64,000 bases of DNA from Camelus ferus (Eukaryota): positions 7,442,001-7,506,000 of the forward strand of contig NC_045696.1 of the NCBI RefSeq assembly GCF_009834535.1. The letters run 5' to 3'. This document shows, piece by piece, positions 1 through 64,000 of this stretch. A program made the position numbers and the translations under genes. The notes under the pieces were generated by a model that saw nothing but the letters and a program-made list of their open reading frames with translations, made no database searches and was not told the DNA's origin. Within the stretch, counting starts at the first letter, position 1, and each line of letters opens with the position of its first letter.

Positions 1-670
1 CTGGTACATAAATGCCTGGTACATGAGTGTATCCAAGTATAGGCTATTGTTACTTTAACTTAAAACAACTGCTCCATTTAAAGGATTTGGAAAATGTGCA
101 AAACAACTGTTATTACAACTCATGTAAGAAATGTAGGGGGAAAAGTTTTGTGGGTTTTTGGTCCACAAAGGAATATGATATAAAAAGGTCACTGCTATTC
201 ACTAATTTTATTTCTTCTAGTGTCTACCTGTTTTTTTAAAACTCAGTTTCAACAACCAGATGCCACTGGAAATCACTAAAATCTAAGGTTAAATCATAAC
301 ATATATGCCTCTAAAACATCTATCTAGTAATTATCACTATGACTCTTCATTAAACATTTTAAAGAGTATTTTCTAGGATTTTCCCACAGTATCTTGCACA
401 TAGCAGGTTCTCAAACTTATCAAATGAATGTCATCAGCCCTGTGATTTTAATGTAGTTTATATGAATTCTTAACATTCTTAAGTCATGCTATAAATTCAA
501 CCAAGATGGTGTCATAATTACATCAGGTTTGTCATAACAGATGCACATCTTTAGACAATGAAGCAAGGGAAGTAAGACCCAAGTTTAAAGTACATTAAGT
601 ACATTAATACCACTTTTTAAGTTAAAACACTTGAGTTAAAATAAAACAAAAAATCTTAAATTGTACTTAC

Positions 671-744
671 TTATGGTCTTCACCGGAAGTGACAGTCTCA
701 TTATTTGCTGTTACTGAAGTTGTTCCAGATCCAACTAACATAGG
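671..744 (-). CDS. TTC3: TTC3 coding exon 30
   Basis: accag|PMLVGSGTTSVTANNETVTSGEDH|GTAAGT; 74 nt; the next exon is outside the window. Confidence 0.94.
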
Positions 745-1294
745 CTGGTTTAAAAGACAGAAAAATGACAATGATTTGCTACCTTAAAATTACCATTAAA
801 ACTGAAAAATGCTTAAATAAATATGCATGCAAATTGCCAATAATATGACTTATCTAAATATTCTTGTGAACAGGAACATACAGTAATAAAGTTTCAAGAG
901 CCATAAACAGGCACAAATTCACATTTAGGAGGCTTCCAATGCTCAAAAAAAATTTTAAATTATCACTCAAACTCCTATTTTAGATAAGACATATAGTCAA
1001 AGATAAAAAGAAAAGTTTTATTGGAACTTATAAAGCTGCACTCATCCTCCCCTAACATTTGTTCACTTTCCCAACTCCTGCCTCATATCTGACTCCCAAA
1101 TACACAAGCACTGTGAAGAACCCACCGTAAGACTTAAAAGTAACACCTAGTTGTCTCATGGACTTGAAGTAGAGCCTTAGGTGAGAAGAAGGGAGCCTAT
1201 CAGTCCTGAGACTCTGTCATGATGATTAGTATTCATCATCTTTATTTTGAATATTTTAGATAATAACTCTATGAGTTATTAATAGTAAGTACCA

Positions 1295-1440
1295 TGTCTT
1301 ATCATACAGATGATGACACTAGGGTAGAAGGAAGTCAAGCAACTTGGCAAAGATCACAGAGATAATAAAAATAATAATTGATAAACCAAGGTAAGATCTC
1401 AGGTCTGCCTGAGCCTAAAGCAGCCTTGGCCACTCTGCTC
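1295..1440 (-). mobile_element. MIR SINE fragment
   Basis: acagatgatgacactagggtagaaggaagtcaagcaacttggcaaagatcacagag resembles the reverse-complemented MIR core. Confidence 0.6.
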
Positions 1441-1712
1441 TATGACCAGCCATACAAAGCCCTACATTATGACAATGACTTCACTAGGAAATACCTAGAA
1501 AATAAAAAAGATGATAAAGATAAGTGTGTCTTTTAAGAATTATTTATATATGATATGAACTTTAAACTTCCTGGAAATGTGGAAGACCAACACATCTTTA
1601 AAGCCTAGAAAGTCTATAAAATGCTTCAAAATGTTCCAAGAATTGGTTAATTCTAATTTATATATTCAATTAATCACTTTAGACAAGAAATAATACAGAA
1701 AATACTCCATAC

Positions 1713-1769
1713 CTTTGAATCTTTTGGCTTCTTTTTCTTGCCTTTGTTTTTTATCTTGGTAGAGTTAAA
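1713..1769 (-). CDS. TTC3: TTC3 coding exon 29 (basic, NLS-like)
   Basis: tttag|FNSTKIKNKGKKKKPKDSK|GTATGG; 57 nt. Confidence 0.95.
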
Positions 1770-2721
1770 CTAAAACATAGGGAAAAAATTGCTGAATACT
1801 CAAATAACAGTATTATGAAGCTGCCATATATTATAAAGATACTATACTGATTTTCATAGACTACTCCAAAGTTCAGTTGCATAAAATGTTTAACAAAAAT
1901 AACACTGTGTTAGCCCTAGTGTACTGATGTATAATAGATAATAAGAAAAAGTTTAACAATGACTAATGTTATAGCTAAAGTTAAACCTTGTTGAAAATGA
2001 GTTTATGTCACTTGAAGTAATTAGACATTTAAAGTAAATCGTTATCTGCCCATCATATTTTAGTGACCTTCCTTTTACTAAGCCACATTAGACATTTTGT
2101 ACCTGGGCAGATACTAAGGCATAAACAGTAAATTTAGAAGAAGCACTTAATTTCCCATGGATAGGTCTCTTAGCTATTTTTCCATTCTTAGCCAGGTAGT
2201 ATCTGATAGAATGAATTTAGACAAGATTTCAAGTATAGACGATCTGATCCTACAAATCAGTGAACAAGCATCTTTCCATTTGAAAATTTTCACCAACTTC
2301 TAAGGAAGACAACTCTGGAATTATTTTAACTTGAGCTCAATCGGAAGCCACTCAAAACAAAGTCTATGTGTTTCCCTTACCAAGTAAAATGTTACAATTT
2401 TAATCCTTACAGATAACGGTTTCATTTTCATGCCAGGAGATGACTCAAGAACTTCTTTCTCATTTCTAAGATTAACATTTATTAGTTGCGAAACATTATG
2501 GACACTGTCTAATTTACACTTTACAGCTTGACTGTCGCTCCAATTTCAAGAGGAAGACTGGGATTCACTTTCTAGTGAAACATTATGCGGCATCCAGAAG
2601 CTCTCCAGATTTGGTTCTGGAGCATCTCCTGTGATATAAATAAACACTGGCCTGGGCCCGCCTTCCTTCCTTTGGCTGACAAAAATCAGAACGTAACACC
2701 GAAAGTGATCAAATAACTTAC

Positions 2722-2768
2722 TGGCATGTCACCACTGTCCTGTTTCCTCAATACGGTGCAGCGGCTGT
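2722..2768 (-). CDS. TTC3: TTC3 coding exon 28
   Basis: tacag|SRCTVLRKQDSGDMP|GTAAGT; 47 nt. Confidence 0.94.
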
Positions 2769-2974
2769 CTGTAGGAAGATACAGACGGTTTTGTGAGGAA
2801 ACAAAATGTTTATATTGCCGTATGATACACTAAAGCCCTGAAGAAAACCACCCCAGATACCACGAATATCTACCATGTTCTACTCCTTATTTGGCTGTGA
2901 CACAAGTTTAGTTTAGAAACCAAGAACAAAATGGCTAACTCAATGGAAAACCAATTACAAAGAATCACAAAATT

Positions 2975-3850
2975 TCAATCCAATTCAGCATAATTTGAGT
3001 GCTTTCTAGGCACCAAACTCTATGCTAGGTGCTCGGAATACAGAAATGTACAGAAAAGTCCCTGCCATTGATAAGCTCATGCTCTGCAAACTACACAGAG
3101 GCAAACACCTATAGCCCAGTGTGCTGAATGTCACAATAAACACAGTGCAAACAAAGCTGCTAGAATGATCAAGTCTTCAAAGGGAGCAGCCCCACGAGGG
3201 GTCAGAGAGGGCTGTGGGGAGGACGGGACCTGAAGCCAGACTTGAAATGAACAAGCAAAGGGGTGGGATGTGAGCAACAGCAGGAGGCAGAAAAGCACAA
3301 GGCAGGTCTGGGCACAGTAACAAGCGGGGTGTATTGAGAGGGCAGATGAAGAGACTGATGATGAACCCAGACAACGTGAATTCACCTTATAGCCAAAACT
3401 GAGCGTCTCCCGAACAAAGCAGTTATAGGATCAGACAGGTGTTCTGGAGGAGTCACTGTCACCAGTGGCAATATGAGAAAGAACTGGAGTGGGAGGGTCA
3501 GAGGCACAGAGACCAGTTTGAAGGCTACTGTGATCATAGAAAAATTATTAAGATCCTGGCCTACGGGAGTGAAGACGAACAGGGAAGGGCAGATCAAAAA
3601 TAAAGCTTATTTGAATTGGCAACAAACTAGATATGGGATAATAGGGAAAAGGGAATGTCAAGACCAGTTCCAGAGTTTCTTGCTTAAAAACAATGTATAA
3701 AACGTTATTATCTGAGATAAATTTAGGAAAAGTCGGTCTCTAGAGATACAAGTGGGTTAAGAAATACTGCACATCAGGGGACTCTTGGCTGACACAGAAA
3801 TTCCAGAAGGGAAATATGCACGCGTCCAGGAGAAAGTCTGAGTCTTCCAC
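2975..3850 (-). mobile_element. L2 LINE 3' fragment (degraded)
   Basis: caattcagcataatttgagtgctttctaggcaccaaactctatgctaggtgctcggaatacaga...gtccctgcc is typical of an antisense L2 3' end; boundaries approximate. Confidence 0.6.
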
Positions 3851-4879
3851 GTAATGTAGCATTGGTGATATTATTGAGTACCCTTATAAGATCAGTAGAT
3901 TTTGAAAAGTTTTAAGAAATACAAACATTCCTTTAGATGAAAGGAGATAGGACTGAAAATGTCTGGGGCGAGAGTGAGAGGCAGAGGCAGTGGACTTGAA
4001 AATCTGCTGGCCAATCATTCTGTTAAGGGCTTCCAACCCTATGACTAAAAGCAGAGGAAAAAGTCACAGCCAGGTGGACTGCATATTTTAGGCACAGAAT
4101 ACAAGAATCAGGGGAAATGCACAATGAGAGGGAACTGTGTCCTTTTTAGTTTTCTTGTGATCCAAACATGCATCGAGTTTTGTAAGCTCAGTCCCAGGAG
4201 AGCATTTTATTACCAGCAGCAGCAAACTGATGGCAATAAATTCAGGCTATCAAGTAGCATGTCAGCTCCAGTCACGAAGCAGTGTCCTGGAAAAATAAAG
4301 CCATCTATATTTGAGTGTGCTCTCCCCTAAGAACCACAACAAAAGTAAGCTTCTCAGTTCCTCATACTGCATCTGAACTTTGTAATGCATAACACTTTTG
4401 TGCAAGGCCATATCCTTTTTCATGTATCCTTTAAAATTAATAGCATAGAATCTGAAAATCTAGCTCCTGAAAACATACAAAGCAGACTTCTGATGCTGAG
4501 GGAAAAGGTGAGGACAAGGGGAAGATATTCTCCTAAGACATACATGTAGTGCCAAAGATAAGAAATTTACATTAATTTAGAATCTGAGAATATTAGAATT
4601 TTGAGCAAAACATAATCACAAGTATCACTGGCTCTAAATCCTCTCATTTTAACAATGAAGAAACTAATCTCCAAAAGAAGCTGAGGGATGTAGCTACCAG
4701 TTGTCCTGTCCTGCCAAACTGCACTCCGTGCCTCTGTCCAAACAGCCCCCAACTCCCCTCCACCCTGTCTCTAATTCCAGACACCAACCTGTCAAACTTC
4801 ACCTCTGCGCTCACAGCCAGGCTCAACTCTATCCCTGCACCCAGGCTTTCCTGTTCCCCAGGGACAGCCCTTGGCACTT

Positions 4880-5060
4880 TTCCTGGTCCCCTCTTACTGC
4901 ATGTACTATCATACTATAGTTATCGGTATATTCATCTTATTTCCTTTTCCAGAACATAAGGTCCTCGAGGGGAGGGACTAGCATGAGCATTTCTGAATTC
5001 CTTGTTAACACCGAGCACAGGGCCTCGAAGCAGCAGTAACAGGTTTCTAATGAACTGAGT
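4880..5060 (+). mobile_element. L2 3' end fragment
   Basis: ccagaacataaggtcctcgaggggagggact...gagcacagggcctcg...aatgaactgagt. Confidence 0.55.
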
Positions 5061-5521
5061 TAGGGAAGAAGCTGGGCCACAGCCTGCTTTTCCTGCCTCC
5101 CAACTCTAGGCTCTTCCCACTGCAACAGGTGTGCTATCTGTTCCAGATTCTACCAACATCACCTACTTCTGCACACCAGTGTTTTCTTGAATGCTACAAA
5201 TCAAACCATTCCCTAATAAATTTCATTCCTTTAATACGCAGTCTTTGCAATGACACTCGTCAAAATACCTGTGCTGAGAACAGTATGGTGTATAATCCAT
5301 GGAATGTACCCCTCTGAGTATTCTACAACACGCAGTTCCATAGAGTAAAAAAGTTTTATAACATTTAAAAAGGTCACTATTCTCAATACTAACTTCCCCC
5401 AATAAGCCAGCTGTACCGTAATATTTTTCTCTATTCTCTTTGTTTAGTATTTAAGTAAGCTGGATCCTTCAGAGATTTTTTTTTTTAAGGTTAGATATAA
5501 ACTGAAACTCAGTCCACATAC

Positions 5522-5773
5522 CCATTATATCAAAGAATTCGTCCAAGGCATTATGCAGCACTGGGAACTTGTCTCTGTGTTCCTCCAACAGCCATATTAA
5601 ACATCGCGCTTCCTTCAGTGACGTTGGCTCACAGAAATAATCAAGCTTCTTTCCTTCTATAGAGCCTAGTTTATGACCATATTTCTCATTCCAGAGAAAA
5701 GTCATGATGCTAAAATCAAGCTCCTTAAGAGAGGCCCCATAACGAGAAAAAAAAGGTCCTGTGGCATCTAAGC
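5522..5773 (-). CDS. TTC3: TTC3 coding exon 27
   Basis: tatag|LDATGPFFSRYGASLKELDFSIMTFLWNEKYGHK...LHNALDEFFDIM(D)|GTATGT; 252 nt. Confidence 0.97.
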
Positions 5774-7871
5774 CTATAATAAAAAGAAAACCCAAGTCAG
5801 AAGAAGAGAAAAATTATTTTCTGTACAATCACACTCAGTTTCACTTCTTTGAAAGTGGTTCCATTATAGTTTGCTTACATGTTCAGTGAAAACATTTAAA
5901 TACTTGAGAACAAACCCGTTCAAGCTATTACGCATTTTAAAACACCCTTTCACATTAATATGCTAATAATTCTTATCTACTAGTTGAATAATGGGCTGGC
6001 CAAAGGCTTCTATTATTATAGTTATTTTTATTAGACTTAGGAGATAAAAGCTACTAAATTCCTTTAAAAGTCACTGAAGTCCTTTAAAAATATAACAATA
6101 ACTTCTTCACTAATTCATAATGGCTTCACTCCAGTTAGTACAAGCTAGAAAGATTTTACAATGCTTTTCTACATACACTCCGTAATAACAAAACATCAGT
6201 TATACACAAAATTTCCCAAATGTCTTTAAAGCAGAAAATGGGTAAACTCCTCCCCCAACACCTCCAAGAACTGTACTTTATCCCCCTAAATGTCATGGCT
6301 CCTTACCTTCTACACAAAAATCAACAGTCACTATTCTGGCTTTTATCCCTCAGAAAAAGGGGCAGCTGGAAACTCACATACTACTACTGAAAGAATGGTG
6401 AACCCCTGAACCCCTGCTGTGTACTAACACAGCTACCTAAAAGCAAGGATTGGCTCTGTTCTCTATCCCCACACGCTTCTAACGCAGTACAGGCTGTAAG
6501 TTCTCAGTCAGCAGATGAAGCAGAGCTGCCAAATTAAATCACTCTGGACATTTCTTCCAGATGAAATAGCTTTGCAGAGACCACGTTGCATGAAAAATTA
6601 GTACATTTAAATACAAGCATCAGGGACCACAGACAATACTCATACAGAACAAGGTTTAAGGGAATCACCGATGAGGAATACCACATTCGCTTCTCCATCT
6701 AAGGCTCACATCAACACGTGTGCTCGCCGAGGGAGAGGCAGCAGATCACATCTAGCATTGAAATGTTAACCCTCGCTGCTCCCACCACATTTAAACTAAT
6801 CTCTTATGTTAAATACAGCAGATTAAAGTAAGAAATAACTTAATAATTTACTTATCTGATTGTCAGTAGACACTAACGGCACTCATCACTTAGGAGTAAT
6901 TTTCTAGGACCAGAAACCCGTAGAGACCTACATTCGAAGCAGCAACACTTAGCTATCAACTATACCAAGTTTGCTGCCATCTTACTGTGTCTCTACCGAC
7001 AGAAATTCATCAATATATCCTCTCAAACTCTGGCATCCTATCAGCTCCATGTCTTTAAATAAACTCAGGCAGGTCCAGTCGCTCGCAGAGGCCCGGCAGA
7101 CCCTAAGGACTGCTGCTTAAGGGCCCGTTCTGCCGTGGCTCCCACTAGCCTTGTATCCTATAACCGAATCATTGACTGTGCTAGGCAGTTGCCATTCTGT
7201 GGTCACCAAGACAAACAAGGCCCTGGTAGGTATCCAAAGAAATCACTATTTAGTGTTGGTCAGCAGCTCTCTCTGCAGCTGCCTTCTGCAGTTCCTGCGT
7301 GGCTTTGGTCAAAGAGCCTGCATGGGGGTTCTTAGGACAATCAGGACAGAGTAACAGAGTTTTATGATCCTGTGATTCACAACACAGGTCAGCCCCAGGG
7401 TATTTCTCTCTCAATCCTTAGACTGAGAGAGATCTAAATTTGCTTTAGGTGATCCTAAGCCGTTTAGTTCCATCCACTCTTCCCTCTAAGTTTTTCATTA
7501 AGGAATCTGACCACTGGTGCACAACCCTAAAGGGCCCCGCAGCACCTGACTCCAGGGGGTGCTGTTTACCCATGGTTGTGCCCAGTGTTCACACGGTTTA
7601 CACATTTACAAGTAGTTTAGCGTAATACAGGACTGGACGTTCTTACTGATGGAACTTTCCTGTGTTTAACATCTCTTGACAAGGTACACTGCAATCCATC
7701 CATAAAGTAACCTATACATTGTCAGTTGGGGGAGTAGTATTTCTAAACACAGAAATTTATAGTCCTACATTTTTAAAAAAATCACAAATGATGACAGGAA
7801 AACGAAAAAGGATTCAGAGGCCTAGGTGACGCCTTCCTACTAAACTGTGTCTCTAGAATTCGGTGACGTAC

Positions 7872-8198
7872 CAAAGCCGTCGAGTTTCTGGATCCAGGTG
7901 GCCAGCTTCGGCTCCACTTCTTTAAGCTCACTCAAAACATGCAGAAATACCCTTGTCTTTACTCTGTTCTTCTCTCGAATCAAGTGACGAATGACATAGT
8001 CTACTGCTTCATTCAGAAAATTTCTGCTAGAAAAACAGGTTGTGTAGTCTTCTGTGGTTAAAACCTTCCAAGAAAGCAACTCTTTGAGGAGCTTGGAAGT
8101 ATTCAGAACGCCGGATTTAATCTTGTCAGCATACTGCTTTATGCACTGCAGAATTCTGTCATCAAGGAACTGGCAACTCTGAACATTGTCTACAGTTT
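7872..8198 (-). CDS. TTC3: TTC3 coding exon 26
   Basis: cttag|TVDNVQSCQFLDDRILQCIKQYADKIKSGVLNTSKLLKELLSWKVLTTEDY...WIQKLDGF(G)|GTACGT; 327 nt. Confidence 0.97.
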
Positions 8199-8802
8199 CT
8201 AAGGATAAATAACAGCTGTCAGTAAAAGACAGAAAGAAATAGGACCAATTTGCAAAAATACAAACTCAGAAAAAATTAGTGTAGCCTTACACAGCAATAT
8301 CAAAACATGACTCAGATATATTCTTTATGTTGTTTTAAATAATCCAAAAAATTTTTAATTAGGAATATAAATAAAATATTTAACACCTTTGAAAAGATAT
8401 AAGTTCACATTAAATCAAACATATCAAGTACCTTATCTCCTTCACTTGTACCACTCACGTAACAGCTAAAAAAAACTTAGTTTCTCAACAATCCTAACTA
8501 AGCCAGTCTCATCAGCTACCTAACTCTTTATAGTCATAAACATGATCAGGCATTAAGAACGCAAACTTTTTTTTCTAGAGTTGAAGGGATTATTTCTTCA
8601 GGTATAAATTCAATTCATATTTGGTAGTTATTGTTATGTTATTCATCTTATTGTTGGATCCCAAACTGCAGACCTATAAAGTCATCGATTTCAAGATGAA
8701 AAATATCTCAGAAGTTCATCTTCCCACTCAGGAATCTCCCTAAAAATGGCCATTTAGCCTTTTGACGCTAATACGATAAAGGAAATACAAATACAAATAA
8801 AA

Positions 8803-8826
8803 CACACACACACACACACACACACA
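8803..8826. repeat. (CA)12 microsatellite
   Basis: direct reading. Confidence 0.95.
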
Positions 8827-9001
8827 AAACCCACCCAATGTTCAGTGAAAACCCTTTCAGTAGGAAGGATAACTTTGATTTGTGAAACATTAACGGAATA
8901 CTAGATGAAAAATAAAGACAGCAAGAGGAAATATTTCATTTGGGGAACAGCCATCATAGCAGAAAATGAGACTAATTTACTTTAACTCAAAACTGAAAGT
9001 A

Positions 9002-9274
9002 GCCTTGGGGATGACCTGCACAGCACGGTAACTATAGTTAATAATACTGTATTGCATATATGCATATGAATCTTGAAAGCTCTTATCATGAAAAAGAAAA
9101 TCCTGTATGTAAGGTGATGGATGACAACTGGACTTACCGTGGTAATCATTTTGCAATATATACAAAAGCCGAATCATGACGTTGGCCACTTGAAACTAAT
9201 GTCAATTATATCTCAATTTTAAAAAATTCAAAAAAAAAAAAAAAACCACCAACAACAACAACAAAAACAACCAC
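9002..9274 (+). mobile_element. 5'-truncated L1 3' end (L1MA-like) with A-rich tail
   Basis: gtaactatagttaataatactgtattg...gtcaattatatctcaatt + A-rich tail; TSD ctgaaagta at 8993-9001 and 9275-9283. Confidence 0.85.
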
Positions 9275-9813
9275 CTGAAAGTAAGTATGTCCACAGGAAC
9301 AGTAAAACTACTGAGACAGTTCCCATGTCAACGAAGGAATGATGACAAGGTAAATGTAAAACCGAAGGCTGGACTAGGTAATCTCTCTGGCACCTTTTAG
9401 GAACTGCTTCTTTATTTGAACTCAGCGTATTCCAGGTAATTAGTGGCTAATTTACAGATAATTTCGGAACTTAAATCTGTGTAGCACAGTTTACAGAGCA
9501 CAGTCAAACACAGAATATGCATTTCAGATATTATTTTCACCTTCACTTTGGAGATAAGGAAACTGACACAGAGTTTGCACTGAGTTTAGTGGCAAGGAAG
9601 CATTTTCAACCCCTGTGTACTGCTTCTGAATTCAGTGCTCTTTAAACCAACCCCATCCCCGTCTCAGGGTAACAGAAGACAGTCATAATACTAAAATACC
9701 AACTGAAATCTAAACTTCACTAACAATTAATATAAGGTCCACAAATACATATCTGCATTTATACTTTTAAGCAAGAATACACTATTCTTATCGTGCCTTG
9801 GACCCAAACGTAC

Positions 9814-9950
9814 CTTTCTGCTCCTCAGGTTTGGGTGGATTACTTTCCCTTAAGTCCTCTTCCATTCTTTCTTGCGCTAATTTTTTTGCTTCTTTTTTTT
9901 GGATCTTTCTCTTCAATTTTTTGTCTTCTTTCAGTCTTAGCTTCTCTAGG
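9814..9950 (-). CDS. TTC3: TTC3 coding exon 25 (Lys/Glu-rich, coiled-coil-like)
   Basis: attag|LEKLRLKEDKKLKRKIQKKEAKKLAQERMEEDLRESNPPKPEEQK(E)|GTACGT; 137 nt. Confidence 0.96.
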
Positions 9951-10977
9951 CTAATAAACACTTACAATTAGTGATAATTCACCTTTTTTATAAACTCAAT
10001 TAACTATTTTCCTTTGCCTGTTGTAGAAACCATTCTCCAAGCAATAAGTTAGAAGTTTCCTTTTTTAGTTAGAACTTGGCCTGCATCTTCTGTTCAAAAT
10101 CAAAAACTTCTGACATATGTGGTCATTCAGTCAAAACAAGGGTACTTGTTTCACGAAAACAAGGACCTCAATGGTTAGGTGATTTCTAATTATGGACAGA
10201 ATGTATAGATCATACACATGTTATTTCCATGTATATAAATTACTACTTAGGGTAAATAGAAATACCAAAAATTACTCTGCAAGATAATACATGTAAACAT
10301 TCACTTCAAAGAAAGATCCCAAGGTAAAATATTATTTTCACAACCCAATAATGGCCCACAACACCAGAGTTTGGTCAATACGGGTACAATGACTTCTCTT
10401 CAACAAATAATTCTGTTCATTTTTCCTTTTGCTTTTTCTTGGTCAACAATGATGAAAAAAATCACTTCTTAAAATGGAAAACAAGAAGCAGGACCAAAAA
10501 GAAAAGAAAAAAGGACTGGAATTATTTGATCTGAACAAGAAGATACAGAGAAGTGAGTAATTCTCACAGTTTACTGAGTATGTCAGGGTGAGAAATAGTC
10601 ATTGATTCAAAATGTAAAGAGAGTAAAAGAAAAGATGTTTTTGGAGTTAAGGTTTAAACAACTGAGAGCTAAGTATATAATTTTAATCCAAATGCCGAAT
10701 CTACTAAACATGTCATTTCACAGTTCAAATGTCATAATTTTACTTATAAATTCAACAACTATATAATGCTTCTTATTCAAGCTTTTATTAGCATTTAACC
10801 ATTCTAGGCTAATTCTCTTAAAAGTTTTAAACGTCCATAAAATTCACTTATACAGCACTTGGATATGTATGCTGAGCCAATTTTAAACGATAGCCTAATT
10901 CTGAAATCTGCATTTGATAGAACTATATTCTAATAGACAGTATTATTAAGCCACTGATTGATTATTAAAATTCTTAC

Positions 10978-11042
10978 CTAGAACACTTCTGTTTCAGAAT
11001 AGGTCTTGGAGGAACCTTTTCTTTAATGACCTTGTGTTCAAA
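10978..11042 (-). CDS. TTC3: TTC3 coding exon 24
   Basis: taaag|FEHKVIKEKVPPRPILKQKCS(S)|GTAAGA; 65 nt. Confidence 0.95.
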
Positions 11043-11687
11043 CTTTAAATAAAACAAAGACATCCAAAATTTGTCTCATGCTCCCGTAACATAAAACACA
11101 AAACCACGAGTAACAAGCATTTCAGAAGCACAAAATGTTCAAATTGATAGAAAACAGTGATGTTATGACCCAGACAAAAGCCCAGAAAACTAGCAAAAAA
11201 AATTTACTGAAAAGAACGAGAGAGTAGACACATTTTAAAAAGTTTAAAAAAAAATTAAGAGTAAGCAGAAGATCAAATAAACTACAAACGTCATTGCAAC
11301 AACCCATTCCTGCAACTCTCATATAGTGAAGCTAAAGGTAAATCCCTCACGTCAGCTTTCCCCCTCTCTAAGATCCCCCACTTTGCCAAGACCCAGAAGT
11401 TCACTGGAATTAAAAGAGCAGGGTTATCAAAAAGAGTAAAATCAGTAAAATTAAAATATAAAAACTCTCCTTTTCCTATTAGGAGATAAAAGAATGTGAG
11501 AATCCTTCATTGCCCAGAAGCATTCTCACATCCTATTATTTCCTATGATTTCTTATATTAACTGTTTCTCTCCCAGAAAATAAAAATCCAAATCATACAA
11601 TCTCTACAAATTTAAGTCATAGTTTTAAAAGGTTATAAGCATCCTGGTTATCAATTTAATGAGATTTCCCCTTTATTAGACACTTAC

Positions 11688-11780
11688 TTCACATTTAACT
11701 TGACCACCACTGCTGAAGATGATAATCTTAGAAATGATTCCTTCGCAGTCAGGAGTTAGACAAATTCCTTGAAGAAAATC
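11688..11780 (-). CDS. TTC3: TTC3 coding exon 23
   Basis: aatag|DFLQGICLTPDCEGIISKIIIFSSGGQVKCE|GTAAGT; 93 nt. Confidence 0.96.
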
Positions 11781-11849
11781 CTATTGATTTAACAAAAAAA
11801 AAAGGGGGGGGGAGGCTATATTTCAGCATAATCTACACATATATACCAC

Positions 11850-12295
11850 TTTAACCATCAAGAACAGTCAAAATATGATCTGAAACTTCCTCCAGGGAGG
11901 CACTGAAAAGTTCCTGCTCGTTGCCATTGACTTTGGGAGCCTCCTTGTGGGAGGAATAGGCGTCCAGCTGTAGGGCTGACCACGTGACGGGCTGTGGTCA
12001 TGTGGGGTGAGCGGATATGATGACGCTACATCCGGGCAAAAGTGTTGACAACTACTGAATGGCCTGGCCACGGCTCTTTTCCATCTGCCACAAGAACATA
12101 TCCTAGTCACTCCTCAACCTCAATTCAGGAACTAAGGCCACAGCCACACACACGAGAGCTGTCACAGCCCAACCCTGGAAAACAACTACAAAACTTCAGG
12201 ACAAGTAGTGTAAGCAAAACGTGAACTTTATTTTATTGTAAGTTATGAAATATTTGGGTTATTTCAATATGTCCCAGAGAAAGCTAATTTAGGGA
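11850..12295 (+). mobile_element. MLT1-type (MaLR) solo LTR, degraded
   Basis: 3' part cagcccaaccctgg...ttattgtaagttatgaaatatttgggttattt...gaaagctaatt resembles an MLT1 end; boundaries approximate. Confidence 0.5.
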
Positions 12296-13075
12296 GGTTA
12301 TTTCAACCCAAGGAAAAAGTTAAGACCACTAAGAGTGTGTGTAGAGCTAGAGGACCTCAATTAAGGTAAGACAAAAACATAGCAGAAGTGACTCAGTTGC
12401 AACAGTTATTTGGTCATATCATTATATTTTTAGTTAACTATGTGAAAATATGTAAAATACTAGAATTTATTTCTACTAAACTTGAATAATTCCTATTGCT
12501 AACATACACCTAACACAACCACCTCATTTTTTCCTCAAGGATAGGGGTTTACATGAGGTTAAACAGTGTAGGAAAAGATTTTCTTTTTTTAAAATACATT
12601 GGTTATATGGATCAGAAATAAATTCTATGAATGCAAGTAAGATGACAAAATTGTGCCTTCTCTCAAAGTATACCTGGCTAATGAGAATTAACGTCATTAT
12701 CTTGCTAAGAGAGACCCCAATGAGAAGCAGTGGTACAAAATTTAAGTCGAATTCTTAGTACAAATTATCTCATCAAATTTCATTAGAAGGTAAAAAGGAT
12801 ATTTAAATTTTTACTTTTGATCATAACATTTCCAATGTAAAGGTTGATTAACAATTTATTAAAGGCCTCTCTGGTTACTGCCTTTACACTTATAAAAAAT
12901 AAAAACAAAAACTGATTTTCTACTTTATCACTAGTGTTAATTTAAAACTGTCTAATTACGTCTTATGCACCAGGAGAAAGTCATATTCACTTAAGACTTT
13001 TTCTGAAGATTCTTGTACGGAAATAAATCAACATACAATAAGCGTATTAAAAAATCCAGGCAATCTTGGCCTTAC

Positions 13076-13177
13076 CTTGTCAATTTTATCATTAAAGGTT
13101 GTTGTTTTTAACTTCTTCCAACAGTTCATATGAAATTCTATTTTACAGTACTGGCAACAGCTGATTCGTATAAAACC
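13076..13177 (-). CDS. TTC3: TTC3 coding exon 22
   Basis: cccag|GFIRISCCQYCKIEFHMNCWKKLKTTTFNDKIDK|GTAAGG; 102 nt. Confidence 0.96.
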
Positions 13178-13221
13178 CTGGGGAGGGTTAAGATAGTTTT
13201 TAATTCACATTTTAAAGATGT

Positions 13222-13239
13222 ACACACACACACACACAC
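13222..13239. repeat. (AC)9 microsatellite
   Basis: direct reading. Confidence 0.9.
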
Positions 13240-13972
13240 CCTCTCTCACACTCACAACACACATATTAAGATGAAGAGCAAGCTGTCTGCATTTACCTGG
13301 CGGACATAACAAGATGTCACATTTCCTCCTGGGGGAGTGTAATAGTTCTCTACCCCAGAAGGCCTAGTGCTGGAAATACAGAGCTTGGCTGACATACTCG
13401 TTTCCACAGCTTACAGTTGCATTATCCTTTACAATATCAAATATTTTATAAACTTTATTTTATCTGCTCTACTGACCAGAGACAGTGGGCAGCTTCTGTC
13501 TTCTTGAATAAACTAAGGCCCAATGTCTTATTCACTAAGTCAGTTGCCAGACTTCATCTCAGACTCAGGTCTCTAGGAGCTAATTCAGTGATCACAATGG
13601 TCTTTAGATTCTTGACCTCATATTCTACAAGAAATTAGACTTGCAACAAATCAGAGGTAACCCCCTCATTTTGTTTCCTGTGCTACTGAGGAGCAGGCAG
13701 TTATATGAAACAGGGGCTACAGAGGGGACATGGAATTAGCCAGCCCGCCTTCTCAGGCCACCACCCCTGCCCCTTGGTGTTTATTTCAACGGCTCTGGGT
13801 CCCCGCATGAGATGATGCAGATCTAAAGAAGTCCTGGAGATGGGCAGACAAGAGGACATAAAACTACTGACAAGCCAGAGAACGTGGATGCCTCCAATTT
13901 CAGAATTTGTTCTGAATCGATTTTAAGGCGCAGTTCTGCAAGTTAATGCCCTAGTATACATCCACTGTGTAC

Positions 13973-14095
13973 CTTGAAGTCTGGATCAGTTATGTATATC
14001 TGGACTTTGGAATATCCATGGCACTTCTGATAGCAACAGATGGCATCTGGCACTGGAGGGAACCTGCATTCTTCAATAAATTTCTCTAACAGCAT
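13973..14095 (-). CDS. TTC3: TTC3 coding exon 21
   Basis: tttag|MLLEKFIEECRFPPVPDAICCYQKCHGYSKVQIYITDPDFK|GTACAC; 123 nt. Confidence 0.96.
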
Positions 14096-14693
14096 CTAAA
14101 GCAAAAATAAACAAAAATGATACTAGTACAACACTAATTCGTCAACAAAATGCTGTGATTTCAATAACCTCTTGCCATCAAAATATTTTCAGCATAGGAA
14201 TAACTAAATGACTTTTAGCCAAGAACTCCACACAACTTTTAAAGTTTTTCCTTCTAGCAGTGGCTGATAGAGAGACATGTCAAGAGGGAAAGATAGGAAG
14301 AAAAGGACTGAACAAAAGATTTCCAGAATTTCAGACTCTGAATCAAAATCTTACCCTGTGTTATAATCACCAAACCTCATTTTACAATGCATAGCTCTCA
14401 GAAATCTCCTTTGTGTATTCAGAGGGAGCCAGGTGAGGCAGAATACCCCCTTAGGACTCTGTAGCCTTCTTCCTGATGTCATTTCACCCAGTACCCTACC
14501 GCCCTCTCCCATCTTCCTCCCTGAATCCTTGTCGCCTGTGCTTTCAGGTTCCCTGGAGAGCTATCCCACTGCCACCGAAGACCTCGAGAGACTCGTGCCA
14601 TGAGTCCCGTACTGGCTTTTTATTATCCATGGTTCCTATGCCTCCATCCTAATCCAGGATAAAGGGAGGAAAATTCAAGAATCCCTTTGCTTT

Positions 14694-15585
14694 GTTTTCT
14701 GTAACAGCTTTGTTGAGATATAATTCACGTACCATACAATTCACAGATTTAAAGGTATAGTTCAGTGATTTTTAGTATATTCACGGGGCTGTACAACCAT
14801 CACTATCACCTAAATTGAGAACATTTTCACCACTCAACAAGAAACCCTATACCCATGAGCAATCCCTCCCCATCTTTCGTTCATCACCTAACCTCAGACA
14901 ACCACTAATCTACTTTCCATCTTTACATACAGATTTCCCTATTCTGGAGATTTAAGATAAACAATCATTCAATATGTAGTCTTTTGTGTCTGGCTTTCAT
15001 TTAGCATAATGTTTTCAATGTTCATCTATGTATAGCATGTGTCAGTACTTCAGTACTTCATTCCTTTTTATTGCCAAATAAGATCCAATTACATGGATAT
15101 ACCACATCTTATTCAACCATTCATCGGTTGATGGACACTTTGAGCTACTTCCACTTTTGGCCCATTATGAATAATGCTGCTATGAACACTTACGTACAAG
15201 TTTTTGTGAGAACATATGTTTTCCTGTATCTGCGTATCTAGGTATGAAACTGCTGGGTCATAAGGTAACTCTATCTTTAACCTATGAGGAACTGCCAGAT
15301 TGATTTCCAAAGCAGCTGCACCATTTTATATGCCACCAGCAATGTATGGGTATTCTGCTTTCTCCATATCCTTGCCGACACTTGTTATTGTCTGCCTTCT
15401 TGATTGCAACCATCCTAGTGGGCATGAAGTAGTATCATTTTTTAATTCGCACTTCTCTGTTGGCTAATTGTGAACACATTTTACATGCTTATTGGGTATT
15501 TATACAACATCTTGGTGAAATGCCTATTCAGATCTTTCAGCTATTTTTAATTAGAGTGTCTTTCTATCACTGAGTTGTAAGAGTT
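14694..15585 (-). mobile_element. L1MB-like 3' segment
   Basis: aacagctttgttgagatataattcacgtaccatacaattcac...ccacttttggcccattatgaataatgctgctatgaaca...; the minus-strand ORF fragment KIELPYDPAV is similar to the L1 ORF2 C-terminus. Confidence 0.85.
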
Positions 15586-15839
15586 GATTCCTATGCTTTT
15601 AAAAGCTTCAGCCAAAAGCAAGTTCTGAGTACATGCCAGGGTTTACCACAAGTAAAGATCTATCCCAGTCAAATCACACAATTTAGTCTTTCCAGAAGTA
15701 GCAAAACATCTTATGCTTCTGGGTATGAGATTAAATTTCTACTTTCCACACCTTTAAGTGCCATCTCAATATCTGTAATGGAACAATGATGCTGTATCTT
15801 TCACTAAGTACAACCAGTATGTCGTACTGCTTACACTGC

Positions 15840-16060
15840 ATGCTGTGAAGAGAGAATGCCTGATCTGAGTCCCAGTTCTCCCATTTCCTAGCTGTTCAAC
15901 CTTGAACTCATCACTTAAATCTCTCTAAACGTAATCTTCCCCATCTGAAAAATGGGAATAATCATAGTACTCATCATGCAGGGTTGCTGTAAGGGCTAAT
16001 GGTAATGATAAACAGAAGGCGTATGACTGGCATGAAGGAAACATTCAATGAAACATTCAG
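15840..16060 (+). mobile_element. MIR SINE
   Basis: gagtcccagttctcccatttcctagctg...ccccatctgaaaaatgggaataat...cagggttgctgtaaggg MIR core. Confidence 0.8.
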
Positions 16061-16217
16061 TAAATGCTGAAGATTCTCACCAGTCTTTAAAGGAAGCATG
16101 TGGAGGATCTGAGGACAGAGTGCTCCTACCTCTTTGTCTTCTGATGCCTGAGTCAGAGTGCAGGAGTGCAGATGGGCTTTTATGTTAGTAAGAAACTCTC
16201 TACAGAAATAAAGTTAC

Positions 16218-16338
16218 CTTTATTTTCCCTGGCTGAGTCTCTTCAATAACCACATTACTTGTAGGCCAAGTTAACACTCCAGGAAGACGACAAATCAAGG
16301 TTCTTGCTTTCTCGAAATGATTAAGAGCTTCCAGAAAT
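16218..16338 (-). CDS. TTC3: TTC3 coding exon 20
   Basis: actag|FLEALNHFEKARTLICRLPGVLTWPTSNVVIEETQPGKIK|GTAACT; 121 nt. Confidence 0.96.
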
Positions 16339-16794
16339 CTAGTCATAATTATGAAAAAGAAGATATTAAAGATGTGACAAGAATTTTCATCCCCCACAAG
16401 GCACAGAGATCAAGCTTACTAGGTAAGGATACATTTGATAAATCACTGTACAGAAATATTCAATGTAATCTATATTTTCTTTAAAAAAACCAAGGCATTA
16501 TTGCTGTTTGCTATAAAAATAATATAAATTAAATACCAACCTACCTGGACACTGGCTTTATTATGGTAGGTACACACTGGTTCTTTTAAAGCTGTGATTT
16601 CTTTTTTAAAGTTTTCAACAAATAAAACCGAAAACTGAACTCATTTGGCTATTCCATTTTTATTTCACTCACTAAGCTAATTAAAGAAGATTCTTAAAGA
16701 GCAAAAGCAACGCTCCACTTCAACTAATTAATCATAAATAGGAAAAAAAATTTTAACTTGACTCAATTAGGACATTTGTAGTAATATCCCTCTG

Positions 16795-16861
16795 TACCTG
16801 AAAACACTATAAATCAATTATACTTCAATTAAAATAATTAATTAGTTAATTAATTTTTAAA
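16795..16861 (+). mobile_element. Very short L1 3' tail insertion
   Basis: acctgaaaacactataaatcaattatacttcaattaaaa; TSD atccctctg at 16786-16794 and 16862-16870. Confidence 0.75.
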
Positions 16862-18181
16862 ATCCCTCTGCTAAATTTTTAAAGAGATTATGTATTCTGG
16901 ACATGATTCTTCCACCATAAGGCAATGAATTATTTTAACTGAACAAATGTGTATGTAAACTGTTTAACTATAAACATGAAATGTTTCTATACTGATTTAT
17001 GGTTTTAAAAAATAATGTCAACAGAGTCCCACAGTCCATTCAACAAAAGAAAAATAGAATACTAGAATACTAGATTATAAAGTTATTCCAGTCTTTATTC
17101 TTCTCTTCAGACTAGAGAAGAAACAGAATTCCCTGCTTTCTCCAATCTTGAAAAGATTTCCCAATTTAAGAACTCATTTTTGCCTTTGGGTACAGAAAAC
17201 CTCACCTGCAGAAAAGCTAGACCATCATTCACCTTAAGACTGTTAAAAACAGCAGGACATTAAGCCAGATACGGCACATTACAACAGCAAACACTAGCTT
17301 ATGAGACCTTGAAGCCCAAACTGTATTATTTTGAAATTAAATTTTAAGTGCCCTTCAAAATGACAAACATTTCTTTGTTCACCACAACCTCGATGATGCT
17401 ACATATTTGTTATTTTCCCAGATATTGTGAATACCTGCATGTGATCACTGCATTAAACAGTAGGTCCTAAACAGCTCACACTAAACACTGAAATTAATTT
17501 AATTTGTTATTATTATAGAGGTGATTGCTAAATTCTCACTTTCCCTGCCTCTATTTGATTCTTAATAGAGTTGAGCTGGTCAAACAGCAGCTTTAGGAAG
17601 TAAAAGAACTTTCTTTGATCTTTAAAGATTGTTCTAGGCACCCTCTAAGACTGGGTTCCCAGAGCACCAATGGTCTGACAAAAATCTCCTCTAAACAGTT
17701 ACGTAAAAATCTAAGGATAATTAAGAATTATGAATGATATTTCATCAGTCAACAGTTATTTCTTTATGGAAGTAATCTAACATACCTACCACTATAGTGA
17801 GTGTAAATGGCAGGAAGAGAAAGGGTTTTGTTTTATTTTTTAAAGCTTGAGGCATAATCCTGTCCTCTAATGGTCATACAGCAATTTGGGGGGATAAGAC
17901 ATGAAACAATTAGAGAATAGCTACATATCAAATTCTGAGTAAGGATTTCAACTATAGGTTCAAAAGAGATTTTTATTCCTAACTCATGATCTCTTTGAAC
18001 ATATATATACTTATTATTAAAACCATCTACTTTTTTTAGGAAATAGGTATTTAACTAAAAAATTAAATAATCAGACTTATAAAGTACTAATCTGTATCAA
18101 TTCAGTTACCATTTATAAATGACATATACTAAAAGATACTGGCCATACTTTACATACAAAGGATTGATTGGCCATACTTTA

Positions 18182-18220
18182 GTTTTTTGTGTGTTTTATT
18201 GAGGTATAGTTGATTTAACT
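18182..18220 (-). mobile_element. About 40-bp L1 3' tail insertion
   Basis: reverse complement taaatcaactatacctcaataaaa + A-rich tail; flanked by tggccatacttta / tggccgtacttta. Confidence 0.7.
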
Positions 18221-18390
18221 AACTGGCCGTACTTTAATAATTAATACTGAAATGCCAGTCCTCAAAGTAAACACAACTGTCATAGTGTGCCACAGAGAAG
18301 ATACCAGATAACTCCAGAAAAGGGATCATCATCACACTACACTTCAAGTGAGTTCCAGCCCAGAGCATAAACAGTGGGGTTTAGACTAAC

Positions 18391-18503
18391 CTGTTTTTTT
18401 TTAAATACACTTTTCCAATTCCACAGTAGGCCAAGCAATCGAGTCCCTCATTGGGGTAGTGTTCAATCATCCTCTTAAACTGGTTTTCAGCTTCAGATAA
18501 TTC
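18391..18503 (-). CDS. TTC3: TTC3 coding exon 19 (TPR-like)
   Basis: tgaag|ELSEAENQFKRMIEHYPNEGLDCLAYCGIGKVYLKKN(R)|GTTAGT; 113 nt. Confidence 0.95.
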
Positions 18504-19019
18504 CTTCAGTAGCAAAGAGAACACAGATCACTTACACAAAAAGAGAGTGCTGGAACAGGTTTTACCCGGAGGCTGTTCTTTTTGTGTAGTATTAAAAACT
18601 GTATATTCAAAAATTTCTATGGCAAAATTATACCTTCTGCATTTCATTTTCTTAGTAATTACATACATTTTGACCATAAGGATACTCAGAGACACAACCA
18701 AAATGGTCTGGCTCCAGAATGAAAAGTTGGCACTGAATGACATTTGTGTTGTAAGTTTTCCAAACTGTTCACAAGTGGTATCACAATATTTATTACGTTC
18801 TCCAACTTGCCACTTTCCCCTCAATGTGTTTCCAAAAGTCTACCACGATACATCACGTCCTTTACTTTTTATACAAATAAAAAGTAGATTCCCACACATG
18901 GTCTGGCATAACTTTTTTCTTAATGGAAACACAAACTAAATTTTCTTTTCAAAAAAACAACACAAATGAAATTATATTTAGGTATTTAAGAAAAAATTAT
19001 CAACAAAGTATACAGAAGG

Positions 19020-19232
19020 TGCCCCCTAAACTCACTGTGGTAATTATTTCATGATATATGTAAGTCAAATCATTGTACTGTACACCTTAACACATTGATT
19101 GCCAAGTCACCCAAATCTGGTGACAGCTGTGTTTCTTCAGGGGCACCCATTCCACAGTGGGCAATCAATGTGTTAAACTTATACAGCATTATATGCCAAT
19201 TACACCTCAATAAAACTGGAAGAGAAAAAAAA
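19020..19232 (+). mobile_element. 5'-truncated L1 3' end, interrupted by a TIR element
   Basis: ctaaactcactgtggtaattatttcatgatatatgtaagtcaaatcatt...tacaccttaa[insert]acttatacagcattatatgccaattacacctcaataaaactggaag + A-tail. Confidence 0.85.
19091..19172. mobile_element. 82-bp non-autonomous DNA transposon (piggyBac-type MITE)
   Basis: Perfect 13-bp TIRs CACATTGATTGCC / GGCAATCAATGTG; TTAA on both sides (19087-19090, 19173-19176). Confidence 0.85.
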
Positions 19233-19335
19233 GGTACAGAGAAGGAAATAAGCCAAAATGAGAAAGCTATTTTAACATGTCTTCTAAAATTAATGGCATA
19301 TTTTAATTGCTTATTATCTCTGTTACAAATCTTAC

Positions 19336-19416
19336 CTCAGGCTGTCCAATCCCAAGGAGAGAAATGGCAAGTCCATAGACTACTAACACGTAGTTAATCA
19401 TGGCCAGGTTCAATTG
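19336..19416 (-). CDS. TTC3: TTC3 coding exon 18
   Basis: gacag|QLNLAMINYVLVVYGLAISLLGIGQPE|GTAAGA; 81 nt. Confidence 0.96.
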
Positions 19417-20060
19417 CTGTCAATAAAAATGCTCCAGTCAAATACCTGAACATAATTCTGCACAGGCTGCATCATACCAACCTGGTAACCGCAACAGTAA
19501 AAGACGTGTAATAAAATCTCCCTAATCACTATGACTGGGATAAAGGCCAAACAGAATTAGAAATTGTGTTTAGCAAAGATATGCAATAACACTGCTATCA
19601 AGTGTTTAAAACACAGAATCACTGTCTCAGAGATCCTTGAAGGCATGGTTCATAAGATTAGGGTGACTGAGTCATATTCTTAAGAGTAACAGACTAAGTT
19701 ATCCCCTCTCATATAGCCCTGCATAAACTATTTACCTAGCTAATCCTTTCTTTCTAGATGAAAAGATGTGACTACATAAAGTGAGTCCAAATCCTTGATT
19801 TAGTACTGTAATAAGAGAAAAAGTGTTCTAATGAACACCAACTACAGGGCACGGAGAAAACCTAGCCTGGGTTGCGTACCAAGTGCAATCACACAGGCTG
19901 AACCAGAGCATTACCTGCTTCTCACAACTTGGAGTAGATTCAGCCCCTCTCGGCAAGCTCTAAGATATACTAACACAATGAAGTCAAAGCCTTGGCTCTT
20001 TTCCATATTCATCTGAAATGCAGTAGCACTAATGAACAAGTTACCAGGAGGCAGTTTTAC

Positions 20061-20195
20061 CTTTATTTTTTGAGGATCTAAACCGTTGAGCAGCTCTGTG
20101 AAGGCCTGAGCGGCACTGCGGCAGCGCTGCTCCAACAAAGCTGTGTAACCATCCTGGATCAGGCTTCTGAGCATTTTCATTATATTGGCAAAATC
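20061..20195 (-). CDS. TTC3: TTC3 coding exon 17
   Basis: tgcag|DFANIMKMLRSLIQDGYTALLEQRCRSAAQAFTELLNGLDPQKIK|GTAAAA; 135 nt. Confidence 0.96.
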
Positions 20196-21179
20196 CTGCA
20201 AAAGAGAAATTGTTTTAGTAATCTAGAGTTATCCATGTTTGGTCTAACACTTAAGATGCCAAAGTTCATCACTGGGCAGTTATATTTTATAACTCATCAT
20301 AAAATATGTAAATACCCAAAGCTATCCTTGATGCATTATAATCCTTTATCAGCGCAGCACCATTAAAGTAAAAATTAAAAGGTACTGCCTTCACCATCTT
20401 AATTCCAACACTTCTAGTGCTGCCCATGACAAGAAAGGGTAGTTCATTTCACACTATATGGTGCCTTAATGCCTTGAATGAACTGATTCCATTCTAACCT
20501 CTTTCATTCTACAAAACAGACCCATATTGCCTCCTGTTTCCAATGGAAATTACTGCCCTCAATACAGAACAAATAAATGGTCTGTACTGAAAGCTCTGTG
20601 AGAGCGGGCTGACTCGAACTGCCATACACTCAATCTCTCCCAGTCTTCAGCGTATGCAAGGGCCTAAATAAAAGTGTGGTGAACGAACAACAGCTCAAAA
20701 AAACCTGTTATTTATATTTAAATAATCTTTTGATCTTTACAGGCTGTCTTTACAATTTAAGTCCTTAATGGTTTTTAGAACCAGTAAAATCAATATAAAA
20801 TGACATAATTTTAAAATCTCCAACTGTTAGAGATTCTAAAAATGCTTTTATGCAACTAACTAGAAAGCTGTTGAAATTGATTAGAAAACTGATTAAAAAT
20901 GTGTAAAACACGCTTCATTCCATCAGTCCTTAGTAAGATATCTGTCACATATACCTAAAATAGCTACCTGAATTTTAAAATGACCCTACATATTGAAAAA
21001 AGTATTGTGTTCTATGTTGGTATACATTTTGGAGAGGTGAAGTTTAAAACCAATATTTTATCTTACAAGAAATAAAATTGTGTTTACATAAAGCACTGAA
21101 TTGTCAAAGCAGACTCATATAAATCACATTTAACAGAAAGAGACAACCTTTCACTGTAATATACATTCTACAGGTATTC

Positions 21180-21798
21180 AATGACTGAAATAGTGACTAG
21201 CCATGGCTCTGTAAATTCTGGATTCCATGAAGGTTTCTATTTCTTCTTGAGTCAATTTTTGTAAGTTATATTTTTCTAGCAACTTGTCCTTTTGGTCTAT
21301 ATACATTTTCAAATTTCTTGGTATAATTCTGTTCATTATAGGATTTGTAATATTCAAGGGTCTATAGTAATGCACTGTTTTTCATTCTTGAAATTGTTTT
21401 ATTGTGCCTTCTTTTTTTTCTCTCAGTCAGTGTGTGCAAATTTTATGTTGCCAAAGAATCAACTTTTAGCTTGGGGATTCTTCATTACATGTTGTTTCCA
21501 CTTCATTATTTCCTACTTTGTTATATCCTCCTACTTTCTTTGAGTTCTTTTTCTAGCTCTTGGGATGAAGGCTTTATTAATTTAAAAGTCTTTATTCTTT
21601 TAATACATGCATTTAGCTTGATAAATTTCCTTCAAAGTAATCTTTTTGTTATATATCCCTTGCATTATTCCAGACGTTTTGTTTCAGAGCAGTTTTAGGT
21701 TTACAACAAAATTGAGAGGAAGATACAGAGATTTCTAAATGCTCCTTTCCCCTTTACATGCATAGCTTCCCCCACTATAAACGTCACTCATCAGAATG

Positions 21799-21848
<50 letters not shown>

Positions 21849-22060
21849 ATATATATATATATATATAAATAATCAAGGATGAACACACAGACAAATCATA
21901 ATCACCCAGCGTCCATAGTTTACCACTCTTGGTGTTGTACATTCCACAGGTTTGGACAAATGCATAATGACTATATGTATCATTTAAACTATCAAGTCAG
22001 AGGAATTTCACAGCCTGAAAAATCCTCTGTGCTCTGCATATTCAACTCTTCCTCCTTAAT
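21180..22060 (-). mobile_element. L1M fragments (ORF2 remnant plus L1MC/MD-like 3' end)
   Basis: The minus-strand ORF DKLLEKYNLQKLTQEEIE is L1 ORF2-like; tttcagagcagttttaggtttacaacaaaattgag is an antisense L1MC-type terminus. Confidence 0.75.
21800..21868. repeat. (TG)~22 followed by (TA)n compound microsatellite
   Basis: direct reading. Confidence 0.95.
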
Positions 22061-22498
22061 GTACATTTTTTATTACTTATGTTTTAAACATCACAGAAAG
22101 AATATTATATACAAAATTATCTGATAAATCATTCAAAGAATAAAGAGTCTGCTGTTTAATGGTTTTATAGTTAAGTATAATAAAACCACAAGTGCTTAAA
22201 CCTTTTTAAAAATAATTTAAATCTTAAAATATTTAACTTAATAGTTAAAACTTTGGGAAGCAATGATTCTCAAATCTATAGTGTTAATCATGAGTTAAAT
22301 CTCCAGTTCATATAATAAGCAAGTTAAAATCCAAACTATGGATAGTTTGGTTTCTTAGCAATCATCTATTAAATCATATGTCTATAACTAAAATTATAAG
22401 GAAAAAAAACTTAAGAGATATACATGATTAGACTTAATTCATGTGAAAAATGTTATGTCCAAGAATGTGCTTTTCCTTTAGAAAAGGTTTTCCTTTAC

Positions 22499-22583
22499 CT
22501 GGTGTGCAGCTCTCGAAGACTTAGAAAACTGTTTCTCTAAGATGTTTTTCAAATCTACTGGTAAACTCCCTTGTGAACCAGAA
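22499..22583 (-). CDS. TTC3: TTC3 coding exon 16
   Basis: tttag|SGSQGSLPVDLKNILEKQFSKSSRAAHQ|GTAAAG; 85 nt. Confidence 0.95.
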
Positions 22584-23047
22584 CTAAAAAAGAAAAGAAT
22601 TGTTTTGAATTATTTTAAAATAAAACAATCCTGCTTAAATTTAAAGAAAAATATTAGTTACTGAAGGTCATTTTAAACAGTGAGTAAATGGAGAATTACT
22701 AGTTCTTAAATAGAAATATTACCAAGATGCCAATTCTCTCCAAATTAATCTCTAAATCCAATAAAAATCCTCATAAAATTAGAGGGGGAGGGGGAACCAG
22801 ATGAACTGATTAATGAGATGATATGGAAGAATAGCTTTAAAAAAAAAGAAATTGGGAGGATTTATGCTAATCACCAAGTTATTACAGATCTAGTCACCGA
22901 TAACAACAAAGTCCTGACGCAAGAAAAGTGCCCGATGAACACCGCAAGGGTGCTCCATCTCACGCGAAAATCTAGTAAGATATAACCTTTCCAGAAAGCC
23001 TGACCCCCAATGCTGGTGAGGTTAGGGAAGATTCAGGTGCTCTAGGT

Positions 23048-23885
23048 GGTGTTTTCTGACACCAAATGTGTAAATTTCTGGACATCAAATACTTGTCATT
23101 TTTCCACACCAATTTTCCAACACCAACTGAATGTCCTGAACAATTCAATTCAATTTTGACACCACCTCTGGAGTTAATAACTCAGGCCCCACAGGTTAAA
23201 GGTCCAGTCCTACAAGACTGCCCTCATTTCAGCCTCACTGGGGTACCCAAGCTATCCACACTTCTGCCCCACCAACTACAAATTCAAGTGTTCCCATGAC
23301 CAATCCTTAGGTTCAACAATTCCCTAGGACAATTCACAGAACCCAGAAAAGCACTTTAATTACTATTACAGTTTATTAGGAAAGATATAACTTAGGATCA
23401 GCCCCAATGCAAAGGATGCACAGGACGATGTGGGGAGAGGTGTCACAGAGCCTTCAAGCTGTCTGGAGAGTGCACCACCTTCCCAGCATCCTGAAGTATT
23501 CACCAACCCAAATGCTCCCTGAGCCCCTAAGTTTAGAGGTTTTTTAACTGAGGTTTTATTACACAGGCAAGAATGATTAAATTACTGACCACCGGTGACT
23601 AAACTCAATTTCCAGCTCTCTTTCTTCCCCCTAGAGATCAGGGGGTGAGGCTGAAAGTTCCAACCAATCACAAGCTTGGTCTTTCTGGTGACCAGCCTCA
23701 ATCCTGGAGGTAGGGGCCCAGCCTTGAGTCACTTCATTAGTATAAACTCAAGTAGGGAGAAAAGGAACTCGTTACGAATAACGAAGCAAATAATTCATAA
23801 CTCAGGAAATTCCAAGGGTCTTAGGAGTTCTGTGCCAGGAACTGGGGACAAAGACCAAGTATATAAATATTTTTATTATACCACA
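23048..23885 (-). mobile_element. MER21-like solo LTR
   Basis: Minus strand begins TGTGGTATAATAAAAATATTTATATACTTGGTCTTTGTCCCCAGTTCCTGGCACAGAACTCCTAAGACCCTTGGAATTTCCTGAG, matching the recalled MER21 start; about 840 bp. Confidence 0.75.
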
Positions 23886-24528
23886 CCCCTTCACACAGCT
23901 TAATGGGAGTGTCAACAGTGCTCATATTCTGAGAGGAAAACTTGGCAATATCTACCAAAGTTAAAATTATGCATCTCCTTTGACAGCAATTCCACTCTAG
24001 AAATTTCTCCTTCACATACATCTACACTATGAAATATCCTACAGCCATGAAAATGAAGGATGTAGACCTCCATGTTCTGATATGGGAAGGTATTCAAGGT
24101 ATTTTGAAAGAGATAAAAAAGCAAGCTGTAGGCTGGAGCGGTCCTAACAACCAGGAAAATAATAATGTGAACAATAATGATAGTTGAAGTGTATTCAGTA
24201 TTTACCATGTTCCAGGGCTCTAAATTTTTTATGTGGTTATCCCTTTTAATTGTTAAATAACCTCACAAAGTAGACACAACCAAGAAGAGCGTTCAGCTTG
24301 AAAACAGAAACAAAGTATTACGAAAATAAATTTAACAAAATGGGTTAAAATGATAACTATGTATTCAAAGAATGATCATGGATTTGGTTTTGGTTTCTTT
24401 CTGTGGTGAGGGGAGGGGGGCCAGGAGGGAGATGCAGGACTTTTCTAACAAATAATAGAATAACATAAGGCACTATGGCCTTGCTTTGTATTTAATTTTT
24501 GTAGCATCATCAAAAAATGGTCATTTTT

Positions 24529-24860
24529 TACATGATATGTGGAATCTAAAAAAAGAAAAAAGAAGACACTGATGAACTCATCTACAAAACAAAAACAGAC
24601 TCGAAGACATAGTAAACAATCATGGTTACCGGAAGGGATAAATTTGCAAATATTAACCACCATATATATAAATAGATAAAAAACAGATTTCTTCTGTACA
24701 GTACAGGGAACTATATTCAATATCTTATAATAACCTATAATGAAAAAGAATATGAAAATGAATATATGTATGTGTATATATGACTGGGACATTATGCTGT
24801 ATACCAGAAACTGACACACTGTAACTGACTATCCTTTAATTAAAAAAAAAAAGTTTTTTT
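24529..24860 (+). mobile_element. Lineage-type L1 3' end with A-tail
   Basis: atatgtggaatctaaaaaaag...gaaaatgaatatatgtatg...gctgtataccagaaactgacacactgtaactgactat + A-tail; imperfect TSD aaatg(g)tcattttt. Confidence 0.85.
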
Positions 24861-25696
24861 AAATGTCATTTTTTAAAAATGGGGCTTTACTAATTTCTCT
24901 TAGTGCTTTGATATTCCATCATTCTCCTTGAAGCACCTATCAAGGAATGAGCCTTAAGAGATGAAAACTGGTATAACTGCGGCAAAATTGGCTTAGTAGT
25001 TTCTTCAGCATCACTTTCACTGACTTCATGAATTTCTCTATCTGTTGTAAGATTTATAATTCCACTTTGTCATCAATTTGTATCTTTGTAGGTAGCAGAT
25101 TAACTATAAAGACAGGTGGTAAGAGTTCCTACTGTTAATTGGGGGAAAACGTTTGGTAGAACTAATTTTATAAGTGGTCAATTCATTAGTAAATCCTTTT
25201 CTCTAATGGGATAATTACTCAAAAGAGCCTCTGAATAAACATATACTCGTGCCAGTGTATGCAGAGCAAGTTCCTAGATGGCCAAGAAACTACTAACAGC
25301 AAGCTTTTAAAGGAAGGCACTAGAGAAGGAATAGACAGAGATGAAATACAGTGAACAGGGAAGGAGACTAAATTTTCACTTTATACCTGTCTGAATATTT
25401 TTCTCTTATGAGCATGTATTTTGGAATGTTAAAAAATCAATACTGATATATCTCATATTTATGACTTTCAGAAATCAGTATTAACATCTAGGATTAATCA
25501 TCCTTTAGCCAAAAATGACCCTCTCCTAAAGACATGCCTTGATAGTTGAAAGGGATTTTAGTACTTACGATAATACACATATGTAAAGGCAGGTACTACC
25601 TGAAAGAGACTTCCTTTCCCTTTTTCTTTTTTCTTGGGAGGAGAACATTATGGAAACAAAACCAAACCAAAAAAAACCCTTAGATAAAAAACATAC

Positions 25697-25757
25697 CTGA
25701 ACTTCTCCAATTCATTGTTTCGGGATTTTTGTTTTCCTTTATATTTTGGAGGCTGGC
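25697..25757 (-). CDS. TTC3: TTC3 coding exon 15
   Basis: tgcag|QPPKYKGKQKSRNNELEKF(S)|GTATGT; 61 nt. Confidence 0.94.
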
Positions 25758-27167
25758 CTGCAAATATAAAAGTATTTATTCTTGAAATCTGTACATAAAA
25801 ATCTACAAGCTTGAAAGTAAAACAATAAAAGAAAATGTAAATTGGACTAAGAAAGCAAAGGAAGCAATATTATGTGAGTCAAACTATAAACAAGTAAGCC
25901 AAAAAAGAAGCTACTGATGCTTTTCAATGTGTGCTATAAAATTATTATAAACTATAATCATGATTATCATTTAGGCCTACAGTAGATACAGAAGAGATAC
26001 AGGCTGTAGCTCCTGTCCTCAGGTAGCTCATAACAAATGGGAAGAAAAGACAGTCACTTCAGTAATTAAACAATCCCCACTAAGAAAAGAAGATATCATG
26101 TTGTTACTGACGTGTTAATTCCACAGTAACTGCTCTTATACCTCCAAGAAGGGAGAAATCACTTGAGCTGGAGTGGCTGGGAAAAGCGTTAGCGGGAATG
26201 CAGCATTTGTGTTTAGTTTTAAGGACAAGTAGGATTGGCACAGAATGGGCCAAATGAAGTTCATTTTAAGAAACACTAAGTAAACCTGTGTGATTTTGCA
26301 AGTTGAGTCAGGACAGGCTGGAAAGGGGCTGCAAGGGCAGGCTGGGGTGAGTGTTTAGAGGCCCAGTGTTTCTGATCCCCCAGCTCTGTGAGCTCAGCCT
26401 TTACCTCACCCACAGGAGTAGGGAGCACTGTACACTCTTAGGCGGGGAGGACATTTGTAAAGCTGTATAGGACAGAGCACAGCAACAGGGACAGGGTGTA
26501 CTGATGGAAGCTTCAGGAGAGACAGCAGAGGCAAGTCAGAGCCTATGTATTAGGGAGGGGAATGAGAGCCTGAGCTGGTTCTGGAGGCCTCAGAAGACAA
26601 AAGCGGCTTCTAAAAAGATACAAGAGTTCTGCATGAACTAGGGCAAAATGATTTAATCTAACCCTGGGATCTCAATTTATTTGACTTGAATGTAGATGCG
26701 GAAATGTGGACAGTATTTAAATTATTTATTTAAATGTGCTATCTGATAATAACGGCCTGAGAAATATCAAATTAAAAGCTGTTTTCCAAAAAAAAAAAAA
26801 AAAAAAGTTTGGTCCTCAAAGTTTTTCCATATGCTATGAGAGTCACATCAGCTCAGGTAAGCACCTGAGTTTGCCCCCTCTGTAATTCTGCTGAAGTGCT
26901 AACTACTAGTAAGTAGTTGCATACGTAGCACTGGAGCCTAAGAGGAGGCAGAACTGCAGGAAGCAAAAGACAGAAATGGCTGCCACAAGTAAAAACACTG
27001 AAAAAAAACCCAAATGAACCAAAACACAAGTGAAAAGCAAAGAGAGCAACAGGATCACTAACCAGAAGGCCAACAATCTCACCACAGCAAGCCCAGAAGG
27101 AACACATGAAAAGCGTGAGATTAGTAACCTGTGTGCAGTAACAACCCTGAGTCATCAAGAAAATCCG

Positions 27168-27270
27168 TGTGTGTAACTGACTCACTCTGCTGTACACCTG
27201 AAACTAACACAACATCGTAGATCAACTATACTTCAATTTTTTTTTAAATGGCTAAAAAAAGGAGAGAAAA
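27168..27270 (+). mobile_element. Short L1 3' tail
   Basis: gtaactgactcactctgctgtacacctgaaactaacacaacatcgtagatcaactatacttcaatt. Confidence 0.8.
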
Positions 27271-27512
27271 ATCTGTATTCTCTTAAACCCTGTTTTAAAA
27301 GAGAAGAATGTAATCCCTTTAGAATGATTTCCATCAAAATCTGGCAGTATAAAGGGAGACTAATAAGTGAGGCTTGAGTATTCGCTCTTCTGGAACCTTT
27401 CATTTCCCAAAGATGCCAAGTAGGTGAGGTCCTGTTGGTGTCCCCGTTTTTATAAGTGCATAAATAAAAATATGTACTAAGCAAATATAATTTAAATAAA
27501 CTAGTATTAGAC

Positions 27513-27733
27513 TACAGCACCCATTCTCAACAGGGGCGACATCAGCCCCAAGAAGGTTATTAGGAGATGAAAAATACCGAACTCTTTTTATATATAAAGC
27601 ACATAGGTACACAGAACATAAACAGATTAACAGTATCTGTGGTATCATGAGAAGAGTGCTATTAGGGAAAAAAATGTCTAAAAAGGCTCTAGGGGCAGGA
27701 AGTAGATAATGAAATAAAAGGTGAGAAACACTG
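27513..27733. mobile_element. hAT/Charlie-type MITE (MER-like)
   Basis: Ends ...ttctcaacaggggcg and ggtgagaaacactg resemble the Charlie-type TIR cagtg(g/t)ttctca; subfamily uncertain. Confidence 0.5.
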
Positions 27734-28000
27734 GCCTAGTGAAAATTAGCAGACCACGAAGAACTTCATCTCTCCTTTCCATTCCTTCTATTTGGACTTC
27801 CAAAATTAAATGTATTAAATAATATGAAAAGACTAAGCACTGATTTCAAATAAACATTCAATGTTTCTTGACACAGAAGCATTGTAAAGTAAAAGGAGAA
27901 CAACAGAAAATATGTGAGGCTTGGGCAAATTCTGGAGCACAGAAGTTTGGCCAACACTGCACTAAGTCAGCCACAATTTACGTAAGGAAAAAAAACTCAC

Positions 28001-28064
28001 TTGATGGCGGTAGAAATTCAGGATGACAGTCACAATCATCTACCTTCAAAGCTTCGTCTGCCGC
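28001..28064 (-). CDS. TTC3: TTC3 coding exon 14
   Basis: ggtag|AADEALKVDDCDCHPEFLPPS(S)|GTGAGT; 64 nt. Confidence 0.94.
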
Positions 28065-29066
28065 CTACCATGAAAATAAAATTAGTAAGACTTCCCAAAA
28101 AATAAGGCCATGAAGAATTCAATGGCTAAATAATAAAATAGAGAACAGTATTTATCTGACACCTAAAATAGCCAGCTTTACCAAATGAATAAACAAACAA
28201 AATGGCAAGTATTGAACAATAAATACTGAATTAATACTATCACATCCTTCCTCATGCTCCTCTCCCTAACTGCATACAACCTCTTCAAGATTTTCATTAT
28301 TAACAACAAAAGGATTATATGGTGGGTTGGAAACATTCCCTTCAATGCCTACTTCCCCCCATCTAACCCAAAACACCAATTCCCTTTTTTCGCCCTCAAA
28401 GCCCAGGAAGAAATGTAAATGTGAACTTGGTGATAACCTGCTAAGTTTTGAGTATACTACAGTTCAGACGCTAGCTCAGATACAGGTCATCTGGACACTG
28501 GTCACAGAGCCAGGCTATAGGCTTAGAGGTGCCCTAAGAAATCATCACACTGAAGTTCTGCTGAGCAAAGCAATGAACCAAGGGCTGGGGACCACTGCTG
28601 TTAAGAGCAGCAAGAGGCTGCAAAAAATACCTTGGGCAGAAATTGGGATGGGGTGCCTCCAAGACCCAGCACAGCACAAGCTGGGTGGGTGGGCCGGTGC
28701 AGTACCAGGCAGTCAAGCAGATTACAGACCCCACTGTCACTCATTCCAAGTGACTGTTTGGTTGAGAGACAAGTAAAGGGAAAAAAGGGAACTATCCAAG
28801 TGGCAAAATGAAATTTAGGAAAAATATTTTGAAAGCCCACAAATGTGATTTCAAAAGAAATTCTGTAATGCTGAAATAATATCTTTAAGACTGTAGTCAT
28901 AGGAGGTAGCCAGATTATTTATTAAAAAGAGAATCATTCTTTTGATATCAATAGGCAAAAAGGGGTTCGTATTACCAAAATACTTAGTTTCCATTATCAC
29001 AAAAATATTATCAGACTATCTGTACTTGAAATTACAATTTTAATTTTAGTTTTTAATTGAGCTTAC

Positions 29067-29187
29067 CTTTAGATTCTGATTACCACCGTTTGCCATTTCG
29101 TGGTTAGTTTTTCTGGAATATTTTTCAGTCTCCACAAAGTTAAGCGACGTACTAAATGCAGGTGCTGATAAACTAGGTATGCAGGCC
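29067..29187 (-). CDS. TTC3: TTC3 coding exon 13
   Basis: ctcag|ACIPSLSAPAFSTSLNFVETEKYSRKTNHEMANGGNQNLK|GTAAGC; 121 nt. Confidence 0.94.
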
Positions 29188-30029
29188 CTGAGTGGTAATA
29201 AAAGAAATAATCATTTTATTTCTATTGATGAACATTTTTAAAAAGTTATCCCTCAAACAAAGAAATTTCAGCAATTATAGCCTTTTTTCCTTGAAAGCAA
29301 GGTAATGCTGTTTCAAAAAGAATCTCTACCTCTGAGACTGGGTTTTATACATAAATATTACTTTAAATTTGGTATTAAAACCTCAAAATAGATTAAGAAC
29401 AGTTTAAGATATGTATCCTAGTTTCTAATATTAAAATAAGGAAGTCCCCCTGTTTTAAATTTAAGAGCGTCAGAATCTTAGACATCTAAGCATGTGGAAA
29501 AAGCTTAATCCATTTTAATTACCAAGTTAAAAAGAGAATCCTGGCTGCAATTTGTTTTCTTATGAGCATACTGAAGTCTATCTGCTGTCTATTTCTAACA
29601 GAAGTGTCTTAGCCTTTGAAAAAATATCAGGAGGCTGGAGGCAGATGTTTCCAGGACAGAGGTGAAGAGTAAAAGAAGCAGACTGTACCCCTGCTCCATG
29701 CTTTTGGCTGCCAGGACCCTCATGGCCAAAACTGGCGCCATTTAAGCACAGTAACAACCAATTACCATCTCACCCCTCTTCGTCCACAGGTCTAGGCTAC
29801 TGATCTCCAATATATACATATGCAGGTGGTTCAGCACAACAGTAAGCAAACCAAATCCAACAAATCACAGGTCTCCTGATCTTACAAAGACTTTAAAAAG
29901 TCTCCTTTCATCCTTCCATCCCCAGCTTTACTGTGGTTACTATTATCTACTAACGCATCAAACAGCAATTCTTAAACTCACAGAGCAAAATCCTTCCAAG
30001 CAACAGCTACCCATCTGATATGAACTCAC

Positions 30030-30075
30030 CTGCTTTCGTAAAAGGCTTTAATTGGATTCCTAGTTGGTGTTCGAC
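30030..30075 (-). CDS. TTC3: TTC3 coding exon 12
   Basis: tatag|RTPTRNPIKAFYES(R)|GTGAGT; 46 nt. Confidence 0.93.
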
Positions 30076-30565
30076 CTATAAAAGCAATCACACATACACG
30101 GTAATCAGCGGATTGGCAACACATACTTTAAGATTTTCACATTTCCTTTGAGCTGACATTAAGAATATCAAATACAGACAACTGAAAAATAAACCTAAAC
30201 AACTTCACGTTTTCTGGATATTTTTAGTTTTTGGATGGTGTTAACAAAATGTTACACAAAGACATCCCATTATATGTGATCTTTGACTAGATGCAGCAAT
30301 ATATAAATCTGAATTAGAGATGGTAACTGTCTTCAAAGAGCTCACAATCTTATAATCATGTTATGTTGGATGACAACATCTGCTAGCAAAATAGGACTGC
30401 TCAGCTCAGCTTCATGAGACACTGACTACACAGAGAAGAACAGGAAAGGTCAGTATGTTCAAAGTATAGAGTCAGGTAACTTCAGGCACTGGGGAAAGCA
30501 AAATTACTTAGGAGAGAAAACAAGGGCAGAATGAGAATCTAGAATCCCTAGCCTAATTTTGAGGG

Positions 30566-30573
<8 letters not shown>

Positions 30574-30610
<37 letters not shown>
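30574..30610. repeat. (TG)18 microsatellite
   Basis: direct reading. Confidence 0.95.
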
Positions 30611-30613
<3 letters not shown>

Positions 30614-31009
30614 CACATTAAGTATACTAAGAATTAGCCACAAACGGTGAAGGGCCTTTTCTTAAGGAAGTAATTATAATAATGGAGGAAAAAATTTAAA
30701 ACAACTTGGTTTCAAAAAGGCTTTACTTCATTCAAAACTTCAAAAAGGCATTTTTTTTACAAAAGAATAATAATTTGTTGCTGTCTGTTTCAATAAAAAT
30801 ACGAATCATTTATAATTACCTACTGGAATGTAATACTAACATAATTCTACATGAATAGAAATGAAAAACTTAAGTGAGTTGACTAAGATAACAAATTAAG
30901 TACAAATCATCTGAGAATTGATTTATGGTCCTCCATTAATCCAAGAAACCCACCTTCAAAAGTTTTAAAGGGAATTCGACTGTAACCAAAAGAATCTTAG
31001 GTGAAATAC

Positions 31010-31172
31010 CTTGCAGGTCTTCTATTTGTTTTTGTAACTTTACATGCTGCTGAATTAGATCCTTGATTCCCTCAGGGTCATTTTTACAGAGTTTTTGAGC
31101 TTTTATGTTTGCTTGCAGGGCCCAGTCATACTCCCCCAGCATAGAAAGAGCAGCACAATAACGATAATGACC
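31010..31172 (-). CDS. TTC3: TTC3 coding exon 11 (TPR)
   Basis: aacag|GHYRYCAALSMLGEYDWALQANIKAQKLCKNDPEGIKDLIQQHVKLQKQIEDLQ(G)|GTATTT; 163 nt. Confidence 0.96.
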
Positions 31173-32789
31173 CTGTTCCAAAAAGATAAATTTAATTTTT
31201 TCTCAAAAATATGCTTAAGTTAAAGAAAATAGATAAAGAAAAAATATTTTGCTTGAAAACTGGTTAAGATGTTAGATTAGGAGCCTATCAATAAAAAATA
31301 AAATGTTATTATCTCTCAGGAAATAAAATTACCTAAATGAGCTAAGTGAAAAGTTATGAACAGTAATCACAGTATTTTTTAACAACTGACTAGAGATCAG
31401 TATTTCTGTACCTCCCCAAAGAAAATAATTCAAACTTTATTGAACGTATTCTACTAATAAAGAAATACATTATTTTGTATCAAGTTAACTATAAAAATAA
31501 TTCATTATAAATGAGTAACAATTTTTTTCAAAATACTTGCAGGCAATAATAGTCTTTAAGTCATTACATTCCCTACGTTTTTGGAATCAAAAGAATTTTA
31601 GCGCTGATAGGAACAAACAGCTTGTGCAGTAGTTTCCCAACCCCTTGACAAGCACAGGCACAGATAAGGGATGTATCCAGGGTAGATCTTCCTTCTCTCT
31701 GTCTTAATCAGCTTTTAAGTAGTTTATCTCTAAGTATAGTTCTTGGCTTCAAGAAAAGATCCAAAACCACTGATTTATTCGTAATTCCAATGATTGGGTT
31801 TTTTTGTTTTGTTTTTTTGCTGCAGAACCATAGTCCTGGCTGCTCCATTTATGCAGACTGGGAAATCTTCTATATTAAACATGAACATTTTAATCTAGAA
31901 AGCTAATATTACCAAACCTGGGGCTAACTTAGCCAACTCCCAAACCAAACTCCCACTGTATGTCCACCTAAGAAGCAAGTTACAAATGTAAGAGGCCTAT
32001 TGCCACGTTTATTTAGAGACAAACAAAAGAGCTTGGATCTTAGGACTCCAGGTCCAGAGCTCTTTCCTCTACTATACATTTTACAAAGAGCATTCTGATT
32101 CTATGAGAAAGTATGAAATCAGAAGTAAGTGATCCTTTTAAGAAAGATAAACCCTCCACTGAGAGAAGTCAGAAACAACCAGAGGCCCTCTGCTAATGCA
32201 GGCTCAGTGCCTGTAGACTCCGGCTCTGGTGCACCAGCCCCACTCGGGAGTTCTGGAGCACTTCTTAGCCAGACTATTTGAGCTCAGATCGATGATTCCA
32301 GTCCAGAGTGCATTTAGTTAAACTCCGCTTTTCCTCCAACAGCATAAGAAAATAGAGATCTCACAGATATGCTACAACACCAAAATTCTATCCACTAAGC
32401 ATGTATCAACTTAAAGTCTAGATAACTGCATTAAATAGATCACAGCGTAAGAAATTATAAGAGATTATAAACCCTACCTGGTAAATTTGTAGAAAACACT
32501 TTATTTCTTTCTCTTTTCCACCCACCTTTCTCATCCTTTACTGAGTCGTTTTCCCTAGACTCTGTAAAACCCAGTATAACTTCAATCAGTTGAAAAAAGT
32601 TTATTCAGGTATCTCTGCTGAAGTTGTCTGAATTTAAAGGTATCTCAGAAAGTTTCTTGAACCCAATTACAAAAGAAAGTTTTGTTCTCTGACACCATCT
32701 CCTTCTCTATCACATATATTGTTCATCTGCCTAGCATCCCCTCCTTTTTTGCGCCCCCATATCCCTACTCCACACAGTAACGGCAGGAC

Positions 32790-34350
32790 TGTCAACCCTA
32801 GTGCCCCATCTCAACAATGTCTGGTGGAGCAGAAGCATAGCTGTGACCCTGGAGATTGATCCATGGAGATATACCACTGCCCAGGTCACAGTAACTGATC
32901 CACAGGCAGGCACATGGCTCAACCAAGATCAGGCTGAGGCATCCCACAGGTGTACTACCTAAATACTAAAAGAGGTCCTCTTTCCACTAGAATTAACAGT
33001 TATTAGGATATCAGTTTGGGGCTTCCACTTTTTCAAAATGAAGGCAAGAGAGTCTATGCTCTAATTACCACTTCTGGTCAAGATGGAGTAACGGACTGGA
33101 TACACCCTCTTGTCTAAAACAAACAAGGACAAAATATATGAAACAAAGGTTTGCAAACAAGACACTGGGTATCAGGCAGTGATCCCTCAGAGATGAGAAA
33201 CACAGAAAGTAAGCCCTATGATTGCTCCAGCTTACTGAAGGAGTTTCGAAGCCACAGCACAGGAAGAAGGAACCCAAGGTAGAGAATATGGTCTCAGTTA
33301 AGACAGAGCTAGGAGTCCACAAATGCCAAAGCAGCTCAAGTCTACAGGGCAGAGGACCAGAGAGAAGAAAACTGGACAGAGAACTCCAGAAATCTTCAGA
33401 GAGTCCCGCTTGAGTCTTCAGCTGAGTACAATCAGTACATTCATATGGGGCAACTACCCAAACCAGGGAAAGAACCACTTGAAAAACTAAAAGAGAACAG
33501 GAGTCAGCACTCACACAGGACCAGGAATAATTCCCATCTCCACCGAACAGAGTGGAAAACACCAGAATTCACGGAGTATTAAGTAGAGTATGCAGAAGAG
33601 TTTTGCCTCAGTTGTGGATGAAAAATTGGCCTTAGACCAAATACCACTATGGTATCGCCCAACAAAGCTTAAAACAACATTCGAAAGAATCTGTTTGCAA
33701 ATAATTTTACTGCATCCCAAAACAAAACTCAAAAATATTCACAGAAATACAAAAATATTAGTACCAAACAAGATAAAATTCACAATGTTTGGTATCCAAT
33801 CAAAAATTATTAGGTATGCAAAGAAGGAAAATGTGATATATAATAAAGAGAAAAAAATGAATTACAAACGAGCCAGAAGTGACACAGATGATAGAATTAG
33901 TAGATAAGGACATTAAAACCATTACAAATATATTTCATACGTTCAAGAAGCTAAGGGGAAAAGTAAGCACATTAAGTAAAAACATGAAATATATAGGAAA
34001 TACACTGAAATTCTAGAGATGAATGCTATGGCACTTAAGATGAAAAATAAATTAGATAGAAATAAAGACACATTAGACACAGCAGAAGAAAAGATCTGTG
34101 AACTTGAGGAGACAGCAACAGAACCGACGTAAAAAGGAACACAGAGAGCACAGAGAGAAAAAAGACTGAAAATGATGCTAAGGAACAGGGAAGCACCACT
34201 GAGAAATAGAAAGAAAAACGTCTATGGATCCAACCATGCCTGAAGCTGACCCCTGGACTTTTCAATTACATAAGCCAGTAATAAATTCCATCTTCTACTT
34301 ATGCCAAATCTGAGTTAGGTTTTCTCATTCCCAAACAAAAGAGTCCTATT
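32790..34350 (+). mobile_element. MLT1-type LTR split by an L1M 5' fragment (about 33065-34165)
   Basis: Left piece ccactgcccaggtcacagtaactgatccacaggcaggcacatggctcaa; right piece ggatccaaccatgcctgaagctgacccctggacttttcaattacataagcc...; the insert starts cacttctggtcaagatggag (L1M 5' end type). Confidence 0.6.
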
Positions 34351-34442
34351 ATACTCCTCAAAAGTAAAAGGTTCTTGAGGACATTTGTGAGGCTATTGGT
34401 TTGCATCCTGTATAACATCAAAAGACAATACACAAGGTGGCA

Positions 34443-34540
34443 GAGGGAATATAGCTCAGTGGTAGGGCGTGTGCTTAGCAAGCACAAGGTCCTGGGTTCA
34501 ATCCCCAGTATTTCCACTAAAAAGCAAATAAACAAAAAAG
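34443..34540 (+). mobile_element. tRNA-Ala-derived SINE (camelid vic-1-like)
   Basis: gggaatatagctcagtggtagggcgtgtgcttagcaagcacaaggtcctgggttcaatccccagta with A and B boxes, AGC anticodon-like loop, A-rich tail. Confidence 0.8.
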
Positions 34541-35955
34541 TAAACCTACATAAATATAGTCAACTGATCTTTGACAATAGTCTTTTCAACAAATGATACT
34601 GGAACTGGATATTTACATGCAAAAAAAAAATGAATACATCCTCCACAAAAATTAACTCAACATAGATCAAAGACCTAAAACTCCTATAGGATAACATAGG
34701 GGAAAATCTAGAAGACTGCAGGTATGGTGATGAGTTTTTAGATAAAATACCAAAGGCATCATGACCAATGAAAGAAATAACTGATAAGCTGGACTTGAAT
34801 AAAATTAAAATTTATACTCTGTGAAAGAAATGTCAAGAAAATGAGAAGACAAGCCATAGTCCAGGAGAAAATATTTGCAAAAGATAAACGTGATAAAGGA
34901 CTGTTACCCAAAATATATAAAGAACATTTAAAACTCAACAATAGGAAAAGAACCAAGTAAAAAATGGGCCAAAGACCTTAACAGACACCTCATCAAAGAA
35001 GATATACAGTGGCAAATAAGCATATGAGAAGGTGCTCCACATCATATGTCATCAGGGAAATGCAAATTAAAACAAGATATCACTACGAACAACGAAAATT
35101 CTATTAGAACAACGAAAATTCAGGACACTGACAACACCAAATGCTGGAAGGATGTGGAGCAACAGGAATTCTCATTCACTGCTGGTGGAAGTACAAAATG
35201 TTACAGCCACTCTGGAAGAAAGTTTGTTGATTTCTTAAAAAACCAAACATATTCTTATCACACAATCCAGCAACTGCACTCCTTGGTATTTACCCAAAGG
35301 AGTTGAAAACATATGTCCACACAAAAACCTGCACATAGACTTTTACAGCAGCTTTATTCACAAATGTCCAACTCTGCAAATGATCAAGACATCCTTCAGT
35401 AGGTGAATGTATAAATAAACTGTGGTACATCCAGACAGTGTATTATTATTCAGTGCTAAAAACAGATATCAAACCATGAAAAGACATGGAGGAAACTTAA
35501 AGGCATATTACTAAATGAAAGAAGCCAATCTGAGAAAGCTGTACACTGTATGATCCCAAGTTGTGGAAAAGGTAAAACTATGGAGGCAGTAAAAAGATCA
35601 ATGATTGCCAGGAGTCTGGGGGGAAGGATGGCAGATCAGAGGATTTCAGGGAAGTGAAAATACTGTGCATGAACCATAATGGTGGAATACATGTCATTAC
35701 ACATTGTCCAAACCCGGAGAGCGTAAAACACTTATGAGTGAACCCTAAGACAAATTATGGACTTTGGGTGACTGTGATGTGTCCATGTAGGCTCATCAGC
35801 CTACAAATGTACCACTCTGTTGGGGGATGCTGACAATGGGGGGACTATGAACGGGGGGAGCAGAGGGAGCAAATTTATAGGAAATCTCTGGATCTTCCTC
35901 TTAATTCTTCTGTGAACCCAGACTGCTCTAAAAACATAAAGTCTTTTTAAAAAAG
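34541..35955 (+). mobile_element. L1MC-like ORF2 3' region and 3' UTR
   Basis: caactgatctttgacaa...gggaaatgcaaattaaaac...ccacacaaaaacctgcac...tgtgaacccagactgctctaaaaa. Confidence 0.85.
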
Positions 35956-36569
35956 AGTGAATATTTCATGTTTAACAAATTAAGCCAGGAATAAACATTC
36001 TACATAAAGTCCTCAAAGTAATTAAGAAAGTTTTGGTATTCTTTTCCTAAGTTGATAATAGGTTGAAATAGCAAAAGTTCTCTCTGGAAAACCACAATCA
36101 TGGTCTAGGTTTCAGTGTTAAGAACTCTATCATCCATTTATTCTGTAAATAAATTTATAGAGCACCTGCCAAATGCCAGGTTCAGTGATCAGCAAACATT
36201 CTGTTTCAAGTACAGCAGTAACCCATAATGAAAATGGCAACAAACTGATCACCTTCAAATAGAAGCATATCCAATGCCAGACTCTCAATTCAATTTTGTC
36301 TTTTACTTGCAATGACACCTTGCAAAAGTCACTTTACCTTTCTGGGACTCAACAAATTCGTCTATAAAATCAGGTGTTTAAAAAGTGACTCCAAAATGTG
36401 GATGCAGAAGTCCACCTGGAGAATTTATAATTCCCAGACTGATACACTCCTAGGCCACCTGAATCACAATTTTTGACTCTAAAATTCCATGATTCTACTC
36501 ACTCTGGTATAAAAAAAAATATGTAAACACTGCTTTTAAAATCTAAACGTTGCTAAGCCAGTTAACTCA

Positions 36570-37100
36570 TTCACTCAATTCATTCCTTAAGTCAACAAAT
36601 ATTCACAAGTGCTTGCTACATGCCAGGCAGCTCTCAGGCAGTCCAGGTTCAAGAATGAACCAAACAACAAAAAAACCTGTCCTCAGGGAGCTCACACTAT
36701 ACTGAAGGACCCACAAAAAACAACACAGCTTAAATCATATGTACTGTATGTTCAGTAATGATAAATACTAAGAGGAACAAAAGTAAAGCAGAGAAAAGAG
36801 GGTAGCAAGTATCAAGGAAGGGACAAGTCTGGCATTTTAGTACTGTGGTCAGGGAAGGTTTCACTGAGGAAAGAAATTTCAGTGAATAATGAAAGGAAAT
36901 AAGGGAGAAGCTCATGCTCTGGGGAAAGACATTCTAATGAGAGCAAGGACAAACTGGGAGTGGGCCTGGCATGTTTAAGGAACAGTGAGGAGGCCAGTGG
37001 GCCAACACCGAGTGGACGGAAAGAGAGCAGGAATGAGGTTGGAGAAACAACGGATTTTCAAGACAGGAGACCAATCAGACAGCTCACAGTATCAACTTGA
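36570..37100 (-). mobile_element. L2 3' fragment
   Basis: cattcactcaattcattcc...caacaaatattcacaagtgcttgctacatgccaggca...cctgtcctcagggagctcac. Confidence 0.75.
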
Positions 37101-37109
37101 TCATGTGAA

Positions 37110-37890
37110 AATACCACATTCATCCACTACTTTATTAATGGATACTGAGGTATTTGCAGTTCTGTGCCATTAAAACAGTGCTGCAGTGGCCAACCTTGCA
37201 CCTCTCACCATGTGCACAAATGCAAGAATGTCTGTGGGGCACACACCCTTAGAATCAGTTACGGCAGATACACATCAGAGTGCTCTCGAAGCTGGCCACC
37301 ACCAACTCAACCGTGACTGGTTTACTGAAAGTTCCTGTTAGCACACGAACTCACCAGTAATCAGGACTACTGGTCTCTTTAACTTCTGCCAACCTGAAGG
37401 ACTCAGACAATATCACAGTTTTCTTTTCACTGTGGGTGTCCATGTGGCTCTGTTTGGAGGGTTCCTATTGGGCTCTCTTGGTTTCTAGCTCTTTACAATT
37501 TTAATTACTAGGAAGGGAAATACAGTTTATTTCTATTACCCATTCAGGTTTCCTCATCTCTGAAATGCTTTTATTTTATTGGATTTACTGGGTTCCTTAT
37601 TTATTTTAGTTCTTTGCATGTTCTGAATACGACCCTATTAGTTTACAAACATTATACATATGACAAATTATCTCCTCCCAGACTATGACTTTATTCATGG
37701 TGTCTTGACACAAAGAAATTTTTAAGTTTGATACAGTCAAATGTATCAGTTTCCCCCCTTCCCCCCACTGATTTGTGCATTGTGTTATTTAAGAAATTCT
37801 TTCCCACCTCAAGATTATGAAGATAGTCTCCTATGGTTCCGTCTAAGGTTTAAGTCTCATCTTTCACAGCGAGGTCTGTAATCCACCCAG
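37110..37890 (-). mobile_element. L1ME-like fragment
   Basis: ttaagaaattctttcccacctcaagattatgaagatagtctcctatg, an antisense L1 ORF2-type stretch. Confidence 0.6.
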
Positions 37891-38151
37891 AACGTGCAGA
37901 TGCCGGCATCTCACTCACTAAGGGGCCCCAAGATTCCTATGGGCTACTCGACCTCCTCAGACACACGCAGCCTCTTACTGCCGTGCTAGCTACATCTCCT
38001 TTCTGACTATGGAACTGAAGATTCCCCTGGCACATTCCTGAGCTCTGCATAATTTTATCCAGCACTTTTAGAGAATTTACATCTTGCAAACAGATTTTTT
38101 ACAAAGTTGTCTGGCACTATTTGCCCAATGTAAAACATAAAAGAAACCTAC

Positions 38152-38206
38152 CTTTGTCCAATTGTTCTTCAGAATAATAGCTCTCTTTCCATCACCAAGT
38201 GCATTT
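38152..38206 (-). CDS. TTC3: TTC3 coding exon 10 (TPR)
   Basis: taaag|NALGDGKRAIILKNNWTK|GTAGGT; 55 nt. Confidence 0.95.
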
Positions 38207-38599
38207 CTTTAAAAAAGAAAAAAGAAATAAAATATTCAAACTTTTAAAAATAAAGGCATCATATACTGCATATATATATTTATACTTTAATTTTCCATAT
38301 ATAATCTAGTTTTCAATTTTTTAATCCGTGTAATATCTGTCCATTATAGGAAATTTGGAAAATACATAAAGGTAAAACAAAGGGGAAAAGTCACCCAGAG
38401 TCACAATCACAACTACCCAGGAATAACTACATTTAATACTTCTGGAGTATTTCCTGCACACAACTAACCATGTTACTTATGCCTAACTTCTTGCTATTAT
38501 TTGAACAGTTTTTTGGGTTCTATTTTTGCACGTCAGCAAGCTTCTGATCTCCAAAAATAAAACCCCCAGATCTTTCATACAACACATCAGCTAAGCCAT

Positions 38600-38775
38600 A
38601 GTGGACAGAGCACAAATTTAGGACATGATTCAGAGATTAAGTCCAATTCAGTCACTGACTGTCACTGGGGCTGTTAGGAAGTGACTGACCTCTCTAGGCC
38701 CACTTTCTCACCTGTAAAATGAGGATAATAATTCAGTTCTGCCTGTTTTCAGATACTATGCCAAAGCACAGTCTT
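38600..38775 (+). mobile_element. MIR SINE
   Basis: ggaagtgactgacctctctaggccccactttctcacctgtaaaatgaggataataat. Confidence 0.75.
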
Positions 38776-40044
38776 CGTAAACTGGCAAGTACTAAAACCT
38801 AACTCCTAGTCTCACAGTTTCCTGGCTTCCTTACATTCAGTGACCTCCTGCTTTACCCCAGCTCAGCCTCCCACCACTGCCCTCCCTGGGAACTTTCTCA
38901 CCACTCAAAACTGTTCAAACCCCCAGATGACTATTTCAGGCATCTCGCTCCCTCCCCTATAACCTAGCTCCTTCTATCTTACTTGTTCCTGTTCCTGCTA
39001 TCTCCTCAGGGTGGCCAACTCACTGACTTACCCACTTTCTCTTTTTTTCTACTTCCTGATTGATTTAGCTTAAGATTCGCCGGTTCATCGTTTCATATTC
39101 ACATGTATACTAATTCTTTATACTTCATTGTCCTTGTGTTTACATTTTGCTGTATGGCAAAACCCAAGGCTGGATCACTCCTACTTTCTGCTTTCTCCAT
39201 AACTACATCTAGAGAGCCAAGTACTGCTGGAGGAAATTACACAGCAGAGCATACTGGTAGCACTATTTACTCATGATTCCAACAACCCAAAGAGGCTTTC
39301 AACATTGTTAAGCAATCATTCTAGATCAAACCATTCTCTAACTTTGTAAAGTGATCATTTCACATCTTAGGTCCTTTCCTCAAACTTCCAACCCCTGCTT
39401 TTTCCTTCAGCAGATGACCTCTTACTTCAATGAGTAAACTGGAGACATCAAAGAGAACTCTCTCAATTTCCTACCACCAAACATAAAGACCAACTCACAT
39501 TTGGCCCTACCTTTTCTCCTTTACAAAATTTTACAATAAAGGTGTCCTATTCTTCCTTACATGGCCAATTTCTCCACTTGTGCCATATAACTGTCCTTCT
39601 TTACAGTATCAAGTATCCTCTCTCTCATGTGTAAATTTAGCCATTCCTTCTCAAGAACCTGCCCCATCAATTTTTTTTATTGTAGTAAAATATACACAAT
39701 GTACAATTTACCATTTGAACCATTTCAAATGTAAAGTTCAGGAGCATTAAGTACATTCACACCGTTGTCCAACTTCCTATCAAATTTTAATATGCTCAGA
39801 TTTCTCTCATCTTTAACAAATAAATAAAAATGTCTTAAACCCTAAGCTAATATTGGGGGTAATCTACCCCAGTAGCTATCCCCTCCTCTACCTGATTACT
39901 TGACTTTTGTTTTGAGGGTCTACCTCACTACCACAAGATTTAGAGTTAATTTCTAATTAATTTAAGCCAATCATGGCAATCCCATTCTCCTTCATTGCCT
40001 GGTTTAGGGGTAGTCGTGTGACCTAAGGGGACTCATCACTCTTT

Positions 40045-41545
40045 TCTTAAAAAGAAATTACAAAGAACAAAACAAGGAAATTTATATTACCAGATAGCGA
40101 TACCTACTAAAATTACACATTAAAAAAAAAAAAAGCTATCTGAAGATAGAAGACCTGATGAACAGAATAGGGTATATAAATCAGGAACAGATCCTTATAT
40201 GTAATCACCTCATCTATATCACAATGGTGACACTGTAGTGCACGGAGCAAACATACTCTTAAAAAGAGGGGCTGAGTCAACTGGACATTCATATCAACCT
40301 TGAACCCTACCTCATTCTAAATACAAAAGTCAACTCCAGATGGACTATAAATTTAAATATCAAAGGTAAACAGTCAAGCTTTTAGAATGTGAAAATGAAT
40401 ATATGTATGTATATGCATGACTAGGACACTGTGCTGTACACCAGAGACTGACACACTGCAACCAACTATATACTTCAATGGAAAAAAAAAGACAAAGAAA
40501 TATTTTTAAAAAATCAAGCTTTTAGAAGAAACAAGAACATTTTGTAGAACAAGCAAACACTGTAATCAGAACACATAAAATGCTTACCATAAAGGAAAAA
40601 AATTGATAAACTATACTATATTAAAATTACTACCTTCCATTTGTGAAAACAGTAAAAAAGGCAAGCCACAGAGTGTGAAAAGATATTTGTAATACATACA
40701 CTTGACCAACAACTCATATCCAGAATTAAAAAACAAAACAAAACAAACAAAAAAACCTGCCAATGAATAAGACATTCAACTCAAAAGAAAAAAATTGCAA
40801 AAGATTCAAAAAGGCACTTCACAAAGGAGACTGAGTGGTCAATAAGCATATGAAAAATGTTCAACTTAAACATTCTTAATCAACTTAAGGAAATGCAAAT
40901 TAAAATCACAGCATCGTATCACTACACACCCACCAGAATGTCTAAATGAAATGACACAAAATAATAAGTGTTAGTGAGGACATGGAATCAAAACTCTCAT
41001 ATGCTGTTGGAAGGAGTGTAAAATGGTACAACTACGTTGGAAATTATGTACTATAGCTAAATATAAGCACACCTTCCTGTCCCATCAACTCCACTCCTTG
41101 ATTATATACTTAACAGAAATGAAGACATATGTTCACAATGACACTATCTATAAAAGTCAAGTACTAGAAACTACCCAAATGCCCATCAACAATAGAATGG
41201 ATAAAATATGGTATATTCATGCAATAGATGAACACTTTACAACTACATGCAACAATATGGATCTCAAACACAATGCTGAAAACCAGACATAAAAGAGCAC
41301 ATATTACATGATTCCGTTTATATTGCACAAAAACAGGCAAAACTAACCTATGGTATTAGAAGTCAGGATAGCAGTTTTCCTGGGAGAGGAAGCCGGTAAT
41401 GACTAGAAGGATGAACAAGGGGAACTTTTGGGGTACTGGGGTTGTGATCTGGGTGCTGGTTATGTTTGTCTGGTTACTGAAAATTCAACCTATACACTTA
41501 TGAAATGTACACTTCTCAGTATCTATATTAAATTTTTTTTGAAGT
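40045..41545 (+). mobile_element. L1ME-like 3' segment
   Basis: ggaaatgcaaattaaaatcacag...gaaactacccaaatgcccatcaacaatagaatggataaa...ctaacctatggtattagaagtcaggatag. Confidence 0.8.
40388..40513 (+). mobile_element. Younger L1 3' tail nested in L1ME
   Basis: gaaaatgaatatatgtatgtatatgcatgactaggacactgtgctgtacaccagag...; perfect 14-bp TSD tcaagcttttagaa at 40374-40387 and 40514-40527. Confidence 0.85.
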
Positions 41546-41549
41546 TTCC

Positions 41550-41822
41550 AAGAGTCATCCTTCTGCTGGAGACTGTAATATCCAGCTCGGTATCTGAATT
41601 ACAGTAGCCATCCTGCCATCCTAAAGGGACAGCCTGAAGTCCAAGTCACACAGTGGGGCTGGGAAAAAACCCTAGGTTTTTGATGAAATTGCTGTGCCAC
41701 TAAACATACAACCCTAGAATCACTTTCTTCTGGAACTCTTGGGTAAGTTTAAGTTTTCTTCACCATTTAAACCAGTTGAATCAGAGATTTCTGTTATTTG
41801 CAGCCAAAAATGTCTTAATACA
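41550..41822 (+). mobile_element. MLT1-type LTR 3' part (5' part at about 39900-40040)
   Basis: agtagccatcctgccatc...ccatttaaaccagttgaatcagagatttctgttatttgcagccaaaaatgtcttaataca, an MLT1-type end. Confidence 0.7.
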
Positions 41823-41829
41823 ATGGCAA

Positions 41830-43150
41830 ACCTCTTCTGCTCCTCATCGCCTCTCTCCCCAAATATCTTCAACAGCTGCTTATGCTAGCTGTCTCCATTT
41901 CCGCACCCACATTTCTCAATCCACTCCTACCCCGTAACTGTTTAAGCTTAGCACTGAAAGCTCTCCCTACGGTAACTAAAAGATGTCCGTCTTACTAAAA
42001 CCAAACTGCAGGCGGCTTCTCAGCACGAGGCACAGCTGGCCCCTCTTTCACCTGCTTCCGCGATCCCATACTTAGTTCTCCTCCTATCTGTCTTACCATC
42101 TCTTAACAGCCTCCCGTGTGGGTTCACCCTTCTCTTACTGGCCGCCGTTCGTCTCCCAAAGCTCAGTACTGGTTCCTCTTCTAATTCAACCCATGCTCTC
42201 TCTAGACGAGTGGGTCTCAACCATGGCTGCACATTAGTACTATCTGGGGGCACTTGTAAAAGCCCAATGCCCAATTAATGAAATCAAATCTTGGAGGGGC
42301 GGAAATTCTTCAAAACTCAAATGATTCCAATGTGCAGTAATAGCTGAGAATCAGCTCCCCAAGCTTACCCACAACTACAACTTCAAATTACCTAGGTTAA
42401 CTAATCCAAATGGGCGTCTCCTACCCAAACTTTTCCTCTGAGTCCCAGATCCACAAAACTCACTACCTACACAACATTCCAATTTAGATCCCTCAAGAAC
42501 ACTTCAACTCAGTACATCCAAGAGTGAAGTCAAGCTCTCCTTCCTACAACTTTCTCTTCCAGTGACCCCACTGTGTGGGAGTGGGCCTATAATCCATGAA
42601 GCTGCTGAAGACACAAACCTCAGAACAGTTCCAAACACTGCCTTCTGCCTAGATCCCCAACACCAAACCATAAACAATTTCTATCAATTTTACCTCCACA
42701 GTATCTCAAATCTTCCCACTTCTCCATTCTACAGCCGTTACCCTGCTCCAAGCCACCATCACCTCTGGACGAGAATACTGCAACAGCCTCCTAACCCACA
42801 TTCATGCCATATCCCCTCCAAATCCATTCTCCTCACTGCAACTAGAATGCTCTTTTTAAGATATTAATCTATCTCCCCTCAGTTTAAAATCCTTTACTCT
42901 CCTCTTGATGCTCTTGAAGGCCAATAGCCTCAGTGCAGCCTACCAGACCCTCCTTGGTCAAGTCCCTGACCACCTCTCCTCTTCCTTCTCTGGATTCAGG
43001 CACACCATTAATTCCACTAACGCAACACGCCCCTTTTCACCACAGGCCTTCACACTGCTGGCCCACTGTCTGGAACACAGGGGCTCTGTCTGTTTTTGCT
43101 CATTTCTGACATATCTATAAACAGAACTCCAATATTTGTTAAATCAATGT
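41830..43150 (+). mobile_element. L2 LINE segment with internal MER5-like hAT MITE (about 42208-42355)
   Basis: cctcaagaacacttcaactcagtacatcc...ctccaagccaccatcacctctggac...ccctccaaatccattctcc (L2); agtgggtctcaaccatggctgcacattag...tgattccaatgtgcag...ctgagaatc (MER5-like). Confidence 0.75.
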
Positions 43151-45949
43151 TAAATGTTATAATATAAAATACTATGATACCTATAATATAAACATACTAT
43201 ATTGCATTGATATAATCACATATATCATAAACACATTTAATATATAAATGTATATTAATGTTAATACGAACATTTTCACATTTACTAGCATTTGATCACA
43301 TTCTTCTGGAAGCTAAAGCAAAGTGGGCGTAGTAAATTACATGGTGTTATTGCTCATTCAAATCACTGTGGTCCAGGGTTTAAACACTCTGAATAGCAGG
43401 AATATTTAGCAGCAGCAATACCCTGCACAATGAACCTATGAAAATAGGAAAACCCAAGAGACACAAATGGTTATTTACCTTTAAAGACTATGTGACATAG
43501 TCGTGAGCATACTGAACAGAGGGTCAGAAACACAGTTCCAGCCTAAATGCTCCAACTCACTATATGCTACGTGGGAAAGTGTATTTCTTTCTCCAGTCAT
43601 ATACAGATATATATACCCTTTTGCCCTAAAACACGTTAGGAAAGAACACTTACTTTCCCCTTTGCTAGATTTGGCACTCTTGAGCTCTCCCTCCACTCTC
43701 CACAACCTTTACTAACTTATCCCCAAGGGAATAGTAACAATTTATCTAATGGTGGAGGAGAGGCACTAATCCTATGTGGCTTAGCCTCTTTCTTTTTCTT
43801 ACTCTTTGGGAACTTATCTTAAACACCAACATAACACCAGATTCCCTTTTCCTCAAGCTTAACGTTTACCATGGGAGACCATGGGAGAACTAACACAACA
43901 CATCACGTGGCTATCAGACTTAAGACCCTGTTCAACAACTGTATTACTATTGGAGACAAGATTGGATCACCATTTGCCTGTCTTTTGCTTCCATCTCTTA
44001 ACTGATTCTGGACTTGTGAGGGGAAGGAGATGCTATTAATTGACTCTCTCAAACCACAACATGTAAGTATGTAAGAACTTTGAAAGCCACAAGAGTTACC
44101 ATTTTTTCACCTATTGTAAATCATCACTTTCAGGGCCTGACCAAACCAACAAAGAAAGAACAATACTACTTCCCAAGTTTCTAGAACTTACAACGAAGCA
44201 ACAAAAGCAGGATTCAGATATAATGGTCAGTTACTGTCAAATATGCAGTGACAATTAACCATTGACTTAATAAACATATACATTTTAAATTAAAAGTCAG
44301 TGTCTGGAATTGAAATTACATACACTCTTTTACCCAAGTAAAATAAATTTATCAGAAATTTATCCCACATATACACTTGCATCTGAGTGTAGAACTGTAA
44401 GGAAAAGGATATTACAAAGTTGTGTATGGTTTTCTAAGCTGGAAACAATCTATGTTCTAATACAAACTAATCCATTGAGTAAAAGACTGTGTAGCCATGA
44501 GTAAGAACTAGGGTAGATCTTCATATACACTGATACAACAACTGCACGATTTAAACATTAAAAGGAGCAACATGTACAACAGTATATGTAATATGCTCCT
44601 ACCCATGTTTAAAAAAAAAAGAAATATACATTACACTGAACGAAACAAAACTGCCTTACTCTGACTTATAAATACGGCAACCTCACTTGGTTCAACGTAT
44701 GTGCTCGTATAGGCATAAAATATTATGGAAACATAAGGATCTGAAGAAAGTTAGGGCAGGGACATGAGCTGGGCAAGTTTTCAGTTTATCCGTTTGTACT
44801 CTTAATTTTTCATGATGTGCTTTGTTACAGCTTTTTAAAAAGAAGGTGCACCCCAAAGAAGACTGAAAAAATAACTTCTTTAAAAGCAAATTCAGTAGCT
44901 TGTAAGCAAAAATGAGACCGTAATACGACAGAGAGCAGACTGAGGAGTAATTCACCGACCAACACGCTCACACTAAAGCTCTCCACACACACTTCAGATT
45001 TTTGAAATTCTCACAGAAACATACAATTGATTTGATTTACACCTTGGGCCTCAGAGAAATTCAGAAACACACACACAGGTCAGTAAGTCAATCCACCTAT
45101 TAATCACAAGTTGGGATCTAATAGAAGGAAATATCATATAATGGGTAAACAGTTAAATACCAAAAGGTCAAAGTAAATACCAAGTTTCAAAATTGCACAA
45201 TTTTCCAAAGTAAATTAAAAAAAAAAATCCAAGGCTAAGCTTTCCCCTTCTCCAATTACATTTCCCATTACAGTTCATCCCACCTGTCAAAGAAATCAAA
45301 TTTCCACATGTAAGTCCCACAAGAATGAATTAAACATAAGCCTAATCATATACACTGCATAATTAGTATTCCTACAGAAGCTATAGATATAACTGATTGC
45401 TTTTTCTAAATTCTCCTCTAATCTGAAAATTTCTAATTGCTTCAAAAAAAAATTATCACCCTAATATGCCCTCTAACTACCAAATTGTTTTTGAAAAGTA
45501 AACTTCTGGAAGACCAGAATAAAAAGGACATCTCGTCCAAGCCAGGTATTCTGGCATATACCGCACACATTCCTCAGCTTGAAGGATTCAGTAGGGAGAA
45601 GATGGGGCAGGAGGGAGCCAACTTCCACCCACCCCTCCCACACTCCAACCCCATTTCGCGTATTTCCCAGTGTGGCATCTGCAGACCTGGGACTCCACAC
45701 CTCTAGAGAACGGTAAGGGTTCTGATTGGCTCTTGGCCTCACCTAGATCCACCCAAAGGTGGTCAGATTAACAAACTGTGTGACTATTTGGCATTAAAAC
45801 CACCACCACGACTTTGACCATTTCTAAATAAAGCATTTTCCCCACACAACCCTCACCTCAGGCTCCCAGCCATTGGTCGTAAAAAACTTATATCCCTCTC
45901 CTTTCAAGACTCTTTTTTACTTACTTTATCCTTGATGTTTACTGCTTTT

Positions 45950-46790
45950 TTTTTTCATCTTATATGCATTTTTAATTACATTTTGTTCCTTTTATCAAAT
46001 ATTTCAAGTATACATAAAAATACAGAGAATAACATTAACATAATCAACACCCATATACCAGCTTAGCAAGATCTTAACATTTTGCCATATTTACTTCAGA
46101 TCTTTCTGCAGAGGTTTGTTACAGTTGACATCCACTGTAAACCATCTTTCCCCATCTCCAATCTTTTTCCCTCCTTCCCTCCCCAGAGACAGTCACTCCC
46201 CTGGTGTTAGGCCCATGCACCTTAAAAACATTTTTAATACACACTATGTATTAATTATGAATAGGCATTTCAGTTTACATTTTTAAACATCATGTAAATG
46301 GCATTGTACCGTACAAATCATTCTGCAACTTGCTTTTTCACTCAACATTGCATTCATTTTAGCTGCTGCACAGAATTCCATTGTATGAATATACCATAAT
46401 TCATTTTATCCATTCCCCTACTGATGGACTTTTAGGTTCTTTCATTTCTTTACTCTTACAAACAACACTATAATGAAGGCTTGTACATATCTTCTTGGAG
46501 AGCCCAGAAGTGGGCTGCAGAGTACGCACATCTTCACCTTGCCACATTGCTCTCCAAAGTGCTCGCACCAATTTACACTTCTCCAGCCGAGTATGAAAGT
46601 TTCCTTTGTTCCACATCCTCTCAAACACTCGGTATTATGAGGTTTTTAAATTTTTGCCAATCTGATGGGTACCAAAGAGTGCCTCATGATTTTTAATCTG
46701 CATGTCCTGTTAAGGATAACTGTGTTTATTTACTATTTAGACCATTTTTAATTTTTTTTTCCATTTTCACATTGCCCTTTGATTCTGTCA
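45950..46790 (-). mobile_element. L1ME-like 3' segment
   Basis: tctgcaacttgctttttcactcaacatt...gaattccattgtatgaatataccataatt...caatttacacttctccagcc. Confidence 0.75.
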
Positions 46791-46799
46791 TCACATTTC

Positions 46800-46990
46800 T
46801 GTGGTGATTAACAGTAGAGACTCTGCATCCAGGCTGCCTGGGTTCAAATTTTGGCTCCATAACACCTACCTAGTGTCGGAGGACACTCTACTTGACCTCT
46901 GCAGGCCTCAGTTTCCTCATCTATAAAGAGACAGCAGCATCTACCTCACAGGGTTGTGAGTTTTATGAGTTAACACATATAAACGGCTCA
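46800..46990 (+). mobile_element. MIR SINE
   Basis: gactctgcatccaggctgcctgggttcaaattttggctcc...gcctcagtttcctcatctataaa...acctcacagggttgtgag. Confidence 0.85.
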
Positions 46991-49364
46991 GAAGAGAGCC
47001 AGGGAGCTTGGATGCTTTATCCCCAGATGTTCCCACAGCTGCTCAGCCAAATCCCCATGACAGGTCTACCAACCCTGGATGTGAGAGCTTGAAAACATCT
47101 CAACCTTGGTAACTCAGCTAAATGGCCTGGGTCCTCGTGGGTCAATGCACGACTGAATCACTGGTCACGTGTTCTTTTCTGAAGTCACATCGTCTGTTCA
47201 CCTGATCAGGAGCTATATGTACTGCATATTCAGAAAACATTATCCCTACATTACTGAGCAAGTCATATCAACAATGAACGAGGTGGGAAATACCAGCAAA
47301 GCCAATGTGGTATAATGCTTCTGACATTAAATAAGCATCCAATACATACTGGCGACTGCCTAAGAAGGAAGTGCTGCTGACCTGCCTCCAGAGAAAACTT
47401 CAGTGGTATTGAACCACAGAGCTAGACGGTCAGGAAGGAGGTACAAGGCTGGACGCACAACCCTGCTATTGACCTCCACCTCATCAGGCCCTGGCTTCTG
47501 TATTTCTACTTTGATGTACCTCCTTTACAGCGGAGTTTTAGGAGGATCCTGCTTGAGTGTCTAGCATTGAACACTCACGAAAGAGGGCAGAAACACCCTG
47601 GTTTGCCTCTCAGCTCTCGGCGTCCCCCTATGCAGAGGGGCTGACCTTCTGCCCAATCAAGTTTCAGACAAGCACCTCCATTTCCACAAGAGGCTAGCCA
47701 AGTTGCCAAACTATTCATCTTGAAATCATACAGATTCACCTTCAAACAGGATATCTGCAATTCTGGACCTAGCCAGAGGCAATAACCTAAGACATTTGCA
47801 GCTCATTTCTTGTGAGAACCAGTTGAGGACAGTGGATTGATGGAAGACTGTGTCAAGCCCATCCATTCCTCTAGACTAGATAGCCTCGGTTTATCCACGG
47901 CTTAAGCCACCTAAAAGCTGCATATCGTTAATACAGCGGTATTCTCCGAGGTGGTTGGATTAGTGGTGATTTTTATTTTCTTCTTTTTAAACTCTTGTAT
48001 TTTCCAAATTTTCTACCATGAGAAAGTGTTCTGTTTATAATAAAAGAAAAACATAAATGTTATTTTTGAAAGCTACATACTTGGAATATACTACATTCCC
48101 CACTCCCACCCTCCCACATCCCAACATAAGTGCTTTCAGTGAAAAACAACGGGTATCAGACTCTCTGCTTCCATGAGAAAACACACACACACGAAATCAT
48201 CTGTGAAACCCAAAAGTGCACTCCCAGGGAGTTTTTTGCTCTGAACAGGAGTGTGCTCAGGTTCTTCCCTACTCCATCACTCAGTTCATATTGCTTGTAA
48301 CCCATATGAGAAATTTCTTCCAGAACTAAACACCAGGAAAAGTGTTTCACCTGAGCAACTGGTGTCCCTTTTTCTTCATGGATGGTGAGAATTATGTAAC
48401 TTGTCAGGTTTTCTTTTTATTTTGGGCAACAGAAAGGTCAGACACAAATATGAATTATAACTAATAATTAAGCAGGACCTTATGCCTATGGAGCTTTATT
48501 CTGAGAATCCCAGGCTCTAACTTGGCTTTTCAGTTTGTTTTTTTAATATCATTCTACTGAGTGGATAATTTCTTGAAGCAACTCTAAACCCTTCTTACAA
48601 TAAGTTAGGAAAGAGTTTTGTAACAGTCTTCACTGCTCAATATTAATGCTTAATACTGAAGTCCTAAAAATTTTAAACTGAGAGAGAGACAGTAAAATCA
48701 TGGTACAGTGTCAACAATCTTTTCCAACTAATAAACAAAAGCTCAGTTCAACATGAGGAACTAAGAATTAATTACAATTTCACTCCCAAAGTTCAACCAT
48801 TAAATTTCCTTTCTTTCACTTAAGAACATTTACTTAATTTTTTCATACCAAGGTAAACAGAGAAAACAAATACAGCAAAAATTCTTCCAGAACTATAAAG
48901 ATTAATAGAGCAAAAGAAGTAGTAATAGGTGTTATAAACACAGACTTTGTCATCATCACCAGATAACATCTGTATTCAAATCTTGGCATCACTACATCAT
49001 AGCTTGAAAAAAATGGGGCAGAATAGAAACCAATTTACAATTACTAATTACTAATAGTATATAAGCTTGTATAAATGTCAATGTGGAGATTAACATTATC
49101 TACCTATTAAATGTGTTGTGAGAATTAAATAATCTATGTGAAGTGCTTAAAATAATATAAATCACATATTATCCACTCAATCAGAACAGCTATTTCTGTC
49201 ACTGTTGTTATTATATATAAAGCCTACAGATCTCTCTGTTAGCCATTAATTCCTGCCAAAGAGCTACTGAAGGATTTTCTTGCAGTAATTGCAAAACAGA
49301 AATATTTCTCAAAAACAGGCACTTAGTCTAATAGTTCAGTAATTAGGCTATCTAACCAACTTAC

Positions 49365-49427
49365 CTAAACTGTCCAGTGCGCAGAAAACAAAGAGCTCGG
49401 TTACCATAAAGAAGGTGATTTTCAGGT
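49365..49427 (-). CDS. TTC3: TTC3 coding exon 9 (TPR)
   Basis: taaag|PENHLLYGNRALCFLRTGQF(R)|GTAAGT; 63 nt. Confidence 0.96.
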
Positions 49428-49529
49428 CTTTAAAAGAAATAATGTTTTGTCAGTAAAGCACATTACGTACAAAACAAACATACCACAGAAAACATAAGGC
49501 ATGGGAAATTTTTCAAAAATTTTACATCC

Positions 49530-49730
49530 ATGTGGCAGAGCAGAAAGAATGTTAAGATTTGGAGTCTTAACTGGCTAAATCCTGGTTCCTTCACTTTCTA
49601 CCTGAGTAACTTGTTTACATCAACTTAAATGTCCCTGTATTCAAAATGAGGATTAAAGAGTTCTACTTTTTCTGCCAAGCTCACAGGGCTATTATGAGGA
49701 TCAAATGAGACATTAAAAAGCTAGCAAACT
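49530..49730 (+). mobile_element. MIR SINE (degraded)
   Basis: gatttggagtc...aaatcctggttccttcactttctacctgagtaacttg...tcacagggctattatgaggatcaaatgaga. Confidence 0.65.
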
Positions 49731-50560
49731 ACAAGTATTTAAGTCAGGACTGTACCACCTCGACAAAGAACTCAAAGTCTGTAAATTCCAACAGTAACTT
49801 AAAAGCTTCATTTCAAGTTCTGTCCTTTTTAGTTTTCTCTAAAGTTTCATGCATGGTGAAACTTATTTCCCTCTCCTCTACCTCTTCCTCAGAAAAACAG
49901 AGCAGTAGCCTTTCAGATGTGGTGTGCTACCCAGATTCACTCATTCCTCATGGACATGAGTAAGGCAGGAAAAAAGGCAGCTGTCTAAAATGCACCTTCC
50001 TAAGGCTGCTACAATATGAGGTGGCCCAGCTAAGAGGTCAGTAAGAGCCAAGTGTGAGGCACACTTGCAGGAAAGCTACAAAACTCTAGTAGCTGAGCAA
50101 ACAGAGAATGAGACAGAAAGAACACATACATTCTCTCAATAATTTCAACTATTATCCTTTAAAAGCTCCCTCTCAGACAGCAAAAATCTCTGAATGGTTG
50201 ACATCTCAAAGATTAGTAACTAACCCTTTTTGATAAGTTAATAATTTGGAAGGAATTATTTGAAGGCAAAACAAGAAAAAGAAAGAACAGAGAACTCTAC
50301 TTAAAATCTGGGGGAGAAAAGTGGGGCAGAACAGAACAAAACTCACAACTTTGCCTGACTTGCCAGAGTCATACTGCTTGATTAAGTTCATGCACTCAGG
50401 CCATCTCTCATGTTTCTAATACCTGAGGGTGAGAAAATGTACTCTGCACAGCAAGTTGAAGATACTCTCCAATTCCTCATCTTGCGTTTCTTTCTACTGA
50501 CTAGCACTCCAATTTGCGATGCCACATAGAAAGGGTCTCATTGTTCTGTTTTGCTCTTAC

Positions 50561-50655
50561 CTACATTCAATGGCTCTGGTGTAATAGATAATAGCTATAT
50601 CAAATCTTTCTTTGGAAAACTCTTCATTTCCTTTCATTTTCATTAGTTCTCCTTG
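50561..50655 (-). CDS. TTC3: TTC3 coding exon 8 (first TPR repeat)
   Basis: ctcag|QGELMKMKGNEEFSKERFDIAIIYYTRAIEC(R)|GTAAGA; 95 nt; typical TPR pattern. Confidence 0.96.
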
Positions 50656-51653
50656 CTGAGAAACCAAGGTAAAAGAAGACCCATCAATTAACTGCATACA
50701 ATCAGGAACCCCAATACCTACAAAAAATGGTTCTGGGTTTCTATCTTAGAGATCAGAAATAACCTGGGGGATTATTTATGTGGAAAATGAGAATTCAATA
50801 CCCAATATTTTGGTACAATTTATTTAAGGAAACCTGTTTCTGATGACTCAATTCTTTGTTAAAAGAATATTAAAAAGTAAGCAAAACCATCACGTTATGA
50901 ATACTACTAACAATCTGTCCCCTTGTGAACAATATTTGGCAGGCCCACTTTTAAATATATCTTATTATGCTTGCATATGGCAGGGAAAAAAATAGATACA
51001 AGATAGAATTTTAAATTTAGATTAGAAAATGTGGTATTATTCAATAAACCTGAGTGCTTAAAAATATATATATATAAATCAGTAACATATAGGCAATGGT
51101 GGTTACATTAACTGCCCCCAAAATGAGGTGGCAAAGTTAGCAAGAATAAAATCAAAGATGCTACAGATTTAACTGAAACTTGTCACTTTAAACATTCAAA
51201 TTTTCAAAATAAACTAAAATAAACTGGATTATATCAATGGCTTTAGCCAAAGAATTAGATAGACTTTTAAATATCTTCCTACATCTCTTAAAAATTTAGT
51301 TAAAATCATAATTCCTATGAATAAATTGTATGACATGTGAATTGCATGTCAATAAAGTTGTTCCCAAAGAAAATCATATTCCCTCAACTAATGAAGTCTT
51401 TTAATTTTAAAAGAAATTTCAACTAACTCTTTAAAATGCATAACATCAGAAAATTCTGATCAAGATACTGGTTTCCTCTTCCAAAAAAAATTTTCAATCA
51501 ATATTTATTAAAAACTTCCCTCAAAATGTTACTGAATTTTACAGTAGCTCTTTGTGGATTGTCATACACCAGTGTTTACTGAAATTCGCTTTTAATCAAA
51601 GTTCTAAAAAGTAAATCTTAAAAATATACTTACAAGTAAATATTTATTCTTAC

Positions 51654-51739
51654 CTCTACACACTCTGCACAATTTTGGGTTTTAAATTCTTCAAGCAAAT
51701 TGCAGTTTTCTGTTACAACTTTAGTTATGTGATACTTAT
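51654..51739 (-). CDS. TTC3: TTC3 coding exon 7
   Basis: tttag|(Y)KYHITKVVTENCNLLEEFKTQNCAECVE|GTAAGA; 86 nt. Confidence 0.95.
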
Positions 51740-52151
51740 CTAAATTTTATTTTTAGGAGAGAGTGAGAAAACATTTGTTTAAAAAAAAACAAGTTGGTAT
51801 TGTTAATATTCTAATTCTTAGGTTAGATAGGTGAGTCTGTAAAGTTCATGATATACTTTCTAAATAATATGTTTCTTGTACTCTACATGCATCAATAATA
51901 TATTTTTAAATAAACAACTGATAAAATGTTTCAGAAAACGTTAAATTCATTGCTTGCTATGAATCTAATCTGTTTTATTTCTAGCATCAAAAAATCCCAC
52001 TTGTTTATTATTACTCTAGTTCTAATTGTAGTTACCAATGCTCTGTCACAACACATTCCAAATAGGCCTCATAACTACTCAAGTCAATTCAACAATTATT
52101 GAACACCTAGGGTGTATCTAGCACAGAGTTCAATTAAAATGTGTGAAAACA

Positions 52152-52320
52152 GAGGGGAGGGTATTGCTCAAGTGGTAGAGTACATGCTTAGCATGTATGA
52201 GGTCCTGGGTTCAATTCCCAGTACCTTCTCTAAAAATAAATAAACCTAATTACCCACCCTCTGCCAAAATAAAATAATTAAATAATACAATAATAAATTA
52301 ATTAAATTTTAAACAAACAA
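52152..52320 (+). mobile_element. tRNA-Ala-derived SINE (camelid vic-1-like) with TSD
   Basis: ggggagggtattgctcaagtggtagagtacatgcttagcatgtatgaggtcctgggttcaattcccagtacc + AT-rich tail; perfect 17-bp TSD taaaatgtgtgaaaaca at 52135-52151 and 52321-52337. Confidence 0.88.
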
Positions 52321-53666
52321 TAAAATGTGTGAAAACAAAAACCTGGGAAACTACTTTCTAAAATGTATTTAATATAACAAATGAAGAATTTAAAATAACT
52401 ACTGCAACATTTTGGCTCTCATGAATGTTAAAATGAGATGTTATTTGAAACACTAGTCTCATAAAAATTTAATAAACTTTATTAAACTGCAATAGGTAAT
52501 AACCAAAATTTATGCTGAAAATTTACCAGACCTCATTTTTTTATTTTAAGCTGTTCTATAAAAAAGGTTTTTTTAAGTGGTAAATAATAACTTTACTGCA
52601 ACCAAACTATAGTTGTGCCTCTAGCCAAATATATTCATTTCCAAGGCAAAAGTAGTCCCTAAAACTTAAGATTGAAGAAAGCGTTTCGGAAGATCACCAA
52701 ATAAAGTAAACTAGTACTAAAGCGACAGAATAAGATTATAGAACAAAAACCTGGACTTTGAGATCAGAAAGACCTACTTCACATCTAGGTTCTACTGCTT
52801 ACTAAAGAAACGTCACCTAACCTCTCAAAGTTTTACTTAGCTCATTTCTAAAATAGGAGCTACTTTGCAGGACTACTTTCACAGCAGCTACTTTGCAGGG
52901 CTTATATAAAGAAGAGAGAACAGAGTCAGAAATGAGCCCACGTGGGTGCGCAATACATGATACTGATCCTCTGCTCCCACCATAAAACATAGCCTATAAT
53001 TAAAAACCTCCAAAACCAGGAAGAGAACCACCTTTACCCTGTGTAAGACAGCCCAGCGTCTAACAAACATCAGAAAAACCTGTCTTGATGTTTAAACTTA
53101 GTTACTAACACTTAGGTGAAGAATATAAAGTGTGCCCTCTTCTCAGTGGAAATGGGAAATTATCAGTCATCATCAACTAAAGAGCCAATACTTCCTGTTT
53201 CAAGATTCCAGTAACTACTATAAAAAAAAACACTGCTAACATTCAAATGCTTTAGAGAAAAACATTTCAGAAAGTAGGAAAACACGTAAGGCAGTTTCAT
53301 CATAAATGAGAATTAAAGATTCATCAGAGAGATGAAAATCGTAATCTTAACTCAGTTTCTTACTTCTCCTCTGAATGAAAATACATGAGTCCAAGTTGCG
53401 GACTCTTTCTTTGGGTATACGTATGACATCCATTTGGTAAGATTTTTTTAAAAGTGTAACATCACAGAAATAATTAAGACAGAAAATACAGAATAAAATT
53501 AACTACAAGGTTAAAGTTCTTTTATTCAGGCTTTTCTCTTACTCAGAGAAAAATATTTTTTTAAATCCTAAGATAAGTAAGAAATCACATAGCTACATAT
53601 TCTATTTTCCAAACTAATACCTTTATAAAACTGAGTCAGGTAACAATTTAAAGCATTTATACTTAC

Positions 53667-53787
53667 ATTCAGTAAAGAAAATACTTAACATAGGCCAACA
53701 ATTGTCAACTGCTCCTAATTTAGGTAGAATTGTTACATCGCCTGTGTATTTCACCCAATTCAAAGCTTCTTCCATTGCTAAGATTTT
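53667..53787 (-). CDS. TTC3: TTC3 coding exon 6
   Basis: aacag|KILAMEEALNWVKYTGDVTILPKLGAVDNCWPMLSIFFTE|GTAAGT; 121 nt. Confidence 0.96.
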
Positions 53788-54784
53788 CTGTTTCAAAAAG
53801 AGGATGAAGAATGTGATTTTGGTAGTAACTATAAGTTTACATGTGGCACTATAAACGTATCTTTTATATATACATATATAGTATTTCAGATTCTTAATAC
53901 AAAACTTGTACAAACCTCACATTTTCATTACTCTAGCATGCAACCTAGAATAGCTAGACTCCAACACACAAGATAACAGACACCACAGACTCACATATGT
54001 TTCATCTTCAGGTAACCTCAGACCACCCTCAAAGCTCAGGATGCTGTTGCAATGATTACAGACCTGGAAGGTGAGGTCTACAAACCTGGTCAGAGGCTAC
54101 CCTGGGTAGCAGGAGAATGTAATAACACTAGATAAATGAGGAGTCTCAGATCTCATCTAAACTACAACCTCCATCCTTACTGCAAGATTAAAGGTATAGA
54201 TTAAGGTTCACGAAGAGACTGTATTTTAAATAGTCTGTAGCAAGGAGAATAAGGATATAGACAAAAAGAGGAGGGCATGGCTGGGTAAGTGAGCACTCAG
54301 TGCAAAGAACTTCATGAAGGGTCAAGAGCTCACAAAAATGTTATTCATGCTTCTAGTGTCTGAAATGACTTCTGAAATTAAATAGTGAAGTTATCAATGC
54401 TGGTGTCAGGTGTAAAGAAAACATACAGATGTTTATGTCACTAGTAGCATTAAAAATAGTTTACCATTGTATCTAGGGATTATCTAGTAACTATACATCA
54501 AAAAATGCTCATACCAGGGATGTAATGATTTCACTTGGGAGAACATATGCCAGATAAATAATTTAAAAGAGAAAAAAAATCTGTAATTAAAGCTCCAAAT
54601 TACACTACATATGGGGGGGGGTGAAAATCATACAAACCCCCAAAATACAGAGATTGCTTAGGCAAAATACAAAAATCAGTACTACCAAATGCTGCATATA
54701 AAATGGTGACTCTGTGGACCCAGTACAAGGGGCAATGAAAATCTATTCAGAGTTGTTGTGCTGGATTTCCACGTTAACACTTAC

Positions 54785-54838
54785 ATTTTCTATTTTATAA
54801 CCAATTCTCAATAAGCCTCCAATAAAGAATGAATCATT
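54785..54838 (-). CDS. TTC3: TTC3 coding exon 5
   Basis: tgcag|NDSFFIGGLLRIGYKIEN|GTAAGT; 54 nt. Confidence 0.95.
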
Positions 54839-55736
54839 CTGCAAAACAAACAAACAAAACACATTTTTTTCCTTATTTGGTCAATCATACTTTAATTTTC
54901 CAGTGGACAAAAAAAAAATCCTACATTTCAGTAATACCACTCTGTACAAAGTAGTCCACTTCCCACAAGCACTTTCATGCCCAATTTACCTCTTAAGGAC
55001 TCTAAAATAAGAAGTCAGAAATAGTCTTACATAAGTTTCTAATAATAAAATGATTTAGTGTAACTTTTAGATAGTATGGATTTTAAAGTTCATTACACCT
55101 AAATTTTTTTATAAAATTAAATTGGCTGATATAAGTTACTACCAAGGATTATCTGCAGGAAATAACATCAGAATGCCCTTTCTAAATTTAAGTTTGCAAT
55201 CAGAATTATCAAGAGAAACAGCTGGCTCCATAACCAACTGAAATAAAAAATATTTCACTAACTAACTGAAATAAGAAAAATTAAATGGCTTTCAACAAGG
55301 GGGAAAAATCCTCAGTGCAGTACTAGGATACCTCCTTAAAAGTGACAAGATGAAGTTTACCCCAAAGAAAAAATATTGCTGTGGTGGTGATGACAGTGGT
55401 GTGGATTTAAGTTACAAGACAGAAGCCATCACTCTCAGAACCTGTGACAAAGATTTCTGTGAACCAGGAGGACACTTTCATTCATGACAAATTCCAATTT
55501 CTATCCTTTAAAGACAAGAAGCAGGGTGGTCCTCATGTCATGTCAGAACAATGAAAACAGCCATCTACCTGATCTCTCAAATACACAGCACAAATTCATG
55601 GATTACAGAGTAAGTTCAGGTTAACCAAAACTAAAACCATGACCTGTTAACCACTATAAATTAGTAACACAGGTCTGATACCATATAAATATTTTATATA
55701 CTTGAAATAGGGAAAAAAACACACTCTACCACTTAC

Positions 55737-55821
55737 CACAACTTTCTTTGCCAAATCCACAATATCTTCCATCAATTCAAGATGTTGTAATTTCTTCAAA
55801 CTTATCTCAGAAGCATGAGAA
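55737..55821 (-). CDS. TTC3: TTC3 coding exon 4
   Basis: aacag|SHASEISLKKLQHLELMEDIVDLAKKVV|GTAAGT; 85 nt (acceptor appears shifted by 3 nt, see findings). Confidence 0.9.
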
Positions 55822-56284
55822 CTGTTTAAAGACAAATTTATTTTTTAAGAGATTGGGTTCTCATATATAAAAATCCACTGAATTTTACAATTACATGTTA
55901 TACTTCAATTTAAACTACTTGAAAAAGATTAAGTTCTCTGTTTCCTCACTGTAGGTAATAAGTTCATTAAGTAGACAAAATACTATACCTTTTTCTTCCT
56001 TCTGTATCACAATGCTGGTAATTATAAACAAGCATATTAATTTTTCCTTATTCAGCTTCAAATCTACCATCTAATGCTCTTCAGTTTCATTAATTATAAT
56101 GTTACCATGATTATTCATTCATACCCAAATCCCAAGTATTAACTTTTTCCACTCTATTAAACTAAAGTAGAGTTAATAGTATACACAGATGAGACATAAG
56201 CCTTCCACTGAACTTGGCATTTCTCAGTAGTGGGCAACATGCTTACTATGGTTCATACAAAATGAGTAACATGTAGCAACTTAC

Positions 56285-56435
56285 TTGGCCTCCACACACG
56301 GGTGCAACCGTGATATTACAGAACTGTGCTGACGTTGAAACAGAAGTGGCCAGAAGACATGTATTTTAATGGCATCACAGTAATCTTGTAGGACAGAAAT
56401 AGGTTTACTACACCACATTGTGCAGATGTCAAATT
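56285..56435 (-). CDS. TTC3: TTC3 coding exon 3
   Basis: taag|FDICTMWCSKPISVLQDYCDAIKIHVFWPLLFQRQHSSVISRLHPCVEA(N)|GTAAGT; 151 nt. Confidence 0.95.
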
Positions 56436-56751
56436 CTTAATTAAAAAAAAGAAATTTTAAATTAGTATTTTGTGCATCATTTTGGAATGAATCAACACTT
56501 ACAGAAAAAGGCAAAAATGGATACGGAAAGGTAAGAAATGAACGGATGAAATATTTTAACCTATCAGATACTAAGAATATTTAAGTGTTAGCTAAAACTC
56601 TATTTTAACAAAGAAAATATTTTTTAGTTTATAATGAAAAAGAATAGTAAAAATAAATTTTTAAAAGGTATATAAGCCTGTTATGCTGATGTGAATGGAT
56701 GAACCTTCTTTGACGGTTGTTTCAACAAATTAAAAATAGCAATGTACTCAC

Positions 56752-56794
56752 CTAAGTTTTTCTCACTTTGGGTATAATCTTTATACTGTCTGCC
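56752..56794 (-). CDS. TTC3: TTC3 coding exon 2
   Basis: tttag|GRQYKDYTQSEKNL(E)|GTGAGT; 43 nt. Confidence 0.95.
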
Positions 56795-57187
56795 CTAAAA
56801 AAAGAAAAATATTCTTTTGACTTGTATCTGGTAAAATGCAAAAGTACAGTTCTTGATTTGTAATGTAAAGATTATCAGTACCAAACTAAAAAAAATTCAG
56901 TTCATTTACTTATAAACTTTGAATACAACATCTTCAACCAATGAGCCTTTAGGCTTTTTCCAGTGTTTCCCCCAAATCTGTTTCTATGGCTCTCCCTGAG
57001 AGCCTTCTAATCTCCCGTCAGAAAACAGCCTTTCACCATCACTGGCATGACACATTATCCTTGCTGAGGCACTTCTGAAATGACCTTTTCAAAAACCAAT
57101 CATGTAGAAGTCATGTAAAACCTGTAAAAACTCATGGAGCACAAAAACATCTTTACTCAGATAGCTCTAAATCACAAAACCTTTAAG

Positions 57188-57351
57188 TAAATCTTAAAAG
57201 TTCTCACAAGAAATGTGTAACTGTGTACAGTGATGGATGTTAACTAGACTTACTGTAGTAATTTCACAATATACATGTAAATTGAATCACTGTTATACTA
57301 TACATCTGAAACTAATACAGTATCATATGTCAATTATATCTCAATTACAAA
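57188..57351 (+). mobile_element. 5'-truncated L1 3' end (L1MA-like)
   Basis: gtgatggatgttaactagacttactgtagtaatttcacaatatac...atgtcaattatatctcaatt; TSD aaaacctttaag at 57176-57187 and 57352-57363. Confidence 0.85.
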
Positions 57352-57405
57352 AAAACCTTTAAGAAAACACAATGTTAAAAACAAAAAGTTAACAAATCTA
57401 CTTAC

Positions 57406-57549
57406 CACCCCATCACAGTAAAGCTGAGTCACACGAACATAATCACTGGACGTATGTTCAGGAGCAAAGCCACCATCATCCACATAAGGGCAATCTTCTA
57501 ACAAGGCATAATCTGCTACAGTGAAATCTCTCAGGGCAAAATCGTCCAT
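57406..57549 (-). CDS. TTC3: TTC3 coding exon 1 (ATG; exon begins at 57560 with 11 nt of 5' UTR)
   Basis: cttag|GGTGGTGCACCATGG (good Kozak context); MDDFALRDFTVADYALLEDCPYVDDGGFAPEHTSSDYVRVTQLYCDGV; donor GTG|GTAAGT; 144 nt. Confidence 0.96.
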
Positions 57550-58734
57550 GGTGCACCACCCTAAGGACATAACACAACCCTAAATCAGTAACTGAATCAT
57601 GTGAGATGACATGAGCAGTTTTCCTAGCTTCTATGGTGCATTATAAAAATACTTGGAACTTATGTCCCAAGGAGATAACTCCAATAAGAACACACTTCTG
57701 GAAGATTCTCATCTTCATTTGCTATTCTTTCCCCTTGCCTCTCTTCAAACAGCAGTTCAATCTATTTCTTCTTTTCCTTAGGTACAAAGAGTCACCACCC
57801 CTACTCTGAATTTAACTGTTTACATGTCTCCTTTCGAGGAAAGATAATTATAGGCACCTTATTCATCTCTGTATGTGCCTAGCACATGCTAAGCCCTCAA
57901 ACAAGGGTTTGCTGAATGAACAAAAGACATCTTTCCACCGCTGCCCTTCTACCCCACCTGCTTTCACTGCATCCTGTGAAACACGCCATCTCATCATATA
58001 CAACTGCCACGTTCTCAACCTGGCCAGAACTAAACCCTGACTCCACTGAGAAAATGATTTCCCACCAGCTGCTCATATTCTCCTATCCAGTCCTCAGTGT
58101 GTGTTTCTGAGCTGGGCAGAGGGGCAGAGCTGAAGTGGTACAGGGTGAGCATGTCACTCTCCTAACTCCTCAAGCCGCATCCAGACCTTCCATCCTCCTC
58201 GTAACTGCTGCTCTTGACGCTCTCACAGCTACTACCACACACGGGCGGTCAGCACTGCTTGACTGCATCGGTGGGCCAAAACCCTCAAGTTACCAACAAC
58301 CCCATTTTAAAAGTAATTATTACAGTAGGGGAAAGGGGGAATTAGGCCTGGAGTTTTGGGCTAAGGATTTTTTTCCTGAAGGAAGTTCAATAAAAAAATA
58401 TGTATAGCTATCAGAGAATAGCCACGAAACCTAAATATCACTGAAAGCTGGAGCATCTGATTACTTCTAACTCTTGCCCAAGTAATAGCTTTCTTTTTGA
58501 TCATCACCAGCACCATCACTAACATCATTTTTTAATACCTTTTCACTTCACCACTATTATCCCACTATTATTAGGATAAACCAAATTTCTTTTTTACAAG
58601 CAAGACCACCACAGTCCCTGGAGTACAAATCTGCTTCTTTAATTAACCCTTCTCATTATGTCCAATTTGCTGTATGCCAACCTCACAGTATCAGAAGTGA
58701 AGAACAGTTAACAACCTTCCTAGCAAACCGTTGA

Positions 58735-58950
58735 CACTATTTGTCACATACTGTACCAGGCGTTTCACGTGCACCGCCTCACTAATCGTCACAGCAAGTC
58801 TTTGCAGGTCCAATTATCATCATCTCCACTGTGCAGATGGGAAACAGTTATAGCAAAATTACATAATTCGCTCAAGGTCACTAAGCTAAGAAGGATTTAA
58901 ACCTAGGTCTCCTGATTTATAGTCCCTCCTCTCAAATACTGTATTTCACT
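58735..58950 (-). mobile_element. MIR SINE
   Basis: attatcatcatctccactgtgcagatgggaaacag...ctcaaggtcac...ggatttaaacctaggtctcctga. Confidence 0.7.
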
Positions 58951-59882
58951 ATGTGCTTTCCTTTTTGCCATCTAGTTACCTCTGCTGTTGTCACGTTTAA
59001 GAACACTGGCGACTAGTTCAGTGTTTGCCTCTCTCCTCCAAATTCTCTCATCATCCCAGCCACATCACGCACGTCCACGTGCACGACCCCTTCAAGACCC
59101 TCGCCTTGCAGTGCAACTGCCTCCTCAACTAAAATGAACCTCACAGCCCACCTACCTAGACTCTTCCTAAGGCCACACCTTGGATCACTGCCCAGATCTA
59201 AACCAGTTTTTAAGCCTTTAACCCTGATTAGCTGCCCTCTGACTACAGCCAAGAGTCATTATGCCTCACATCTCCCCTACCTCCTACCATAGACATTCTT
59301 CAACCTCACTGAGAATTCTTCCTCTTTCTCCCATTCATATCCTCCATTACCGTTCCCGTTCATTTTCAGCTTCCTAATATTGGGTTTCCACTTCTACCGT
59401 TCAAGGAAAGCTGCTTCAAAAAAGTCATTAGTGACCTTTTACAGTAGACTGGGTATCTATAGTGTCTGGAACCTGACCTGTTCTGGCTGAACAATATTTT
59501 CAGAATTTAGATAATTTAACTCCAAAAGTAAACAATTGAGTGGAAAAAATTAAAAGACATTTTAGCACTCAAAGTATGGCACATAATATGGGACATATGC
59601 TATTCTGGGAAACATATACCCTTTTAAACTCATTTGTCTTACAAATGTTTTTTGTATATAAATACAGAAAGAGCCAAGAACTGTCTGTCACAGCCCACAC
59701 ATCACCATCATGGTATCAGTTACAATACAGTCAACGTGCTCATACCTGGCAGACTGAGCCACTGTGACACCATGCTGGTCATTCACTGGTTGGCATATCT
59801 CACCGATACCACGGAGGATACCAGCTGTGCCGTAATTACGACACTGGTGTTATTTTTATTTTCTATTCTGTTTAACCAGAGA

Positions 59883-60120
59883 GGCGATGTGGCATAGTGG
59901 TTAAGAGCGTGGACTCTGGAACCAGACTGCCTGGGCTTGAATCCGGGCTCTCCCATTTCCTGAGTGTGATCTTGGACAAGTTACTTAACCTCTCTGTGCC
60001 TTAGTTTCCTCACATATCAAATGAGAACAGCAATGCTACCTACCTGGTTTATCAGTTAACACGGTGCTTTTTATAGCACATGGCATCCAGGAAATGCTAC
60101 AAATAGCAGCTAACATTAAT
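59883..60120 (+). mobile_element. MIR SINE (well preserved 5' half)
   Basis: gcatagtggttaagagcgtggactctggaaccagactgcctgggcttgaatccgggctctcccatttcctgagtgtgatcttggacaagttacttaacctctctgtgccttagtttcctc. Confidence 0.92.
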
Positions 60121-60159
60121 ATTAGAGGAGCACTTTTTTAATCCACTGTTTGGATGCTT

Positions 60160-61570
60160 CCACCTAAATGGTCTACCTTAATTGCTAAGTCCAAAGAGCA
60201 CTTTTCAGCTTACAACTTACTTGACGCTGTTGACCACTTCCTCCTTCTCAGAACTCTTCATCTGGACTCCAAAGACCATCTTCTCCTGGTTCTCCTCCTA
60301 TTCTTCTGGCTGCTCTTCCTCAGTCTCCATGGGCTCTTCTTCTCCATTCCCCGCCACCCAAGTGTCAACTCTCTTCTCTTCTCACGCTTACTCTCTCCTT
60401 GGGTGACCTTACCCACCACACCCACAGCTTACAACAGCACTTTCTGAACTTCCATTGTTTGCACAGCTTCACCACAATTTTTGCCATTTCCACAGATCAC
60501 ATGTATTTTATTTACTTAATATTTCTCTTTTATTGGGCTCACTTGGCCTAAGCGGTAAAAGCCATGATATCATAGGTTTGAAGTACAACTTATGTTTTTC
60601 AGATATGTTAAATTTCTAACTATTAAAAAACGTTTTAAGCGTTTATCTATGCACCACTTTAAATTATCTCATACTGCACTGCAGCAAACAACGGCTGAAA
60701 TGTCCAAATGCTGAAGACTCTCAGATCTCTCCAGGCTGGGCTGCATCTCATGACTTCTAGACTCTCCCTGTCAACTGCCACTAGATCTTAACCAAGATGT
60801 CCCACAAGCCTCTCAGATTCAGTAAATTAAAAAACAAACTTATCTTTTTCCTCAAGAACAAATGAAACCAAGTTCTTTCCTCTTTCTGTATGTTACCAGT
60901 TAATTGCTCTACAGGCCACTTGGTTATCCAAACCAGAAATCTGGAGGTCAATCTAGACTCCCCAGCCTCCTTTAAAATTCCTATTCAACTGACCACAAAG
61001 TCCTGTCACTTCGACTCTTCTAGGAAATCCAAAATTAGCACACATACACTTCTTCATGTCCAGTGCCACTGCCTTAGCTACAGTTTCAACTTTTCTCCCC
61101 TGAACTACTCTAACAGTTCCTAACTGGTGACTTGCCTTCAATCTTGGCATCCTCTAAAACTCTAATCATAACTGTTGCTGCTTAGAATAATTCAATAGCT
61201 TCTCTTCATCTTTAGAATAAAGTCCAAACTCCCTAGATAGCATAGAAGGCCTTTCGTGGTCCTGTTCCTGTTTTTCTCTGGTCACTCCATGACACACAAT
61301 GTAGAAGCTAATCATACTCAACCATTTGTCATTCCTAAACAACCCTTATTCTGCAACCAGAATGCCTACCAGTCCAGGAAGCATTTCCTGAATGTCTCAC
61401 TACCACCAAGTTTATTTTTTGCACCTCTTCTCTGTAAGCCCAGAGGACCCTGCTCATATATTTTGACAGCAGTTTTCATACTGTTTGGTCATTACAGGTT
61501 TATTTCTGTAGGTTGGACATGGGTCCAGAGGGTACACTGTGCCCTACTCACCTTGATTCCCTACCTCAGT
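60160..61570 (+). mobile_element. L2 LINE segment (with a probable internal insertion at about 60430-60700)
   Basis: ttgacgctgttgaccacttcctccttctcagaactctt...ctcctggttctcctccta...; ccaaaccagaaatctggaggtcaatctagactcc. Confidence 0.75.
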
Positions 61571-61889
61571 GTTTCCCAAAATTTTAATTCACATTCCCCA
61601 AAATAGAAAATGCTGCCAAATCCACTTGCCAACTGTACTGTTGCCTATTTAGTATTTTTATTTAGAATAACTCAACTTTTAACATAGACATGAATTTGTT
61701 TTAATAGAAAATTTGATATCACCAAGAAATCTTCTGTTTGATAGGACAGAATTTCTTTCCAATACAAACTAAAATGAATATACTACAAAAATTAACTATT
61801 AATGTAAAGAACTTCTGAGCCCATCAGTTATGATGAACTAATGGGGCAATAAATCACTGCAAAATTAAGTGGATGCTGGACTTTTAAAA

Positions 61890-64000
61890 TTTTTATATTT
61901 TGCTGAGCTCACAGAAATAGGAAACATTTAAAGCCACCCTTTCCCCCAAAAGTAACCACCTCTAGCTAGAAACTAAACCTGACCACCAAGAATAACAAGT
62001 TATAACGCCAAGAGCAGTAGTGGGATCAGGACACTGAGCCATGTGCCAGGAGCAAAGTGAGAGAACTGAAAAGTGGTCCCACATAAAGCTTCCAGCCAAA
62101 GCTAATACAAACCTCATCAAAAGGAAGTATCCCCAGATCAGACTCTCAAGATTCCCACACAGAAAGAACAATCAAGTAAGAGTTCCTAACTGAAAATCTC
62201 CAGGCACGGGAGGTGATAACCCACCATGAGGGAGGCACTAGGAAAAACATGCAATAAATCTAGACCTTTAAGGACATCAGGGATTGTCAGATGCAGTCTA
62301 CAGAATATCTACAGATTCAAAAAAATGAGCAAGCAACAACTTGAGACTATTCAAAATGGCTGGGTATAGCTAAAAAAGAACCAAGTGATACTTTAAGAAT
62401 TTAAAAATATAAACATTAAAAGTAAAAGAAAATAAAATGAGTGGATGAAAGAGAAGACTAGGCACAGGTGAAGAGAAAATTAATGAACAAGATGTGCCTG
62501 ATGAAATTACCCAACACTGGAAGTTCTGGTAGAGATACAAGAAAATGAAAACTATGAAAGATGAAAGTAAGTGATCTGGAAACAGTCAAATACATATATA
62601 TCCAGTTAAATTCCCAGAAGGCAAAAATGGATAAAATCAGAAAGACAATATTTAAAGAACACAGGGCTCAAAATCTTTGATACTTCATGAAAAACAAAAT
62701 TCAGAATCAGGAAACATGTATATCCAATAGGATAAACAAAAAGTAATCACCATCTAGACTTAGAAGGGAAGATGTAACAAGACAGAAAATCCAAAGTACC
62801 CAAAAGAGAAGTTTTATTTTCTTCAAATTAGCATAAATAAAACTGGGAACAGACTGCATGTAGAATAATGCCTTCACCAAAGGAACAGAAAATAAACTAC
62901 CAACCTACAACAGTATACCCATCAAAATTGTATACAAAACTGTATACCCTCTCAAAAACAAGGGTAAAATAATAATTTTAGATTAAAAAAATGAGTTGAC
63001 CACCAAGAGACTTGAACTAACTTCTGAAAATAACAATTAAAGAACATTAATTATCTGACTGGATTAAAAGAAAAATCCAGTAGTAGGTTTCCCATAAGAA
63101 ACACCTGAAATGTAAGGAGGTTAAGAAAAGTGACAGTAAAATGGAAGGAAAAGTTTATTCCAGATAAATTACCACCAAAAGAAAGGTAGGACAGGCAAAA
63201 CAGACAAAAAACAAAACCAGTCATGCAGAGAATCATAGCATGACAGAAAAGGCTCGATCCACTAGGAAAATAATGTTTAGCTTGCATGTGTCTAATCAAA
63301 TAGTCTCAAAATACATAAAAACAAAAACTGTTAGAACTACAGGAAGTCTGTTAGAAGGCAACAGTGGAAGATTGCAACACACTTCCCTCTTAATGAATGC
63401 TAGGTCAAACAAAATAAAGACAAGTCTGAACAACACAATTGCTAAGCCTGATCTAACAGATACACACATAACAACTAGAGAATATAGACTCTTCGTAAGT
63501 ATGTAGAATAGTATTATAATTCACTACGTACAAGGCCATAAAGCAACGGCAAACAAATGTTTTTAGAAAGACAAAATACACACTATACTCTCTGAGAACA
63601 AAACTAAGGAGTAACAAAAAGGAAAAATGTTAATGTAGATATATTTGGAAATTTTAAAACACGTTTCAAAGAAAACTTTAAAACACATTTAAGTCAAAGA
63701 AAAAAATGGAAATTTAAAAAACACTTAAAAGTTAATGAAAACACCATAAATTAAACCGTGTTAAGATAAAACAAAAACGAACTTTGACGAAGTGTATAGA
63801 TTTACATGCTTACAGTAGCAAATAGGAATGGCTGAAAATTAATCATGCAATGTAAATTAGAAAAATATAAGAAAAAACTCAAAGAAGGAAAAGGAAGGAA
63901 ATCATAAAAGAAAAAAAAAGTGAACTAGAAAACAAAAATATAACAGAGGGAACTAATTAGGCCAAAAATTTATCCTTTGCCAAGACTGACAAAACAAACT
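61890..64000 (+). mobile_element. Old L1M 5'/ORF1/ORF2-start remnant, runs off the right edge
   Basis: A-rich degenerate L1: gtgaagagaaaattaatgaacaag (ORF1), ctgaacaacacaattgctaagcctgatctaacagata (ORF2 endonuclease NNTI..DLTD). Confidence 0.7.

What the first reader, a model, noticed from the sequence alone, without database searches (positions are those of the whole stretch)
19087..19176. piggyBac-type MITE (82 bp, perfect TIRs, TTAA duplication) inserted into an L1 tail
Seen: TTAA-CACATTGATTGCC...GGCAATCAATGTG-TTAA, i.e. 13/13 perfect terminal inverted repeats, plus an internal subterminal hairpin gtcacc-N7-ggtgac. Removing the 82 bp and one TTAA restores tacaccttaaacttatacagc, a contiguous L1 3'-UTR motif, so this is a clean cut-and-paste insertion younger than the L1. 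Established: TTAA duplication and 5'-CC/CA-starting TIRs define the piggyBac superfamily. The mammalian piggyBac MITEs I know are from primates (MER75/MER85), mouse lemur and vespertilionid bats. Inference: this is a footprint of piggyBac activity in a laurasiatherian, probably cetartiodactyl or camelid, lineage, possibly an uncatalogued family that implies a cognate transposase elsewhere in the genome.
Basis: partly seen in the sequence, partly recalled or inferred. Interest (0 to 1): 0.72.

Follow-up and report, generated by a model that had tools for sequence, protein, structure and literature searches.

The report
Tiny piggyBac-type insertion in camel intron
An 82-base piece of foreign DNA with the ends and target duplication typical of piggyBac jumping genes sits inside an old retrotransposon in a camel gene's intron, which hints that piggyBac once invaded the camel lineage, but only this one copy has been seen.

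Summary
19091-19172 is an 82-bp insert with perfect 13-bp terminal inverted repeats between two TTAA (0 such repeats in 100 shuffles). Six other L1 tails of the window align across the site with one 86-nt gap, so it is a clean insertion younger than the L1. The host is a camelid and the site a TTC3 intron. The ends fit the published piggyBac tip motif and not Kolobok. The TIR matches piggyBat's left tip at 10 of 12 positions. A 19-bp palindrome lies where T. ni piggyBac has its transposase-binding palindrome, though it is weak alone (10.8% by chance). Best reading: a dead non-autonomous piggyBac MITE. Not shown: further copies (none in the window or in microbial collections; no genome or read depth available), a cognate transposase, an empty orthologous site, absence from Dfam/Repbase. 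A TA-target 84-bp reading is formally possible. I found no paper describing a camelid-specific piggyBac family, but one automated survey counts four piggyBac MITE families per camelid genome. New member of a known kind, moderate interest.

The parts
19087..19090 (.). left TTAA target-site copy
19091..19103 (+). left 13-bp terminal inverted repeat (CACATTGATTGCC)
   Evidence: fits the six-position piggyBac tip motif of PMC5381638
19106..19124 (.). 19-bp subterminal palindrome (6-bp arms, 7-nt loop), element positions 16-34; candidate binding site for the transposase's cysteine-rich domain (inferred)
   Evidence: chance level 10.8% anywhere, 3.5% next to a TIR
19142..19149 (+). 7-of-8 direct repeat of the palindrome's first half, 36 nt downstream (element positions 52-59); significance not tested
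19160..19172 (-). right 13-bp terminal inverted repeat, perfect match to the left
19173..19176 (.). right TTAA target-site copy
19026..19232 (+). old L1 3' tail with A-rich end, interrupted by the element; 50-64% identical to six other tails in the window. The name 'L1 3' UTR' is recalled, no repeat library was searchable
18390..18503 (-). TTC3 exon downstream of the host intron (residues 552-589 of P0003, 38/38 identical)
20061..20198 (-). TTC3 exon upstream (residues 479-524 of P0003, 46/46 identical); residues 525-551 must lie between it and the element

Best explanation
A non-autonomous miniature piggyBac element (MITE), now inert. Shown: 82 foreign bases with 13-bp perfect TIRs were inserted at a TTAA of an old L1 tail in a camelid TTC3 intron, and the TTAA was duplicated. 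From established piggyBac chemistry: a transposase made elsewhere binds the two ends, excises the element and joins it into a TTAA, which repair duplicates. Inferred: the transposase core bound the TIRs and its cysteine-rich domains bound the 19-bp palindrome. Inferred, more weakly: the element arose from a full-length piggyBac by deletion between the matching palindromes of its left and right ends, leaving one palindrome that sits 2 bp inside the left TIR and 35 bp inside the right TIR (T. ni: 3 and 31 bp; its minimal ends sharing one palindrome would be 79 bp). Inferred: the family entered the camelid line by horizontal transfer and died out tens of millions of years ago; this copy is neutral intronic DNA.
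For: Perfect TIRs plus TTAA on both sides, 0 in 100 shuffles. One clean 86-nt gap against 6 of 6 L1 tails. The insert has no source in the window (best BLAST E 0.19) and is 50% G+C against 27-29% in the flanks. TIR length 13 and first six bases fit the published piggyBac range (14 +/- 2 bp, motif C[CAT][CAT][TGA][TAG][TGA]; PMC5381638 passages). 10 of the first 12 bases equal piggyBat's left tip (PMC11707139 supplement; P about 2e-4 for one comparison). End layout parallels T. ni piggyBac. CAC tips are common among bee piggyBacs (PMC10140906 passages). 0 changes in 34 TIR and TSD positions bound divergence below 8.4% (95%), about 65 My at the camelid rate of 1.3e-9, which is about the camel-pig split of 64 My in the same table.
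Against: Only one copy seen: none in the 64-kb window, 0 full-element matches in metagenome and prokaryote collections, 91 of 91 single-end matches are chance; these collections hold little mammalian DNA, so this is weak either way. The tip motif is permissive (7.6% of window positions). The palindrome is not significant alone and is unrelated to piggyBat's; piggyBat's right tip matches far less (6 of 12, read). No bee TIR in the Apoidea table starts with CACA (0 rows). No transposase domain among the 140 longest of 268 reading frames scanned. The age bound is biased young, since the element was noticed for being perfect.
Confidence: 0.82

Rival explanations
1. An 84-bp MITE of the Tc1/mariner type that duplicated TA, with ends beginning ACACAT, which happened to land in a TTAA.
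For: Of eight boundary placements tested, two give a matching duplication: 82 bp with TTAA and 84 bp with TA. Both give the same empty site. TcMar-Tigger elements are abundant in camel genomes (PMC6675863 passages).
Against: The 82-bp reading gives a tip that fits piggyBac. It also explains the outer T and A for free, which the TA reading leaves to chance. An ACAC tip and a 14-bp TIR are unusual for mammalian mariner MITEs (recalled, not tested).
Confidence: 0.07
2. A one-off local event (template switch or repair fill-in) that made an inverted repeat at a single place, with no transposon involved.
For: No second copy seen here. An earlier unchecked note reports a one-off palindrome elsewhere in this genome (e1-8044468).
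Against: A template switch copies neighbouring DNA, but neither arm nor the interior is found in the flanks or in other L1 tails. It would not be expected to give an exact TTAA duplication and a piggyBac-like tip together.
Confidence: 0.06
3. A TTAA-targeting element of another superfamily (Kolobok), or a CAC-tipped Transib or CACTA element.
For: Kolobok also duplicates TTAA. CAC tips recall Transib and CACTA (recalled).
Against: Kolobok termini are RR...YY, here CA...TG. With the CAC tip only a 4-bp duplication matches; no 2-, 3- or 5-bp duplication does.
Confidence: 0.02
4. A piggyBac MITE, but of an older family shared with pigs, ruminants or whales rather than a camelid-specific invasion (this changes the age, not the mechanism, and overlaps with the best explanation).
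For: The 95% upper age bound (65 My with TSDs, 84 My from TIRs alone) reaches the camel-pig split. No orthologous site was examined.
Against: Perfect ends are more likely for a younger copy (probability 0.35 at 3% divergence, 0.06 at 8%).
Confidence: 0.15

Closest known systems
piggyBac of Trichoplusia ni (end architecture; PMC5381638 and PMC11707139, passages read)
   Same: TTAA target; 13-bp TIR; 19-bp subterminal palindrome a few bases inside one TIR and about 30-35 bases inside the other.
   Different: No transposase; one palindrome instead of two; spacers 2 and 35 bp instead of 3 and 31; CAC tip. T. ni end sequences were not compared base by base.
piggyBat (piggyBac1_ML) of Myotis lucifugus (PMC11707139, passages and oligonucleotide supplement)
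   Same: Mammalian host, TTAA, CAC tip; 10 of the first 12 bases equal its left end.
   Different: piggyBat's two ends share only four tip bases, whereas this element has perfect 13-bp TIRs; it lacks piggyBat's GCGGGA motif and its palindrome is unrelated. Not the same family.
Mammalian non-autonomous piggyBacs: npiggy1-3_Mm of mouse lemur (PMC2997546 passages) and bat families (PMC10162687 Table S4, part read); MER75/MER85 of primates (recalled)
   Same: Short, gene-less, TTAA-flanked; 13-bp TIRs in npiggy1_Mm.
   Different: Host is a camelid. 82 bp against 240-348 bp in lemur and 138-672 bp for the 18 piggyBac rows seen in the bat table (the table's end was not read). npiggy1_Mm has a CCC tip.
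The four piggyBac-class MITE families counted by MiteFinderII in each of four camelid genomes (PMC8605555 Table 8, passages read)
   Same: Same host group and superfamily label; size window 50-650 bp includes 82 bp.
   Different: Their sequences are in supplements that could not be read, so identity is untested; the paper does not date them or call them camelid-specific in the passages seen.
Kolobok superfamily (PMC9587614 passages)
   Same: TTAA-specific 4-bp duplication.
   Different: Kolobok termini are RR...YY; these are CA...TG.

Membership tests
piggyBac superfamily, non-autonomous (MITE) | TTAA target-site duplication | tested here: met
   (a TA reading is formally possible from one copy)
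piggyBac superfamily, non-autonomous (MITE) | Short TIRs (about 12-19 bp) starting with C and fitting the six-base tip motif | tested here: met
   13 bp, perfect; motif; motif is permissive, 7.6% of positions
piggyBac superfamily, non-autonomous (MITE) | Insertion into an identifiable empty site | tested here: met
   paralogous L1 tails, 6 of 6 with one 86-nt gap; orthologous site not examined
piggyBac superfamily, non-autonomous (MITE) | No coding capacity, small size | tested here: met
   82 bp
piggyBac superfamily, non-autonomous (MITE) | Subterminal palindrome bound by the cysteine-rich domain (present in many, not all, families) | tested here: inconclusive
   present at 16-34, chance 3.5-10.8%; binding not testable
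piggyBac superfamily, non-autonomous (MITE) | Multiple dispersed copies with shared ends and unrelated flanks | not testable with these tools
   no genome held; no read depth obtained; none in window or microbial collections
piggyBac superfamily, non-autonomous (MITE) | Autonomous partner with the same TIRs encoding a DDD transposase | not testable with these tools
   none in 140 of 268 window frames; candidate e1-7911762 could not be compared
piggyBat (piggyBac1_ML) family | GCGGGA motif at 11-16, its own palindrome at 19-30, asymmetric ends | tested here: not met
Kolobok | RR...YY termini | tested here: not met
Transib / CACTA | 5-bp (Transib) or 2-3-bp (CACTA) duplication next to a CAC tip (lengths recalled) | tested here: not met
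   only a 4-bp duplication matches at the CAC boundary
Tc1/mariner MITE | TA duplication | tested here: inconclusive
   an 84-bp boundary gives TA on both sides; needs further copies
A family already curated in Dfam or Repbase | Sequence match to a consensus | not testable with these tools
   no repeat library available; supplements of PMC8605555 and PMC5381638 unreadable

The most novel reading that the evidence does not exclude
An undescribed, camelid-specific piggyBac invasion: a horizontally acquired piggyBac amplified in a herbivorous cetartiodactyl line after its split from pigs and ruminants, and spawned an 82-bp derivative, shorter than any mammalian piggyBac MITE seen in the tables read, in which one palindrome serves both ends. 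It would be a natural minimal piggyBac substrate, and possibly the partner of the decayed 2.4-kb camelid piggyBac noted elsewhere in this scan.
Probability: 0.33. Interest if true: 0.65.

Novelty: new member of a known kind. Interest (0 to 1): 0.43.

Why it matters
Lineage-specific piggyBac activity in mammals is documented for bats and lemurs and primates (recalled). The Zoonomia-based count lists only 2 horizontal transfers of DNA transposons among 46 cetartiodactyl species, and links such invasions to carnivory. A camelid piggyBac family would add a herbivore lineage, give insertion markers for camelid phylogeny, and show how short a piggyBac substrate can be. If the family is already in Dfam, only the end architecture remains of note. 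The copy itself is most likely neutral intronic DNA.

Tried and rejected
Whole-genome search: no genome held. Read or contig depth over the element: not obtained, so copy number and polymorphism stay open. Exact scans for the two TIRs 45-70 nt apart: 0 in metagenome contigs and 0 in prokaryote genomes. Scans for TTAA plus one TIR: 1 locus in viral contigs and 90 in metagenome contigs; none of the 91 continues like the element (at most 11 of the next 25 bases) and none has a partner end better than 3 mismatches (3 loci), so all are chance. Plasmids: no match. Rfam on 18900-19300: one sub-threshold hit, E 0.46. Pfam on 140 of 268 frames: 3 weak hits below cut-off, no transposase. Protein atlas on a TTC3 exon: only hits below 0.9, uninformative. 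Full-text search for pieces of the TIR: 335 papers, the 30 listed are unrelated by title. Supplements: no TIR match in those of PMC10162687, PMC13461360 (4 files searched, 1 not readable) or PMC10140906; those of PMC8605555 and PMC5381638 could not be read and may bear on novelty and on the nearest TIR; bioRxiv supplements are closed. One paper on Zoonomia transfers outside bats was not held. Earlier findings by sequence and by relatives: nothing. A hairpin RNA reading was set aside: the fold follows from the TIRs and no RNA data were examined.

Full report
Observation. A perfect 17-nt inverted repeat spans 19087-19103 and 19160-19176 with 56 nt between the arms. It is TTAA plus a 13-nt TIR, enclosing an 82-bp element at 19091-19172. 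It is the longest of the 28 perfect inverted repeats of 11 nt or more within 600 bp in the window, and 100 dinucleotide-preserving shuffles gave none of 17 nt. The strand folds at z = -5.85, which follows from the TIRs. Twenty indexed runs of one organism hold 0.99-1.00 of the words sampled from 18400-19900; the insertion should touch about 12 of 153 words, so these runs carry the filled allele. Fourteen of the 20 may be the source of this DNA; six rows from three studies are not so marked. Contigs show presence, not fixation.

Insertion site. With the element and one TTAA removed in silico, the site matches other repeat tails in the window at E 3e-10, 1e-7 and 3e-6. In an alignment by reference, all 6 of 6 such tails show one gap of 86 nt exactly at the element. 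They are 50-64% identical to the host tail, so the host repeat is old. That these are L1 3' tails is recalled; no repeat library could be searched. The insert has no source in the window (best E 0.19) and is 50% G+C against 27-29% in the flanks. This argues against a local inverted duplication, which would copy neighbouring DNA.

Host. An exon at 7870-8217 (minus strand) is 100% and 99% identical to two Camelus TTC3 clusters and at most 94% to the other 118 listed. Exons on either side of the element match P0003 at 46/46 (residues 479-524) and 38/38 (residues 552-589). The element lies about 590 bp from the acceptor of the latter and about 160 bp from a GTAAG donor at 19335-19331 (read). Two simple tRNA-derived SINEs are of the build that SINEBase gives for vic-1 of camels, among others (passages). 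The host is a camelid.

Superfamily. Of eight boundary placements only two give a target duplication: 82 bp with TTAA, or 84 bp with TA. The first gives a 13-bp TIR whose tip fits the motif reported for 157 piggyBac-like elements (PMC5381638, passages); the motif is permissive (7.6% of window positions). Kolobok, the other TTAA superfamily, has RR...YY termini (PMC9587614, passages) and is excluded. The first 12 bases equal piggyBat's left tip at 10 positions (PMC11707139, oligonucleotide supplement; compared by eye; P about 2e-4 for a single comparison, less striking given the many known TIRs). PiggyBat's right tip, its GCGGGA motif and its palindrome do not match, so this is a different family. 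Many bee piggyBacs have CAC tips (PMC10140906, passages), but none in that table starts CACA.

Mechanism. Shown: foreign DNA, TIRs, TTAA duplication, no coding room. Established for piggyBac: the transposase core binds the TIR region and its cysteine-rich domains bind a subterminal palindrome; T. ni carries a 19-bp palindrome 3 bp inside the left TIR and 31 bp inside the right, and its minimal ends are 35 and 63 bp. Here one 19-bp palindrome lies 2 bp inside the left TIR and 35 bp inside the right. I infer that it is the binding palindrome, and that the element may have arisen by deletion between the two palindromes of a full-length parent; T. ni's ends so fused would be 79 bp. This is a hypothesis: such a palindrome appears in 10.8% of shuffles of the interior, and next to a TIR in 3.5%. 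Mobilisation in trans by a now dead transposase follows from the lack of a gene. No transposase domain was found in the 140 longest of 268 frames of the window.

Age. No change in 34 TIR and TSD positions bounds divergence below 8.4% at 95%, about 65 My at the camelid rate of 1.3e-9 per year; from the TIRs alone, 84 My. The same table puts the camel-pig split at 64 My. A camelid-stem insertion is thus plausible but unproven, and the bound is biased because perfect copies are the ones noticed.

What is missing. Copy number was not measured: no genome is held and no read depth was obtained. The window has no second copy. Scans of viral, metagenome, prokaryote and plasmid collections gave no copy, which says little for a mammalian element. 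An earlier, unchecked note of this scan describes a decayed 2.4-kb piggyBac with a few hundred copies in another probable camelid genome (e1-7911762). It is the obvious candidate partner, but its ends could not be compared; it is a lead, not support.

What is known. Searches for piggyBac with camel, camelid, alpaca or Cetartiodactyla terms (listings seen) gave no paper describing a camelid-specific piggyBac family. PMC8605555 (passages) counts four piggyBac MITE families in each of four camelid genomes by an automated, Repbase-homology method; its libraries could not be read. PMC6675863 (passages) does not mention piggyBac. PMC10162687 (passages and parts of its supplement) lists 2 transfers among 46 cetartiodactyls without naming them in what I read, and assigns 0.9-1.0% of camelid genomes to DNA transposons under 50 My and 0.06-0.07% under 25 My, so young families are already annotated there. 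The Zoonomia TE preprint (passages) does not mention camels. PMC2997546, PMC13461360 and PMC13416829 were read as passages. The library lacks most subscription papers, and Dfam and Repbase were not searchable. I put the chance that the family is already in a database at about one half.

Verdict. A real, clean, piggyBac-type miniature insertion in a camelid intron (confidence 0.82). It is a new member of a known kind at best. Its interest lies in the host, a herbivorous cetartiodactyl with no described piggyBac invasion, and in its very small size with a single shared palindrome. Both points wait on one genome-wide search.

Noticed in passing
window 34445-34540 and 52157-52340: Two simple tRNA-derived SINEs with A-rich tails; Rfam tRNA scores 67.4 and 55.1 bits, above the gathering score. 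Probably camelid vic-1 (name from SINEBase passage and recall); the first could be mis-called as a tRNA gene.
   Followed up: partly
window 9120-9246, 14684-14800, 24760-24860, 27150-27260, 40390-40500, 57236-57376: Six further L1-type 3' tails of different ages; 24747-24832 and 40384-40469 are 86% alike and look like a younger subfamily.
   Followed up: partly
window 7870-8217, 18390-18503, 20061-20198 (minus strand): TTC3 exons, identical to the Camelus protein P0003 where compared.
   Followed up: yes
window 19142-19149: A 7-of-8 direct repeat of the first half of the element's palindrome, 36 nt downstream; may be a second, decayed transposase site.
   Followed up: no
window 16802-16843 and 16924-16965: Imperfect 42-nt AT-rich inverted repeat (71%) with 80 nt between the arms, starting in an L1-type tail; probably low-complexity chance.
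   Followed up: no
window 21800-21870, 30570-30615, 13220-13256: Long (TG)n/(CA)n microsatellites, the first followed by (TA)n.
   Followed up: no
window 12461-12474 and 12614-12627: Second-longest perfect inverted repeat of the window, 14 nt, 139 nt apart; AT-rich, not examined for a target duplication.
   Followed up: no
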